IMG/VR virus record: IMGVR_UViG_3300028610_001024
Location: 1-64,000 of that record
Length of the DNA: 64,000 nucleotides
Reading direction: 5' to 3' (one strand)
Source: a virus
Below the pieces are notes generated by a model. It made no database searches. It was not told where the DNA came from and saw only the letters and a program-made list of their open reading frames with translations. Of the stretch, positions 1-64,000 are shown piece after piece. Positions within the stretch are counted from its first letter, which is position 1; every line of letters starts with the position of its first letter. A program made the position numbers and the translations under genes.

Positions 1-1
1 A

Positions 2-289
2 AAGGATAAAAAGGTTAAAACTAAAGTAGAAGGGGCTACATTTACTAGTGGGTGGGATTGGAAGCTAAATGATATCAAAAAGGTTAAGTCTAAGTACTTA
101 CGTCCACAAGTTGAAAACAAGGGTGAAATTAGAAAGGTTGTTACGGAGTATGGCATAGCTGCTGAGAAAATCGTTGGTGGAATTATTGTTACTGAGAAAC
201 CCGGGGTGAGGAAGAGTCGTAAGAGTGATAGTAGGCTTAATGAGGTACTGGATAATGTACTAGATTTACCTGGAGCAGATAATGAGTGA
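2..289 (+). CDS. 3' part of a phage protein (C-terminus loosely Gam/Gp157-like), truncated by the window edge
   Basis: Open frame KDKKVKTKVEGATFTSGWDWKLNDIKKVKSKYL...GIAAEKIVGG ending TGA at 287-289, overlapping the next ATG. Confidence 0.5.
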   Translation, partial: KDKKVKTKVEGATFTSGWDWKLNDIKKVKSKYLRPQVENKGEIRKVVTEYGIAAEKIVGGIIVTEKPGVRKSRKSDSRLNEVLDNVLDLPGADNE

Positions 290-932
290 AATAAAGCTTA
301 TAGACCCTATTAAGGATACGTCTAGTCGTTTAGCGCGTATCGGACATCAGGTAACAGTTACAAAAAAGTTATCGTATGGTACACAATTAAAAACATCAAA
401 GAAACTCTCAGTTACTGTTTTTGATACGGGTAGGTTGCAATTTCAGGGAATAGGCGCACGAGAGGTTGAAACAAAATACTATGAAGAACTACATAGAGTT
501 GGCACAGAAAAAGTAAAGCTTTTACCCCCTGCAAAACCAAAAAAGTGTGTAACCTTTATTAAACGGTCTAAGAAGCCTCATCCTGAGTTTACTGTTCGAT
601 GTCCTATTGGTAAAACAGAGGATGGTAAGTGGAAGAACGTACTGAAAATAGAGGCGGCGTTTAATGAGTTAGATAAGGCGCTGGAGTGGGCTAGGATTGG
701 TAGAACAACTGTGGTGATAAAAGCTTATAATGAGACTGGAGTTATAAATTATATGGAATGCCAAGAGCAATTACGTGACACTCTTCTAATGCTGGAGGAT
801 AAAAACGATAAATCCCCTATGCTAATCTATAAACGCTCCCCATTAAATACCACCCGATATGGTGAATTCCAAATAGGTATCACTGCTAAAGGCGTTATCG
901 TAAACACCATAGAGGAATGCTTAAATGACTAA
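282..932 (+). CDS. Hypothetical protein with TBP-like (RNase HIII N-terminal type) domain
   Basis: YGTQLK..LSVTVFDTGRLQFQG resembles the TBP-like/DUF3378 motif. Confidence 0.45.
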   Translation: MSEIKLIDPIKDTSSRLARIGHQVTVTKKLSYGTQLKTSKKLSVTVFDTGRLQFQGIGAREVETKYYEELHRVGTEKVKLLPPAKPKKCVTFIKRSKKPHPEFTVRCPIGKTEDGKWKNVLKIEAAFNELDKALEWARIGRTTVVIKAYNETGVINYMECQEQLRDTLLMLEDKNDKSPMLIYKRSPLNTTRYGEFQIGITAKGVIVNTIEECLND

Positions 933-1233
933 CATGCCTACACTATGTGGCAGTGCGGGGACGTTACCCGAAAGTTACAGACAGTTTATTAACTCTGAGG
1001 GTGAACTGCAAATTGGCGACGCGTTTGGACTGGAGGCGCAATGGGTGATAGGATTACTACAGGAAGAGCAAGAGTGGGATGAGCCTACTGAATATATCAG
1101 AAAAGAATCCGTAGGAGTTGGCTGTACTTTATGTGGAGATGAGAGTGCTGATACTGAATATGGCCTATGTAATGAGTGTGCCGATACTCGAGAATATATA
1201 ACTGAACTAATACCTTTAAGGTGGTACTTATGA
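925..1233 (+). CDS. Hypothetical protein with CxxC..CxxC zinc finger
   Basis: CTLC...CNEC; coupled to neighbours. Confidence 0.6.
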   Translation: MTNMPTLCGSAGTLPESYRQFINSEGELQIGDAFGLEAQWVIGLLQEEQEWDEPTEYIRKESVGVGCTLCGDESADTEYGLCNECADTREYITELIPLRWYL

Positions 1234-1321
1234 ATCCCGATGTCAATAAAGTAATGTTCTATCTAGCTCAAGAAATGCGAGAACGTAACATGACTGTTGA
1301 AGAAATAGAGAGGAAGATGTC

Positions 1322-1588
1322 ATGAGTGATCATTATCCCATAGGTGATAACCATAAATTTGCTGCAAATATTTCAACTGAAAATAGAGTAAAAATATTAT
1401 CTCTTCCTGATTGGTTTGATTGTAAAGGTACTATGACAGGAGTACCTTTAGATGCTGTTATATTAGGATGGAGATATAATTTAATTTTAGGGCACTGGTT
1501 TGTGTTAATTCATCATAAATCATTTGAAACTGTTGATGAAGGTTCTCGAATTGGAACTATTTGTGTTACTGTGGAAGAAACAACATGA
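1322..1588 (+). CDS. Hypothetical protein
   Basis: GAGGA SD; stop overlaps next ATG. Confidence 0.6.
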   Translation: MSDHYPIGDNHKFAANISTENRVKILSLPDWFDCKGTMTGVPLDAVILGWRYNLILGHWFVLIHHKSFETVDEGSRIGTICVTVEETT

Positions 1589-2343
1589 CACTCACTGACA
1601 GCGCAGTAAAAAAGCTCTCCCCTATAGTTGTAGCTTTAGCTTTCATAGTAGAGCCTATGCTATTTGCAGGGATTTTTATCTGGATAGAGAGTGGTAAACC
1701 ACCTCAAGAATGGTTTTGGTCTATAATTCCAGGGTGGGCACTAGGAACCACCTCAATACTTTGTCAAGCATTGGTTCTATTCATTACTGTAAGTTACGAA
1801 GCAACTCCCAAAGTAAAATTCCTACTCTACTCAATGTGGCTATCGGTCTTCTTTTCACTTTGTACGGTTATCCCTTTATACTTCATAGGGAGCCAACTTG
1901 ATAAATCATTACCGGAAACCTTAAACTGGATACATGATGAAGGTTGGATTGGAACTACTACTGTACTAATAAATCTATGCGTTGCAATTGTTGTACAGGT
2001 GGGGCCGAGTGCCTTACTAATAGCTATTCGCTTAACTGAGGGAAAGAAAACTATAGTTGAAGGGGCCGATAGTGAAATGCCCACTCTACCCCCACCAATA
2101 CCCCTAAAGGGTGACAGTAAAACTGTTATAGCCGCTCTGGTACAGTACGGGGATAGAGGAATGGTATCTAATGAGGTGTCAGGTGAGACGGGGTTGAGCT
2201 CTAGTGTGTGCATTGATGTTGTAGAGGAATTGAGCGAAAAAGGATTAGTTACGAGGACTGAACAGGGGAGATTTACTGTAACGAAGGATGAAGAGTTGAG
2301 GTTGAAGTATGGGATACCTATCAGGAAAAGTGACTGGACATAA
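1585..2343 (+). CDS. Multi-pass membrane protein with C-terminal winged-HTH-like domain
   Basis: About 4 hydrophobic segments, then VSNEVSGETGLSSSVCIDVVEELSEKGLV (wHTH pattern); ATG 1585 overlaps the upstream stop. Confidence 0.6.
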   Translation: MTLTDSAVKKLSPIVVALAFIVEPMLFAGIFIWIESGKPPQEWFWSIIPGWALGTTSILCQALVLFITVSYEATPKVKFLLYSMWLSVFFSLCTVIPLYFIGSQLDKSLPETLNWIHDEGWIGTTTVLINLCVAIVVQVGPSALLIAIRLTEGKKTIVEGADSEMPTLPPPIPLKGDSKTVIAALVQYGDRGMVSNEVSGETGLSSSVCIDVVEELSEKGLVTRTEQGRFTVTKDEELRLKYGIPIRKSDWT

Positions 2344-2607
2344 AGAATTCACCAAAGGAGTTTGAGAAAATGATACATCATATGGAGTCGACGATTTAAT
2401 TACCAGAATAGAGAATAAGTTTACATTGGAGTTAGGTGTAGTTACTGCATTAAAAGGATATGTACAAGAGGAATCTCTTAACACTCCTTTTCTAAAGCTA
2501 AGGTATCCTCTATCTAAAGAAGTAGGCCTATTTGTAACCGGTGACATGGCATTTATTGTTTCTATTGCTAATGTCTGGCCGGATAAAGCTCTCACTGAGG
2601 CAATATC

Positions 2608-2961
2608 ATGAGTAATCCAACTTCAGCTAGCAAGGCAACGAATAGATTCAATGAATTAATGGCTAAAAACTCCATTGGAACTGGAACCTGTTCTAAATGT
2701 CAGTTTGATGACTGTTTATTATTCAAGACACCTAAAGGATTATTATGTCTAGAATGTACAGCTAAACTTGAGGAGGGGGCTAAATTTAAAGAAGATGGAA
2801 CTGCTTTTACTTGTTTAGTGGATGGTGACGTTGCCGAGTTCATTATAGAGAAATCAGGTACACAGCCTGGAACTCCATATGGATCTGAGGAGCATTGGGC
2901 AGAAGGGGTATTAAAATGTCCTACATGCGGAGCTGAACAGGACTATTCAGTTTCTACTTAG
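2608..2961 (+). CDS. Cys-rich zinc-ribbon protein
   Basis: CSKC, CLEC, CPTCG motifs. Confidence 0.6.
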   Translation: MSNPTSASKATNRFNELMAKNSIGTGTCSKCQFDDCLLFKTPKGLLCLECTAKLEEGAKFKEDGTAFTCLVDGDVAEFIIEKSGTQPGTPYGSEEHWAEGVLKCPTCGAEQDYSVST

Positions 2962-2972
2962 AAATAAATCCT

Positions 2973-4538
2973 ATGACCACCCCATCACAATTCGGCCTCC
3001 CTTCCAAATTCGAAACGTTTCGTGTATACCCCAGTGGTAGCACCCAATGGAATACTGTTGAGCAAATAGTACTATCCACATCACGCTTTATAAAGCTTCG
3101 CGCCGGTACAGGCACTGGTAAATCCTTAATATACACTTTAGCAGCTATATTAGAAGAACGTAGGGCTTTAATCTTAACCCCTACAAAAGGTTTACAGGAT
3201 CAACTATACGGTGATTTTAGTTCAATCGGCCTCACTGATCTAAAAGGAATGTCTAATTACCCCTGTAAAGCGCTGCAACCTTATGGGGAATTCTACACAG
3301 GTACCCTTGGCAATTGTAACATCGGCCCGTGTTTATTTGGTTCTGACTGTACAGTGAAAAACCAATGTGATTACTTCGGTATTGGTGGCGCCCTTGAAAA
3401 GGTAAAGAATGCTAAACTAGTCCAAATGAATTATCATAAATGGATGTCATCTGCTAACTGGAGTATGTTTAATCCTTTTGATATTTTGATATGTGACGAA
3501 GTTCACCAAGCAATGGGGATTTTACACGGGTTTTGCACTGTAATACTAAACGCTGACTGGTTGAAAAATGAATTACATATGGGTCTACCTCCTGAAGGGG
3601 ATAATGTAGATTGGTGTAAGACTTCTATCTCAAAAACTAAGATACTACTAGATACTAATAATGATTATCAAGAGAAACTTAAACTTAGTAAATTCATTGC
3701 TTCGATAAATAGATTACAGACTGAGGGCGTAAAGTGGATTAGAAAATCTACAAAAGAAGGAATTACCTTATCCCCAGTCTGGGTTAACAAATTCGCTGAA
3801 AGGTTACTCTATAGAGGTATTCCAAAGATAGTATTAGTCTCAGCTACAGTAGACGATAAGACTTTACGGTATATTGGGGTAAGAAAATGTGATGAGGTAA
3901 TCGTAGAACCTATTTTTCCATCTGAAAGGCACCCTGTTATACACTTTGCAAAAAGTGGACCGATGAGTCCTGTAAGTGTTAAAAGAAAAGAGGACATGGG
4001 GGAGGGAAATATAACTAAATGGGTTGATCAAATGGATAAGGTTATAGACACTCGACTCATGGTGAAGATTGCTATCCTTACTGTATCGTACGATTGGCAG
4101 AAAGAGATAATTCAACGTAGTAGGTATAGCCAGTTTATGATATATCATAATAGAGATACTACAAAAAACGCACTAAAGGAATTCCGAACAGTGTCTGCAC
4201 CGTCTATACTGGTATCGCCTGTAGTTGGCGAGGGAACGGATTTTATCTACGATCAGGCTAGGTGCTTGTTTATAGCTAAGATGCCGTTTTTCTGGATAGG
4301 GGATCCATTAGTAGCTGCAAGGTTAAAGGACGACCCGATGTATCATGACTTTGTGGTAGGGAGAACACTTATACAGAATTTTGGTCGTGATATGCGGGCG
4401 AGTGATGACTATGGTGAGGTGTTTATATTCGATGGGAATTGGCAATGGTTTAAAAAGAGGGTGAATTGGATTGAAGAAGTGAGTGAGCTGTTTAAGGAAT
4501 GTAGGGATATTGAGGATTATAAAGGGCCGGTGCCGTGA
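2973..4538 (+). CDS. SF2 helicase, DinG/XPD-like (probable Fe-S cluster)
   Basis: Walker A AGTGTGKS, LTPTKGLQDQL, DEVH, SAT, EGTDF, QNFGRDMRASDDYG motif VI; Cys cluster after KGMSNYPC. Confidence 0.9.
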   Translation: MTTPSQFGLPSKFETFRVYPSGSTQWNTVEQIVLSTSRFIKLRAGTGTGKSLIYTLAAILEERRALILTPTKGLQDQLYGDFSSIGLTDLKGMSNYPCKALQPYGEFYTGTLGNCNIGPCLFGSDCTVKNQCDYFGIGGALEKVKNAKLVQMNYHKWMSSANWSMFNPFDILICDEVHQAMGILHGFCTVILNADWLKNELHMGLPPEGDNVDWCKTSISKTKILLDTNNDYQEKLKLSKFIASINRLQTEGVKWIRKSTKEGITLSPVWVNKFAERLLYRGIPKIVLVSATVDDKTLRYIGVRKCDEVIVEPIFPSERHPVIHFAKSGPMSPVSVKRKEDMGEGNITKWVDQMDKVIDTRLMVKIAILTVSYDWQKEIIQRSRYSQFMIYHNRDTTKNALKEFRTVSAPSILVSPVVGEGTDFIYDQARCLFIAKMPFFWIGDPLVAARLKDDPMYHDFVVGRTLIQNFGRDMRASDDYGEVFIFDGNWQWFKKRVNWIEEVSELFKECRDIEDYKGPVP

Positions 4539-4807
4539 ACTGGTTTAGAAGTGGAATTATTTACGTATGTAAGGTTAATAGACGCGGAACTAGGTTAAGA
4601 GGTTGGGATACTAGACGTAGTAGTTTTAAGAGATCTTCATCGAAGTCTAAAGTAGCGCTATTTGGAGTTGTGATACAATCAGTTGATGAGTCAAATAGAC
4701 GTCTTGAACGTAAAAATCGTAGAAGATAGATGTCCTTATATAATAACCCCACAGTCACCGAAACGTTCGGCGATTAGTACCCCAATTACTTCTTGGAGAA
4801 AGTGAAC

Positions 4808-5722
4808 ATGTCTGAAGAACCTGTAGAAAACCTACTAGATGGGCTCGATTTTTCTTCCCTACGTCAAATGGGGAGTACTGAGGATGATATTGGCTTGGAT
4901 ACGATTGAGTCAATTACTGCAACAATGTCGTTTAAGACTGGACCTCTTTTTGACGATGAAAGTCCACTTAAAAGCCGCTGTACGGTATTTGTGACCTATA
5001 CCCCTGATGAGGACTCTGAAGAGGACGTCTATACTCATAGATATAAGGTGGGACTCCTATACCATCCTGAGAATAGAATCAAAGGGGGTAGGAATGAAGG
5101 GGAGATCCCTCATCAATATCTTCCTGGTACGGGGGAATCTAATGGCGATGGTTTTCCTGTTCCATGTAACTACTTCTCTGAGAGTGTGGATGATCACTTT
5201 GGTGTGTCTATCATCGCTGCGCGAGGATCGGTTGAATCTGATCCTAAATTCTCAGCAAAAAGTGGGTGGGCTGGTTTATTGAAAAGTCTGGCGAGTAGTG
5301 GGGTTAAGACAGAATTATTCCCAGAAGATCTCTCGGCTTTGGATGGTAGATTTAATGTAAAGGCTAGCCGGAAGCCAAAGGAGTTCAAAAACGATAAGGG
5401 GGAGATGCAGGAATACTCTGTTTTTACTGTTGATGAAGTCATCAGTGATACTCCCCCTGGCGCTAAAAAGTCCATCGGTACCAGTGACATTTCCGAAAGT
5501 GAACTTGACGCGTTTAAGGTCTACGTTCATACCGCAATCACCGACAGTGAGAAAAAGGACGACGTTGGTAGATCCCTGAAGACTACCCTTACTGTGGCTT
5601 TGATGCGGGCCTACCCTGGTGGTTCGTCATCTAAGTACGTTGCAGCTCTTGCTAATGAAGCCATAATGGCTAGTATCGGAGTTGAAATCGTTGCTAACCG
5701 CTACGGTATTAAGGAGGAGTAA
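4808..5722 (+). CDS. Acidic protein in the replication module (possible ssDNA-binding protein)
   Basis: TGGAG SD before ATG 4808; position between helicase and nuclease; function inferred from context only. Confidence 0.4.
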   Translation: MSEEPVENLLDGLDFSSLRQMGSTEDDIGLDTIESITATMSFKTGPLFDDESPLKSRCTVFVTYTPDEDSEEDVYTHRYKVGLLYHPENRIKGGRNEGEIPHQYLPGTGESNGDGFPVPCNYFSESVDDHFGVSIIAARGSVESDPKFSAKSGWAGLLKSLASSGVKTELFPEDLSALDGRFNVKASRKPKEFKNDKGEMQEYSVFTVDEVISDTPPGAKKSIGTSDISESELDAFKVYVHTAITDSEKKDDVGRSLKTTLTVALMRAYPGGSSSKYVAALANEAIMASIGVEIVANRYGIKEE

Positions 5723-5805
5723 CACGAAGTCATCCTTTAACCTTGATTTGATAGAACGCTAAGGGGGTGGCCTTCGCCCCCGTACTTAATACTTATACAC
5801 CCCTC

Positions 5806-6597
5806 ATGAAACTAACTCTACTATCAAAAGAATTCCCTGATTTACTACCCATGACAGATAGGTCTATTGGATTTCATATATCTGACGTGATACACCAACT
5901 TTCAATTGAAAATAATAGATATCAGCCAATGGATAAACCGAATAGAATGTTATGGGAGGTTGGTAATGCTTTTGAGTATGCAATGAAGGCCCGATTACAG
6001 GAGGATCAACCTTTACGATATGACACCCCAAAAGAAATAGAAAGAGATGGTATATATGGCACAATGGATCTATTTGATTATATTGACTGGGCAGTAGAGG
6101 AGATGAAGTATCCGCAGAAATCAGCTTGGGGTATTGATGGAGTGAGTGAGAACGGAAGTTATTGGATAAACGAAGATATACTGTGGGGATATTGGTGTCA
6201 GCTGATGTGTTACTGTTACATGGTGAATAGTAATATAGGTAGGTTGCACGTTGCGTTTGGTAAAGGTGATACGTCAGGTAGTGAATTTGAATTGGTATCT
6301 TATAGATACTGGGAAAAAATATGGACGGATAGTGAGTTACGAGCTAATTGGACCATGGTCATGATGAAGGCGTTAGTAATGGAACAGCAGGGGTTTCTAG
6401 ATGAAAAATATAAAGGTATTAAGGTGGAGAAAAAACCTAGAATAGGCAGTTTAGAAAGTGGAGAGGAAAAACAGAATCAAAGGTTACTGTTTATGATCGA
6501 GAAAGTAAATAAGGATTACAAAGGTGAAGTACCGGAAGAATTAGTTAAAACTGTAATGGAAGGATTAACAATGAATGAAAAGGAAAACCATGCTTGA
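5806..6597 (+). CDS. PD-(D/E)XK exonuclease (Cas4/RecB-like)
   Basis: HISD, GNAFE, GIYGTMDLFD..VEEMK, QLMCYC. Confidence 0.8.
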   Translation: MKLTLLSKEFPDLLPMTDRSIGFHISDVIHQLSIENNRYQPMDKPNRMLWEVGNAFEYAMKARLQEDQPLRYDTPKEIERDGIYGTMDLFDYIDWAVEEMKYPQKSAWGIDGVSENGSYWINEDILWGYWCQLMCYCYMVNSNIGRLHVAFGKGDTSGSEFELVSYRYWEKIWTDSELRANWTMVMMKALVMEQQGFLDEKYKGIKVEKKPRIGSLESGEEKQNQRLLFMIEKVNKDYKGEVPEELVKTVMEGLTMNEKENHA

Positions 6598-7054
6598 GTT
6601 TGAACTACCGACTGAAGAAGAGATTTATCACGAGATAAAAACATGTGATGATTTTTTTGGAGTAAGTTTAAATGATTTACTTCCGTTTTTATCCTTTACC
6701 TTAGCTAGAGAATTTCTGAAACCTGAAGTAATAGCTGTTGAATGGGATGAAGATAGACCCCCTTTAGATAGAAAAGCAATAATTGATAAAATACTTGACT
6801 ACTTACCCTTCGCATTTAAAAAAGCAGAGAGTGAAAGAGGGCTATCTACTATGAGAAGTGTTTCACACCTAAAGGCTTGGTTGTTTCTATTAGGTGATAC
6901 TGAAGCTGTAGAATTTGCCAGTTCAAATAGAAACTATGAACCTTACGGGTTGCCTATACTTGAATACGTAAATCATCGTTATTGTAAACCTTTAACTCAG
7001 GAGACCTATCATGACAAACACCACAACAGCACCCACCATTACAGCAAAACCTAG
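6590..7054 (+). CDS. Conserved phage hypothetical protein
   Basis: DFFG..DL..DYLPFAFKKA..RGLSTMRS..H..WLFLLGD pattern; AGGA SD. Confidence 0.65.
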   Translation: MLEFELPTEEEIYHEIKTCDDFFGVSLNDLLPFLSFTLAREFLKPEVIAVEWDEDRPPLDRKAIIDKILDYLPFAFKKAESERGLSTMRSVSHLKAWLFLLGDTEAVEFASSNRNYEPYGLPILEYVNHRYCKPLTQETYHDKHHNSTHHYSKT

Positions 7055-7970
7055 CAGTAGTCTTAAGTGGACACCTGTCAAAGCAGAACTAACTCGTAGG
7101 TGCGTATCTACTTTAATTTGGGGACCGGAGGGTTCCTGGAAAACATCAATAGCTTTAACCTGGCCAGGACCTATTTTCTATATGTCAGGATCAGAAAATG
7201 ATTCTGGAAAAGTAGAACGCTATGCAGGTGAAAAAGAAATAATTAAGTGGAATTTTCGATTAGCTGTAGATTCTATAGAGGATCTACAAAATAATAAAAA
7301 AATGGGTGAGGAGATGGAGATAGAGTTTCATACTAGATTCAGAGATGCTCTATGCGGAGAGGATGGGAAACAAGGGTGGGCAAGAACTATTATAGTTGAC
7401 TCATTAAATACATTTAAACAGTTACAACGTCAGAGAGATTTTGGTAGCTTATTGGCGCTAAATAAAAAGAGGCAGTACGGGTATGGGGAATTGAATAATA
7501 GGTTTGAACAGCTCCATATATTGTATAAACAGATGGCTGATATATCTAATAGTACTTATCTAGTATATATTGGCCGTGCATCGGATGAGTATAAGCCTAA
7601 GAAACTTGCTCCAGGAGAAAAATCAGATGGATTTGATGTGAAGACTGGTAAAATAATTTATGACGTGTATAGCGGATCAAAATTTGATACTGAAATCATT
7701 CTACGATCCAATTTTGATAAGGAAACCCATATACCATCTGTTACAGTTGAAAAACCTTACCTAAATGCCTACACTACAGGCACCGTCCTATCAGGTGATC
7801 AGTGTTGCTTTGAATCTATTATTAAAAATCAAATGGATATGACAGAAGGGACTAGAGAGAAATTGATGAATGAGGCTAGTAGACTTTTAGGTGAAGAAAA
7901 AGTAGAAGAAGCTGAGAAGTTAATTGAAAAGGCTCAAGCACTGGAATTTGATATTTCAAGGTGGTTGTGA
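7011..7970 (+). CDS. P-loop ATPase, Sak4/AAA_24-like recombination protein
   Basis: Walker A GPEGSWKT, Walker B TIIVDS; adjacent to exonuclease. Confidence 0.75.
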   Translation: MTNTTTAPTITAKPSSSLKWTPVKAELTRRCVSTLIWGPEGSWKTSIALTWPGPIFYMSGSENDSGKVERYAGEKEIIKWNFRLAVDSIEDLQNNKKMGEEMEIEFHTRFRDALCGEDGKQGWARTIIVDSLNTFKQLQRQRDFGSLLALNKKRQYGYGELNNRFEQLHILYKQMADISNSTYLVYIGRASDEYKPKKLAPGEKSDGFDVKTGKIIYDVYSGSKFDTEIILRSNFDKETHIPSVTVEKPYLNAYTTGTVLSGDQCCFESIIKNQMDMTEGTREKLMNEASRLLGEEKVEEAEKLIEKAQALEFDISRWL

Positions 7971-8330
7971 TGAACATATTCGAGATATTCGTCCTATCTA
8001 GGGACATTCTAATAGCTAGCGGGTGTGCTAATGAAGTGACACTTAAGGAACTAGAACGTCTAGATAGACTAGCTTGGGAGATAGTGGTTAAACCAATTCG
8101 GCAAATGATGGAGGAGCTATCATGAACCCTTTATTTTGGATACTTTGGAAAGTGTTTAGGTGTACGTTTGTGAGGTATCAGATAATAATAAATACCTGGA
8201 ATACGGGTATCCTATATGAAACCCCAGAAAGACAACAGAAAATACTTATAGGGATAGGAAGCTACTGGACTGAGGAGTGTCAGCCTATTGAAGTAATCGC
8301 CCAGGGTAGATTAAAACTAAAGGTTAGCAA

Positions 8331-9122
8331 ATGACCATCCACATAGACCCTCGTAAAGGTTCCGGCGCTCCTGGTGATATCATCTCCTATCAACCTTTAG
8401 CTAGTCTCGCTACCCTCACTCGGCTCAACTCTGCTGATATATACTTCAGTGGTAACGGTCCTGATGGTAAACTCAACTTTGGGATTGAACTAAAAACTAT
8501 CACCTCCGGTGACCTATTCTCCAGTATAGAGGATAAACGATTACAAACCACTCAAGTTCCAAATATGTTAAACGATTATAATCATTGCTGGTTATTAACA
8601 GTAGGGACATTCCGACCAAGTGAACACCTCACAATTGAAATACTAGAAAATAGTCAATGGGTCCCGTATGAAAAAGTAGACAGCGATGGGGATAGATACC
8701 CTAGCTCTATGAAGTATGGGTTTATTATATCTCGCATTGCTGATATACAGTATTCGGGAGTGCATTATTACAATGTCCCTGATCTAGCCACCGCTGCTGT
8801 GTGGGTTGTATATCAGTATCGACTATTCAATAAACCCTGGGTGAAACGCCGTGGAATGTATGGGTTTGATACCTCTAGACGATTGCCGTTAATACCTGAA
8901 TTTCGACATGAGAATAGTAAGTATAATAAAGCTTTTAAACAGCGGGCCGAAATGGCATTTGCTATAGAAGGAATTGGTGAAGTGAAAGCGATGGCTATGG
9001 CGGAGTATTTTGGTTCAGTTAGACATATCGGTAACGCTACTATAGAAGAACTTAAAGCTATAGGGTTCAGCAATAAGTTTTCTGTAATGTTACAGAGAAG
9101 GCTTAGAGGAGAAATGGAATGA
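8331..9122 (+). CDS. ERCC4/XPF-type structure-specific nuclease with C-terminal helix-hairpin-helix
   Basis: IHIDPRK, LNSADIYF, GIELKT..DL, IEGIGEVKA, ATIEELKAIGF. Confidence 0.8.
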   Translation: MTIHIDPRKGSGAPGDIISYQPLASLATLTRLNSADIYFSGNGPDGKLNFGIELKTITSGDLFSSIEDKRLQTTQVPNMLNDYNHCWLLTVGTFRPSEHLTIEILENSQWVPYEKVDSDGDRYPSSMKYGFIISRIADIQYSGVHYYNVPDLATAAVWVVYQYRLFNKPWVKRRGMYGFDTSRRLPLIPEFRHENSKYNKAFKQRAEMAFAIEGIGEVKAMAMAEYFGSVRHIGNATIEELKAIGFSNKFSVMLQRRLRGEME

Positions 9123-9370
9123 AGAAGATTTCTTATGAGGAACTAGATACTGTACTAGGTACAGGTAACTATCGCCACCTTAGTACTGTATTGAAGAAAC
9201 CCAATGGTAAACCTTGGGTTAGGATTCATTTATCTAAAGTACTACGAGGCGAGACTAGATTTAGTGTGGATTTAATAGATGAGTTAATAAGACACACCAG
9301 AGCAACCTATGAGGATATAAAAGGTTATATTCAATGGGTGAAGGGAGGTAAAGATGAAGGGTCTATATAG
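9119..9370 (+). CDS. Small HTH DNA-binding protein
   Basis: RIHLSKVLRGETRFSVDLIDEL (XRE-like). Confidence 0.55.
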   Translation: MKKISYEELDTVLGTGNYRHLSTVLKKPNGKPWVRIHLSKVLRGETRFSVDLIDELIRHTRATYEDIKGYIQWVKGGKDEGSI

Positions 9371-9579
9371 AAAGTTTAATGTTGAAAGAACAAGATGGAC
9401 AGAGTAAGTCTGGAGAAAAGCATGTTGTACTTACTTAGTAATAGATCTTGATCATGATAAGCATGCAACTATCATAACACTTCTATATGCTGCACTTATT
9501 GAGAAGTCCAATCCACTTTTTTGCTTCAAACCTTCGTAATCGTGTAGGACATATGGGGAAATCTAATGAGGATACTTAA
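9354..9579 (+). pseudogene. Frameshifted phage hypothetical gene (GLYRKFNVERTDG..EKH..YLVIDLDHDKHA type)
   Basis: Strong GGAGG SD; the peptide reads through only if frames are switched 2-3 times. Confidence 0.6.
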
Positions 9580-9749
9580 TGCATTTGATTCAATAACTGA
9601 TGAGTGTAGGTCTATCTATACTTGGAAGGATTACATTACAACTGTGACGGTAGGGTGGGGATTAGGGGGTATATTGTTTATATGGTGGATAGTTGGAATA
9701 GTAGCTAGCACTGAATTATCGTCATTAAGTAATAATTTAGGATAGTCTC

Positions 9750-10133
9750 ATGTTAACCTTATACCCAATCAAAACCCCTGTAACCTGTGACGAAGTAAAA
9801 ATGATTATCATGGTCATACGAATAGGTGACGGTAATGTAATAGATTATTACTGTGAATGGTGGGACGAGAAAGCTAGATGTCTAGATTGGTTTCCAGAGT
9901 GGAGACTTGAAAGTGAAAAGACTGAGAGTTTCCAAATAGGATTCCATAATAATGGATTACCACCAAAAGACCATCCTATGTTTTCACAGGGTGATGCAAG
10001 TTGTGGATTCTGTAACGGTCCAATGCCTTGCAATTGTAAAGATGATAGGAACGAATCTAGAATAAACCTTGATATAGAAAATGACTCTGAAAGTCGAGAC
10101 AGTGTCGATCTTGCCTTAGGTGGACCTACCTAA
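9750..10133 (+). CDS. Hypothetical protein
   Basis: ORF track; last gene before the first promoter cassette. Confidence 0.55.
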   Translation: MLTLYPIKTPVTCDEVKMIIMVIRIGDGNVIDYYCEWWDEKARCLDWFPEWRLESEKTESFQIGFHNNGLPPKDHPMFSQGDASCGFCNGPMPCNCKDDRNESRINLDIENDSESRDSVDLALGGPT

Positions 10134-10162
10134 CCTTAGTCTAGCTACTCTAGTCGCTCTAG

Positions 10163-10330
10163 ATTCAACAATCTGAATCCATTTGGTTGAATTTATCCAG
10201 AATTTTGAATCGAGATGAGGTTAGGTAAAGCTACAGGGACATAAGTATCATGGTTTATCTAACTTTATGCTACGAATTTGCTCAATCTAGGTGGTGGCAC
10301 CCTCGTAGACAACCTGGCATGAGCCTTGCT
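10163..10330 (+). promoter_or_regulatory. Sigma-54 promoter cassette 1 (three enhancer-like boxes plus -24/-12)
   Basis: TGGCATGAGCCTTGCT at 10315-10330 (GG-N10-GC); ATYCA-N6-TGAAT boxes at 10163, 10177, 10195. Confidence 0.85.
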
Positions 10331-10669
10331 ATATAGGTGAGTGTCCGGTAAGCAAATCGGGCGAAGTAAACAAAGGACACACACCATGACATGCTCACAC
10401 TCAACCTGTACTCTTCCAGCTTGGACCGATAGCGATAGCGGCCTTTGCATGACGCATATCGTTGAGGCAAGAATAGAACGGGAAGGTAGTACTCTGAGAT
10501 CTCAAAACAACAAACATACCTCAGAGATGAGCGCTCATAGACGGACTATCTCTAAGGTTGGCCGACGCGAATTGAACTAAACAAGTGTCCGGTTGGCAAG
10601 TTAGCTAGACGGGCGACACGATAAAGGAAACCTACAGACTCAACACTCTTTTGTTAAAGGATTAACATC

Positions 10670-11158
10670 ATGACCAACACACTAGCAGCACACTTGTACA
10701 ACCAGATCAGTCGACGCAACGCCAGCCACTCTAGCTGGACACCTGAGCACACACAAACGATCCGTGGACACGCTAGAGAAGCCCTCACGGCCGCTCTAGA
10801 CCTCCTCCCGCACGGCAGCGGGATTGATAACCCCTGGACTGTGGACATGTTCGATACATATGCCGGAGCAAATGGAGAACCCAACGTTGGAGCGCTGAAA
10901 ATCCGGTTCGGGTATCACCCCATGGACGAGAGTGGATATCTTAGTTGGCGTAGCTACACCATGACGGCTTGCCCGGGTTGGGGTGGTATTGAAGTCCACA
11001 TAGAGGACATCACAGACGATGTTAACATTGATGACCTTGACGATACGGTGGACTACCTCACAGAACTCTTCCAGCACGCACTATCTCAGGAAGTCACTTG
11101 GATCTACAATGACATCGATAAGCACACTGTAACCGCTACTGAACAAGGATGGAATTAA
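10670..11158 (+). CDS. Conserved phage hypothetical protein (LPHGSGID motif)
   Basis: LLPHGSGID..FGYHPMDESGY; AAGGA SD. Confidence 0.7.
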   Translation: MTNTLAAHLYNQISRRNASHSSWTPEHTQTIRGHAREALTAALDLLPHGSGIDNPWTVDMFDTYAGANGEPNVGALKIRFGYHPMDESGYLSWRSYTMTACPGWGGIEVHIEDITDDVNIDDLDDTVDYLTELFQHALSQEVTWIYNDIDKHTVTATEQGWN

Positions 11159-13006
11159 CGTCATGATTTACGATGAGACTTGCAACCGTTACCGTAACCC
11201 TCTCACCGGTCGTTTCGTATCGTTCAAATCTGCACAAACTGAACAACGCGTTCACAAGGACTTCTATCTAAATCTTTACAAGGAAATCGAACTCCTTGCT
11301 ATGGTCAATACGTACCGAGCGCTGTACCATGTTAGTCTCAGTGAAGCCTATCGGGCTGTTATGAATGGAAATCGAAGGACGAGGGGTTAAGTACAATGCC
11401 AATTAACACGGTACCAATCAAAGCGGTTACTCTTGAATCTCCGGACTCATGCTTCAGAGTCGTCTGTCAAGATGCACACGGTGATGTTGTAGTTACAGTC
11501 TACGATGATTCTATTGAAGTGACAATTCGAGTATGGGAAGACAAGGATAGCTCACAATGGGAAGAGAAAACGGTTTCAATACCACGAGAGGACCTAGGAA
11601 TGTCACAACACATAGGATACAAACCTTGCGACTGTCGCGACTGTATGGAGATAGCTGTTGGTCCCTACTGTCTTGAATGCGAGGAAGCGGGTTGTCCAGA
11701 CTTCCAAGGAGTAGAGGGTATGTCTCAAGAGTGTCAATGTAAGAGTGCTTACGATCAAGAGGAAATCGATAGTGGTATCGACCTCGCCCTCTACGACACC
11801 TTACAGCGTCAACGTGGTAATCTGATCTGGTACTGGACGGATGAAGGACGGGCCGTTTTTTCGACTGAGCGACCACATGGTAGAGCTGCCTTAAACGTGG
11901 AAAACATGGATGGAGAAAAGTTCTCCATTGAAACAGCCAAACTTGAGATCGTAGATTCGGAAGGGTAGAAATCATGATGAATGAAGAAGTCAAGATCCTC
12001 GAAGATGATGAGATCCCCGATGCATGTCATAATTATACAATCTGGATAAAGGGTTCAAAGACTTGGGAGGAGTCTGGGAGAGTGAATGCTACCTTCTACG
12101 CAAAAAACCATGTAAAAGCTACAAAGAAAGCTGCTGACTGGATGAAGGAAAACTTACCAGATGAACAATACTCTGTAAGAAGACGATATAACGATAACTT
12201 CAGACATGACTAGGTCCGGAAGGATAAGCTGATGCCACTCTGTTACAAAGATCAAACGTTTTGCGAAGCCAAATGTAGCAAGACCAGATGTCTACGGCAC
12301 CAATCGAATATCAATCAAGCTCAGGCTGATTTGTTAGGGTTAGGTGTAGCTACTGCGAACTTTTCCAAGGACTGTCCTGAGTACGTTCCGGTAGTACCAA
12401 CCGAATCTGAACCAATGTTTGCATCTGGTAGAATGACGTACAAAGAAATGTTTGATGAACTTGAGAGGGGAGAGTCATGACTCATAAAATGAAAACCAAA
12501 ACAAATCAATGGTGGAAACGTTGGTACAGTGGAGCCTATGACAAGACTGAAATAGTAGAACGGGAATGGCTACTTCGTCTTATCACATATCGCGACAAGG
12601 ATGTAAATGGAAAGGACTACTTCTCAGAGGATGTACAACAGTTACAAAAATCGAGGCTTGATCGACGTGGGCCTTTTACACGCTCAGCTGAAGATGCTCT
12701 ACGTGTAACATTTGAAGATCTTCGTATCATAAACCACCATCTAAGGGAAAAAATCAGGTCCCAGATAGTAGGAAGGGAAGAGTCATGAGAACCTATTCCG
12801 ATACTTCCCCTGATTCTGGTACCGTTGTAGAAATCAAAATCAACGGTAGACTTTTTTATGCCACAAAGCGCACGGATGGAAAATGGGACATGGATGACAT
12901 AAAAGAAAGCTGTAACTACCACACTGGTTCTCTAGCAGATGGAATTCTAGCAGCTGCATTTGAGACTACCTGTTACGATGAACTTGATACATAAAGGATC
13001 TATCTA

Positions 13007-14233
13007 ATGACAGCCTTCACAATCTCCACCCATGCCATTCCCAGAATCGAAAAGCGTCTAACCGTCCTCTCTAAACGTGCTGTTAAGCTAAACCTTTCCC
13101 CTCTAACGTGGACACTTTCTAATCAGCGACAAGAGCAACGGTTTACTCAAGTTGAAGGCGAATCCTTTGCTTGTGGGTTCGATGAAAGTACCGCCCCACA
13201 ATGGCTCGACCTCGTTGACATAGAAATCACTGGTGAATCTCCTATCATGCCAGGCGGTTGGTGGTTCATCACTGCCATTGAAGCCGTTGACGATGGAGTT
13301 AATCTAATCTTATCAGTTCCAGGTGTCGATGATATCGACGTCGACGAGTATAAAGCTATCAGTATGACACGTTGTGATCATTGTCATGTAAAGCACAATC
13401 GTAAAGCGGTCTATGTGGTGCGTGATTCTAACGGCGATGAGTCCGTAGTGGGTAAGTCCTGCCTGAAAGACTTCACCGGGCATATGTCACCTGAAAGCAT
13501 TGTCATGTGGGCGACAATGTGGCGTGAGATTGAAGACATGGCTGAGGATAAAGAATACAATGGTAGCCATGGTCCTGATCTAATCGATACCTTTAAGTAC
13601 GTGACTCATGTTGCGGCGTGCGTACGGGTTGACGGATGGTTAAGTAAATCACAGGCTGAAGAAATGAATTGTAACAGTACAGCAAGCGACGCTATCGTGA
13701 CTGGGTTCATGAGTTGCAAAACTCAAGACATGAAAGATTTTAGTGAAGCTCGACAACCCATAGCTGAGGATATCAATACCGCACGGGAAGCTATCGCATA
13801 CGCTCAGGCAATGGATACCTTAAACGGTGGGGGAGATTTTCTCCATAACGTACAAGTGCTTTCTAATACTAAATGTTTCGATATCAAACGCACTGGACTA
13901 GTGGCGTGTATCACCCTTGTCTACAACAAAGAAATCAACCGAAGGAAAAAGATTGAATCAAGTACCAGCGAGTATCTTGGAAAGGTAAAGGATAAAATTA
14001 CAGTTCAAGCAACGTTTGAGGGAATGGCACTCTTTGATGGCTACTATGGGGCGGTCTACATCTGCCAATTTGATTCTAATGGTAGTAAAATTGTATGGTG
14101 GGCTTCTAAGTCGCCTGAGCTTACTCCAGGAGTTGAGGTTGAGTTAACAGGTAGAGTGAAGAAACATGATGAGTTTAAAAATGAGAAGCAAACGACGGTT
14201 ACACACTGTAAAGTAAAGGAGCTGAATCAATGA
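13007..14233 (+). CDS. Conserved phage protein with Zn-binding motif and C-terminal OB-fold
   Basis: CDHC..R..VGKSCLKDF; C-terminal YLGKVKDKI..GYYG..LTGRVKKHDEFKNEKQT. Confidence 0.7.
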   Translation: MTAFTISTHAIPRIEKRLTVLSKRAVKLNLSPLTWTLSNQRQEQRFTQVEGESFACGFDESTAPQWLDLVDIEITGESPIMPGGWWFITAIEAVDDGVNLILSVPGVDDIDVDEYKAISMTRCDHCHVKHNRKAVYVVRDSNGDESVVGKSCLKDFTGHMSPESIVMWATMWREIEDMAEDKEYNGSHGPDLIDTFKYVTHVAACVRVDGWLSKSQAEEMNCNSTASDAIVTGFMSCKTQDMKDFSEARQPIAEDINTAREAIAYAQAMDTLNGGGDFLHNVQVLSNTKCFDIKRTGLVACITLVYNKEINRRKKIESSTSEYLGKVKDKITVQATFEGMALFDGYYGAVYICQFDSNGSKIVWWASKSPELTPGVEVELTGRVKKHDEFKNEKQTTVTHCKVKELNQ

Positions 14234-15197
14234 GCCTTCAAGATTTGTTTCAAGATTTGGGTGAGACTTTTTTAACATGGTGTGATGACTGTGGAAATGA
14301 TCGTGATGACGTTGGACGGATGAGAGAATGTCCACATTGTGGAGACAGTATGTGTCAAGAGTGCTATAAGAAACATATTAAATGGTGCCTAGAAGAAGAG
14401 GAAAAATGGCGCCTAGAAGAAAAGGACTAGATATGAACACCCAAAAACGTCGCCGCTTAATTCATACCCTACTCTCACAAGTCGATGGTCTATCCCACCG
14501 AGCCGCTTTCAATCATGTCAGACGTGTTAATTATTTCTCAATAGCTCATGATCTTGATGCTGTAGGGGAAGTAGTACAGAGGAAACCTTTCAAAATGTGG
14601 CAGTTGAGAACTACTCCGAAATGTCAATCGAAGGATCATCGTGCTACTAGTCCAAGAGTACACCTGAAAATGGAAACGAGAAGGAGCTAACAATGAAGAA
14701 GTCACTTTCAAAAAGGGTAATCGATTTCCTCAAAATTCGCTGGATTGCTATCACTGACAGTATCTGGACAGATGATGCAGAGCTAGGATTGAAAATCGGT
14801 CCCATTGTCCTAGCCTACTATAAATGGGCGGATCCTACTGTTCTATGGAGACCTCAGTACAGAGAAATGGAAAAGAGAGAGTTCGGTGAGGCAATTCATA
14901 CTCAATTAGTATATAAAAGGAAAAAATCAAAGTGAATTATGATTACCTTTTAATGGCAACGCCTTACCAAGCCCTTACCCGTCGTCTACCTCAAGTGCTC
15001 ACTATAGGTACCATCATTCCAGTAATTGAACAGTTAGAGAACGCCTTACCTACCACTATAGGCGCATGGGTGGAGGTTACCACTAACGGCCCCGTAACCG
15101 GTCGAGATACGAAAGGACCACAGGATAAGCCTACAGCATTGTACTTCTCTGGACGTGAAGCTAGGGAAGGGAAATTGGACAATGAACTTTGGAGTGA

Positions 15198-15402
15198 AAG
15201 CAAATGATCAATAAAGTGAAACATAGTCTCTCTTCCGATGAGTGGCTTCATGTACGTGAAGCGGGAAGAGAAGCATATCAAGAAAGTAAGCGTACCCAAG
15301 ATTCAGAGGAAGTAGCTGTACATGCGGCGGACCTAGCTAGGGAGGAATGCCTTGCGTATATTCAATTAACGGGTGAAGCAAATGATCAATAAAGTGAAAC
15401 AT
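15198..15402 (+). repeat. 27-bp perfect direct repeat covering the starts of two adjacent genes
   Basis: AAGCAAATGATCAATAAAGTGAAACAT at 15198-15224 and 15376-15402. Confidence 0.9.
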
Positions 15403-16302
15403 GGCTTAGACCCACATAGCCAAACCATTACAGAAAAGACTGACTGGCCACCTGGGGTATTCCTTACTGAGGAGTCCGCTTTACAGTGTATAGGAGAACA
15501 ATTTCGAGATACAAGGGATAGACTTTCAGTTAATCCCGTAACCTTTACGGTTAATGCCTGGACTATAAAGTTATGGGTAGTGACTGATGGTATATGGAGT
15601 AAGTTATGATGGAACTTAGAATGTTAAAGCTGATTCTCTTAGAGCAAGCTGTACGGCTTAGCAATAATATTCTAACTGAAGCACTCGGAAATTTTTCATC
15701 TGCACTATCGAAACGTGAGATGAAACTAGCCACATGTGCAAGTGAGTCTCTGTCTAATCTAGCACGTAACCTGCTAGCCTATAGGAATCCATGAAATGAA
15801 ACCCATGAAAGGCTGTTCAAGCTGTAGCCCCTCAATCATCAATGGTCACTTTTGCCATGAGCAAGGCTGTCCTGATAGTTGGATGGATGAGAATGGGGTA
15901 GATTATCCTATTGAGTGTAAGGAATGTGGAAGGGAATTCTATCCTCATTTGAAATATGTCAAGTTTTGTAGCTCACTGTGTGAGAATATCTATCAAGGAT
16001 ATGAAGATGAGCTAACCTTTACACTAGAGTTAAATGATGAATACTGAAACCTACTTTCTGATATGTGATCCAAAGTCTGGTCTAGTGATACGTCGAGCCC
16101 GCCAACCCGCCAACATTACTGAGTCACACTTAGTATCTCTTCATGTAGACAAAAGGTTATGGAAATCTTACCGGGCGGGTGAACCCGTAAACTGGACGGA
16201 GCTACCGCTAGTTGCTCAGGACTTATGGAATCGACGTAGACGCTAGCTGCTATCGGCGGCGGACGAGCCGAGTACCAGACCTGGTCAGCCAAAACTATCA
16301 CT

Positions 16303-16461
16303 ATCCAGAATTCTGAATCCAAAATCTTGAATACATCCAACTTCTTGAATGTAGGTAAATACATATCAGCATCAGATCTATGGGGTAGAGTACATATATG
16401 CCCCATATTTACTCAATCCATGCTGTAGTACCCTCATAGATTGTCTGGCATGGGCCTTGCA
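16303..16461 (+). promoter_or_regulatory. Sigma-54 promoter cassette 2
   Basis: TGGCATGGGCCTTGCA at 16446-16461; ATCCA-N6-TGAAT boxes at 16303, 16317, 16335. Confidence 0.85.
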
Positions 16462-16514
16462 GTGTAGTAGGATGTCTGGCAAGTAAGCTAGACAGAAGAC
16501 AAGAGAACGAGACA

Positions 16515-19500
16515 ATGACAACATACGAAGCATACGTTACCGGTTACAACTTCCTCCCTGAATTGTCTGCTTTCCTGAAGAATCAAACAATCAAGGCGCG
16601 AATCCAAACTCTACTAGGCGAGGATGATATCCTCCCTATCAACAATGTTCAAGCCGCCGAGGAGGTCCTTGAATCCGGTAAGGGTCTAGAGGCTTATGAG
16701 TTGGCACGGAGTCTCTATAATGCTTAAAATGACCTACCTACAAGCCAAGACCTCCCTACTCGCCCAACTCGACGCTCATGAAGACTGGACAGTCACAACC
16801 CGCAATCGTAGCAACTTCAAGCCCCTCAAGGTTCCATATGTGACGCGTGACTACGATGACTGCCGGGTGTGGTTCAAATCTCAGAGTGTCTACCTGGGTT
16901 GGACTAACAACTTGAACGACGCCAGAAGCATACACATTGAAGACCTCAGAGTCGCGACACTGGCCGACGTGCTAGAGTCGGTCGACTATTACGTGAGTCT
17001 GGACTAGAGGAGAGTACACCATGAACCATGTACACCAGCAGCAAGCAAAAACAAGGACAAATGGTTAGAGTTAGTTAAACCTGAAGATATCATGCAACCC
17101 CCTGACCTCAACTTCGTCCCAACCCCCCCTTGCTTCATCCAGCCCATGGGTGGCTACCGCTCAACCCTAACCGGCCGTTTCCTCTCACGGGCCTATGTGG
17201 ATTACCAACTTACCCTGTGGTGGACGCAAGAGCTACAAAGAGCCTGGACGCGTCAAGTCCAGCTTGCAGCTCTCATGCTTCAAGCAACGACTCAGACGAC
17301 GGTAGCGACGCAACGTCGAGTGAGACAGGAGCGTCATATCGTGGTAGACTCAGATAGACCTATTCGACGTAAGCCCAGCAAGCGGGAACTAGAGGACAAG
17401 CGACGTCAGAAATTGTGGAATCAGTCAAGGAGTTACTCATGAATAGCACTCTAAGTAATGAAACCCCTCTATCAGTCGACTTCGATGATGAGATCAAAGA
17501 TGAACTAGCAGAGTGGATAGATGGACCGGATGAAGATGGAGTTAATAAGCCCTCACGTAGCATCCTGTGGATCGACTACCAACCCAGTGAAGATCTTGAA
17601 GCACGACATGAGTACAACGAAGCGACTAGGGGATATTAAAAATGAGTTATGAAAATAATTCACACATTCCGGATTACTTTGAATCTTGTAAAACCATAAC
17701 ACAAGTAAATACCTTCATCTATGGTGTCTGTAAGCAAGTAAAGTTCAAACCTGGCTGGACTGATGATAAGCAAGACGCTGTTCACATTGGCTATAGTTCT
17801 GATACTGAAACCTTTACCGTGTCCGTTTGGAATGGTGGTGACTCCACCAAAATCAGAGAAGCGATTCGGGATTTCTACAACCTACACGAGGAGAGAGTGT
17901 CATAAGTGGATTCACCCCCCTGTTTGCAGCTGTGGTGAGGACCATACATATACTGGAGGAAACCCATGCAAGACACAACCTTGACACGTCGAGCTATCCA
18001 CCCCAACGACACCCATAACGGTGAAAGCTCAGGAGCCTCACACCTAACCCCCAGCAAGGATCCGTTCAAGCTAGGCCTTCCAACCTTACCTGAACTGCAA
18101 ATGGAAGCCCGAATCCTTGACCATATGGAATTCCTAGCTAGTATAGGAGTTGAGAAAATCGACCGTCGTAAGCTAGCCGAAATGGCGATTGAGAAAGCTG
18201 ACGCGTTCGTGGCTATATTCAAACCTCGTAAGGAGTAATGACATGTCGATACATCGTAGTAGGATGAAACAGTGGGCTCAATCCATTAACCCTGATGTAA
18301 CAGAAAGGGATATTGATTGGTTGGTGGAATGTCTACCTGAATCAAGTTCCTTTTCTAATACACTTGACAGGGAAATACAACAAGCAAACCAGGTTGCTAT
18401 CGATCAGGGTACATTCAAAATGTTTCGACTGAACTCTAATGGAACTAAAACAGACATAGCCGAGGAGTAACCAACGAAAATCACTCTGATAGCTCTAGTC
18501 CTCCATGCATGGGGCTGGCCTGGACTTGGTATCTATGCCATTGTCGTCCTAATAGTTCACTTTCTCGAATGTAAATACCTTTAAAGGAGTTCCTATCATG
18601 GCGTTTCAATCTCTTCCTCGGACTCGTAGGTCAGTACAGTATCTCCTCACTAAAGTTCAGATCTCCAATTGCAAATCAACTCCTCACGTGTTTAGGTTCA
18701 CAAGTAAAGTTCTTCTAGACCATAGTAAACATTTATTTCCTGGAGCTGAGATTACAATAGATATTGATATCGATAGGTCGCAGGTAGCTTTCCGTAAGGC
18801 GAAAAATAGTGAACCCTCTTGGAGAATCTCTAAACCAAAGAAAAGTAATAGTACATTTAGCTCTAAAAATCTCTATGAGTTGATAGGACTTGGTACATGG
18901 GAAATTATTAAAATTCGAGTTGGTAATAAATACTATCCGGGATTCTATTACGGGCGGATTAAAGGGAAATGAACTTATCTAATGATCCAAGGGCCGTATA
19001 TAACCGACTTCGATTAGAAGTTCCTCAGCCAATAAGAGAAGACGCTCTACGAAGGAGTCGTATACAGACCGATCCAACTGAAGAGAATATCAACTCTGTT
19101 TCTGAGATGTACGAGATTGTCTTACTTAAAAAACCAGGTAATCTATTGCATCAGCGTCTTGAGCAAGCTTTTCTAAACCTAAAGAGGTAAATTCATGAAC
19201 CAAGTCCACCTATCTACTCTCCCGCCGGGTATCGACTTCATCTATCATCATCCTAACGGTAATGATATTGAGTGTCGTTCAGTTGGTAAGGGTAGCTATG
19301 AGTATTTTGACAATGGACTAGGCCAAATGGAAACGCTGTATAGTCCCACCATGCTTTGTGATATAACCAATTCCGATCTAACACTAATGCAAAGTGAACA
19401 AAGGCTTAGTAAACATTTGCGACATAGGTTGCATGTTGAGACTGGGGAGTAAGTCATGGAAAATGTAAAAGATTCTAAAGATAAAGTAATTCGAGTGATA

Positions 19501-20106
19501 CAGGATGGCTACCATCAACCTACGTGGAGAAACCTACAAGGATTATTGTGGTGAGAGTGATCTAGAGGTAACAGACTGTGATTGTGAGAAGTGCTTCAAA
19601 TTAAGATCACAAGCTTATGCAAAGGATAATCAATGAAAACCACTAAAACCTTCAACCCTTCAATTGAGCAAACCATTCCCAACTTTTTCCCTGACATTAA
19701 ACAACGCAAGCTTGCCTATACCATACTCAAGGTTCTCAACATCATCCCCAATCGTAAACTAATATTTGAAAAGGAACCCAACTGTAGAGGTAAATGTCCT
19801 GTCAGATTATACCTTATCAAAGATCTCAAAAAGGTACAATCACACCTTACCCAAAGCCAAACCATTACTCAAATCCCAAAAGGCTACACCGATGTTCATA
19901 CACTAGAACGAAAGTACGACCTACCTAATAGAACTATCTACCTGATATTCAAAACGGTTGGACTTGAATCAAATCAAATGTATAAACCTGAAGGACTAGG
20001 TACAGGGAGGAAACTGTTTAAGGTTAAGGATACAGAGTATGTAATGAAGTGGATTGTGAAGTCACGGGAACGATTCAGTGATCGAATATCCAACAGAGAG
20101 AGCTAG
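16515..20106 (+). other. Early operon 2: small hypothetical ORFs
   Basis: Coupled ORFs downstream of cassette 2. Confidence 0.7.
19633..20106 (+). CDS. Putative DNA-binding protein (tandem HTH-like), paralogue of 22189-22647
   Basis: Shared motifs FP..Q..AYT, P.G..D...ER.Y, VGLE...Y, K..EYV. Confidence 0.6.
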   Translation: MKTTKTFNPSIEQTIPNFFPDIKQRKLAYTILKVLNIIPNRKLIFEKEPNCRGKCPVRLYLIKDLKKVQSHLTQSQTITQIPKGYTDVHTLERKYDLPNRTIYLIFKTVGLESNQMYKPEGLGTGRKLFKVKDTEYVMKWIVKSRERFSDRISNRES

Positions 20107-20113
20107 TTGAATT

Positions 20114-20129
20114 TGGCACGATTCTTGCA
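20114..20129 (+). promoter_or_regulatory. Consensus sigma-54 site
   Basis: TGGCACGATTCTTGCA matches TGGCACG-N4-TTGCW. Confidence 0.75.
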
Positions 20130-20172
20130 GGCTACCCTCTAACCTTACCCAACTCAACTCTACCAACCCTCG

Positions 20173-20330
20173 ATCCAAATTCCTGGATTCAAAATTCTGC
20201 ATACTCCAAGGAATTGAAGTTAGGTAAGTCTATAGGATCATAGAGAGTATGTAGCCCAAAGCATATATGTCGTGGATTTGCTCAATCCATGCTACTCCCC
20301 ACTGAGGATTGAGTTGGCATGGACCTTGCT
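20173..20330 (+). promoter_or_regulatory. Sigma-54 promoter cassette 3
   Basis: TGGCATGGACCTTGCT at 20315-20330; degenerate boxes at 20173, 20187, 20204; CTCAATCC/GGATTGAG inverted repeat. Confidence 0.85.
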
Positions 20331-20381
20331 ATATAGAGGAGTGTACGGGACACGAACTAACCAAATAAGAGGACTAAGACA

Positions 20382-21925
20382 ATGACCAAGGTCAAGCAAG
20401 CCAAACGCGCCGCCCTCCAAACTAAAGTCCTCAAGGCCTTCCGTAAGATCACAATCATTGAGCTTCTCGACGGTCCCGGGAAAACGGTCACATGTATGGA
20501 CCTAGTCACCTTGGATATCTGCCAGACACACGAACAGGCCATAGAGTTAATGGACGAGATGTGGGAAGCCCAGCAAGTCTACACAGTGAACGGGTATGGA
20601 ACGAGCGCACAAGATCACGACTTCGCAAGCTGCTAGACTCTAACTGACACCCCAAACAAGGACACACGCCATGCGCTACATCAAACCTCAATCGACCGCT
20701 AAGACTCTCCGCCGTTCCAAGGCAATGCTGATCAACTTAGGTCAGACAGTGACCTCTGCTACGATCCGGAGCAACGGTGAGAAAGCTGAGCCTTACCCTC
20801 TCAAGGCTCTCAAAGGTCGTCTCATGCGAGAAATCCACTCCCCCAACTCTAGTCGATCGGACTACTACCAGGAAGCCGACGGATCCGTTACGATGTTGGC
20901 TCATGGTAACTGTACAATCAAGCTGAGCTTCTGAGGACGATACGATGTCAACCTCAACCTACGATTCACCCTTCGCGGACTACATCGTCAAATTCTCCAA
21001 GGGTCTTACACTCCGAGCACGGCTCGACAAGGACTACAAGGTCGGAGATGAAACAGAGACCCAATTCGGTACCGTTACCATCGTACGCGTACTTGAGGAC
21101 TAGCACCATGCAAGACACTAGCACCTACGACGCAGCTCTAGCACTCTTCCTGTCCTACGCTCTCAGCATTCAACCTGAGCAACACGCCAGCTTTCCAGTC
21201 CCTGTTTTCACCATTGAACCCGGCCGTAAGTACGACCGTATCATCCTAGCTAACCCTCACAAGTCCGCTTTCTGTTTCGTCCGTAAGTCCGACGGCGCTG
21301 TGCTCAAGACTGCCAATTACAAAGCACCAGCCAAGCACCCTCGTGGCACGATCTACCTTGACGACCCTAGCAACGTTGACGCCTACGGGATCGGCCCGTA
21401 TGGTGCAAACTACCTGAGATAGGACTCTCCCCCATGTCTACCACTGGCACACTTTGCCCCCTCTGTCAACATCCCACAGCCACCTACGACCCTTCAGCCC
21501 GTACCCTCATCTGTACCGACTGCGAACATGTCGAGCCCGTCACTTTAGTCCTGGCCATGACCTTGTGGGATGTAGCTATTGATATAAATAACCGGGAATT
21601 TGCCAAGTGTGTCACCGTTGAAAAAGAGCAAGGTTGTGATGAGGATACATGGCTAGCAGCATTAGGCAATGATAAAAAAACTAACGCTATCGAAGCTCAA
21701 CAGAGGGCTATCCGAGCTGAGTACATGACCACGGATGGCATCTTTGACGTCCAACAAGTCGTTCTAATCACTACAATCAAGCACTACGTCCAAGACCTAG
21801 CAGACAGTCCAGACGTCACGCCTGAGAGCCGCCAGCAAGTCTTAGAGCTACTCGAAACCACCGCCCTTAAACCTCAAGTGCTAGTCACTTGGGCGCGTAA
21901 GGTCTTAGCCAAAGCATACAAGTAA
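20382..21925 (+). other. Early operon 3: small ORFs, including an untracked 52-aa ORF at 20946-21104
   Basis: GAGGA/AGGAC SD sites before each start. Confidence 0.7.
21108..21422 (+). CDS. Conserved phage hypothetical protein (GRKYDRI..KAPAKHPRG)
   Basis: Motif familiar from phage early proteins; GAGGA SD before ATG 21108. Confidence 0.7.
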   Translation: MQDTSTYDAALALFLSYALSIQPEQHASFPVPVFTIEPGRKYDRIILANPHKSAFCFVRKSDGAVLKTANYKAPAKHPRGTIYLDDPSNVDAYGIGPYGANYLR

Positions 21926-22188
21926 TTCATGACAATTCATAACTGACCACCCCCCTGTAATGACCCAAAACGCTATAAACTGACCTTAGTTAAAGCACTT
22001 GACTTACACCACCTTACCGCTTACCCTTACGGAGTTAGTGGAGCTTTTCAGATTTTTTGTGGCAATCCAGGCTCGGAAATGAACTGGGATCTAAACCATC
22101 TTACAGACTACATTGTCTCGTCTACCGCTTCTGGCCCCTCTTTCATTCTCATTCCAGTGAGTGTACCATGTACCTCCAAAGGACCAAA

Positions 22189-22647
22189 ATGCTAGTTACA
22201 AACTACGACAGCACCAAACTTGAAACCGTTCAAGCCTACTTTCCGAAGTCTCAACAGCCAAAGGCCTACACCTACATCCGTGACCATGAAATTGAGCACG
22301 AAGCTACCTATAGGAAGGCTTCCAAGACTCGCGGACGGGGTTCTAAGCTCTACCCTGTAGATACCCTCCAGGAGATCAAAACGACGCTCAACAAGGCCTC
22401 CCAGGAGGTTCTAACGGCTCTCCCAGACGGGTGTATGGACCTTGCTGGAATCTCGGAGCGATATGGTATAGAATCGCACCGTATCTCGGCAGGCTTCGCC
22501 CTTGTGGGGCTTGAACCGAGGACGACATACCGACGTGGTAAAGCTGGTCGTCCTGTAAATGCCTACAACTTAAAGGCTGTTGAGTACGTCATAAGTGGCT
22601 TACATGAGCTTCGACAGGGACTTGATAATTTTCATGAGGAGTGTTAG
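22189..22647 (+). CDS. Putative DNA-binding protein, paralogue of 19633-20106
   Basis: AAGGA SD before ATG 22189; aligned motifs with the paralogue. Confidence 0.6.
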   Translation: MLVTNYDSTKLETVQAYFPKSQQPKAYTYIRDHEIEHEATYRKASKTRGRGSKLYPVDTLQEIKTTLNKASQEVLTALPDGCMDLAGISERYGIESHRISAGFALVGLEPRTTYRRGKAGRPVNAYNLKAVEYVISGLHELRQGLDNFHEEC

Positions 22648-23396
22648 AGCATGGATCCACTAGAAAGACTTCAAATCCAAACAGAAATCACCATTCTCTT
22701 CATCGATGAGGGGCTTAATAGACAGATCACTCGGAAGATGAAGGCCCGACCGTGTGTAGGGGATGCCGTTGAATGGTTTTACATGCCGTCCCCAATTATT
22801 AAACAGGTTCTAATACCATCAGGGGAGAAGGAGAGCCAATTCACAAAGTACGACTTTGTTTGTATACTCTAACTCTCTTACAAGGAATGGATCATGGACC
22901 CAACCAAAACCCTAGCTGAGTTTCTACATACCTGTAAAGGTACGTTCAACTTATCTATCACCTACCCGACATACTGGAGACCATAATGTCCAACCTTCTA
23001 CCCACACTCGGAGTCTTCCCTTTAACCCCCACCCATGAGATACTTGACGGTGAACCTGTAGACGCAACCCAATTTGGCTGTAATCCCAGTGGGTCTTTAC
23101 ATGATTACACTGAGCATTCGACTGAGGTCTTAGCAGAGGAGGCACTATCTCAATATCGAATATATCAGGCAATTAACACTCTCATAGAGGCAAAACTGGG
23201 GTGATCACCCCAGAAGACCTCACCACTTACACCAACGATGAACTCACTCAACTTCAGCAACTCCTCAACCTTGAAACTGTCAAGCCCTGGCGTACAGTTA
23301 AGAGTCTACAAGCTGGACTAGAGAATGTACTACCGTACAAGGGTAAAAGTGAGCTTGATAATCTTGAACCGTCCGACCTATTAAAAGATGAGAAAT

Positions 23397-23762
23397 AAGT
23401 GTAGTCGATGATTGTCCGGTGCTTCGCCCTCTGAGAAAGTCGATGAGTGTGGTACAACAGGGATACATAGTGCAATCAACGGTCGATGGAGTAACCCACT
23501 TGTCTCGTAGGTGTTACTGGTTCCCCTCTAAATTGGAGGGTACATGGGTTCACGATAGCGTCTCACCTCGACAGACTGTATAACCTGGGAAATAAAGCCA
23601 ACCGACTTCTGCCGCGCTACGTGGGACCCAGAGAACGGCAACTGCAAGGCTGGACCGTGGCACCCTTGGCCACCGTTGATTCTGGAGACCAAAAAAGTAG
23701 CAGAAAATGAGTCGTCCTCAATAAAGGACATTATCGTCCCCTTACGGTGACACTTCTACACT
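23397..23762 (+). ncRNA. Large structured ncRNA (~360 nt) with RNase P RNA-like landmarks
   Basis: No credible + strand ORF; long-range helices 23474-83/23672-81, 23545-60/23615-30, 23397-407/23745-55; motifs GAGAAAGTC, AGTGCAA, TGCAAGGC, AGAAAATG, ACA..CTTA in RNase P order. Confidence 0.65.
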
Positions 23763-23856
23763 CTTGTATTTTTGACCGCTCAAAACCTTGCTATACCATA
23801 ATACTCTCTACACAGTCACACACTGAAACCTCCCCTGACTGTCTAAAATCACTCCT

Positions 23857-23872
23857 TGGCACAGCGTTTGCA
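23857..23872 (+). promoter_or_regulatory. Sigma-54 promoter upstream of the Zn-finger ORF and NYN gene
   Basis: TGGCACAGCGTTTGCA (GG-N10-GC) in intergenic DNA. Confidence 0.75.
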
Positions 23873-23928
23873 TGTACATTTTCTAGTGTGGACACTAAAC
23901 CAATAACTCACAATTAAAGGGCTTTTTT

Positions 23929-24081
23929 ATGACCAAAGAAACTTGCTACAATATGGGACATTGTGTTCCTTTGTGCGGCGTCCGTACAGTAAAGCTGACA
24001 GCTGATAAGAAAAAAACGACTTGCCCTAACTGTCTGAATCTACTACTTACTTATCCCAAGGAGCCTACTATCGAACCTTAA
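23929..24081 (+). CDS. 50-aa Cys-rich peptide (not in ORF track)
   Basis: MTKETCYNMGHCVPLCG...TTCPNCL. Confidence 0.5.
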   Translation: MTKETCYNMGHCVPLCGVRTVKLTADKKKTTCPNCLNLLLTYPKEPTIEP

Positions 24082-24150
24082 CCCCTTTACTATTAACCCC
24101 TCCCCCCCCCCTAATCTAACGCCTCTACTCTTAAAAGGATAACCCCTTCT

Positions 24151-25062
24151 ATGTCCAACTCCACCTCTATTTTCGTCGATACCAGTAACGCCTACCACAA
24201 TGGTGCAAATAATCTTCGTTATGATGAGCTACTCCGTTTTGCTCAACGTGATGGACGTAAGGTACAGCGCTATACAGCTTACTGCACCTATGACTCAGAT
24301 AAAGATGACGGATCGTCTGAAGGTAATCTTTATGCTGAGGGCCTGGAGAAGTTCTGGGCTAGTCTAAGCGGATTTGGATATAAAGTCCATAAGGAGTACG
24401 TTAAGTGGCAAGGAAACGGTGGTAGTCGTAGACCAAAAGCTAATGTAGATATTCGTATGACAGTTGACATGCTTACGCAAACAGCTTCCGACACCATTTT
24501 ACTTGTAACTGGGGACGGTGATTTTATCCCTTTAGTTGAAGCTCTACAGCTAAGAGGTATTCGAGTAGAAGTGATGAGCTTTCTCAATTCCTCTTCTGCT
24601 CTACAGGAATGTGCTGATTATCACATTAACGGAGCACTCCTCCCCGGGGTGATTCCTATTCAACAACCTGTCAATGCTGAAGTTGCAGATGAAGACTCTC
24701 ATAAACCTGTCTACTTCAACCACGGCGAACCTGGCTCAACTCTAACCGGACAAATATACTACTTTAAACAGGAGAATAATTTTGGATTTATCCGTTATTT
24801 ACCCCTGGGTGAGTATAGTAATCTTCACGTTACAAGTACTGAGGATCCTATAACGTCCTTCAAAACTGTTCATGTTCACGGTAGCAAGCTTTTACCTAGA
24901 GATAGATACCCCTCAAATACAGTCTGGAAATTTGACCTAAAGAGTAGTGAGGTTAAAAAAGGGCAACTCACAGCTGTAAATCTTCGACCTGCGTTGACAC
25001 CTAAAAATACTAAACCCCCTCATAACTCTACTCGTCCACAACAATCACCCGATAAAGGGTAA
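24151..25062 (+). CDS. NYN (LabA/DUF88, PIN-like) ribonuclease with C-terminal cold-shock-like domain
   Basis: IFVDTSN, KANVDIRMTVD, LVTGDGDFIP..LQLRGIRVEV, SSALQECAD; then GQIYYFKQENNFGFIR..VHVHGS (RNP1/RNP2-like). Confidence 0.88.
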   Translation: MSNSTSIFVDTSNAYHNGANNLRYDELLRFAQRDGRKVQRYTAYCTYDSDKDDGSSEGNLYAEGLEKFWASLSGFGYKVHKEYVKWQGNGGSRRPKANVDIRMTVDMLTQTASDTILLVTGDGDFIPLVEALQLRGIRVEVMSFLNSSSALQECADYHINGALLPGVIPIQQPVNAEVADEDSHKPVYFNHGEPGSTLTGQIYYFKQENNFGFIRYLPLGEYSNLHVTSTEDPITSFKTVHVHGSKLLPRDRYPSNTVWKFDLKSSEVKKGQLTAVNLRPALTPKNTKPPHNSTRPQQSPDKG

Positions 25063-25097
25063 ATCCGCTCGATAAGAGCAAACTTGGAGAACTTGAC

Positions 25098-25499
25098 ATG
25101 TCAAAGTCTGACCCTGAACCCACCGTCAAAGATGAAACTGTTACCACTACCCCCCAAGCTGAGCCTACCCGTGCAGCTAACGCGTTCCGTGCGAGTGACT
25201 CTAAGGACAACAGTGATGCAGGCGGTAAACTCTATCTTCCAATCGAGGTCTACCTTGATAGTCCTCAAGTGAATTCTCTCAGGAAAGCGGGGTTTACAAC
25301 TACGGGAGCTATGCGGGGGTATCTCACCGAGTGCTTCAGTGGTAGTGATGAAGCCGTCACTAAGAAAGTGGCTGAATTTCTTACCCCAAGAAACCTTCTC
25401 GCTTCAGCTATTGCATGGAAGAAGAAGTCCCTGAAGACCAGGAATGAAGCACTCGCGGCCGAGATGGCTAAGAACGAAGCAGAACTCGCTGACCTATAG
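25098..25499 (+). CDS. Hypothetical protein
   Basis: TGGAG SD; followed by a terminator. Confidence 0.65.
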   Translation: MSKSDPEPTVKDETVTTTPQAEPTRAANAFRASDSKDNSDAGGKLYLPIEVYLDSPQVNSLRKAGFTTTGAMRGYLTECFSGSDEAVTKKVAEFLTPRNLLASAIAWKKKSLKTRNEALAAEMAKNEAELADL

Positions 25500-25514
25500 G
25501 CTTCTTCTTCTAGT

Positions 25515-25540
25515 GGGGTCTCAATTGGGACCCTTTTTTT
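25515..25540 (+). terminator. Rho-independent terminator
   Basis: GGGTCTC-AATT-GGGACCC followed by T7. Confidence 0.8.
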
Positions 25541-25565
25541 CTAACTCTAACACTAAAGGTTTTCT

Positions 25566-26063
25566 ATGTCTAACCAACTTCCTGAGCCTAGCACATTAAT
25601 CCCCGCTACTGTAATGAATACCCCTTCGCCTAAAGATAGAGAGACTGTTAAACATAGACTGGCTATTCAGCTCCGACATACGGCGCGACTACAATTACCT
25701 GTAGACGAATATATAAAAGAAACATTTCCTGAACCGTCAGACGATGGCACTATTCACATACTCGATGGTGTATCAGATAGACACCTCCCTTTACTAATTG
25801 ATCTATTCTTTGAATTCTATCAGGATCTAGATAAAGAATTCGAGAGAACAGTACGTAAGGATAATTCCAACTTCGACAAATACTCCAGTATGCTGGATAG
25901 AAAATCAACCTCTAACCGTCCGGCTAAGCACACCGTCAAAAAAGCACTATCCCCTAAAGAAAAACTCCTAGCAAAGCAAGCGAAGCTACGAGAACAGCAG
26001 GCAGAACTTGAAATAGATGATGACGCAATTGAAAAAGAAATGAGAGCAAAGTTAGGTCTATGA
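25566..26063 (+). CDS. Hypothetical protein
   Basis: ORF track; AAGG SD. Confidence 0.6.
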   Translation: MSNQLPEPSTLIPATVMNTPSPKDRETVKHRLAIQLRHTARLQLPVDEYIKETFPEPSDDGTIHILDGVSDRHLPLLIDLFFEFYQDLDKEFERTVRKDNSNFDKYSSMLDRKSTSNRPAKHTVKKALSPKEKLLAKQAKLREQQAELEIDDDAIEKEMRAKLGL

Positions 26064-26118
26064 CCCTTCGGGGGATTGAATGGTAATTTTACTGTACAAA
26101 AGTAAAAAGGAAGAAGAA

Positions 26119-26571
26119 ATGAACAACCCATCAAGAATCGTATTTCTCAATACATCCATCGTCACAAGCCCTGGAGTTTGGATTTGACGGAAGTGCTCTG
26201 CTGAACACATTGTAAATTACTTAAGAGACTTTCCCAATAGACTCTCGGCGGTTGGACATGAAGCCACCGCGGCAGCTATGACAAAGCTATTTGGTGAGGA
26301 GGTCACCATAAATCGTGTCTTCTGGGAAGCTCGGAAAGGTGACATCGCCGTCGTCCTTAAGGTCAAGGTACTCAACGCCGAGGAGCTTGCTGAAATAGGG
26401 TACGAAGTTGGGTTACTTTCTTTCGCTCTGCCAATTGATTTTGGTGGGGCCGATGAGGAATATATGCCAGCTGCTCTTCGGTGGCTTGCGCGTCAGTTCA
26501 TCGTCGCACACTCCATGACATTTCTAGGCGGTACGGATTACCCCGGTGGTCCACTTAGACATGCTGAATGA
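26119..26571 (+). pseudogene. DUF1874/AcrIII-1 (YddF-like) ring-nuclease homologue interrupted by in-frame TGA at 26185-26187
   Basis: MNNPSRIVFLNTSIVTSPGVWI*RKCS..LSAVGHEATA..LFG..V.INR..GD..V..EEL.EIGYE; in frame with tracked ORF 26278. Confidence 0.75.
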
Positions 26572-26803
26572 GAAGTTAGGGATTCTGACAGAGGAGTCAA
26601 TTAAATTCCCAGGATGTGACGTCTAATTCTCATTATGTAACCAAAACCTTGAGCGCTACTGACTGGTTATCAGTATTCTAGCTCTTAGAGAGGAATACGC
26701 AAATGATGGAACCAATCGACTAGAGTATCACGCTGCCGCGGCAAATTGAGTGGCTATCTAATATAAACCTTTACCCCCTGTCCCTCTATATTTAACCCTT
26801 CTT

Positions 26804-27589
26804 ATGTCTCTTCATCTACTCTCCTCCCATAATCTCATTCCTGCCAAACCAGAGGATGAATTTAACCTTGCTGAGGAAATGCGGCATAGGAAGCACCAGT
26901 ACATCGCATCTGAAAAAATGAAAATGGTTTCTGTATACTGCCCAAAGTACCTCACAACCTTAACCACTCGATTAGCAAAAAAAATTGGCACCGATCACGA
27001 CATTAGAACCCCTGGCCTAAGTCCCATGATGAGTGCATCAATACTTCACGGTGTAACTCTTTTACACGAGCACCCTAGCATTACTCAACTGATAATTCTT
27101 CAACAGGATGTGGCTAGCAGTAATATCACAGACACCAGTCGAATTCAATCAATGAATCAGTGGAGAGATAGCTTCAGTGCTAATTTCTCAATATCAGACC
27201 CGTTATCGTCCGGCACTGAACAAAAAAATACCTACATCAATGATGCTACAAAGACTACTATCAATGAGTTAAACAGTGAGCTAGGTATCTCTATGTCACA
27301 CCTAATGACTTTTGCATGGATGTTGACAATGTTATCTCAATCTCAGGTAAGTGATGAATATAAACTAAACCTTCAAGTTAGTTTAGAGTCATTCTTTAAC
27401 CGTATAGATGGGCAATATCAGTATGGAAGTATCATACTCCAAGCGGTAAAGAGATCAGTAGGACCTCGAGCTATAGAAGAATTTTTAGCGGGGAAGACAA
27501 TTCGAGAGCTGACAATAATGTTTCAAAAGGAAAATTACACAAGGCAGAAACTAATCAGTTTAATTCATCGATTGGTAAATGAGGAGTAG
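26804..27589 (+). CDS. Hypothetical protein, possibly with two ribbon-helix-helix-like motifs
   Basis: VSVYCPKYLTTLTTRLAKK and KNTYINDATKTTINELNSELGISMSHLM. Confidence 0.45.
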   Translation: MSLHLLSSHNLIPAKPEDEFNLAEEMRHRKHQYIASEKMKMVSVYCPKYLTTLTTRLAKKIGTDHDIRTPGLSPMMSASILHGVTLLHEHPSITQLIILQQDVASSNITDTSRIQSMNQWRDSFSANFSISDPLSSGTEQKNTYINDATKTTINELNSELGISMSHLMTFAWMLTMLSQSQVSDEYKLNLQVSLESFFNRIDGQYQYGSIILQAVKRSVGPRAIEEFLAGKTIRELTIMFQKENYTRQKLISLIHRLVNEE

Positions 27590-28539
27590 AGTGATGATTG
27601 AAGTAGGCGGTAAATGGACAAAGATAAAGGATCATGATTGCAGTCGACCTAATGCAGAGGAAGCTATAAGGGTCTTACCTAGGGGAAGTGAGTGGACGTG
27701 TGAGTGTGGTAAACTCTATATGTTAATAACCAAACAAGGCAAGCCAGTGATGATTAGTATACCTCACTATGATCACGGTAAGGAATAATATGAGACCCAA
27801 ACCAGATAATCCTCACCCTGACTTCAAATTTGTACCCTTAACCCTAAGTGGCTCCTGCGGTATCAGTCCTTCAATCCCACAAGGTTCTATCAACTACCAA
27901 AAAAAGTACGCCCCTGTGTATGAAAAAGCAGCACAGGAAAAGCTACAAAATAGAGAACCTAATAGGTATAGCTACTGGCCAGCTGGACACTGTAATGGTT
28001 AAATACCTACTTTGCCTTCTCGTGGGGTACTTATTAAGTTCCCTTGTTCAATTTGTCAAATCTATGCGAAGCGGTTCAACAGATTTGCCTGAAAACTACG
28101 CAAAGGAAATAGATAATGACTAAGATAGAGCCCCAGATTAAAAGTATTACAATGGATACAAACCCTATTCATAAGGATTGGGAAGTAATAATTCGGTTTC
28201 AACTACCTAAACTCGATGGAGTAACTACTGACGAAGCTGCTGGAATTGTACGGGGGTGGATGGAGCAAGCTATGAGAGAAACAGAACTCCACTATTAGGT
28301 ACTTCGCTGTGTGATCTACCGGATAACTATGCAGAGGAGATTGATCAATGATAATTGTTAATCAAGTCGGACCAATATTCAAAGGTCCAATGTCTATACC
28401 CAAGATAGTAGCTAAAAGATTAGGGCTATCCCAGGGAGATAATATCTCAGACACTCAAGGGTTAGAAATATCCTATGCTTTACTCACACACTGTAAAGAG
28501 ATGATGAGACAAGGAATTAACTAACTTTTATGTTCAAGG

Positions 28540-29095
28540 GTTACTCCACTGTGTTAACACACTCATACAATTTCCCCTTCACTTTCTGCTCTACTTTGTA
28601 CTCCCTTGCATTATACTTCGCTCCCTCCCATAAGCACCTTAGGTGTATTTTATGCTACCGGATTGGTGTGCTCGAACCCTCTACACTAAACCACATTGTG
28701 GACCTGTATTCAAAAAACCCATCAACGTAGCATTTCCTCAACCCCTCCGCATCCTTTTCAACCCTTTAAACTAGTGTGCTTTTCCTTTTCCACACTAGGT
28801 GTATTCAAATCCCATGCTACCTACCGCATGGTAGCCCTCTCTATATTTTTTCTCTCCTGTAACTGCTGACAATCGACAAATACAGTTAAAATGAAAAATA
28901 CACTAAATCGTTTTAGAACTTCCGGATAATCGATATTATGTCAACGTGTATTTTTCGACTAGGGTGAACAGTCGACTTCCACACTAAGTCAGACTTCAAT
29001 AAACATAAGGCCTTTACGCTTTTTGAGTGTCCACACTAATTCAATCTGTATTTTTTACCTAGTGTGCCTAGTGTGTTAGCCTTAGACACTAGCAA
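28540..29095. repeat. Non-coding block with dense ACACTA/TAGTGT and TGTATT repeats (origin/centromere-like)
   Basis: ACACTA/TAGTGT at 28683, 28772, 28792, 28900, 28981, 29033, 29060, 29069, 29086; inverted CTAGTGTG/CACACTAG at 28771-28798. Confidence 0.7.
28919..28946 (+). other. dif-like XerC/XerD recombination site
   Basis: CTTCCGGATAA-TCGATA-TTATGTCAACG: 11-6-11 layout with ATAA-N6-TTATGT core. Confidence 0.75.
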
Positions 29096-29124
29096 GTGGC
29101 TGAAATATATTCTTATTCTTAAAG

Positions 29125-29141
29125 AGCACGAATCGTGCCAA
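29125..29141 (-). promoter_or_regulatory. Leftward sigma-54 consensus site
   Basis: Minus strand TTGGCACGATTCGTGCT (GG-N10-GC). Confidence 0.55.
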
Positions 29142-29189
29142 ATACGTACCCTAAGTGAAAAAAGTTCAACTTTTTTGGAGACCGCTCCC

Positions 29190-29825
29190 ATGAGTGATTC
29201 CCGACGCAGCCAACTCTCAACTCATACTGATTACCATCTACTCATAGCTAAAAACTCCCCTATAGACGTACCTACCCAACTTGACGAATTTCAATGCCTT
29301 ATCACTACAGGGTTATCCCCAAAAGATAGTTACTATAAATTAGCACAATCCTGGGCTCGACAGTATAAAGTCAACCAAGAAACTCAACAGAAAATAGATA
29401 ACCAGCCAAAACTAGCAGAGGATAGTTACGATCTAATTCTACCTACCTCCTGTAGCACTTGGCATGGACGTGGTGATAGTTGCATTGAACCTGCTACTCA
29501 ATACTTAGTAGACCCTAATGGCTATCTAATTCCTAACGGTCATGTCTGCTCAGGTCATGCTTACAGTATCCTATTAGAATACAAAGAAAAACTAGATGAA
29601 CATTGGACCTCTATCCCTATCTACTTTTCCCAGTATGGTCCTACTATCACCCTTGAGGCACACCAACACTTTATCCACCAATCTCTAACTAAGCCTATGG
29701 CCGATGAATTATTACTTATTCAAGGTTACATAAAGCTCAAAATGTCAGAACAAGTATTTAACTTTTCTAGATCATTGGCACGAGCTGGGATAGACTTACT
29801 AAATGGTGAACAGCAAAAGTGGTAG
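29190..29825 (+). CDS. Hypothetical protein
   Basis: TGGAG SD before ATG 29190. Confidence 0.6.
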   Translation: MSDSRRSQLSTHTDYHLLIAKNSPIDVPTQLDEFQCLITTGLSPKDSYYKLAQSWARQYKVNQETQQKIDNQPKLAEDSYDLILPTSCSTWHGRGDSCIEPATQYLVDPNGYLIPNGHVCSGHAYSILLEYKEKLDEHWTSIPIYFSQYGPTITLEAHQHFIHQSLTKPMADELLLIQGYIKLKMSEQVFNFSRSLARAGIDLLNGEQQKW

Positions 29826-30111
29826 ATTTACCTACTACTCTATCTAGATTCCCACACGGGCCTATACGCGCGCACGAGGGGATCATATCTACCTTCTACT
29901 CCCACCACACTCCACACATACCCCACAATGCGAGACTTTAACCCTAAGACGTGACCACCCCCTACAAGCCACGAGAACTGCCCTTTACCCCCACTCGTTC
30001 CTTACAGGTCCTCCTATGGCTCCACGTACGTTCTATCCTTACGCCTTACTTACGCCTTCCACCTTTTCTACCGTCGCATTACCGCCCCCTTGAAAAAAGT
30101 TGAGATAGTTC

Positions 30112-30140
30112 TTGACACCTGAATACAGGTATGGCAAGGT
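30112..30140 (+). promoter_or_regulatory. Sigma-70-type promoter
   Basis: TTGACA-17 bp-CAAGGT with TG extension and upstream A-tract. Confidence 0.5.
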
Positions 30141-30263
30141 CATACCCGTCAAGAGGTCTGACGGGTTGTCATCCTTTTGAGGGGTAGGTACTTTAAGGTT
30201 AAAAACGGACTCATGACTAGATAACGCGAATAAGTACCTACCTCTACATCAGGAATAAACTAC

Positions 30264-30458
30264 ATGGAACTTAGAACACAGGAAAAAAGAACTTTTCAGG
30301 CTGAATACACCGCTGGCAATTCTGCAACTGTAGATAGTATTCAATCCCGTAAGCAACTCCTCAGACTAGCCAGATCCAATCCCAATATCCTCCAGTCTAA
30401 CTCCTATCTCTCAAGTCTATCTAAAATTGACCTCCTAAACTTACTCAATGGAGTCTAA
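30264..30458 (+). CDS. Small hypothetical protein
   Basis: AGGA SD after structured leader. Confidence 0.55.
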   Translation: MELRTQEKRTFQAEYTAGNSATVDSIQSRKQLLRLARSNPNILQSNSYLSSLSKIDLLNLLNGV

Positions 30459-30463
30459 TAGAA

Positions 30464-30628
30464 ATGGAGTGCCTAACCCACCCTCAATTACTACTTCTAA
30501 CAACTCAAGACCGCAAAAAGTACGACCATTATGGGTTCCCTCGCAACCTCATCGCAATTACCAAGTCTCGTAAAACGAAACGCCGTAATAAAATCGTCCG
30601 TGTAAGTCGACGACGTAACCGAAAATAA
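30464..30628 (+). CDS. 54-aa Arg/Lys-rich peptide (not in ORF track)
   Basis: MECLTHPQLLLLTTQDRKKYDHYGFPRNLIAITKSRKTKRRNKIVRVSRRRNRK; GGAG upstream. Confidence 0.55.
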   Translation: MECLTHPQLLLLTTQDRKKYDHYGFPRNLIAITKSRKTKRRNKIVRVSRRRNRK

Positions 30629-31061
30629 CTCCACTGTCAGACCATAAAGCCTAGCTTAGCTAAAAAGCCGTGACTAGGTAGGTCTGATAGACTACGATTC
30701 ACTAGGTAATTGAGGGTGGAAAATCGTCAATGGAAAAGTGCATGGTTTGAACTGCAACCAATTGATGAAAAGGATTCATTCTACACTGAGTACTAATCAT
30801 GATCTACCAAATAGAAACCTCTCGTGGCGACCGTATCGACATCCCTATTGATATCTCTACAGTAGGTAAACCTCACCACTCTACTGAGACTACCCTAGTA
30901 GTTAATAACTCCCTAACCCAAGCTCTACTTTCCCCAAAACTAACCAATAAAATAATCACCCGAGCATGTCTACAATTCAACGATCATCTAATCCCTATAC
31001 TTTCAACTCAACTTGCTGATGATTTGGCTCGGGCTAAGTCGATACGAAGTAAATAATACTT

Positions 31062-31136
31062 TCAAGGTCGGACCCTCTACACGGTTCGATTCCGTAGAGC
31101 GCTCATTGGTAGGTAAAGGGATCCAGCCGACCTTGA
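31062..31136 (+). ncRNA. Intergenic structured RNA with tRNA T-arm motif
   Basis: 10-bp closing stem TCAAGGTCGG/CCGACCTTGA enclosing ACGG-TTCGATT-CCGT. Confidence 0.6.
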
Positions 31137-31161
31137 TTAAATTTCTGTAAGGACATCCACA

Positions 31162-31632
31162 ATGATCATCACACACCAATTCCAATTCGGCATTACAGCT
31201 GATCTTAATACCCCCATTGCCTTCGATCCTTACAAACTCAAGTGGCCCGACTGGCTTATCCCTTTCACGCTCGCTTCAAAGTACAGTGACCATTCTATCT
31301 ACATCCGTAACAATGCATGGCATTTATGTACAAAGCAACACGGTGAGTGTACCATACCCATCTCACATTACATAACTTTAGACGATAACAATCAACTGGA
31401 CATATCGGCTGAGGAACAATCTATCTCAACAGCAATTGAAACAACAGCAATTGAAACAACAGCAATAGAAGAACTAATTACACCTACACCCGAAGCCACT
31501 GAAGCTCTAACTGAAATGGGTATCGACATTGATCTCCCACCAGCTAAAACAGTTATACCTACAGATAAGAAACCCCCACGTAAGCCCCGTAAACGTAAGT
31601 CCAAAGCTGCCTCTAAAAAGGACGACCTATGA
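31162..31632 (+). CDS. Hypothetical protein with 15-bp tandem repeat (TAIET x3) and basic tail
   Basis: ACAGCAATTGAAACA repeats at about 31428-31470. Confidence 0.65.
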   Translation: MIITHQFQFGITADLNTPIAFDPYKLKWPDWLIPFTLASKYSDHSIYIRNNAWHLCTKQHGECTIPISHYITLDDNNQLDISAEEQSISTAIETTAIETTAIEELITPTPEATEALTEMGIDIDLPPAKTVIPTDKKPPRKPRKRKSKAASKKDDL

Positions 31633-32045
31633 AAGAGATCACCGTTGACGGTTACAAGGTATCCAAAAAACTTCAGGTTGAACAATACATTGCTATTCTA
31701 TCACACGGTCCAACATGGACTGGAAATCTAATTAGCAAGTCGGCACGAACTGCACTTGTAACTCAAGGATATATCCGCTGGGATGATCAAGCTGTTGATT
31801 CTCGTCATAAATCGCCAGGAGCTTACATTGCTACTTTTGCTACATTACGGTATCAATCATCACAACAAGCAACTCTCCAAGCCTCTAATGGTAGAGAAAT
31901 GACTAAGATATCCTTACACTCAAATCCTATAGGTGAATTAGTTCTAATACATGACCAACTACCCACTTGAAAACCTATATAACTCTAATCTTTAATGTCA
32001 AATGTTTAATACTGAATATAAACGATTTACTGTGAAGACCGAAAA

Positions 32046-32642
32046 ATGCCTAATATAATATCAAAAAAAGTAGGTAAACCTGGACGTCCAAAAGGTAGAA
32101 AGGATTCTAAGCCTCGATCCCGTAGATCGAATATTCAGATTCAAATGGAAAATGATACATTTGATTTAGAGACACTAGGTAAAAACTATTATGAATTAAG
32201 GAAGAAAATGTATCCAGCGGGGGAATGTTTAACATTGTTAGGCTATGGTGATAGTCGACGACATGGAATGAAACAAAAGGCTAGAGCGGGAAGTGAACCA
32301 GAGAAACTATTCTTTCTAGAGCTGGCCCGTGCTGAAGAAAGGTTAAGGAAAAAGTATATAGATAAGTTTATTAAGGTCTCAGAGAATAGCCCAGCAGGGA
32401 TGAATAATGTTGTGGAGAAAATGTTTCCACAGATTCCTCGAAAGGTTAATCAGCTTGCAGTTGATTATAAGGTATTAGAAGAGATGCGTACAATTGTGCC
32501 CGAAGTTGGTGGGATGTTTATTGGGGCCTTATTAAGTAAAAAGGTGCCACCAAAGTGGCGCATAATAGCTCAGGAAGCGTTCGTGGAATTGTTTAATAAT
32601 GCAATTGAGAATAGGGAAGATATGTTGGAGTTGAGGGAGTAG
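32046..32642 (+). CDS. DNA-binding protein, candidate terminase small subunit
   Basis: GRPKGRK N-terminus, helical FFLELARAEE core; first gene of the G-rich late region. Confidence 0.45.
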   Translation: MPNIISKKVGKPGRPKGRKDSKPRSRRSNIQIQMENDTFDLETLGKNYYELRKKMYPAGECLTLLGYGDSRRHGMKQKARAGSEPEKLFFLELARAEERLRKKYIDKFIKVSENSPAGMNNVVEKMFPQIPRKVNQLAVDYKVLEEMRTIVPEVGGMFIGALLSKKVPPKWRIIAQEAFVELFNNAIENREDMLELRE

Positions 32643-33515
32643 ATAGATATGTCAAAAGAAGAAGTATCTAAAGCTTTAAAAGGTGAGACGGTAAGAGATT
32701 ATCTTGATAGAGTGTCCGGATTAGAGTCGATTATACGAGGTGAGGTATAATTCAAGGATATCATTATCAAGACTCAGGATCTACATAAAGGTAGTGTGTT
32801 AATAGTGGGCAAGTCTGATATGTTAGGCCCGATACCTGATAAGCCTTTACCGGAAATTATCTTGTTATGATGATGTGGAAGTGGAGTAAGTAATGCGGCG
32901 TAGATTAGTAAAGAAGATTCTAAATCAGTGTAGAAGTAGTAGAAACATTACTAATGCTGAAATCCACAGGCTATGGATAATATCAAAACGCAAAAGTGAG
33001 CAACGTACTAGACAATGGATAGAAGGTGAAGGGAGTAAGTATCTACATGAGGTAGGGGATCGACTCGTGATTATAAGATTGGGTAATGCAGAGTAGTTGG
33101 AATAGACTAAGGTTATATTGAAAAAATCTAGAAAGGATGGCATACTGAGAATAATCTAATGTGGGGGTGAGACATTTAGATGAAAGTGTTAGAAGTAGAT
33201 ACCAATGTAAAGTTATTCTCAGGGGATACGTCCAGGCCCCGGAGACGAAGCCACTCCTATTCCCTCCACCTTCAGGGGGCGACCTGATGATGCTAGGTCG
33301 GTGAGGGGGGAGAAATGTTTGAACCTCAGAAACCACAGGAAGCTACCAATGTACGAAATTGAGTCCAGAACCGGTAAAAGAGAGTGTGAACTACTCGCTC
33401 TCGTCGGTGCCCCTTGGCAGCTACTCGACGACGTTGACACCGCGGGTGACATAGCGAAGGGTGATAACGTTACCTACCAACAGATCGTCGAACGCGTCCA
33501 GGCAATGCCCCTGAG

Positions 33516-33725
33516 TTGCAACGAAATGTTAACCAAATGGCGGTTGATACTAAAGCTTTGCAGGAAATAAGGTTAATGATTCCTGAGATTGTGCCGTTAT
33601 TTGAAGGGGAATTACTACGTGAGAAAGTACCGCCGAAATTCCGGGCAAAGTGTGAAGAAGTATTTGTGAGGCTGTTTAATAATGCAGTTGAGGAAAGGGA
33701 GATGATGTTGGGGTTGGGGGAGTAA
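33516..33725 (+). pseudogene. Diverged duplicate of the 3' third of gene 32046-32642
   Basis: RNVNQMAVDTKALQEIR..KVPPKFR..LFNNAVEEREMML vs RKVNQLAVDYKVLEEMR..KVPPKWR..LFNNAIENREDML. Confidence 0.75.
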
Positions 33726-34644
33726 AGTAATGCTTTTGTTTAGAGATCAATTGCAGGTAGTTGATAGGCCCGATGGAATACTATGTACAGCTGATGGAAT
33801 TAGCACCAGTGGGAATATTCATTGCAGAGTTGAGGTAGGAAAAGATAAAGAGGGGAATCTATTTGTTCTACTGTGTGAGTTTATAAGTCTGGAAGATGTA
33901 GGAGATAACCATACTGGGTATGTTGGATGAAGTTAGAAAGTGTAGACAGGAAACATTGAAGCAGATATAACTCCAAAACGTTGGCAATGCTATCGTCATT
34001 GGTGCGCTGAGAATAACCTAATGTGGAGTGAGATATTCTAGCCCGATTGAAAATCCTAGTAAGTATAGGATAAATACTAATGAGTGAAAGTGAACAATGT
34101 GCTAGGGCTAAAGCCGATGGAATTAGATATCGGAAAGATCTCCAGGCTAAAGCTGATCAGTCTAATCTATTCGATCAACGTGTCCAAAAGGTTATCACTA
34201 AGCTATACGATCCAGAACGGTTAGATACCTTTATAGATATCTTTATAGGTGCGTTCGCTCAATTGCCAGAATTAGATAAACAACGCTGGATAGAGCGGAT
34301 GGCAAGGGAAATAGTTAAAGGAATGGATTGGGAATGAATAATAAACAAGAGACTACTATTACCGTTTCAGGATGTATCTTTATAATTCTTTTTACAGATG
34401 TAGTTGCTGAGGTTAAATATGAATAGTCAATATAGTTCAGTCAAATCCAAATTCATGACACCGGATGAGTTACATGAACATGGGTTGCTAATTGCTAAGA
34501 ATTTACTATTAGTCACTGTGAAAGGGTCATTATTGTAGAATGTGGTGGTTGTGATAAGGGGAGAGTATGGGAATTGAGGTACATATAAAGTAATACTGTT
34601 GGATGAGGTTGAGTTGTAGGTAGTCTAATGAAAAGGAAATTTGC

Positions 34645-35079
34645 ATGATAACTAAACACGTTAGAGTTATGAAGAGGTGGCCCCTATTTTCTTTAAATAA
34701 AGAAAGGTGGCTACAAAGTGGATGTCCATCTATTGAGATGGAAGTCTACAGAACGGTACCAAAAGATGAGTTCCTAGATTGTCGTCATCGTAATGGACGT
34801 CCGGGCTTAATTAGGTTTATAGAACGAGAGCAAGTGACTGCCGAGAAGGTCTCAGAAAGTCACTCTGTATGTTCAATAGGTCGAAGTCCCGATGGTTCAT
34901 GGTGGGGGTGGAGCCATAGAGCCCGCTGTCGATTTAGAGTGGGGGATAGGTTATTTCGTGAAGACTTTCCAAGCCAGACAGATAATCTTCCGTTTATCGA
35001 GTGGGGTGATGTGGTGATACAGTCAGAAGACCAGGCAAGAGAAGCAGCATGTAACTTCGCCGCCTACGTGAGTTATTAA
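34645..35079 (+). CDS. Conserved phage hypothetical protein
   Basis: SIG...WWGWSHRA..FRVGD..AREAACNFAAYVS motif. Confidence 0.65.
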   Translation: MITKHVRVMKRWPLFSLNKERWLQSGCPSIEMEVYRTVPKDEFLDCRHRNGRPGLIRFIEREQVTAEKVSESHSVCSIGRSPDGSWWGWSHRARCRFRVGDRLFREDFPSQTDNLPFIEWGDVVIQSEDQAREAACNFAAYVSY

Positions 35080-37197
35080 ATTCTTTACTTCATGGAGATA
35101 TAAAAATGATTGTAGTGCAATATGGTGTAACAAGTATAGACCCCCCAAAACCCGTTTATCCCTGGGAGTAAGATAAGGGTAAAGGTTAGTAATGATAAGG
35201 TGAAAGGGTTTCAGGCGGTTGAGTGGTGTGTGAAGGGGAGAGATAACTAATGAGAATTCTACGGTCTGATAAGCCTAGATGGTTAGTTATACGGCTTCGG
35301 AGTTGGAGGGTAGCTTAACTAAAGTGCCGTTTAAGATAACGGAGATGTAGATTAGAAGTCCGGTTGGGCAGAATCCTATTCCTCGTCTGACTTGTTCAAT
35401 CTCGAAAGGGAAAATTGATAGAACTTCAAAGAAATCACGAAACCGGCTGTGTTACCAGGGCATACCTGACTGTTCTTACTGGTCGCCCGTCCTTACCTTC
35501 CATTGGTGATATCGTCGAAACATTCGACGAATCGATCACTGAGAAAGCACCTTGCTCCGGAGCCGTTCGAGCCATCAAGGATGGCTACGTTTGCATCGGT
35601 TGGTCCGACTGTCTAGAGGTCATCCCGAGTGGCTTCGACTGGGATAGCACCTATTACGGAGAAACTAGCGATGGCCGGCCATATTGGTGTGTAGGTAACC
35701 GCCGTCCTAGGTCCCACTGAAAGGATGTAGTTTTTATTGCCTTATGTGAAATCGCTAGACGATGGATTAAAGAATAATTCCTCTTAGTCAATTTCGACTT
35801 GGAACAAATTACCCTGGAGTTTAATATCATCATGAGTGACTTAATCTTTACCGCATACGGTTTAGGCCTGATCATTGCCATTTTGATACTCTGGGCTATC
35901 GGTTCTACGTTGGTTAATAAGGCTTACTTCAAAAAGGGCAGTTGGAGTATTGACTGGCTCCCGATGAAAATTGGTTGGGACCCGCTAGATATTTATACCG
36001 AACGTGGAAAGAAAGTTGGGAGTATAGATTTGATTGTTGTAAGGTTTAGTATTTCGTATGGGTGGAGTAGGTGAGATTATGTATTGGATTAACTTTGGAA
36101 TATGGTAGACTGCATATATTGGCCTTTTAAAGGCTGAGAGGATTCACTGGGCTATAATCAAGATCTCCCCTAGGTACTCAACTTGGAAAGAATTTCCAAG
36201 GCGATTACAAAGAGAGTTACAAAGAAAAGGCGATAGTGGAGTTACTAGGCCACTTATTCCTATTTTTTGGGCTTACCACCCTTGCATGTCCTGATGAGTG
36301 GAAAGAACAATGGGAGGAAGTTGGTACTAAGGTAAAAGAGCAGTTCGCCGTCCCTTGGTATTTCAATTGGAAGTACTGAGGGAGAAGCTATAGGTAAGTT
36401 ATTATTAAGATTTGGAGGAACAGGGTAGTGGTTAAAATCAGAAACAGTATCAAGGTTACTTACGATCTGACAATGGTACTTCTATTTGTGTATATGATAT
36501 ATACCAATACTGGGGCGGTGCGGTGGGGGCTTATCGTACTAGGAACGATAGTGCTAATTATAGGTTTCTGTAATTGGTATCTAGGGTTGAGGATAAAATG
36601 GTTAGATAGGGAGTTATTTAAGGTTAAATGGGAAGGGTTCAGGTTAGGACGGCGGGTGCTGAGACAGAAGCGTAGATTGAGAAGGTTAAAGGGTAGTGCG
36701 TAAGAGGCAGTATAGAAAAATTGCTAGGATTGAGTAATGTTAATGTTGAAGTCTATGAGCTGAGGTGTGGGGTTAATGTTACAAGCTACAACCCGAGGTA
36801 ATTATAATGGATAAACTCAACTTAGCCGCGACTGAAATAATGGAAGCGTCGAGCTTTACCCGTTCACAGGCACGTCAAATGTTACTACAGTTACAAAGTG
36901 AAAATAAGTGTAGTATTGAAACTGCGTGTCATGCTGTTATGATGGAGTTGGGAAGGATAAAAAGGGCGGGGGTTAAAGGTAGAGTTAATGGTGAGAAGTC
37001 AAGGGATAAAGTTATTGAGTGTTGCGCATTTTGTGAGTACTTTGATGGAGAAGGGGAGATCAAGGTAAAGTCTATTAGAGATACTCTACCACAATCTGTT
37101 GAAGGAGACTGTCTAAACCCTAATTCTGAATCATTTCAAGTACGGTCAAATGAAGTTAGACAGTGTTTTATTAGAAATAGTACGTTCTGAAGGTAGA

Positions 37198-37818
37198 ATG
37201 TTAATCAACCGCACACTTCGCCTACATGAAGATAGATACTATCACACCAAGTATCCTAAAACTTCTATTGTACTACATCACACCGTGGGTGGTAGTGCAG
37301 TATCTACATTTAACTGGTGGCAACAAGATACCCGACACATTGCTACGGCGTATTTAATAGGTAGAAGGGGAACTGTTTATGAGGTATTTGAGCCTGAAAG
37401 GTGGGCATATCATCTGGGGTTAAAGGACACTAATAGACAATATGATAAGTCAAGTATAGGGATTGAATTAACATCAGTAGGGCCATTAACTTGGTATGAT
37501 GGAGGATATTATCAATTTGGAAAGGTATCACAGGGGACTAGATATGATGGTAAAGTGTTTGATATAACGAGAGTAATAAAGGATAAATGTACATGGCGGG
37601 GTTGGAGATTTTTTGCTGAATATACAGGTGAGCAGGTGGAAGCGTTGAGGTTATTATTGGAGATGCTGTCGAAGGAGTTTTCAATAGAGTTGACATATCC
37701 TGGTAGTATGGTGGAAGTGTTAGATAAGGTGCCCGATAGTGGAGTGTATGCTCATAGTCATGTTAGAAAGGATAAGTCCGATGTGCATTTGGGATTTGAT
37801 TGGGGAGTAATTGGGTGA
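37198..37818 (+). CDS. N-acetylmuramoyl-L-alanine amidase (Amidase_2) endolysin
   Basis: IVLHHTVG, ATAYLI, WAYHLG, SIGIEL, YTGEQVEAL, AHSHVRKDKSD. Confidence 0.9.
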   Translation: MLINRTLRLHEDRYYHTKYPKTSIVLHHTVGGSAVSTFNWWQQDTRHIATAYLIGRRGTVYEVFEPERWAYHLGLKDTNRQYDKSSIGIELTSVGPLTWYDGGYYQFGKVSQGTRYDGKVFDITRVIKDKCTWRGWRFFAEYTGEQVEALRLLLEMLSKEFSIELTYPGSMVEVLDKVPDSGVYAHSHVRKDKSDVHLGFDWGVIG

Positions 37819-37987
37819 TGTTAATATTTAAAGGTAATAAGTTCAGAAGTGGTTGGTCCTATTTAGCCCTAATAACGAATCGACTAAGGAGTAGTTAGAA
37901 ATGGCAATGATCTACCAACCAATGCAGCGTAAGGGTGATCGATCCTGGGTTATGACAAGTAAGTGATGACATATTCTCCAGAAACGC

Positions 37988-38015
37988 TTGACAAGTCAAA
38001 ACAGTGTGGTAGTGT
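37988..38015 (+). promoter_or_regulatory. Sigma-70-type promoter
   Basis: TTGACA-16 bp-TAGTGT with TG extension. Confidence 0.5.
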
Positions 38016-38050
38016 GCTATCACAAGGTAAAAATACCCCAGGAGCATAAC

Positions 38051-38698
38051 ATGAGAAAAACTTTTTTAACCTACTTGATAGGGATTATAACTGTAGCTAC
38101 TACAGCATCTGCACATGTACCTCTATTTGATATACTGCCTCTACCCATTACACCAGCTGAGTTAGCTGTGTTACCCTGTGGTAGTGGGTTTATATTAAAT
38201 GAATTTGAGTGGCGGGTGGACTACGTAGCAGAAACAATGTATAATTGCTATGATAATAGCGCAGTGCAAGATGGTTCTGGTTATGGGTGGTATGCTATTG
38301 GTGAGGGGGGAGTTGGGGTTGGTACTCCATTTACTTCTAGTAGAGTAGTTAGAGTTGACTCCTCTGGAAATCTTGTAACAGAGGATATTGAAATGGTTGG
38401 GTCTGCCTTAAATGTTCCAAGTGTGTTTGTATTCCAGTTGGGAGGATTGAATGCATTTACTCTTCAATTTGGCGACCCGTCCGTTTTAGTAGGAAGCTTT
38501 CAAGTTGCTGGGGATCTATTTTCTAGCAAGTCCTGTATTATTTTGGTAGGGGGTACTACGTGTAATTTGGGATTACATGAGGTAGCACCCACAGGATTGA
38601 CTGGATATACTTATACTGATAAAACAGGATTACAGGCCTACTGTGTATTCTTAGATAGTGAGTGGAAAGTAATTATAGGTGACGGGACTTGTGAATAA
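38051..38698 (+). CDS. Signal-peptide-bearing fibre-like protein, C-terminal paralogue of 60719-61612
   Basis: MRKTFLTYLIGIITVATTASA signal; C-terminus YTDKTG..YCVFLDSEWKVIIGDGTCE. Confidence 0.65.
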   Translation: MRKTFLTYLIGIITVATTASAHVPLFDILPLPITPAELAVLPCGSGFILNEFEWRVDYVAETMYNCYDNSAVQDGSGYGWYAIGEGGVGVGTPFTSSRVVRVDSSGNLVTEDIEMVGSALNVPSVFVFQLGGLNAFTLQFGDPSVLVGSFQVAGDLFSSKSCIILVGGTTCNLGLHEVAPTGLTGYTYTDKTGLQAYCVFLDSEWKVIIGDGTCE

Positions 38699-38712
38699 TA
38701 GATGTACTTATA

Positions 38713-38922
38713 TTGATAGAAGTGATGCAAGAAATAGGTTCAGAGATTCTATCATTTGCGGATGGGTTATCAAAGATAGGCCCTGCCTTAGCTGGGGCTA
38801 TTGTGTTTGGAGTAATATTAGTATTTGCATTTTGGTTTAAATTGAGGTATGATAGGAGTGAACTTGAAAAACGGATAAAAGAATGGGAATTTGATCAGAA
38901 GAAACTAAAAGAGAGAAAGTAA
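38713..38922 (+). CDS. Small single-TM membrane protein (possible holin)
   Basis: One hydrophobic helix, charged C-terminus, near endolysin. Confidence 0.4.
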   Translation: MIEVMQEIGSEILSFADGLSKIGPALAGAIVFGVILVFAFWFKLRYDRSELEKRIKEWEFDQKKLKERK

Positions 38923-39184
38923 TGAGTGAAGAATTTACAGGTAGTGCAGTGTCATATTATAAAGTGAAGGTAACAGATCCAGTCTCTATAAAAAACCCTA
39001 TAAAGCTGAGTGCTTAGATATTATTGAATCTCTTGGGATGTCTTTTAATGAGGGGGAACTATTTAAAGCTATATGGAGAAAATGTGCAGCTAGGACACTT
39101 AATGTAAAGAAAAAATCCCACGATGATACGTATGATACTGAAAAAATACTATTCTACGCTAAACGAATCCAAAAAGGTATCTAA
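38922..39184 (+). CDS. DUF3310 / T7 gp1.7-like protein split by a -1 frameshift
   Basis: GSAVSYYKV.. then -1 frame PYKAECLDIIESLGMSFNEGELFKAIWR..YDTEKILFY; A AAA AAC at 38990-38996. Confidence 0.65.
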
Positions 39185-40816
39185 GTGTTACACTCCAACT
39201 CTTTACTTCAAAAGGTATTAAACGATCCAATCATAGCCCGTAGTGCTAGACTGGCTAGACCTACTATTGCAACAGAAACTAGACCACACTGTGCTCAGTG
39301 GTTAAAGGAAATGTTTCCCGATAGCTTTACATTTGATTTTTCAGATAAGCAATTGGAAATATTAGATTGGTTTACTGAGATAGAGATTGACAATGTACCT
39401 GAACCTTTAGTAGGAGTACTACCTCGTGGGGCGGGAAAAACATCTATATTAGATGGGGGTACTAGTTATCTACTAGCGCATAAGACCCGTATGGGTATTT
39501 TATTTATTTCAGCTAATCTTGATAAAGCTAGAGATAGAGTTAATTCTGTTAGAAGTCTATTAGGTACAGAAAAATTTAGATCCAGGTATCCACTAGTTAG
39601 TGAACCTTTAATGGTTGGGAATCAAGGATTTCACCAAGCCTGGAATAATAGGTTATTACTTAATGAAGCTGGGCAATTAGTTGTAGGTGCAAGTTTAAGT
39701 GGGGAAAATAGGGGACTAAATCAAAATTGTGGAGGTAGGATTGATTTTTTTGGTGGGGATGATTTAGATAAACCTTTTGATAGTGAGGAAATGACTAAAC
39801 GTAGGGTTAAAAACCTAACAGCAGATATCTTTCCAATGCGAGGACCTAAAAGACGCCCAGCGGTGTGCCTTATTCAGAATTTAATTAAAGATGATGGTAT
39901 GATTGATCAACAGGTAAAAGGGTCCGCTGATTGGTTAAAGAATAGACGATTAGTAGGTCCAGTTCCGGCACTATTGGATTTTGAGTATAAAGAGAATATA
40001 GAGATGGTAACAGTTGAGGGTAGTTCTGTACCTAAGACTACTTTTTTAATTACTAGAGGGATCCCTACATGGGAGGGGCAAGATTTAAGAAAATGTCAAG
40101 AAATGATTGATGATACTGGACCGTCTACGTTTATGCAGGAACAACAGCATGATGTGGCAGATATAGCTGGAGCGTTGCTTAGCTCTCATCATTTTAAATA
40201 TACTCAAGAAGGGTTTGATTTAAGTTGTATTTCTAAAAAGGTTGTTGGGGTAGATCCTGCCGGAGGGGCTACATGGTGTGGTATTGTTGCAGTAGGGAGG
40301 ATATTGATAGATAAGCAAGTAATGTATTGCGTGTTAGAGGACGCATCGGTTAGAACGGATATTGATCTAGATGATGACTGGGCCGATACTGCGGTTTTAA
40401 CAGCTTATCAGTGGGGAGCTAGTTTAGAAGTGGAGACTAATTTCGGTGGTAGAATGTGTATTGATCCATTGAAAGCAGCAATTAAAAAACTGCGTAGACA
40501 GGAACGTATTGGTAATAAATCTATCAAGATCCATGGTACACACGCAACGATGGATAAGAAATTACGTGCGCTGGATTGGCAGAAAGCACATAAAGATGGA
40601 CTAGTTTTATATCTACATAAATGTAAAAATGGAGTGTATAAGGCTAGTGATAGGAATCACTTTACAAAGTTAAAGGGTGAATGGTGTACATGGGTTAAAG
40701 GAGAATCGAAAGGCTCTCCTAATAGATTAGATGCTCAAGTTCATGGGTTTAGAGCCATTAAGATAAATAGAAAAAGAAAAGTTAGAAATATAGGTAGTCG
40801 TCCATGGATAGCGTAG
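39185..40816 (+). CDS. terL: Terminase large subunit
   Basis: PRGAGKT Walker A, GDDLD Walker B, F..EQQ, GVDPAG nuclease Asp, ETNFGG, SPNRLDA. Confidence 0.92.
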   Translation: MLHSNSLLQKVLNDPIIARSARLARPTIATETRPHCAQWLKEMFPDSFTFDFSDKQLEILDWFTEIEIDNVPEPLVGVLPRGAGKTSILDGGTSYLLAHKTRMGILFISANLDKARDRVNSVRSLLGTEKFRSRYPLVSEPLMVGNQGFHQAWNNRLLLNEAGQLVVGASLSGENRGLNQNCGGRIDFFGGDDLDKPFDSEEMTKRRVKNLTADIFPMRGPKRRPAVCLIQNLIKDDGMIDQQVKGSADWLKNRRLVGPVPALLDFEYKENIEMVTVEGSSVPKTTFLITRGIPTWEGQDLRKCQEMIDDTGPSTFMQEQQHDVADIAGALLSSHHFKYTQEGFDLSCISKKVVGVDPAGGATWCGIVAVGRILIDKQVMYCVLEDASVRTDIDLDDDWADTAVLTAYQWGASLEVETNFGGRMCIDPLKAAIKKLRRQERIGNKSIKIHGTHATMDKKLRALDWQKAHKDGLVLYLHKCKNGVYKASDRNHFTKLKGEWCTWVKGESKGSPNRLDAQVHGFRAIKINRKRKVRNIGSRPWIA

Positions 40817-40961
40817 TTAAACCTCCTCTAGGGGTTGTTCTTAGATTTATAGTTAATGATCTGAGACGAGAGACTTAGTGCTATAGAAAGGTATGAGTTA
40901 ACCCCAACTCAAAATATATTACACTGTGGGAGTTAGAGCTAGATCTAATCCTTTTTAACCA

Positions 40962-42533
40962 ATGGAGTTCATCATGAAGAAAGTTGACCCTACTCACGAA
41001 GCAAATCAAATTCATAGTAGTTATGTATCAGCTGCTAAGGCTAGAAATCTTTCTGTGGCTTATGGACATAGAGCAGACTGGTTTCGACTGGATAGTCGAA
41101 TACAGAGACGATGGGTTTATCCAGCACCTAATGAATGCTTATCTGCTAGTGATGTATCATATTTACGTGGTATGAGTCGGTTTGATTGGCGTGTAGGGAA
41201 AGAGAATTGGACAACGTCTAATGTTTTTGATAGGACATTAAATACCTCAGCAGCAACTCCATTTACACATAAATTAAGTATAGATAATTGGCCACCCAAG
41301 ACTGAAGCACTATTAAATGGAGAAGGTGCAGGTTTAGATGCAGAAGGAAATGGATTAAAGAGATTACATCAACAGGCGTTTGGGTCTAAATTTAAACCAG
41401 GGATTCATTTTATTAGAATACTAAACCTAGAAAGTGGCCCAGTGTGGTCACATGTAAAAGCTGATGCAATGTTAAATTGGAAGTTTAAATTAGTTAAAGA
41501 TGTTGGTGTAGTTATTACAGAGGCCCTAGTTGAGAATATTCAAGAATCTGGTCATCTAGTTAGGACTATTTATAGGTTAGAGAGTAATGATGTAATATGG
41601 AAAAGCTATGTGTCAATTAAGACTGTAGGGGATGAATATATCATCTATGCCCCTAGAGCTATAAAGGATATGCAATTTGAATGGGAAGTGTTGAAAGAAG
41701 GGAAAAATAGTAAACCAGTAGAGGGCAGATATAAGGGTTTAGGTGCTGTACCGATTGCTCCTTTTTATACTGACTGGGAAGTAAAGATGCAAAGTCCTCC
41801 GTTATTTGCTGAGGCGGCGGATTTACAATTAAAAGTGGATAATAGAAACAGCCATTTAAACGATTTTGTTTTAAGGGTACTAGCCTCTCCAGTATTTGTA
41901 ACTGTAAATGCAGATGAGGAAGATGATAATGGTATAGTTCCTCCAGCGAGTAGTAAGGGATCTGGATTGGATTTACCCCAAGATAGTTCAGCTAGTTGGC
42001 AGGCATTAAAAGGTAGTGCAGAAATAGATGAAATCGCTAGAAGAATAATTGAAGATGAAAAACGAATAGAGCTTATGTGTTTAAGCTCATTGGAGACTGA
42101 ATATCAAGGGGATAAAAGAGTTTTAGAAACTACTGTACGTGAAGGTAGGTCTGTAACAGTATTAGAAGCATTGATGTTATCAGATATCCCGTCACTGGAT
42201 AAGTTAGCTAGATTTACAGCGCACTTACTGGGTGAAACTGTACCTAATGACGCTAAGATTACAGCATCTAGAGTAAAGCGGGAAGGAGATAAAAAAGATT
42301 TAATTGAGAGGGCAGCAAAATGGTTAGAGTTAGATTTAATACCTAAAGAGGTATTCTATAAGATATGGAAAGAAAATAGTGAGGATATTTCAGATAAGCT
42401 ATGGGAGGAGTTACAACCTTTGTTGGATACTAGAATAGCACTAGATGCAGATATTGAAGTTAAGGAAAAAGAAGTAAGGGATAAAGCTCAGGTTAAAGTT
42501 TCTGGTAGTATGGATTTAGACGCTGGGGAGTAG
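40962..42533 (+). CDS. Portal protein (DUF4055-like)
   Basis: Follows terL; 523 aa; VPIAPFY..PPLF..ADLQ motif. Confidence 0.8.
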   Translation: MEFIMKKVDPTHEANQIHSSYVSAAKARNLSVAYGHRADWFRLDSRIQRRWVYPAPNECLSASDVSYLRGMSRFDWRVGKENWTTSNVFDRTLNTSAATPFTHKLSIDNWPPKTEALLNGEGAGLDAEGNGLKRLHQQAFGSKFKPGIHFIRILNLESGPVWSHVKADAMLNWKFKLVKDVGVVITEALVENIQESGHLVRTIYRLESNDVIWKSYVSIKTVGDEYIIYAPRAIKDMQFEWEVLKEGKNSKPVEGRYKGLGAVPIAPFYTDWEVKMQSPPLFAEAADLQLKVDNRNSHLNDFVLRVLASPVFVTVNADEEDDNGIVPPASSKGSGLDLPQDSSASWQALKGSAEIDEIARRIIEDEKRIELMCLSSLETEYQGDKRVLETTVREGRSVTVLEALMLSDIPSLDKLARFTAHLLGETVPNDAKITASRVKREGDKKDLIERAAKWLELDLIPKEVFYKIWKENSEDISDKLWEELQPLLDTRIALDADIEVKEKEVRDKAQVKVSGSMDLDAGE

Positions 42534-42677
42534 TTAGAAATAGATTTCTAGTAGGTTTGTCTGTATTGAGCTAAGCTCTACAGATCACCTATAGGAATCG
42601 TGACGTGCCATGAACAGGGGGGACTATTGTCCCTTACCTGTTTTTTGTGCTATGCACAAGGAATTTTCGTAAATCAC

Positions 42678-42789
42678 TTGACAGGTTCAGGTGAAGGTAT
42701 AGGCTAGTCGGTGGCGATTTACGATTGCCTCAGAGAGCTATTCTGCTCTCCCCCTGCTCACGGCGGGAACTACTTAGGGATTACGTCCC
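42678..42789 (+). promoter_or_regulatory. Sigma-70-type promoter with four-hairpin leader of the scaffold gene
   Basis: TTGACA 42678, TAGGCT 42700; hairpins 42713-29, 42733-50, 42752-67, 42777-89. Confidence 0.6.
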
Positions 42790-42801
42790 AGGAGTGATAC
42801 C

Positions 42802-43617
42802 ATGGCTTTATTAGACTTTGCGGAAGTATTAGCTGACTCAGGTTTAGATAGTGATCCTAATGGAGTACTTGCACGATTAGTTAGAGGGCATAATAAGGAA
42901 GAGAAAAGAGCAGGTAAACTTGATAAGCGGGTAGGGGAATTAGATATTGAAGTAGAATCATTAACTGAAAGTGTTGGAAGGTTAGAAGGAAAGAATACAG
43001 ATACCCATAATAAAAATAGGGATCGTAGAGAATTAGCTGCTGATGATTTTAATAAGTATAAAGCGGAATCTGAAAATAAGTTGACTAAAGCTGAAGAAGA
43101 AAAGACTAAACTAGTAGATAGAATCTCCGAACTTGAAACTGAAGCTAAGGTTTCTAGTACATCCTATAAAACCTTACAGGATCAGCATACTGTTACATCC
43201 TCAGCTTTAAGTGTGCATGAAGAGGCAGGGTTAGAGCGTAGGCGACATTTAGAGTTAAGTAAAGTTAAACTACCAGAAGCAATACGTGACGGATTGCATA
43301 CTACTGTTTATTCAAAAATTGAGCACTTTATGGTCCCTAAAGAGGACGGTAAGGGATTTGATCTAAAGGATGATAAGGGGAATATGCTTAAAAGAGACGG
43401 GAGAGAAATTGAGCTTCCTGATTTATTGAGCGATGTTAGTAGTGAGAATCCTTTATGGGCAAGTGAAGGATTATCTGGTGCCTTTGTTAAACAAGATAAA
43501 GAGTCTAGTTCACTGTTACATAGTGGAGGTGGATTACAAGGATCAGATATTAACCCTGGTGATGATACATCAGGTGATGATATTAGGGAAAAGGCAAGAG
43601 AGAAGCGAAAAAAGTAA
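42802..43617 (+). CDS. Capsid scaffolding protein
   Basis: Charged coiled-coil directly upstream of coat gene. Confidence 0.75.
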   Translation: MALLDFAEVLADSGLDSDPNGVLARLVRGHNKEEKRAGKLDKRVGELDIEVESLTESVGRLEGKNTDTHNKNRDRRELAADDFNKYKAESENKLTKAEEEKTKLVDRISELETEAKVSSTSYKTLQDQHTVTSSALSVHEEAGLERRRHLELSKVKLPEAIRDGLHTTVYSKIEHFMVPKEDGKGFDLKDDKGNMLKRDGREIELPDLLSDVSSENPLWASEGLSGAFVKQDKESSSLLHSGGGLQGSDINPGDDTSGDDIREKAREKRKK

Positions 43618-43672
43618 CACTTAGGTTACTACATCCAACTCACTGTCTATAAGGCAGTACAAGGAGAAAATC

Positions 43673-44860
43673 ATGGCGAACTTGTTTCACACTGGAGAAC
43701 CGATCTTTCAAGGAGTAACCACTGATGAAATCACAGCAGCTGCTAGTGCTCATCTACAGGACCATTCCGTTGCTTATGGCCTAGCAGCTAGTCAGACATT
43801 CATTAGTCACTTTGATGATAGTCCTGGTGAAGGGGACAAGATTGATATCAGGTATCCGGATAACCCGCCGGTTGCTGAATTGATCAATAGCCCCACTGCT
43901 GGACCAGAGGACATCAAGGAAAAGAAATTTCGACTGGAGATTGAGAGGCATTTCGTTATTCGCCATGTACTGAAGCCACGGGAATTTAAATTCAATCTTC
44001 ACGACGTGGAGAGGTTTATTATTGCCCCAGCTATGACCTCCTTGGCTAGTGCTCTTAATGGGTACGTGATGTCGAAGGCTGCATTGGTGTCGAATTTTTC
44101 TGGTGTTGTAGGAGTGCCTATTACTACACTGACGCAGCTTGAACCTCATGTGACGGTCCTTGATGAGGGGTTTGCTCCAGGAAAGAGATTTGGACTTTTT
44201 GTTCCGAATATCTACAATAAAATGGCTACTGCGGATGATTTTGCCCACGTTGACAAAACTGGGCAGACAAAAGTGAGAGAATTCGGGGAGTTGGGGTCAG
44301 TGGCTGATGTTACCCCATTTAAGGATTCTGCTGTCGGTAGGAATCTGAAAAGTGATCAGCGGCATACTGCTGGACTTTTTGGCAATGGTACGATAGATGG
44401 CGCAGTAGCAGAAGGCGCTGTTATTATGAACCTAGCGGGCGGAGTTGCTACTACAGGTACGCTTGTTCCAGCAGATCTTTTCCAGGTTGTAGGTGTTGAG
44501 GGTACTTACGTTATCACTAACAGTACTACCGCTGACGGTACAGGTGACATTGTAGGAGCTACTTTCTCTCCTGCGGCCCCTGCTGGTGGGTTTCCTGATA
44601 CGAATGTGTTTACCCTCCAGCCCAGTCATACCAAGAATCTAGTTGCTGCCCAAGGTGGTATCATTGCAAGTGCTGTTCCGCCAGTGCTTACCCCGGGAAT
44701 GTCTGGTGGTACTATCCAGGATGAGGATGGGTTTAGTGTGACATGGCAGTACCATCCAAAAGATGTCGAGTTTATGAAGAGTCATCTCTCCTTTGAAGTT
44801 TTTGCAGCTGCTGTGCTCGCTCGTAACGAGTATTGTAGTATCCACGTTTCGGATTTCTAA
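43673..44860 (+). CDS. Major capsid protein (P22 gp5-like)
   Basis: GDKIDIRYP, FIIAPAMTSLA, beta-rich insertion domain; AAGGAG SD. Confidence 0.85.
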   Translation: MANLFHTGEPIFQGVTTDEITAAASAHLQDHSVAYGLAASQTFISHFDDSPGEGDKIDIRYPDNPPVAELINSPTAGPEDIKEKKFRLEIERHFVIRHVLKPREFKFNLHDVERFIIAPAMTSLASALNGYVMSKAALVSNFSGVVGVPITTLTQLEPHVTVLDEGFAPGKRFGLFVPNIYNKMATADDFAHVDKTGQTKVREFGELGSVADVTPFKDSAVGRNLKSDQRHTAGLFGNGTIDGAVAEGAVIMNLAGGVATTGTLVPADLFQVVGVEGTYVITNSTTADGTGDIVGATFSPAAPAGGFPDTNVFTLQPSHTKNLVAAQGGIIASAVPPVLTPGMSGGTIQDEDGFSVTWQYHPKDVEFMKSHLSFEVFAAAVLARNEYCSIHVSDF

Positions 44861-44869
44861 GCGGGTAGC

Positions 44870-45706
44870 GTGCCCGTCTTCCCTCCAACTGGAATAGTTG
44901 CCGTAGTCGGTAACAGTCAGATTCTACTAAGGTGGAACGCTGTTACCGACGCGGCAAGCTATAATATTTATCGGGACACTGTACTGATAAATACAGTTGG
45001 GGCTATTGTGGATTTTGGTAAGCAAGAGGAGTATCTAGATGTAGGGTTAGTAAATGATACTAGTTATAGTTATGAGTTAGAAGTAACTGTAGGGGTAGAG
45101 ACTAGTGCTAAGAGTACCCCACCTGTTATAGCTATTCCTAAAACTATTTTAATCGAAGAGGATGGTACAGGGGTTCAAGCTGCTAATACCTTTCAAAATT
45201 TACAAAGTGCATTGGATTTAATTGCTGGGCGAGGTTATACACATTTTGCAACCATAAATGTTTTTCAGGAGAATGTGCTAATTAGGGGGACGCAGTCGGT
45301 TAATACTTCGGTGAGCTATAATAACGTAGGGACGCCGTTAAATATAGAGCAAGGATTATACTATCCAAGAACAGGGTATCCTAATTGTGGAGGGGTGAAT
45401 AGTGTTAGTGTAGGATTTAGGGGGAGTAATTTATTACTGGCCACTGGCCCTGTAGAAATACCCGAAGATATTAAATTAGCTAGTGCATTGAAGGCTGAAC
45501 ATATTGCATTGAGCTTATTTAATTCTAATAATGAGTTTGCCGATATACCGGGGAATTTAAAAAAGTTTGAGTTAGCTAAAGGTGTACAGTTAGAGAAGTT
45601 TCAAGGTAAGTTAGAAACTGGAGAGCAGAAAGAATTACACGGGCAGATTAGAGGATTGATTAAAAAGCTATCTAGTGGGTCTAACTTTTGGCTAGGTGGT
45701 CCATGA
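44870..45706 (+). CDS. Head-tail adaptor (DnaT-like family) with N-terminal FN3 domain
   Basis: PPTGI..LRWNAV..SYNIYR..YLDVGLVNDTSYSY (FN3); LIEEDGTGVQAANTF..QGLYYPR. Confidence 0.75.
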   Translation: MPVFPPTGIVAVVGNSQILLRWNAVTDAASYNIYRDTVLINTVGAIVDFGKQEEYLDVGLVNDTSYSYELEVTVGVETSAKSTPPVIAIPKTILIEEDGTGVQAANTFQNLQSALDLIAGRGYTHFATINVFQENVLIRGTQSVNTSVSYNNVGTPLNIEQGLYYPRTGYPNCGGVNSVSVGFRGSNLLLATGPVEIPEDIKLASALKAEHIALSLFNSNNEFADIPGNLKKFELAKGVQLEKFQGKLETGEQKELHGQIRGLIKKLSSGSNFWLGGP

Positions 45707-46287
45707 GTCTAGTCTCAGCAGTTGCAAGTGTAGGGAGTAGGGTAATACCCCTACTTACAGATAATAGTGCTACATTTATCATACCTGGGTTTGAGTTAGG
45801 TAAAGTGGATTTAGAAGCACCGGATCCTATTTTAGTAGTTAAAGGAGTATTTAGTCAAGGGGCTACAGAAATACTGATAGAGAACTCAAATGGTGACCAA
45901 TTTACAGGTATGATACGTGAGGGATGTGGAACGGTAATAGACGGGAATTTATATACTGTAGATGTAGGATCTAGAGTGGATAATAGTATTTTAAGTTTAA
46001 AGTTAACTAGTGGGTTACTAGGTGGATTAGTCGGCGGGGAATCAGTTAGTAGTAGCGATAGAAGAATAAATGTTACTAGTACGGTTGAAATTAGCACTGA
46101 GAGTTACAACACTAGACAGACTGATGGAGTAGCTTTATTTGGGTTTCAATATATGACACGAGATTTTAGTGTAGTGCCAAAGGTTGGGTGGTATTGTAGG
46201 CGAGGAGTGTATAGTGGATATATTATTGAAGTTGAACAGGTTAGGGTTACAATAGTTTGGGTGGGGAAGAAGGGGATATCGAAGTGA
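45703..46287 (+). CDS. Head-closure/neck protein
   Basis: Synteny. Confidence 0.5.
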   Translation: MSLVSAVASVGSRVIPLLTDNSATFIIPGFELGKVDLEAPDPILVVKGVFSQGATEILIENSNGDQFTGMIREGCGTVIDGNLYTVDVGSRVDNSILSLKLTSGLLGGLVGGESVSSSDRRINVTSTVEISTESYNTRQTDGVALFGFQYMTRDFSVVPKVGWYCRRGVYSGYIIEVEQVRVTIVWVGKKGISK

Positions 46288-46445
46288 ATATTATTATTAC
46301 ACAAAGGACTGATAAAGAAAGAAAAGCTTACTATGATGGTATACGCTATGCTCTAAATAATCTTAATCAAAAAGAAAGTATGGAGTTAATGCTTTTAATT
46401 GAGTCGGGGAATCTGAATAATTCCTCTAAAGCTGAGCAAGTATAA

Positions 46446-46865
46446 ATGCGTCACCATAAACATATGCGAAGGGTACTTACTAAACAGTTTAATATACTTT
46501 ATATGGAACAATCCAAAAGTGCTGCTGTAGGAGGTATGGGTAGTGCTGTAGTAGTTGCTCCTGGCCCAGAACAAACTGCAACAGCTACAGGTAGATCTAG
46601 GATGTCTGTCTCTACTAGTGTAGGAACGTTAAAAAGGTTTGATCCAGGGGATTTAGGGTCGTATAAAGTACCAGGTAGAAATATGGCATTAAGAGGTATA
46701 GCTGGACGACGGTTCGGGGATGATATATTTATATCCATAGGGACAGATTATAGTAAGTATTTAAGAAAATGGGGTTATGAGATGATGGAACACGCACAAG
46801 ATGGGGCGATTGGGCAAATGGAGATAGATCAGGGTAGGACATTACGTAAGGTGGCTAGAGTATAA
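46446..46865 (+). CDS. Tail completion protein (HK97 gp10-like)
   Basis: TGRSRMSV..IFISIGTDYSKYL; synteny. Confidence 0.6.
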   Translation: MRHHKHMRRVLTKQFNILYMEQSKSAAVGGMGSAVVVAPGPEQTATATGRSRMSVSTSVGTLKRFDPGDLGSYKVPGRNMALRGIAGRRFGDDIFISIGTDYSKYLRKWGYEMMEHAQDGAIGQMEIDQGRTLRKVARV

Positions 46866-47824
46866 TGTCTACTAGTATCACATTCCATACAGCAAATGAG
46901 GATTTAACAGGTATTACCTTTGCTGATGCCCCACCAATAGGATTAGGAGGTAGGCTTTACGGTTCAAGTGGTAATGTAATATCTAATAGTGGAGTGTCGT
47001 TATCTCTACTTGGTGGTGATTCTACTAGGGGGGTAATAAATGGTCTCCCTGAGGGTCCAGGGTATGCAGTTACTTATATATTAAAAGGCTTTGGTGAGAG
47101 TAATCACTATTATCAAGGTAGTGTTCCTTACACTTATCGGGTAGTGGCGAATAGGAATACCGGGCTAGAAGGAACTTTAGATGTAAGACTAGCGGCTGAT
47201 GGGGTTATAGCTGGGAATATTATAACAATTACTGAAGCTATTGTAGGCCAAGGGGATTACATTGTAAAATGGGGCACTGATATCCCAGGGGTTAGGTATA
47301 GCTTAACAATTGCCAGTGGTGGATTTGCATTAGGGGAGTATGCTTGGAACAGTGTAAGTGTTTCAGATGTAGGTGCTGCAACGTGGCAGAGAGATGATTT
47401 AGGACGGGTAGTGGATATCCTTAATACTCATGTAAATAGTTTTAGTGGATTTGATTTTATAGGTTGGTATGTTAGAGGTATGCATTTTCAGGAGCCAGTG
47501 ATAGAGGGTACAAGGCCTCAGGTATTTTGTGAGGTATCCCCTGGAGTGTCTAGGATTACTGATGTAATAGGAAGTCAGCTAACGGCGCCACTTAGAAATG
47601 GTACTTATATATTCGGGTTATTCTCAAGTGTAAGAAATGAAAGTATATGGAGAAGTGTGTTTAAACAAATGGTTAAAACTTTATCTACGGATTTCCCACC
47701 ACAGCAAACTACAGTTATAGCAAGAGATTTTGAGGAGCCTAACGAGAGTGATATTAGAGGGAGTAGATATCCTAATTTTGTAGCTTACACTGCACAGTTA
47801 CCGTATAGATCGTGCGTTAGGTAA
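46865..47824 (+). CDS. Tail terminator-like protein with beta-rich N-terminal extension
   Basis: Directly upstream of tail tube gene. Confidence 0.5.
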   Translation: MSTSITFHTANEDLTGITFADAPPIGLGGRLYGSSGNVISNSGVSLSLLGGDSTRGVINGLPEGPGYAVTYILKGFGESNHYYQGSVPYTYRVVANRNTGLEGTLDVRLAADGVIAGNIITITEAIVGQGDYIVKWGTDIPGVRYSLTIASGGFALGEYAWNSVSVSDVGAATWQRDDLGRVVDILNTHVNSFSGFDFIGWYVRGMHFQEPVIEGTRPQVFCEVSPGVSRITDVIGSQLTAPLRNGTYIFGLFSSVRNESIWRSVFKQMVKTLSTDFPPQQTTVIARDFEEPNESDIRGSRYPNFVAYTAQLPYRSCVR

Positions 47825-47903
47825 TTAGAGATAATAAACCTTAGTTGGTGTTATAGGGTGCGCCTTTAACATCAAGGATTAAACTGACAGTGAGGACAAG
47901 GAC

Positions 47904-48722
47904 ATGCCAGCAGATCTTGACAGTGGCGCGACTATTTTACTAGGGGTGGAATTCGGTGGATTGCGTATAGCCCCAGATGGGTTAACTGTAGAGTCGGGAG
48001 TTACTCACCCCACAATTGAGCTAACGGGTTCTATGTTGACCCCTACTGCCAATAACCACACGTATAAGAAATCCGGAGATAGAACAGATCAGAACAAAGA
48101 AATTGGTGAGGCCTTCGTTTGGGAGTTAAAGGTTTTCACCTGTGGACCTGATAGTCGAGTGGAATATAAACTATTAAACGATGCGCTGCGATTGGATCCT
48201 GATGGGAACTTCATTGGTAAACAGGGAGTTCTTATGGTTGAAGGTAGTCAAGATCTGGCACCTAGTCCAACTAATACGGTTTTGGGATTCCAGATTCCTG
48301 GAAACCGATTAGGACCGATAGGTGGGAATGTTGGAGATCCAAAGGAGTATACGTACACTACTCCTGTTAGTGGAGCTATTGAGGAATTAACTACGGTTAT
48401 TGCTCAACCTACTACTCTAGTTGCTCTAGAGACTGGACCGACTACAATTGATCTTACTTGGGATGCTGATAGTGAACTATTAGTAAATCACCAGGGCATT
48501 TTCAGAGTTAAACACTATGATATCTTTCAGAGCTTGACTACCAGTGTAGGGTTCGTAAAGGTTAATACGGCCCCTGTGTTAGCTAATCAGAATGGAAATA
48601 CCTTCACTGCAACGGGGTTGACTACTGTTACACAGTACTTCTTCTATGTCGTTGCGCGAGGTATCTTTGGAGACGGCGATTCATCTCCAATTAGCGCTGA
48701 AGCGGAAGATACCACGTCGTAA
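47904..48722 (+). CDS. Major tail tube protein with C-terminal FN3 domain
   Basis: QPTTL..TIDLTWD..YDIFQ..FTATGLTTVTQYFFYVVARG. Confidence 0.75.
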   Translation: MPADLDSGATILLGVEFGGLRIAPDGLTVESGVTHPTIELTGSMLTPTANNHTYKKSGDRTDQNKEIGEAFVWELKVFTCGPDSRVEYKLLNDALRLDPDGNFIGKQGVLMVEGSQDLAPSPTNTVLGFQIPGNRLGPIGGNVGDPKEYTYTTPVSGAIEELTTVIAQPTTLVALETGPTTIDLTWDADSELLVNHQGIFRVKHYDIFQSLTTSVGFVKVNTAPVLANQNGNTFTATGLTTVTQYFFYVVARGIFGDGDSSPISAEAEDTTS

Positions 48723-48730
48723 GTAATAAA

Positions 48731-48812
48731 AAAGGCTGGCCCTCCAGGGTTGACGTTAAGCGACACACCTACTGTAGCCCGTGTCGATACCTGCGTCAGG
48801 GCCAGTCTTTTT
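48731..48812 (+). terminator. Long hairpin/terminator after the tail tube gene
   Basis: AAGGCTGGCCCT ... AGGGCCAGTCTTTTT. Confidence 0.5.
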
Positions 48813-48885
48813 ACCCGTTTTTAGTTTCAATTTTTAACCCTTCCAACTTTGCCTCAATTAACCTTTCCTTTACTTGGAGTTTACC

Positions 48886-50282
48886 ATGAAGTCTTTTACC
48901 CCTGAAGTGATCCCACAAGTTGAATCGTTTAACGATCCATACGAATTAGGTGCTACATTTTTAATTGGTAGACTAGGGTCTAGTAAAAGTGGCAGCAGAG
49001 AGGTTGAAGCGTTCATTACAAAGGTTAACCAAGGTAAAAATAAAGCTAAACGGGAAGCTATGAAGCGGGCTAAATTACTGGCCCCTAAAGCTAGTGGGCT
49101 TGTAGATATATATAGTCTAATGGGGGAAGATCAGGTTTATGGAGAAGAGTTACGAGATATTGATGAGGAGGAAAATAGAAAGGAAGATTATCACAGTGAA
49201 TTAAATGCTATTTCGGTTGTTAGGGGTTGGAGTGGTAAAGCGTTCACGGAGAAGGAATTACCTATTGATGGAGCTTTTGATAATGATCGTATAAGGGAAA
49301 TGATATTTGAACCTCATGGACCTTTAGAGGATGAAGAGGATAAGCAAGTTATTGTTCAGCGGTTTAAGAATATTGAAACAGGTGAAATGATTAGTAATCA
49401 GAGTGATATTTTTGATACGATTGAGACGATGTTTGATAAGGTTAGTAAGGAGTGTGTCAAGAAAGGTGAAGCTGAGGAAAAGAAGCTTCAGGATGAATTC
49501 AATAGATTAGAATTTGATGGTAAGCAGAAATTTGAATATGAAGCTATGGCGTTACAGTATAGGGATAAAATAAGAGAATCTTATAAAAACCTGCGTGAAG
49601 AGTATGATAAGAAGGCCTATACTAAGTTAGAAAAAATGGGTTATGCAGAGTTACCCTTTTTCAGCTACACCTTACGTGTAGCTTTAGCATTGTGGATAGT
49701 TGAAAAGGCTGTAGAGGTGGAGGCTAACTATAATAGAAAAAAAGGGACATTTCGGAGGGCTTAGCTGAATGGGCTAGGTTTCAATCGTTTATATCACGGG
49801 CGTATGACGCACCGTTTGATCCATTTAAACTATGGAGAAAGCACGTCAAGCGTGGTAATGAAACCTGCTATAAATGTTTAAAGCAATTCTCTGGTATGAG
49901 AATGTGCCCCGAGTGTGGGGGATGGACTATACCACAATTACCCCAGTCGTACTTCCCAGGATGGGTAGGACATACTGATAAAGAAACAGGGGAGTGGATA
50001 ACTGATTTACCAGATATCATATTAGGATTCCCAATAATGGATGCATCGTTGCAAGATGTGTTCATTACTAACTGGCAATGTTTACCTGGGGATTCTATGG
50101 GAGTACCTAGTTTTTCGCCTAATGAAATGCTGGCTTTTGATAGAGATTGTAGGTTAGATAATGAAGACTTGGAATTTTATGGTGAAGTACTACGGAATAT
50201 GTCTAGTGGGTATAGAAAAGGTTATACTCAGGCTGGTGAGTATAAAGATAGATTAAAAAAGCAGAAACAAGGTGTGAGATAG
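48886..50282 (+). CDS. Tail assembly chaperone G (48886-49764) and G-T fusion via -1 frameshift (to 50282)
   Basis: A AAA AAA at 49737-49743; -1 frame is open into ORF 49896-50282; lies between tail tube and tape measure. Confidence 0.8.
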
Positions 50283-50286
50283 AAAA

Positions 50287-53200
50287 GTGCCTAATGTAGC
50301 AGCAGATGGTTTTGAAACCCCGGTTAGACTGGGGTTTAAGCAGTTTGAGGGGGATTCTAGTAGAATCCTTAAAACTGTTGATAAGACTGTTAAAGGGTTG
50401 GATAGACTATCTAAACCTATAAAGGCTGATATTAGGCAGTTTTCGCAGGATATTAAAGGGGCGGTTGGTAAGGTAGAAAAGTTAGAAAAAGGTATTGATA
50501 AACTAGGTAAAGGTAGAACTAGAAAACCTTTAATATCAAAGACTGAGAGAGATAATCTAAAAGGTTTAAGTGATGGTATAGATAAAGTTGGCTTGAAGGC
50601 TAGTAATTTAGTTAGAAAGCAGAATTTAGTAAATAGCGTGATGCGGCAAACTGGGGTTTCGGCTCAAGTTGCTGGTCGCGCTGTTTCTGTTTATGCAGGG
50701 AATTTAGACCGGGCTGAGAAAGAAGCGGTACAGTTAGCTAGAGGATTAGGTAAAGCTAAAAATGAAACTAATAGATTAACTGAGGCACAGAAACGAGGGA
50801 ATAAAACTACAAGTAAGGGTAGTAATCAGTTATTAGAAATGGGTAAGCGGGCTGCTGGGTTAGCCTTAGCGTATGTCGGTGTTCGACAAGGTCTAGCCCA
50901 GATAGGTCAATCTACTGATGTATTTTTACAATTAGAGGACAACTTACTAGGCACTCAGGCGGTTACCAATTCAACGTCTGAGGAAATGAAAGGGTTATCT
51001 GATCAGACTAGAGAGTTAGGTAGAAGTACAAGGTTTACAGCGATTGAGGTAGCGAAAACTCAGCAGATACTGAGTAGAGCTGGATTTAGTATGCGGGAAA
51101 CGGTTGGAGCGTTACCGTCATTATTAAATTTTGCATCAGCTGCACAATTGGATTTAAACAGTGCTACTAGTATTGGTGCTGATATACTACGGAGTTTTAA
51201 TAGGGATGTTAGGGAGTTAGAGAATGTATTAGATATATTGGCGTTTGCGGCGAATAGGGCGAATACTGATGTACGGTTACTAAGTCAAGGCGCAAAGTTT
51301 GCGGCGCCAGTGTTTCAGGCTACAGGTCAAGGAGTGGATGTTATGTCCGCTGCTTTGGCTACTTTAGCTGATAGAGGGTTAAAAGGTGAACTAGGAGGCA
51401 CTGGTCTACGAATATCTATCCGTAGTTTGATTGCCCCCACAAAAATAGCTACTGAAACACTAAAGAAGATGGGGATCAATCTTGAGGATGTTGATTTCCA
51501 AGGGGAGAACCTAATAGATGTTATAAATCTATTAGCTGAGAAGAATTTGGGCGCTGCTGAGTCGTTTAGAATATTCAGTGCTCGTGGTGGTACGTCAATG
51601 CTAGCGTTGACTGCTGGGGTAGATAAGTTTAACGAGATATATACTGAAATGGGTGAAGGTGTTGACGGTACTACTAAACGCATGTCTGAGACGATAGAGA
51701 GTGGACTTGGCGGTAGTACTAGACGATTAGTTTCAGCTGTTGAAAGTGCAAGGATAGCGTTTAGTGAAGGCTATGTACCGGCATTGATGGAGAGTCAAAA
51801 GCGGACGATTGAGTTATTAAATACAAGTGAGGATACTTTAATTAGTTTAGGTAAATTAGCTGGTGGGGTGTTGAATATTACGTCGGCTTGGTTGAACTTT
51901 ATTACGGGGACGTCGTTGGTTAAGGGATTGTCTAGTAATATAGATGAGATTACAGCTTCTACTGTTAAAATGCAAGAGCAGTGGGGGTTGACAAGTAAGG
52001 CTATAGCTGGGGGGGCGGAGACTATAGATGAAAGATTAAAGGTTGTTCATGAGCAGTTAAAGAGAAATATAGCTCAGGCTAAGTTGTTTAGTAGTCAAAC
52101 CCCAGAACAAAAACGTAGACTTGGTGATAAACCTTTAGAGGCACAAAGGCAGATATTTGCACTTAGAACTGAAATAGAAGCCTTAGAGGCTGCGCAAGAC
52201 GGAGCCAATATAGCTGCTATTGAAGCTGCCGAGATAGCAGATGAGCAAGCTAAAGCGTTTGCCCGGGAAGAAAAAGAAGCTAAGTCGGTTGCACTTGGAG
52301 TCGAAGCTGTATCTAAAGCTAAACAGGATGCGAAGGTAATTACACGGGGGTTAAGATCTGAGATAGAGAAGCTAGAGATTAAGTTAGGTAAAGCAAAGAA
52401 TGCCTTAGATTTAGGGGTGTTGAGTTTAGGTAGCTATAATAAAGAAGTTGAAAGACTTAATGGGCTAATACATGATATTGAGGTGGATAAGTTAGCTCAA
52501 GAGATTGAAGGGCTAAAAGGGTTATTGGAGTTGACTCGACCAGAAATGGTTATTGAGGCTAAAGTTGAAACTAAGGAGATTGATGCACTAGAGAAGCGAC
52601 TGGATAAAGAATTAACATTAAGAATTGTTACCTCTATAGGGACGCCGGGGATACCAGATTTAGATAGCGGTTCAGGTGAACCTTTAGATATCTTTAACCC
52701 TGCTGATGACATTGAGGGTATTAAACAATTTGGTAAAGAGTATAAAAATCAACTAACCAAGGCACAGAAAATAACTGAGAAATTTGAAGGACAATGGGGG
52801 AATGTAGCCGATGCTATATTTCTTGCTGGAGATGCTATCTCTAGTATGGACAGCGGGTTAGGAGGTTTACTTAAATCTGTTAGTAGTTTAATACCGGCGT
52901 TCGAGAATTTAGCTAAGGCTAGAGCTAGCGGAGATCAGGTAGCTATAAATAACGCAAACGCTCAGTTGGCGGATGCAGTACTAGGTGCTGTGGGGACTGC
53001 TGCTGGGGGTGCGTTAGCTGGTGGTGGTACTTCTTCTTTTGGTGGAGAAAAAAGTGGTACTTTTTCTGAGGAAGGAGCCTCTATAGGAGGAATATTTGGA
53101 GGTACGGGGGCTTTTGTTGGCGCAGTTTTAGGGGCGTTCTTTAAGAAAGCTGGCGATACAATGGTGTTGCAATTCTCTCAGGGGCTAGATAATATAGAGT

Positions 53201-56200
53201 CGAGGGTTCAAGCTAGTGAGGGTTTAGAGGAGATTGCTGGATTCATTGCAGATCAGTTTGCTGGATTGTTTAATACTCTAGAGGATGAGTTAGGTCTAAC
53301 TGTATTTGAGGGGTTACAGGGTCTGGAGATAACTATAGAGAATGAATTGGCTACTGTTAGAATAGGAGGGGCTGTAAAAGGATTTAGAGGAATCGATAGT
53401 TTATCACAAGCTATGGCATTTGCAGCTGAAAGATTACTTAGTATGAATGAAAATGCGGAGGGGCTAGGGGATAATGTACGACAGGTATTTGAGAGAATAG
53501 GTGGACCATCAGAAGTAGGAGATTTTGAAGAACTAAGTGGGGCATTAAATCTAGCTATTGCAATGGATCGTCTAAATGATGGTCTTGATATTACACGCTC
53601 TACCACTGAGCTGTTTTTTGATAATCTACAAGATAAGACAGAGGAAAATCTTGAATTACAAGGAAAATTTAATTTAGTAGCTGAAGATGTTCTAGCACTT
53701 ACAGATAGAGCAATAGAACAGAAACGTAAAGAGTTAGGATTAGGTAGGGATACTCTATTTGGGGCTAGTAATATTGCTCAAGGATTCGCTGACTTAGCTA
53801 GAGAAATGGAGGGATTCAATACTGGAATAGATAAAGAATTGAAATTTAGAGAAAATCTTACATCTAATAGGGAAGGCTATATAGAAGGAGTAATAGAGGA
53901 AACAGTAGCTATAGAGAGGTTATCAGAAGGTATATCTAATATTTCTGGTGCTACTACTGAGGCAGCAGATGCAGTAGACCAGGCGATGTCAGATATTGTA
54001 CGTCAGGGTTTCAAAGATAGACTAGAAACGATATCTGAGGGTCGTGGCGATTTATCTATAGATAGTAAAGTAGATAGTATGGAAGCTGGGTTTGATAAGA
54101 CTATCGAGGCTTTACAGGATGCTTTAAGACTAGATGTAGCTAGAGATCAGGCTGAGGCGTTGGGTTTAAGTTTAGAAGAGATACCAGAGAAATTCAGTGC
54201 TGAAGATATTGCAGATGTTTTCCGTAAAGGAGCAGCTCAGGCAGGGACTTCTCTTATTACATTATTGCAACAAGTTAAAGGAGAACAATTTGGTATTGCT
54301 AAATTACAAGAAGCTGCTGCTATTGAGTATAAACTACAATTAGCAGCTCAGATAAGAGAAACACAACGTTTTCTTGAAATAGCAGACGATGCTAGTAAAA
54401 GCTTCTTGAGAGGTATTCTAAATGAGGCTAACTCATTACTTGGTGATCTAGAGTCTGGTGAGGTAAAGTTTACATCTCAAAAGCCAGGTAGGGGTAAAGG
54501 TAAGCAAAGACGAGAAGAAGCACGACGGGAAGCTGAAAAGGCTGCTGAACAATTAGAAGAATTTAATTTAAATTTAAGTCAGTTGACCTTAAATGCATCT
54601 ACTGCTAGTGGTACCCTGGGTGATCTATCGTCTAGATTACTTGATATTGTTACAATTGGCCAAGAAGCGTTAGATATAGGTGCTTCAGCTGAGGATGTTC
54701 GACGGCAACAAGGGTTATCAATAAGAGGAGAACGACAAGAATTATTGAGTCCCTTTAGAGAAGCTGCCGGGAGTAATTTCCTAACTGAGTCAGTGGATAT
54801 TGAACAGCAGCGCCAAGACGCTCTAGAGAAGGCTAAACTTATAGCGCAGACTCAGGCAGATTTATTAGGTGTTCCGTTTGAAGTAGCTTTTGCATCTATG
54901 GAGCTGGTGATAAACCGCGGCTCGAAACAGATGCAGAATGCCTTAACTAGGGCAATGGTTTCAAGTTTAGGTTTACCTCTAGAAAAAGTTAGAGATGGAC
55001 TTAAAGCTTTTAGATTAAGGATGAAGGATTTACATCTTGCATTTAAAACTGGGGCTATTAGTGAACGTAGATACCTAGATTTATTACAGCAGATACAGAC
55101 TCAACAGGATCAAGCTGTTGGTAGTGAGGCTTTAGGATTAGCTGATAAATATTATAAAGGAGTTATTGATGGGGAGGAGTTGCGACGTACCTTAGCAATA
55201 GCTAATTTTGATCTGGAATTATCACAAGCTGAGCTGAGATTTAATAGATTACTACTTGAAGGAGCTTTAAGCCAAGAAATTATTGAGAGTGTAAGTGGAA
55301 TGCTACAATTTATGAGAGATAACCCCCCCGATTGGGATGCGTTTTTTACTGGTGGTCCAAGTGATAAGTTAGGTGTAGGGAGTAGAATTAGTAGTACAGG
55401 TCCTACCGCTGTTACAATAGTAGAGGATAATTTTAAATCACTAATAGACTCTATAAATGGATTCTTAAGTCAATTCGATAGAGTAGACATAGGTAGATTT
55501 GAGACCCAAGCGAAAGACTGGATTGATGCTATTGGTGGTTTTAATCAAGATATTGATGCTGCTCTTACTGATAATACGGCTCTAATAAGTAGCCTAGGGG
55601 TTTTATCTAATTCTGTATTTGGCATTTCTGATATAACTCAGTTGACAAGTGAACAGTTAGATGAACTTTCTGCACTATTTCCTACTTTATCGCCTTTAGC
55701 ACATGAGCTAATAGCGCTAATTAGGTTAGAACAAGAACTTGATGCTATCTCTGGTCAGGCCTCGGGTAAGATATTAGATCTATACGAAGGTACCTTAGAG
55801 GTTACAAATCAGTTAGCACAAGAATATCAGAATATCAATAATGAATTTGCTGATGTTATAGCAGCACTAGATATTCTTGGTGGTACAGCTGAGGAACTTG
55901 CCCGTGCTGAGGAAATAAGGTTAGAAAGAATCGCCGCCTTTTGGGAACTTACTTTAAGTGGAGTTAGAGGGTTAAGTGAGGAATTACGCGGTGGTAGTCT
56001 CGGTGGGATATCTGCACGTAGGCGTGTTGATGTAGCTGAGGATAGAGTTGATGAATTACGAGCTAGATTAGAAGTGGATCCATTGGATTTTGAAGCGTTA
56101 GGTGAAATAGAGCAAGCTGTTAGAGATTTTATTGATGTACAGAGAGAATTTACAGGTGGAGCTGGGGCTGAGTTTGGATTAACCATTCAAGAGATGTTGG

Positions 56201-56484
56201 CATTCTTAGATACTATTCAACCACCAGATTTAACTAATGAACCTCCGTTAGCATCTCCAGATGTAACATTGAGAATGGATGTACAGACGGTAGAGCTGCA
56301 AAGTGTCAATGAGAAGTTGGTAGAGCAGAATTTGCATATGTTGGAAATGTTGCAGTTGAATAGAGATCGGATAACAGTGACGCAGATTCAACATGATGCA
56401 GAGATAGAAAATCAGAGTGCAATAGGTGGAGCTACTATTGAAGCTATCGAAGGGTTAGATAGTGTAACAAGTCCACCAAGTTAG
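50287..56484 (+). CDS. Tail tape measure protein (TP901-type core)
   Basis: 2065 aa; ELGRSTRFTAIEVA..LSRAGFS..ANRANTDV..GLKGELGGTGLR. Confidence 0.95.
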   Translation: MPNVAADGFETPVRLGFKQFEGDSSRILKTVDKTVKGLDRLSKPIKADIRQFSQDIKGAVGKVEKLEKGIDKLGKGRTRKPLISKTERDNLKGLSDGIDKVGLKASNLVRKQNLVNSVMRQTGVSAQVAGRAVSVYAGNLDRAEKEAVQLARGLGKAKNETNRLTEAQKRGNKTTSKGSNQLLEMGKRAAGLALAYVGVRQGLAQIGQSTDVFLQLEDNLLGTQAVTNSTSEEMKGLSDQTRELGRSTRFTAIEVAKTQQILSRAGFSMRETVGALPSLLNFASAAQLDLNSATSIGADILRSFNRDVRELENVLDILAFAANRANTDVRLLSQGAKFAAPVFQATGQGVDVMSAALATLADRGLKGELGGTGLRISIRSLIAPTKIATETLKKMGINLEDVDFQGENLIDVINLLAEKNLGAAESFRIFSARGGTSMLALTAGVDKFNEIYTEMGEGVDGTTKRMSETIESGLGGSTRRLVSAVESARIAFSEGYVPALMESQKRTIELLNTSEDTLISLGKLAGGVLNITSAWLNFITGTSLVKGLSSNIDEITASTVKMQEQWGLTSKAIAGGAETIDERLKVVHEQLKRNIAQAKLFSSQTPEQKRRLGDKPLEAQRQIFALRTEIEALEAAQDGANIAAIEAAEIADEQAKAFAREEKEAKSVALGVEAVSKAKQDAKVITRGLRSEIEKLEIKLGKAKNALDLGVLSLGSYNKEVERLNGLIHDIEVDKLAQEIEGLKGLLELTRPEMVIEAKVETKEIDALEKRLDKELTLRIVTSIGTPGIPDLDSGSGEPLDIFNPADDIEGIKQFGKEYKNQLTKAQKITEKFEGQWGNVADAIFLAGDAISSMDSGLGGLLKSVSSLIPAFENLAKARASGDQVAINNANAQLADAVLGAVGTAAGGALAGGGTSSFGGEKSGTFSEEGASIGGIFGGTGAFVGAVLGAFFKKAGDTMVLQFSQGLDNIESRVQASEGLEEIAGFIADQFAGLFNTLEDELGLTVFEGLQGLEITIENELATVRIGGAVKGFRGIDSLSQAMAFAAERLLSMNENAEGLGDNVRQVFERIGGPSEVGDFEELSGALNLAIAMDRLNDGLDITRSTTELFFDNLQDKTEENLELQGKFNLVAEDVLALTDRAIEQKRKELGLGRDTLFGASNIAQGFADLAREMEGFNTGIDKELKFRENLTSNREGYIEGVIEETVAIERLSEGISNISGATTEAADAVDQAMSDIVRQGFKDRLETISEGRGDLSIDSKVDSMEAGFDKTIEALQDALRLDVARDQAEALGLSLEEIPEKFSAEDIADVFRKGAAQAGTSLITLLQQVKGEQFGIAKLQEAAAIEYKLQLAAQIRETQRFLEIADDASKSFLRGILNEANSLLGDLESGEVKFTSQKPGRGKGKQRREEARREAEKAAEQLEEFNLNLSQLTLNASTASGTLGDLSSRLLDIVTIGQEALDIGASAEDVRRQQGLSIRGERQELLSPFREAAGSNFLTESVDIEQQRQDALEKAKLIAQTQADLLGVPFEVAFASMELVINRGSKQMQNALTRAMVSSLGLPLEKVRDGLKAFRLRMKDLHLAFKTGAISERRYLDLLQQIQTQQDQAVGSEALGLADKYYKGVIDGEELRRTLAIANFDLELSQAELRFNRLLLEGALSQEIIESVSGMLQFMRDNPPDWDAFFTGGPSDKLGVGSRISSTGPTAVTIVEDNFKSLIDSINGFLSQFDRVDIGRFETQAKDWIDAIGGFNQDIDAALTDNTALISSLGVLSNSVFGISDITQLTSEQLDELSALFPTLSPLAHELIALIRLEQELDAISGQASGKILDLYEGTLEVTNQLAQEYQNINNEFADVIAALDILGGTAEELARAEEIRLERIAAFWELTLSGVRGLSEELRGGSLGGISARRRVDVAEDRVDELRARLEVDPLDFEALGEIEQAVRDFIDVQREFTGGAGAEFGLTIQEMLAFLDTIQPPDLTNEPPLASPDVTLRMDVQTVELQSVNEKLVEQNLHMLEMLQLNRDRITVTQIQHDAEIENQSAIGGATIEAIEGLDSVTSPPS

Positions 56485-56523
56485 GTAATGTGGGGTTATA
56501 GGGTAGTAGCATGATATTGGGGG

Positions 56524-56872
56524 TTGACATGGTTGGAACTAAGTGGTAAAATACTTAAATTAGATTTAACTTTTTTTACTTGGAGTTTTAGTGATGGAAA
56601 GAAAATCAAGATTCGATCCTACACATACACCTATACACAGTTGGTTTGGATTATCTTATGTATCTTTTCTAACCCTTCCTAGAGTGTTAATGGAGAATAT
56701 GCCACAGGAATGGCAAGTAAAAATGAGTGAATTACTAAAGGAATATGAAGATGAATTCCCTGGTATAGAATCAGAAATTGATGAACAAATTAGTTAAAAT
56801 TCCTGAACGAATAGTGAATTATCGCAGACCTGATACAGATTGGATAGAATCGATGAGGAAAACTGAAATATA
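56524..56872 (+). pseudogene. Moron with its own sigma-70 promoter; gene appears truncated/frameshifted
   Basis: TTGACA-17 bp-TAAAAT at 56524-56552; IHSWFGLSY..LPR..MP.EWQ ORF stops at 56797, with NYRRP tail in another frame. Confidence 0.55.
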
Positions 56873-59359
56873 ATGTTACTCTACATCCTATGGGACATGG
56901 TCCTACAAGGTCCATCACCGGGTAATATATTACGGTTCTCCAATCGTAAGTATGTAGACGTGTCCGCTAGTGTTGGGCTATATGGTAAATCTTATAGAGC
57001 ATCGTGGACCGATAAATCCTTCGATACTCTACAGATCAACATGATGAAATATAAAGTAGAAGGCGGGAAGGATAAAGATGGAAGTCATATTACATCTACA
57101 GGCGGTATGAATCCACGTAGAATTACGTCTATTGAGGTTGTGAATACTAGACTAGGTGAAGGACAGGATAGAGAATTAGATTATCTATTTGAAGTTGGAG
57201 GGGCTTATACTTTACGTGGTACTGTAACTGGACGAATGGCTTTCGGTCCTGATACTGGAATACAACCAGATATAGGAGACTTTGAAACCTTTTTTACTGG
57301 TGTAGTAAATACTAATCCTGGTAGGGATCTAGGTAAGAATACTGTAACGTGGTTTATGGAAAGTAGACTACAAGGTGAGACTAAGGGACCACTATTAACT
57401 GAGCGGTTTAATGGGATGGCTAGGTTTTATGAGATGGCCTTTAAAGAGTTATCCATTGCTCCTCCGGTGTTTATCTTAGGTGATTTTACAGTACAGATGT
57501 ACGTATCGTTTAGTGATGATGATGGATCGATTTTCCGTGTTGAAGATAGTGGTACTGTAATGTTTGAGATATTCTTTGATGATGCAACTAATACACTAAG
57601 AATAGGGGTGGACGATCGTACTGATGTATATACAATAGCTGTAGTTAATATAGTTACTTTAACAGACTTTCTTTTTGTTACTGTCGCGTGGGATAAAACT
57701 GGAGGAGTATTTAATGCCTGGATTGATAGTGTGAAAGAATTAGATGACGAGCCAATAGTAACTGATATATTAGGTACCGCTAGTGATCTAACTTTAAGTG
57801 ATACATCATATAGTAGGATTAGATTTTCTACAGTTAGAGTCTGGGATTATGTTAGAACTCAACCTGAAGTGCTACGTACCCTAGGTGTAATAGATCTATC
57901 TGATGAAACAGATATGCTTATAGATTGGGAATTTGATGAGGGCCGTGGGGATACAATAGTAGATCACAGTGGAAATAGTAATCATATAGTAATTCCAGCT
58001 AGTACAGGCGAATGGAAAAGTATTGATCATGGTGAAGCATTTCAAGAGGGTGAAATTAAACCTTTAGCTTTAGGAGATATATTTAGTGCTCCTGTAAAGG
58101 AGATAGATACCCGATTAGATAAAGGTATGGTGTCGTTGGTGTTACATTCGATAAATAGAGTATACTCACAAGGTATGCCATTAGTGTTTGAGACGTTACC
58201 TATATCTGCACAGTTTACATTCAATCATCTGTCAAAAACGGTTAAATACTCCTCAGCATTGGCTACCCCTGTATTTGGGGATACTTATATAATAAATCAG
58301 CAAGTGGAAATAGTTGCTAGTACGAATTTTGATGGAATTATCACTTTAGTTCTATCTACTCCTAACCCTGAAAGGGGTCTTAGGCCCGCTGGGTTAGATT
58401 ATCTTTTCGAACTACAGTTTGTAGATCCAGGTTGGACAGTTTCAGGTACTGAAGCCGCAATATTTACAACGATAGTTGGACAGGCTAATTGGGAGACTAC
58501 TACGGGACCTTTTGATATTCCTAACTTAATACAGTTTAATAGTGATCCTATAGGGCCACTGTTTGCTAATGTGATAGGTGATCCAGCTATTCTTGCTACG
58601 AGTCCTCCTAGTCCTGGCTTTGTACCACCAGGGGATATTTCAAATTTACTTGCACAAATGATGAAACTATATGGACCAAAATGGAATGACACGATATTTC
58701 CTCTTCCTGTATATGGGAATATTGATTTTAGAGTGGGATACTATGTAGATACACTAGAAACTACTGAGAAGGCTGTAAATAAAGTATCTGAAGGGTGCCT
58801 GGTGTGGACTACTGAAAGTGGGGAAGGTACTATTGGGCTACAACAATTTAAGTTTCCTGAGGACCTTTCTGGTGCTGAAGTTATTCATGAGTCTGAAGTA
58901 ATCAAAGTAGAGCAGCCTCATTTTAAAGATCATGGATTAAATAGATTAACTTCGTTAGATGTGCGGCATTCAAAATCATGGGTTACAATGGAGGATAGTT
59001 CTATCCCTGCCGCAGTGGATCCTGATACTAGAGCCTTTATTACAAAACAGTGGCGTACTATAGCAGTCGGGGAAGTTAATCAGATAGATGTAATAACTCC
59101 AACTTTTAATACGTATGTTAATAGTAGACTGCCGGCTGGTAATATAGGTGAGGATGTTCTTCGATTGTCACAAGGTACCGTCCACTTTATAACCTTTAGA
59201 TTAGATGCAATGAGTCAACTATCTTCATTCCAACAAGGTACTCTTGTCAATGCTGATTTACCCAAGTACAACCTACCTAATTTAGTCGGTGTAAGCTTTG
59301 GTCCGATATTATTTCCTACAATAGGTCAAATTACAGTAGCAGTCTGGAGTGAACAATGA
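56873..59359 (+). CDS. Tail tip/hub protein with LamG-like domain
   Basis: DFTVQMYV..FVTVAWD..VRVWDYVRT..WEFDEGRGDTIVDHSGNSNH; KPLALG. Confidence 0.75.
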   Translation: MLLYILWDMVLQGPSPGNILRFSNRKYVDVSASVGLYGKSYRASWTDKSFDTLQINMMKYKVEGGKDKDGSHITSTGGMNPRRITSIEVVNTRLGEGQDRELDYLFEVGGAYTLRGTVTGRMAFGPDTGIQPDIGDFETFFTGVVNTNPGRDLGKNTVTWFMESRLQGETKGPLLTERFNGMARFYEMAFKELSIAPPVFILGDFTVQMYVSFSDDDGSIFRVEDSGTVMFEIFFDDATNTLRIGVDDRTDVYTIAVVNIVTLTDFLFVTVAWDKTGGVFNAWIDSVKELDDEPIVTDILGTASDLTLSDTSYSRIRFSTVRVWDYVRTQPEVLRTLGVIDLSDETDMLIDWEFDEGRGDTIVDHSGNSNHIVIPASTGEWKSIDHGEAFQEGEIKPLALGDIFSAPVKEIDTRLDKGMVSLVLHSINRVYSQGMPLVFETLPISAQFTFNHLSKTVKYSSALATPVFGDTYIINQQVEIVASTNFDGIITLVLSTPNPERGLRPAGLDYLFELQFVDPGWTVSGTEAAIFTTIVGQANWETTTGPFDIPNLIQFNSDPIGPLFANVIGDPAILATSPPSPGFVPPGDISNLLAQMMKLYGPKWNDTIFPLPVYGNIDFRVGYYVDTLETTEKAVNKVSEGCLVWTTESGEGTIGLQQFKFPEDLSGAEVIHESEVIKVEQPHFKDHGLNRLTSLDVRHSKSWVTMEDSSIPAAVDPDTRAFITKQWRTIAVGEVNQIDVITPTFNTYVNSRLPAGNIGEDVLRLSQGTVHFITFRLDAMSQLSSFQQGTLVNADLPKYNLPNLVGVSFGPILFPTIGQITVAVWSEQ

Positions 59360-60231
59360 CGCCTTATATAGGTTATAGTAATCAAGTAGAATTGGCTACT
59401 GTTATAGCCGATGATGGAAGTGATTTTTCCTTTGTGACTAGTCGCCCAGTTGAGGTTGTTGGGGTAATGGACGCTGCACTTACATCATTAGAGATAATTA
59501 CCCACTGGGGTGGGGATATAAAGGTTATGTCATCTGTTGCTGTGTATGGGCATAATGTTACTACGGCAGTAGTACCTGCGGTAAGTCCCACTGTACAAGT
59601 AAGATTTTACGATAATGAGGTGCCCTTATCTGGTATACTGCTTGCCGATAGTGGAACACAATCCCTGACTGAAAATTATCTGCACACATCATCACTAGGA
59701 ATATCTAATCAACCTAGACAGTTTCTGTATACATTTACAAAGAATGAGGCTGGTAGACTGGTACCTGAAGTATTCTCGGCTAAAAGTATTCGTTGGAACT
59801 TCACATTTGGAGCTGCATTTATATTAGAAATAGGCTCTTTATGGGGAGTTAAAACCATAGCTTTAAGTCCAATTGCTGAATTAGGTAAAGAGTCTGGACT
59901 AAATACTATAGTATTTTCGAAAGTTATTAGAACTCAGAAAGCTGGAGTGGTCTCTCAGGACGATACCAATATTGGACTTGTAGAGTTAGGGTTTCCGGTA
60001 TTATCCGGTAATGATAAAGAAACACTAACTGATTTATCTAAACGAGTAGGAGATTCTAATCCGTTCTTTTTACATAAATATCCTGGGTTAAGTCAACAGT
60101 TGAATAGAAATGATGAAGGTGGAATTGTAAGGTTTATACCTAAAGGAGTAAAGATTAACCATTTAGGCAAGGAAAATGGTGGGGATGATTTGTATGAAAT
60201 GTCTAATGTTGCATTAACCTCCTGGAGGTAA
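59356..60231 (+). CDS. Tail tip/distal tail protein
   Basis: Synteny; SSVAVYGHN, LEIGSLW patterns. Confidence 0.55.
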   Translation: MTPYIGYSNQVELATVIADDGSDFSFVTSRPVEVVGVMDAALTSLEIITHWGGDIKVMSSVAVYGHNVTTAVVPAVSPTVQVRFYDNEVPLSGILLADSGTQSLTENYLHTSSLGISNQPRQFLYTFTKNEAGRLVPEVFSAKSIRWNFTFGAAFILEIGSLWGVKTIALSPIAELGKESGLNTIVFSKVIRTQKAGVVSQDDTNIGLVELGFPVLSGNDKETLTDLSKRVGDSNPFFLHKYPGLSQQLNRNDEGGIVRFIPKGVKINHLGKENGGDDLYEMSNVALTSWR

Positions 60232-60233
60232 AG

Positions 60234-60710
60234 GTGTCTAGCTTTAGTCCTAATAATCCTTCAGTAGTCCCTCCAGTTAAATCTTCAACTGTAGATGCTG
60301 TAGAGATAAATTTATTTAACTCCAAGATTGTAACCTTTAACGTAGATGGATCTATTGAGATTGATGGTGTATTTGTTGAGAGAATAGTTCAAGTACAAAG
60401 CTTTGTAAAAGGACAATTTGTTACGATAGGTTCTCCATGGATTTTAAGTCTACAGACATCATCTACAGGCCAAGCTGATGGAATTGTTATAGATAGTAAT
60501 GGGTTGGAATTTTTTGTATGCATGATAGATGGGAGTGTAATAGATTTACCTAGTCATGGAAAAGGCTCAGTTGGGGTTACTTTATGGGGTAGCGGTTCAG
60601 GTAATACTACAACTTCTAGACCAAATAGCGGTAACGTCTTTCAACGAGTTGCTAGAGTTAAAACTGTTGATGAAATAGTACTCAAAATTGAACACCCAGT
60701 AACCTTTTAG
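60234..60710 (+). CDS. Minor virion protein
   Basis: Beta-rich, TTSRP..QRVA motif. Confidence 0.5.
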   Translation: MSSFSPNNPSVVPPVKSSTVDAVEINLFNSKIVTFNVDGSIEIDGVFVERIVQVQSFVKGQFVTIGSPWILSLQTSSTGQADGIVIDSNGLEFFVCMIDGSVIDLPSHGKGSVGVTLWGSGSGNTTTSRPNSGNVFQRVARVKTVDEIVLKIEHPVTF

Positions 60711-60718
60711 GGGGGCGT

Positions 60719-61612
60719 ATGAAAAGAGTAACTTGGACAACTATAGTAATCTATTTTTTCGCTGTAGGGTTACGGGGGCAGAATATTTCTGTACCTGGAG
60801 CGAATATGCCTGTGTGTAACGTAACAAATCACGCTAAAACTATAACTATAGAGGATCCGGACTCTTATGAGGATTGTAATACTGGGGGAGGTACAGGATT
60901 TCCACCCCATGACTGTACATGTTACTGGGATGGTGCTACAGGAGTGTGGCTACTCCATACTCATAGTTCTATTGATAATGACCTTGTGATTAACGAATCG
61001 GGTGCCGCAGTGGATTTTCGTATTGAGGGGGATACCAAACCCAATTTATTCGTGACAGATGGAAGCGCGGATGAAATTGGTATTGGAACGGCAGACCCTG
61101 ACGGAACTTTACACGTCATGCAGGCGTCAGCAGGGACCGTGACCGCGGGAAGCGCGGGGAACACTGCTGTATTTGAAGCTGCTGGAAATAATGGAATCTC
61201 TATTCTGGTCCCCGACGCCAATAGGGCCAATGTGAACCTGGGTACCGAATCCGATAACGTTGGCGCCTTTCTCCAATGGGATTTCACCGCTGACTTGTTT
61301 AGCATTACGACGGCTAATGTCGGTGCAGAGATCGTGCTGAAGACCGCTAATCAGGTTGGGGCTGTATGGATCGATTCTGATCAGCGTGTAGGCATAAACG
61401 ATAGCTTACCTGCAAGTCGCTTTCATGTCACTCTTGACAGCGATGAGGCTGTGTGTATCGAGACCTCAAGTGGAACCTGTTGCAATTATGGGGAACTGAC
61501 TAGTCCTCCTAGCTCTCCTAATGATTGTGATGAGTATACAGACACTAGCGGAGCTAAGTGCTTTCGCTTATCAGGTGCGTGGACGGTCGTTGGATCGGGT
61601 ACATGTGCCTAA
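60719..61612 (+). CDS. Tail-fibre-like protein with N-terminal signal peptide
   Basis: IGIGTADPDGTLHV and RVGINDSLPASRFHV fibre repeats; hydrophobic N-terminus. Confidence 0.7.
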   Translation: MKRVTWTTIVIYFFAVGLRGQNISVPGANMPVCNVTNHAKTITIEDPDSYEDCNTGGGTGFPPHDCTCYWDGATGVWLLHTHSSIDNDLVINESGAAVDFRIEGDTKPNLFVTDGSADEIGIGTADPDGTLHVMQASAGTVTAGSAGNTAVFEAAGNNGISILVPDANRANVNLGTESDNVGAFLQWDFTADLFSITTANVGAEIVLKTANQVGAVWIDSDQRVGINDSLPASRFHVTLDSDEAVCIETSSGTCCNYGELTSPPSSPNDCDEYTDTSGAKCFRLSGAWTVVGSGTCA

Positions 61613-61633
61613 ACTTACTGAGGAACTAAAATC

Positions 61634-62212
61634 ATGAGACATTTTGCGATTGTAATTCTTGTACTTTTCACCGGGTGCTCACCTTTAGTTTACGACCCTA
61701 TACCTACCACTTTAATCCACGGCTCCTTAGTAGCTTCTAATATTGAACCTGTACGGGTAACTACTATAGAGGAGGATGAAGCTATAAATGTCTTCGATAG
61801 GATTATTGAAGCTGAGGGGTTAGGTGTTGATACGCAGCGGACTGAGGGGGGAGAATTACCACCTAATGTTTTAACTCGCGCAGATTTTGCTAGACAAGAG
61901 GTTTCATGGTGTAGTGAGGAGGATACAGATGAATTCTGTGAAAATGAATTCAAAAATGCACTGTATCTATATGGTAAAGCCTTTTCTATAGAGGGTGGTT
62001 TTCTCTGTGATGGTATGACTAGGAAAGCATGTATGGATGAAGGTAGGTCTACAGGTTGGTTTCCTGGTACAGAGATTGTTACACTAACAAAAGCAGACCA
62101 ATTAGTTGAAAAAAAGATAAGTAAAGAGCATGAAAAAAATCAGGATCGAGGACGAAAAATTAGACTTGAGCGACGTCAAAGAGATAAAAGTAGGAGTAGG
62201 AGTAACCAATAG
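61634..62212 (+). CDS. Lipoprotein
   Basis: MRHFAIVILVLFTG-C lipobox. Confidence 0.7.
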   Translation: MRHFAIVILVLFTGCSPLVYDPIPTTLIHGSLVASNIEPVRVTTIEEDEAINVFDRIIEAEGLGVDTQRTEGGELPPNVLTRADFARQEVSWCSEEDTDEFCENEFKNALYLYGKAFSIEGGFLCDGMTRKACMDEGRSTGWFPGTEIVTLTKADQLVEKKISKEHEKNQDRGRKIRLERRQRDKSRSRSNQ

Positions 62213-62237
62213 GCTAGGACAAGTGAGGTTATAAGTA

Positions 62238-62807
62238 ATGAGTAGTGAGCCTAGTAAAGTTAGGGAGATGCCGGAGGTAGTGAAGAAGTGGATTGCCGCC
62301 GGTAGTCCCAGTATTGAGGAACTTCAACAAATGGTGGAGCAAATGAAGGGGGGACAACTCCCAGTTGAGTTATCTGAAACACGGTTACCTACTAATTACA
62401 GATTCTGGGGGATAGCTATTGGTGTTATTATGTTTTTTGCAGTTAGTGGTTATAAAATGGGGGGTAAAGATGTAGATACAGCTAGATCATTGAATATGTT
62501 AACGTTAAGAGTTGAAGCAGTAGCTAAAATAGTTGGACCTATTTCTACTGCATTAGATGGGGTTAGATTGGAAATAAGCGGTTTAAAGGATGAAGTGGTT
62601 AGATTGCAGCGTAGTCAAAGTGGGTATGATATAGAATTGGCACAGACTAGAACTGATATTGAGGCGTTAGAGAAAATACTTACTAATACTATAACCAATG
62701 GTGATAAGAGATCTATTGATTTGTTTAATAGCTTAAATAGTAAAGTTATAAGAAATGAGAATCATCTCAGTACCCTTAAAGGAAGATTCAATGCAGTACA
62801 TGAGTAA
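62238..62807 (+). CDS. Membrane-anchored coiled-coil protein (possible spanin/lysis)
   Basis: TM FWGIAIGVIMFFAV followed by heptad repeats. Confidence 0.5.
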   Translation: MSSEPSKVREMPEVVKKWIAAGSPSIEELQQMVEQMKGGQLPVELSETRLPTNYRFWGIAIGVIMFFAVSGYKMGGKDVDTARSLNMLTLRVEAVAKIVGPISTALDGVRLEISGLKDEVVRLQRSQSGYDIELAQTRTDIEALEKILTNTITNGDKRSIDLFNSLNSKVIRNENHLSTLKGRFNAVHE

Positions 62808-62832
62808 CACAAGTAACGAAAGGAGGTAGTAA

Positions 62833-62910
62833 ATGAGCATATACGAGACATCTAATCGTCGTGATGATGATGATGACGATGATGAACCCCCACCGACTCC
62901 AGCTACTTAA
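62833..62910 (+). CDS. 25-aa acidic micropeptide (not in ORF track)
   Basis: AAGGAGGT SD; MSIYETSNRRDDDDDDDEPPPTPAT. Confidence 0.5.
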   Translation: MSIYETSNRRDDDDDDDEPPPTPAT

Positions 62911-63020
62911 GGTTTTGATGTATTCGCGGGTATACTCTACCCGCATCTTTTTCCCTGGATATGTAGTTTTTTTATCCTTCACCCTGGAGTCACTTCTAAC
63001 CTTTTTAAAGGAAGTAACTC

Positions 63021-63929
63021 ATGTCCACAATTGGAAAAACTGAGCAACTCAGAGACGCACAGAGGGTTATAATTGATCCTTTAGGAGAAGACTTAGCTTT
63101 CGAGCTACGAGGAGAAGCTACTATAGGGCTTGTAGAACAGACACTATGGACAGCGAACGTAACAAAACATTGGAATTTAAATGCTGAATCGTTTTATATA
63201 GCATCAGATGAAGAAAATGATAAAGACGTGGAAATATCTCTAGTAGTATTAAGGGAAGGAGGTATTCAAGAGTCTTTATTTGTATTTACAGATGTAACTG
63301 ATGGTAGAACCCCTATACTACTTCCAGGGGGTAATATGTTAGCTATTCAGCATGGTATCGCACTGGGAGCTATAGAAGGTGATATATGGATAGGTAGAGA
63401 TGGGCCATCATTTAGTATGGGTGTACCCTCTAATGTTCCCGGTAATCCTATAGGTGGAGGAGAAGTAGAAGGTCATATAGCAAAGGATAAACTAGTTACA
63501 CGTCACCCATTTTTTACTATTCCACATAGGATTACTAACCACCATTATCAGGATAAATGGAGAGCCTTAGTAGTTAGAGGTCAACATTACTGCACTGAAA
63601 AGGTAGAGGTAGCTATTTATGCTTATCCTGCACTGATTACTAGTGGTAAACCCCGCTGGGAATTAGATAGACAGAGTTTTAGTGGGAATAGTACACCATT
63701 TGAGTTTTCTCCTGCAATAGGTGTAATTAGAGGTGAACCATATATATCTCCCGACTTGCGTGCTGGATTACTCTCGTCTCAAGGTGAAAATAGAATTTTT
63801 CTAGCAGGTAGTAGGTTTGAAGTGACAGGGATATCTAAGATGGGGGCTAATGTAAGTGTACAGAGTAGGGTGACCATTGCGTTAGTTAGAGATGGGACTG
63901 AGTTTCAAAGGGATTTATCCCCTCCGTAG
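63021..63929 (+). CDS. Hypothetical, probably structural, protein
   Basis: 302-aa ORF with AAGGA SD. Confidence 0.6.
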   Translation: MSTIGKTEQLRDAQRVIIDPLGEDLAFELRGEATIGLVEQTLWTANVTKHWNLNAESFYIASDEENDKDVEISLVVLREGGIQESLFVFTDVTDGRTPILLPGGNMLAIQHGIALGAIEGDIWIGRDGPSFSMGVPSNVPGNPIGGGEVEGHIAKDKLVTRHPFFTIPHRITNHHYQDKWRALVVRGQHYCTEKVEVAIYAYPALITSGKPRWELDRQSFSGNSTPFEFSPAIGVIRGEPYISPDLRAGLLSSQGENRIFLAGSRFEVTGISKMGANVSVQSRVTIALVRDGTEFQRDLSPP

Positions 63930-64000
63930 ACTGAAATCTGAGTGACGGGGGTGTCAAGTTTTTGTGAGTGAGTTGTAGTTAGATTTATATGAGTAGGGTT

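Follow-up and report, generated by a model that had tools for sequence, protein, structure and literature searches.

Sigma-54-type promoter cassettes with enhancer-like dyad arrays in an uncultured tailed phage and their counterparts in Acidobacteriota genomes

Results

The window (the whole stretch of DNA that was analysed, 64,000 nucleotides long) corresponds to positions 1 to 64,000 of the IMG/VR record IMGVR_UViG_3300028610_001024, an uncultured tailed phage with a complete genome of 77,728 bp (CheckV 100%). Three tandem blocks of small genes are encoded in it, each preceded by one of three paralogous intergenic cassettes, and the cassettes, the gene blocks and the further sigma-54 sites described below lie on the plus strand. 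The first block (10386..16246) comprises about 18 small ORFs, including that of a 408-aa phrog_2319 protein (13007-14233); its first ORF begins at 10386, after an 8-bp hairpin in the 5' leader (10342..10363). The second block (16515..20106) includes about 12 small ORFs of unknown function and has a leader hairpin at 16473-16494 (z -3.8), and the third (20382..23398) about 10 small ORFs, among them those of a DUF7717 protein (21048) and a zinc-ribbon protein (21434). The original prediction had assigned some 40 early genes to the cassettes. The three tandem blocks were recovered, whereas the gene count does not stand by itself, as it assumes that there are no internal terminators, and early expression remains unproven.

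The cassettes are located in coding-strand intergenic gaps of 252-275 bp, and each consists of three ATYCA-N6-TGRAT dyads (boxes) spaced 14 and 17-18 bp, two spacer blocks and an invariant YTGGCATG-N4-TTGCW element oriented toward the genes; boxes, spacer blocks and promoter element were all found where the original prediction had placed them. In cassette 1 the putative enhancer array (10163..10210, dyads at 10163, 10177 and 10195) is followed by a spacer (10222..10287) with the blocks TAGGTAA (10222) and ATTTGCTCAATC (10276-10287), to which no role was assigned, and by the sigma-54 -24/-12 element TGGCATGAGCCTTGCT (10315..10330), with a predicted start at about 10340-10341. Cassette 2 has its array at 16303..16350 (dyads at 16303, 16317 and 16335), a spacer at 16352..16418 with TAGGTAA (16352) and ATTTACTCAATC (16407-16418), and the element TGGCATGGGCCTTGCA at 16446..16461 (predicted start about 16471-16472). 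The array of cassette 3 (20173..20219) is less regular, with dyads at 20173, 20187 (one mismatch) and 20204 (outer bases degenerate); its spacer (20221..20287) carries TAGGTAA (20221) and ATTTGCTCAATC (20276-20287), and its element, TGGCATGGACCTTGCT, lies at 20315..20330 (predicted start about 20340-20341). Sigma-54 promoters depend on rpoN for transcription, the first nucleotide usually being about 11-12 nt downstream of the GC, and the start positions given here were inferred from this distance.

An alignment of the three copies revealed 74% overall identity, with the invariant columns clustered in the box half-sites, TAGGTAA, ATTTRCTCAATC and the -24/-12 element; the half-sites and the -24/-12 element were invariant while the spacers had diverged. 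The claimed spacing of exactly 34 bp between CTCAATC (10281, 16412 and 20281) and TGGCATG (10315, 16446 and 20315) was borne out in all three copies, as were the claimed distances from the third box to the promoter (105, 96 and 96 bp in copies 1, 2 and 3). The alignment also supported the 10-bp insertion postulated for copy 1, together with a 1-bp deletion. The accompanying argument that the insertion amounts to about one helical turn is weak, because copy 1 is longer by only 9 bp net and the corresponding gaps in a distant phage relative (G001, see below) span 62-95 bp; helical phasing is unproven.

At enhancers for bacterial enhancer-binding proteins (bEBPs), several inverted repeats usually lie some 80-150 bp ahead of the -24/-12 element, and the three dyads, which end 96-105 bp before TGGCA, occupy such a position. 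Exact box cores occurred 15 times in the genome (5.7 expected), eight of them inside the three cassettes. Enhancer and promoter frequently have an IHF-type bending site between them, although this is not obligatory; none was supported in the phage spacers, in which the best consensus matches had two mismatches and were no better than those in shuffled sequences.

Exact matches to TGGCAY-N5-TTGCW were found at five sites in the 77.7-kb genome, against 0.097 expected (1000 shuffles, maximum 3), and all five were on the plus strand and in gaps. In addition to the three cassettes, they comprised TGGCACGATTCTTGCA (20114..20129), which has no boxes of its own and precedes the cassette 3 array by 59 bp, and TGGCACAGCGTTTGCA (23857..23872), which also lacks boxes and is followed by an ORF for a Cys-rich peptide and by an NYN-domain gene. 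In all of them the GG and GC are exactly 10 bp apart within YTGGCAYR-N4-TTGCW, and the sites are intergenic, on the coding strand and 55-72 nt before a start codon with a Shine-Dalgarno sequence. Close palindrome triplets at three places could also be iterons or centromere-like sites, that is, replication, partition or packaging sites rather than promoters. We regard this as barely conceivable, given that the boxes are rigidly coupled at about 100 bp to a -24/-12 element that faces the next gene, that a leader and a Shine-Dalgarno sequence follow each cassette, and that the same modules precede bacterial chromosomal genes (see below).

The original prediction had noted that no activator was visible in the window, and this was extended to the complete 77,728-bp genome, in which no sigma-54, AAA+ activator, sigma-70-type factor or phage RNA polymerase was found to be encoded. 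Searches for Sigma54_activat, Sigma54_activ_2, Sigma54_DBD, HTH_8, Sigma70_r2 and T7-type RNAP gave zero matches (profiles PF00158, PF14532, PF04552, PF02954, PF04542 and PF00940), so that a phage-encoded activator or sigma factor was rejected. PF08281 gave no match beyond the HTH of a protein that has three such domains, and the Walker A proteins were limited to a helicase and a polymerase ORF. The phage, in which no tyrosine integrase was found, is of the lytic (virulent) type.

Two phage proteins could be putative ligands of the boxes, a 179-aa protein with three HTH domains (65000-65539) and a 260-aa winged-helix-like protein with a weak TrmB/regulator HTH (1561-2343). The dyads might then be operators for a phage DNA-binding protein that represses, times or co-activates transcription, while the bEBP acts from solution or from elsewhere. 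Tandem palindrome triplets do look like phage operator arrays, and the sites at 20114 and 23857 have no boxes, but neither protein is backed by binding data and the boxes lie about 100 bp upstream of the promoter, not over it. This reading is unlikely, also in view of the bacterial loci described below.

Close relatives of the phage were absent from the phage database and IMG/VR, which were searched by DNA, by MCP and by the exact cassette pattern. The few TerL homologues were all on short contigs, and the best TerL match in the phage database, from a Pseudanabaena cyanophage, was weak (33.5%, covering 35% of the query); it was given no weight because of its weakness and because cyanobacteria are not known to have sigma-54. 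No tRNAs or Rfam families were found in the phage, and a PolA search gave no host name.

A distant relative, the uncultured phage G001 (IMGVR_UViG_3300015263_000597), has the same genome size and shares 15 colinear core proteins (26-38% identity), the box motif and its spacing, and no bEBP was found encoded in it either. It differs from our phage in its GC content (52% versus 41%), in having six cassettes, some of them on the other strand, and in reading TGGCAC where our phage has TGGCAT; the two phages have no driven small gene in common. The 14+17/18 box arrays of G001 lie upstream of sigma-54 promoters, and a single array is located between the divergent promoters 24534(-) and 24753(+), where, judging from its sequence, it may serve both, as an enhancer would. 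Boxes were also present, together with TGGCATGGTCCTTGCTATAGA, on a third phage-like contig (L172).

G001 also bears on the possibility that TGGCATG-N4-TTGC is merely sigma-54-like and is read by a sigma-70-family holoenzyme, for instance through the overlapping extended -10-like TGCTATATA, or by an unrecognised phage factor. TGnTATATA does cover the -12 region in copies 1 and 3, and in both phages conservation extends past the sigma-54 consensus, as TTGCTAnrTAG. However, copy 2 reads TGCAGTGTA, the G001 copies (TAAGTA, TATGTA, TATAGA and TACATA) all lack the critical final T of the -10 hexamer, there is no conserved -35 element, and across nine phage cassettes neither GG and GC nor their exact spacing varies. 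Because of the missing final T and the misfit of copy 2, the sigma-70 reading of the core was rejected, and recognition by any factor other than sigma-54 is very improbable, the more so as the genome encodes neither a sigma-70 region 2 protein nor a phage RNAP.

The box motif was also scanned in candidate hosts, as the original prediction had proposed, and Acidobacteriota loci with both boxes and a sigma-54 promoter were found. A pattern of two boxes plus the promoter gave at least 120 matches in public genome contigs, compared with about five expected by chance on a rough estimate. Acidobacteriota were named in about 95 of 120 titles among the matches listed, a strong indication, not a census. 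Among these same listed matches, 92 of the 113 that were readable lay upstream of two gene families: 66 preceded genes for CarboxypepD_reg/TonB-like outer-membrane barrels, and 26, in acidobacterial loci, a GAF-PAS sensor kinase gene directly followed by that of a REC-Sigma54_activat-HTH_8 (NtrC-type) regulator, which has a conserved HTH helix. Of 301 sampled Acidobacteriota genomes, 24 contained the pattern, with 36 matches in all, whereas a control with the pattern reversed gave 0.

Five Aminicenantia-type genomes had 7-10 one-box matches each (controls 0), a recurrence within the genome such as an enhancer site with a regulon should display, and the exact three-box 14+17/18 array with its promoter was found in two Aminicenantia genomes, twice in G007 and also in G008. 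At box positions left free by the pattern, A was preferred at -1 and n1 and T at n6 and +1, both in the bacterial loci and in the two phages, and the IHF consensus was modestly enriched in the bacterial cassettes. The candidate host-class genomes G006-G008 carry one rpoN/Sigma54_DBD gene each, and G007 encodes 11 bEBPs, which leaves a choice among candidate activators. Boxes and a sigma-54 promoter were not present ahead of the kinase-regulator operon in any of three Aminicenantia genomes checked, and autoregulation was not seen; the assignment of the regulator as the box-binding protein therefore rests on other acidobacterial classes. Tetranucleotide similarity to the bacterial loci was GC-driven and weakly favoured low-GC Acidobacteriota.

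The same dyad, with its flanks, spacing and promoter distance, thus stands before chromosomal outer-membrane and kinase genes where the phage protein is absent, which counts against operators for a phage protein, and the copies before an operon that encodes a sigma-54 activator count against reading by sigma-70. The inference of a sigma-54-using host gains support from this bacterial architecture, and the reading of the cassettes as sigma-54 promoters dependent on a host bEBP from both the bacterial genomes and the distant phage relative.

Discussion

We interpret the cassettes as enhancer-dependent sigma-54 promoters modelled on host regulatory DNA, with a low-GC member of the Acidobacteriota as the likely host and the regulator of the kinase pair as the likely activator (rough probability 0.7). 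Host RNA polymerase with sigma-54 would sit on the invariant TGGCATG-N4-TTGC as a closed complex, while a host NtrC-family enhancer-binding protein would occupy the three dyads (aTYCAa-N4-tTGRAt) that lie about 100 bp further upstream, form an ATPase ring, loop to the polymerase and open the promoter; starts near 10340, 16471 and 20340 would then give transcription of the three tandem blocks, which together hold about 40 small genes. Sigma-54 dependence and the timing of expression are inferred in this scheme, without transcript or protein-binding data. Among the inferred partners, a low-GC Acidobacteriota host is most likely and the class Aminicenantia our best guess; the activator is most likely the response regulator of the conserved kinase-regulator pair, with a regulon of CarboxypepD_reg/TonB-like outer-membrane proteins.

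The usual view is that phages seize transcription through their own factors or the host housekeeping sigma factor. No publication was found on enhancer mimicry by phages, and the only related precedent found was the sigma-54 promoters of phage YuA, which Ceyssens et al. (2008) are said to have located in the particle-formation and lysis region. YuA, a phage of Pseudomonas aeruginosa, has sigma-54-dependent promoters whose rpoN dependence was shown experimentally; like our phage it is tailed, encodes no sigma-54 and relies in part of its transcription on the sigma-54 holoenzyme of the host, and the text consulted (PMC10914365) names neither an upstream activator array nor a cognate host regulon for it. 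Our phage differs in having a three-dyad enhancer at each promoter that matches a host regulon and drives small accessory ORFs.

Enhancer-dependent sigma-54 promoters with tandem bEBP dyads are known from bacteria, as in glnAp2/NtrC and norVW/NorR (three dyads). The phage cassettes resemble them in combining a -24/-12 element with several inverted-repeat activator sites placed some 100 bp ahead of it, in the orientation-independent action suggested by the divergent array of G001, and in the NtrC-family REC-AAA+-HTH_8 regulator encoded in the regulon, but here the module is in a virulent-type phage genome without an activator. No description of the acidobacterial regulon or of the dyad aTYCAa-N4-tTGRAt was found in the literature searched.

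In both sequence and spacing, the phage dyads mirror the activator sites found upstream of outer-membrane receptor genes in Acidobacteriota, and therefore a host signalling protein probably decides whether the phage genes fire. It is a doubtful but possible extension that one host two-component regulator switches both the approximately 40 phage genes and the TonB-like receptors, the cassette being a receptor-coupled go signal and a nutrient-state sensor if one of these receptors is the adsorption receptor. In that case the activator would already be active in every cell that can be entered, and transcription from the cassettes would be immune to shut-off of the primary sigma factor.

A lytic-type phage would thus leave a large gene block to a single host signalling pathway by copying an enhancer and its sigma-54 promoter. 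As a by-product, the analysis yielded a candidate phylum-wide sigma-54 regulon that includes a kinase-regulator pair and CarboxypepD_reg/TonB-like outer-membrane proteins under the motif aTYCAa-N4-tTGRAt. If confirmed, the cassettes would clearly exemplify regulatory mimicry by which infection is made dependent on the physiology of the host, and matching phage enhancers to host regulons would allow hosts to be predicted from sequence, which matters for Acidobacteriota and Aminicenantia, of which hardly any have been cultured.

Architecture of the putative sigma-54 cassettes

The three copies described in the original prediction, each with three ATYCA-N6-TGRAT dyads (boxes), were present at the positions proposed. 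On the plus strand, the boxes start at 10163, 10177 and 10195 in cassette 1 (10163-10330), at 16303, 16317 and 16335 in cassette 2 (16303-16461), and at 20173, 20187 and 20204 in cassette 3 (20173-20330), the last two being degenerate. In every copy TAGGTAA and then ATTTRCTCAATC follow, with CTCAATC exactly 34 bp before TGGCATG-N4-TTGCW, and the gaps between box 3 and the promoter (105, 96 and 96 bp in copies 1, 2 and 3) were also as described. The 10-bp insertion in copy 1, previously taken as about one helical turn, does exist, but it is accompanied by a 1-bp deletion, leaving a net change of 9 bp; for this reason, and because the box-to-promoter gaps range from 62 to 95 bp in a distant relative of the phage (G001, IMGVR_UViG_3300015263_000597), the phasing argument is weak. 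Each copy occupies an intergenic gap and is oriented along the coding strand. Across the three, which are 74% identical, invariant columns are concentrated in the box half-sites, both spacer blocks and the -24/-12 element. Outside the cassettes, box cores occurred at chance density over the whole genome, and no IHF match better than chance was found in the conserved spacer blocks. A sigma-70 reading of the promoter core was rejected, as it fails in copy 2 and in every G001 copy.

Exact TGGCAY-N5-TTGCW sites numbered five in the genome versus 0.097 expected, with none on the minus strand; two of them (20114 and 23857) lack boxes. The former (20114-20129, TGGCACGATTCTTGCA) is a perfect consensus placed directly after the stop of the ORF at 19633-20106. 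The cassette 3 array, 59 bp downstream, may serve it as a second promoter; alternatively, the site may be inactive. The latter (23857-23872) lies beyond 530 bp of non-coding sequence, and downstream of it are a 50-aa Cys-rich ORF (23929) and the gene for an NYN-domain protein (24151-25062; Pfam E 7e-26).

Transcription is predicted to begin near 10340, 16471 and 20340 and to run through three tandem groups of small ORFs (about 18, 12 and 10); the transcripts from copies 1 and 2 would carry a short 5' hairpin. The leader element (AGTGTCCGG..GGCAAGTTAGCTAGAC) recurs at 10584-10618, just past the small ORF that opens operon 1, and has no usable -24/-12 element there; this extra copy may act in RNA processing or stability, or may be what is left of a decayed cassette. 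Operon 1 also includes a 408-aa phrog_2319 protein (13007-14233), from a family widespread in large phages, whose best phage-database match (E 3e-37) was in the Tunturiibacter (Acidobacteriota) phage Tunturi_5, where it is annotated as RecT-like.

Gene content of the phage

The source IMG/VR record, of which the window covers positions 1-64000, is 77,728 bp long; it has terminal repeats of 144 bp and was rated 100% complete by CheckV. It encodes, all on the plus strand, a siphovirus-type phage (TerL, portal, major head protein and a 2065-aa tape measure), as well as a helicase, a UDG-PolA fusion, an amidase and a Tad6-like protein; no tyrosine integrase was found in the genome. The only homology on record that is fairly close was to a TerL on short contigs (48% identity). 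The region 10000-32000 is a compositional island (GC 0.41-0.50 versus 0.37-0.43 elsewhere; coding-strand GC skew near zero or negative versus strongly positive elsewhere) that coincides with the sigma-54-driven and adjoining accessory genes. The homologue of Tad6, a Thoeris inhibitor, lies at 34645-35079 (PF25188, E 4e-21). The fusion (genome 67647-70346) is a family A DNA polymerase that combines a uracil-DNA glycosylase-superfamily domain at its N-terminus with a 3'-5' exonuclease domain.

The absence of an activator, noted for the window alone, extends to the complete genome, which gave no match to Sigma54_activat or Sigma54_activ_2, nor to Sigma54_DBD, HTH_8, Sigma70_r2 or a T7-type RNAP; Walker A motifs in real genes were restricted to the helicase and polymerase ORFs. 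Thus, if the promoters are sigma-54 promoters, both the factor and the enhancer-binding protein (bEBP) must be supplied by the host. The main alternative box binder is a 179-aa protein with three HTH domains (HTH_28, Sigma70_r4-like and HTH_23; genome 65000-65539), a candidate phage transcription regulator.

The best-supported reading remains that the host sigma-54 holoenzyme and a host bEBP drive the cassettes. The holoenzyme would bind each -24/-12 element, while an NtrC-family bEBP would bind the dyad array, oligomerise, loop to the polymerase and open the promoter using ATP. Early expression of the cassette operons is only presumed, and the replication genes may instead be driven by sigma-70-like repeats (CTTGACATGAACAGGGTGGGGTATTAG) at genome 64081 and 75340, with a partial copy at window position 42604. 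These repeats read TTGACA, 17 nt, TAGACT or TAGGGT, and are candidate sigma-70-type promoters before the regulator/polymerase and replication modules.

The same architecture in bacterial genomes

One genome per prokaryotic species was scanned for two TYCA-N6-TGRA boxes located 85-115 bp from TGGCAY-N5-TTGC, which gave at least 120 matches versus roughly 5 expected by chance. Among the matches listed, about 95 of 120 titles were Acidobacteriota (Thermoanaerobaculia, Aminicenantes, Holophagae and others). Downstream DNA was readable for 113 of the listed matches: 66 precede large signal-peptide proteins (CarboxypepD_reg plus an OMP or TonB-dependent-receptor barrel); 26 precede a ~950-aa GAF-PAS-HisKA sensor kinase followed directly by a ~460-aa REC-Sigma54_activat-HTH_8 regulator; and the other 21, mostly from other phyla, look like chance. 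In loci L010-L129 (e.g. L031:1429-5603, L034:1115-5378 and L112:1139-4204) the dyads lie about 96 bp upstream of TGGCAY-N5-TTGC. The pattern occurred 36 times in 24 of 301 sampled Acidobacteriota genomes, versus 0 for the reversed-pattern control, and five Aminicenantia-type genomes had 7-10 one-box matches each, versus 0 in the control. At box positions not fixed by the pattern, hosts and phages had the same base preferences (A on the 5' side, A at n1, T at n6, T on the 3' side), giving the consensus aTYCAa-N4-tTGRAt. The phage-type three-box array (14 then 17/18 bp) with a sigma-54 promoter was found in two Aminicenantia genomes (twice in G007, and in G008), and near-exact versions in loci L033, L108 and L110. 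The data point to a candidate phylum-wide Acidobacteriota sigma-54 regulon, comprising CarboxypepD_reg/TonB-like OMP genes and the GAF-PAS kinase/NtrC-type regulator operon.

The likeliest activator, by inference, is the regulator of this box-preceded operon, because autoregulation is typical of systems of this sort; the recognition helix of its HTH_8 domain is conserved from class to class. Aminicenantia genomes with matching arrays have one rpoN each, and G007 has 11 bEBPs. They also each carry a single kinase orthologue followed by a GAFTGA-bearing regulator, but in none of these three genomes did boxes and promoter precede that operon. Taken together, the three-box array, the preference for TGGCAT, the GC content of the matching loci (40-42%) and a weak tetranucleotide similarity make a low-GC acidobacterium the probable host, Aminicenantia being the best guess; the Tunturiibacter phage match of the 408-aa protein is a weak independent pointer to an acidobacterial host.

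Cassettes in related phages

A scan of viral contigs with the same pattern detected G001 (77,687 bp, 52% GC, complete). It has 15 colinear core proteins in common with the phage, though their identity is only 26-38%, and the two share no small ORF of the sigma-54-driven region. Six sigma-54 promoters occur in G001; all have two or three boxes, spaced 14+17/18 bp as in the phage, and no bEBP is encoded. At 24534-24768 (locus L134), one three-box array is flanked by divergent sigma-54 promoters some 220 bp from each other, a layout that, judged from sequence, is as expected of an orientation-independent enhancer. A very similar cassette was found on L172, a metagenome contig of 4.5 kb that also has a homologue of one of the shared phage proteins, and boxes with sigma-54 promoters on further viral contigs (L004/L137, L007, L008, L009 and L147). 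Thus, the regulatory architecture was kept, while the driven genes turned over.

Neither phage cassettes copying a host bEBP enhancer nor this acidobacterial regulon was found described in the literature searched. Host sigma-54 dependence has been reported for promoters of Pseudomonas phage YuA, according to PMC10914365 (citing Ceyssens et al. 2008). Beside such known dependence, the present cassettes would be phage-borne enhancer-dependent sigma-54 promoters matched to a host regulon.
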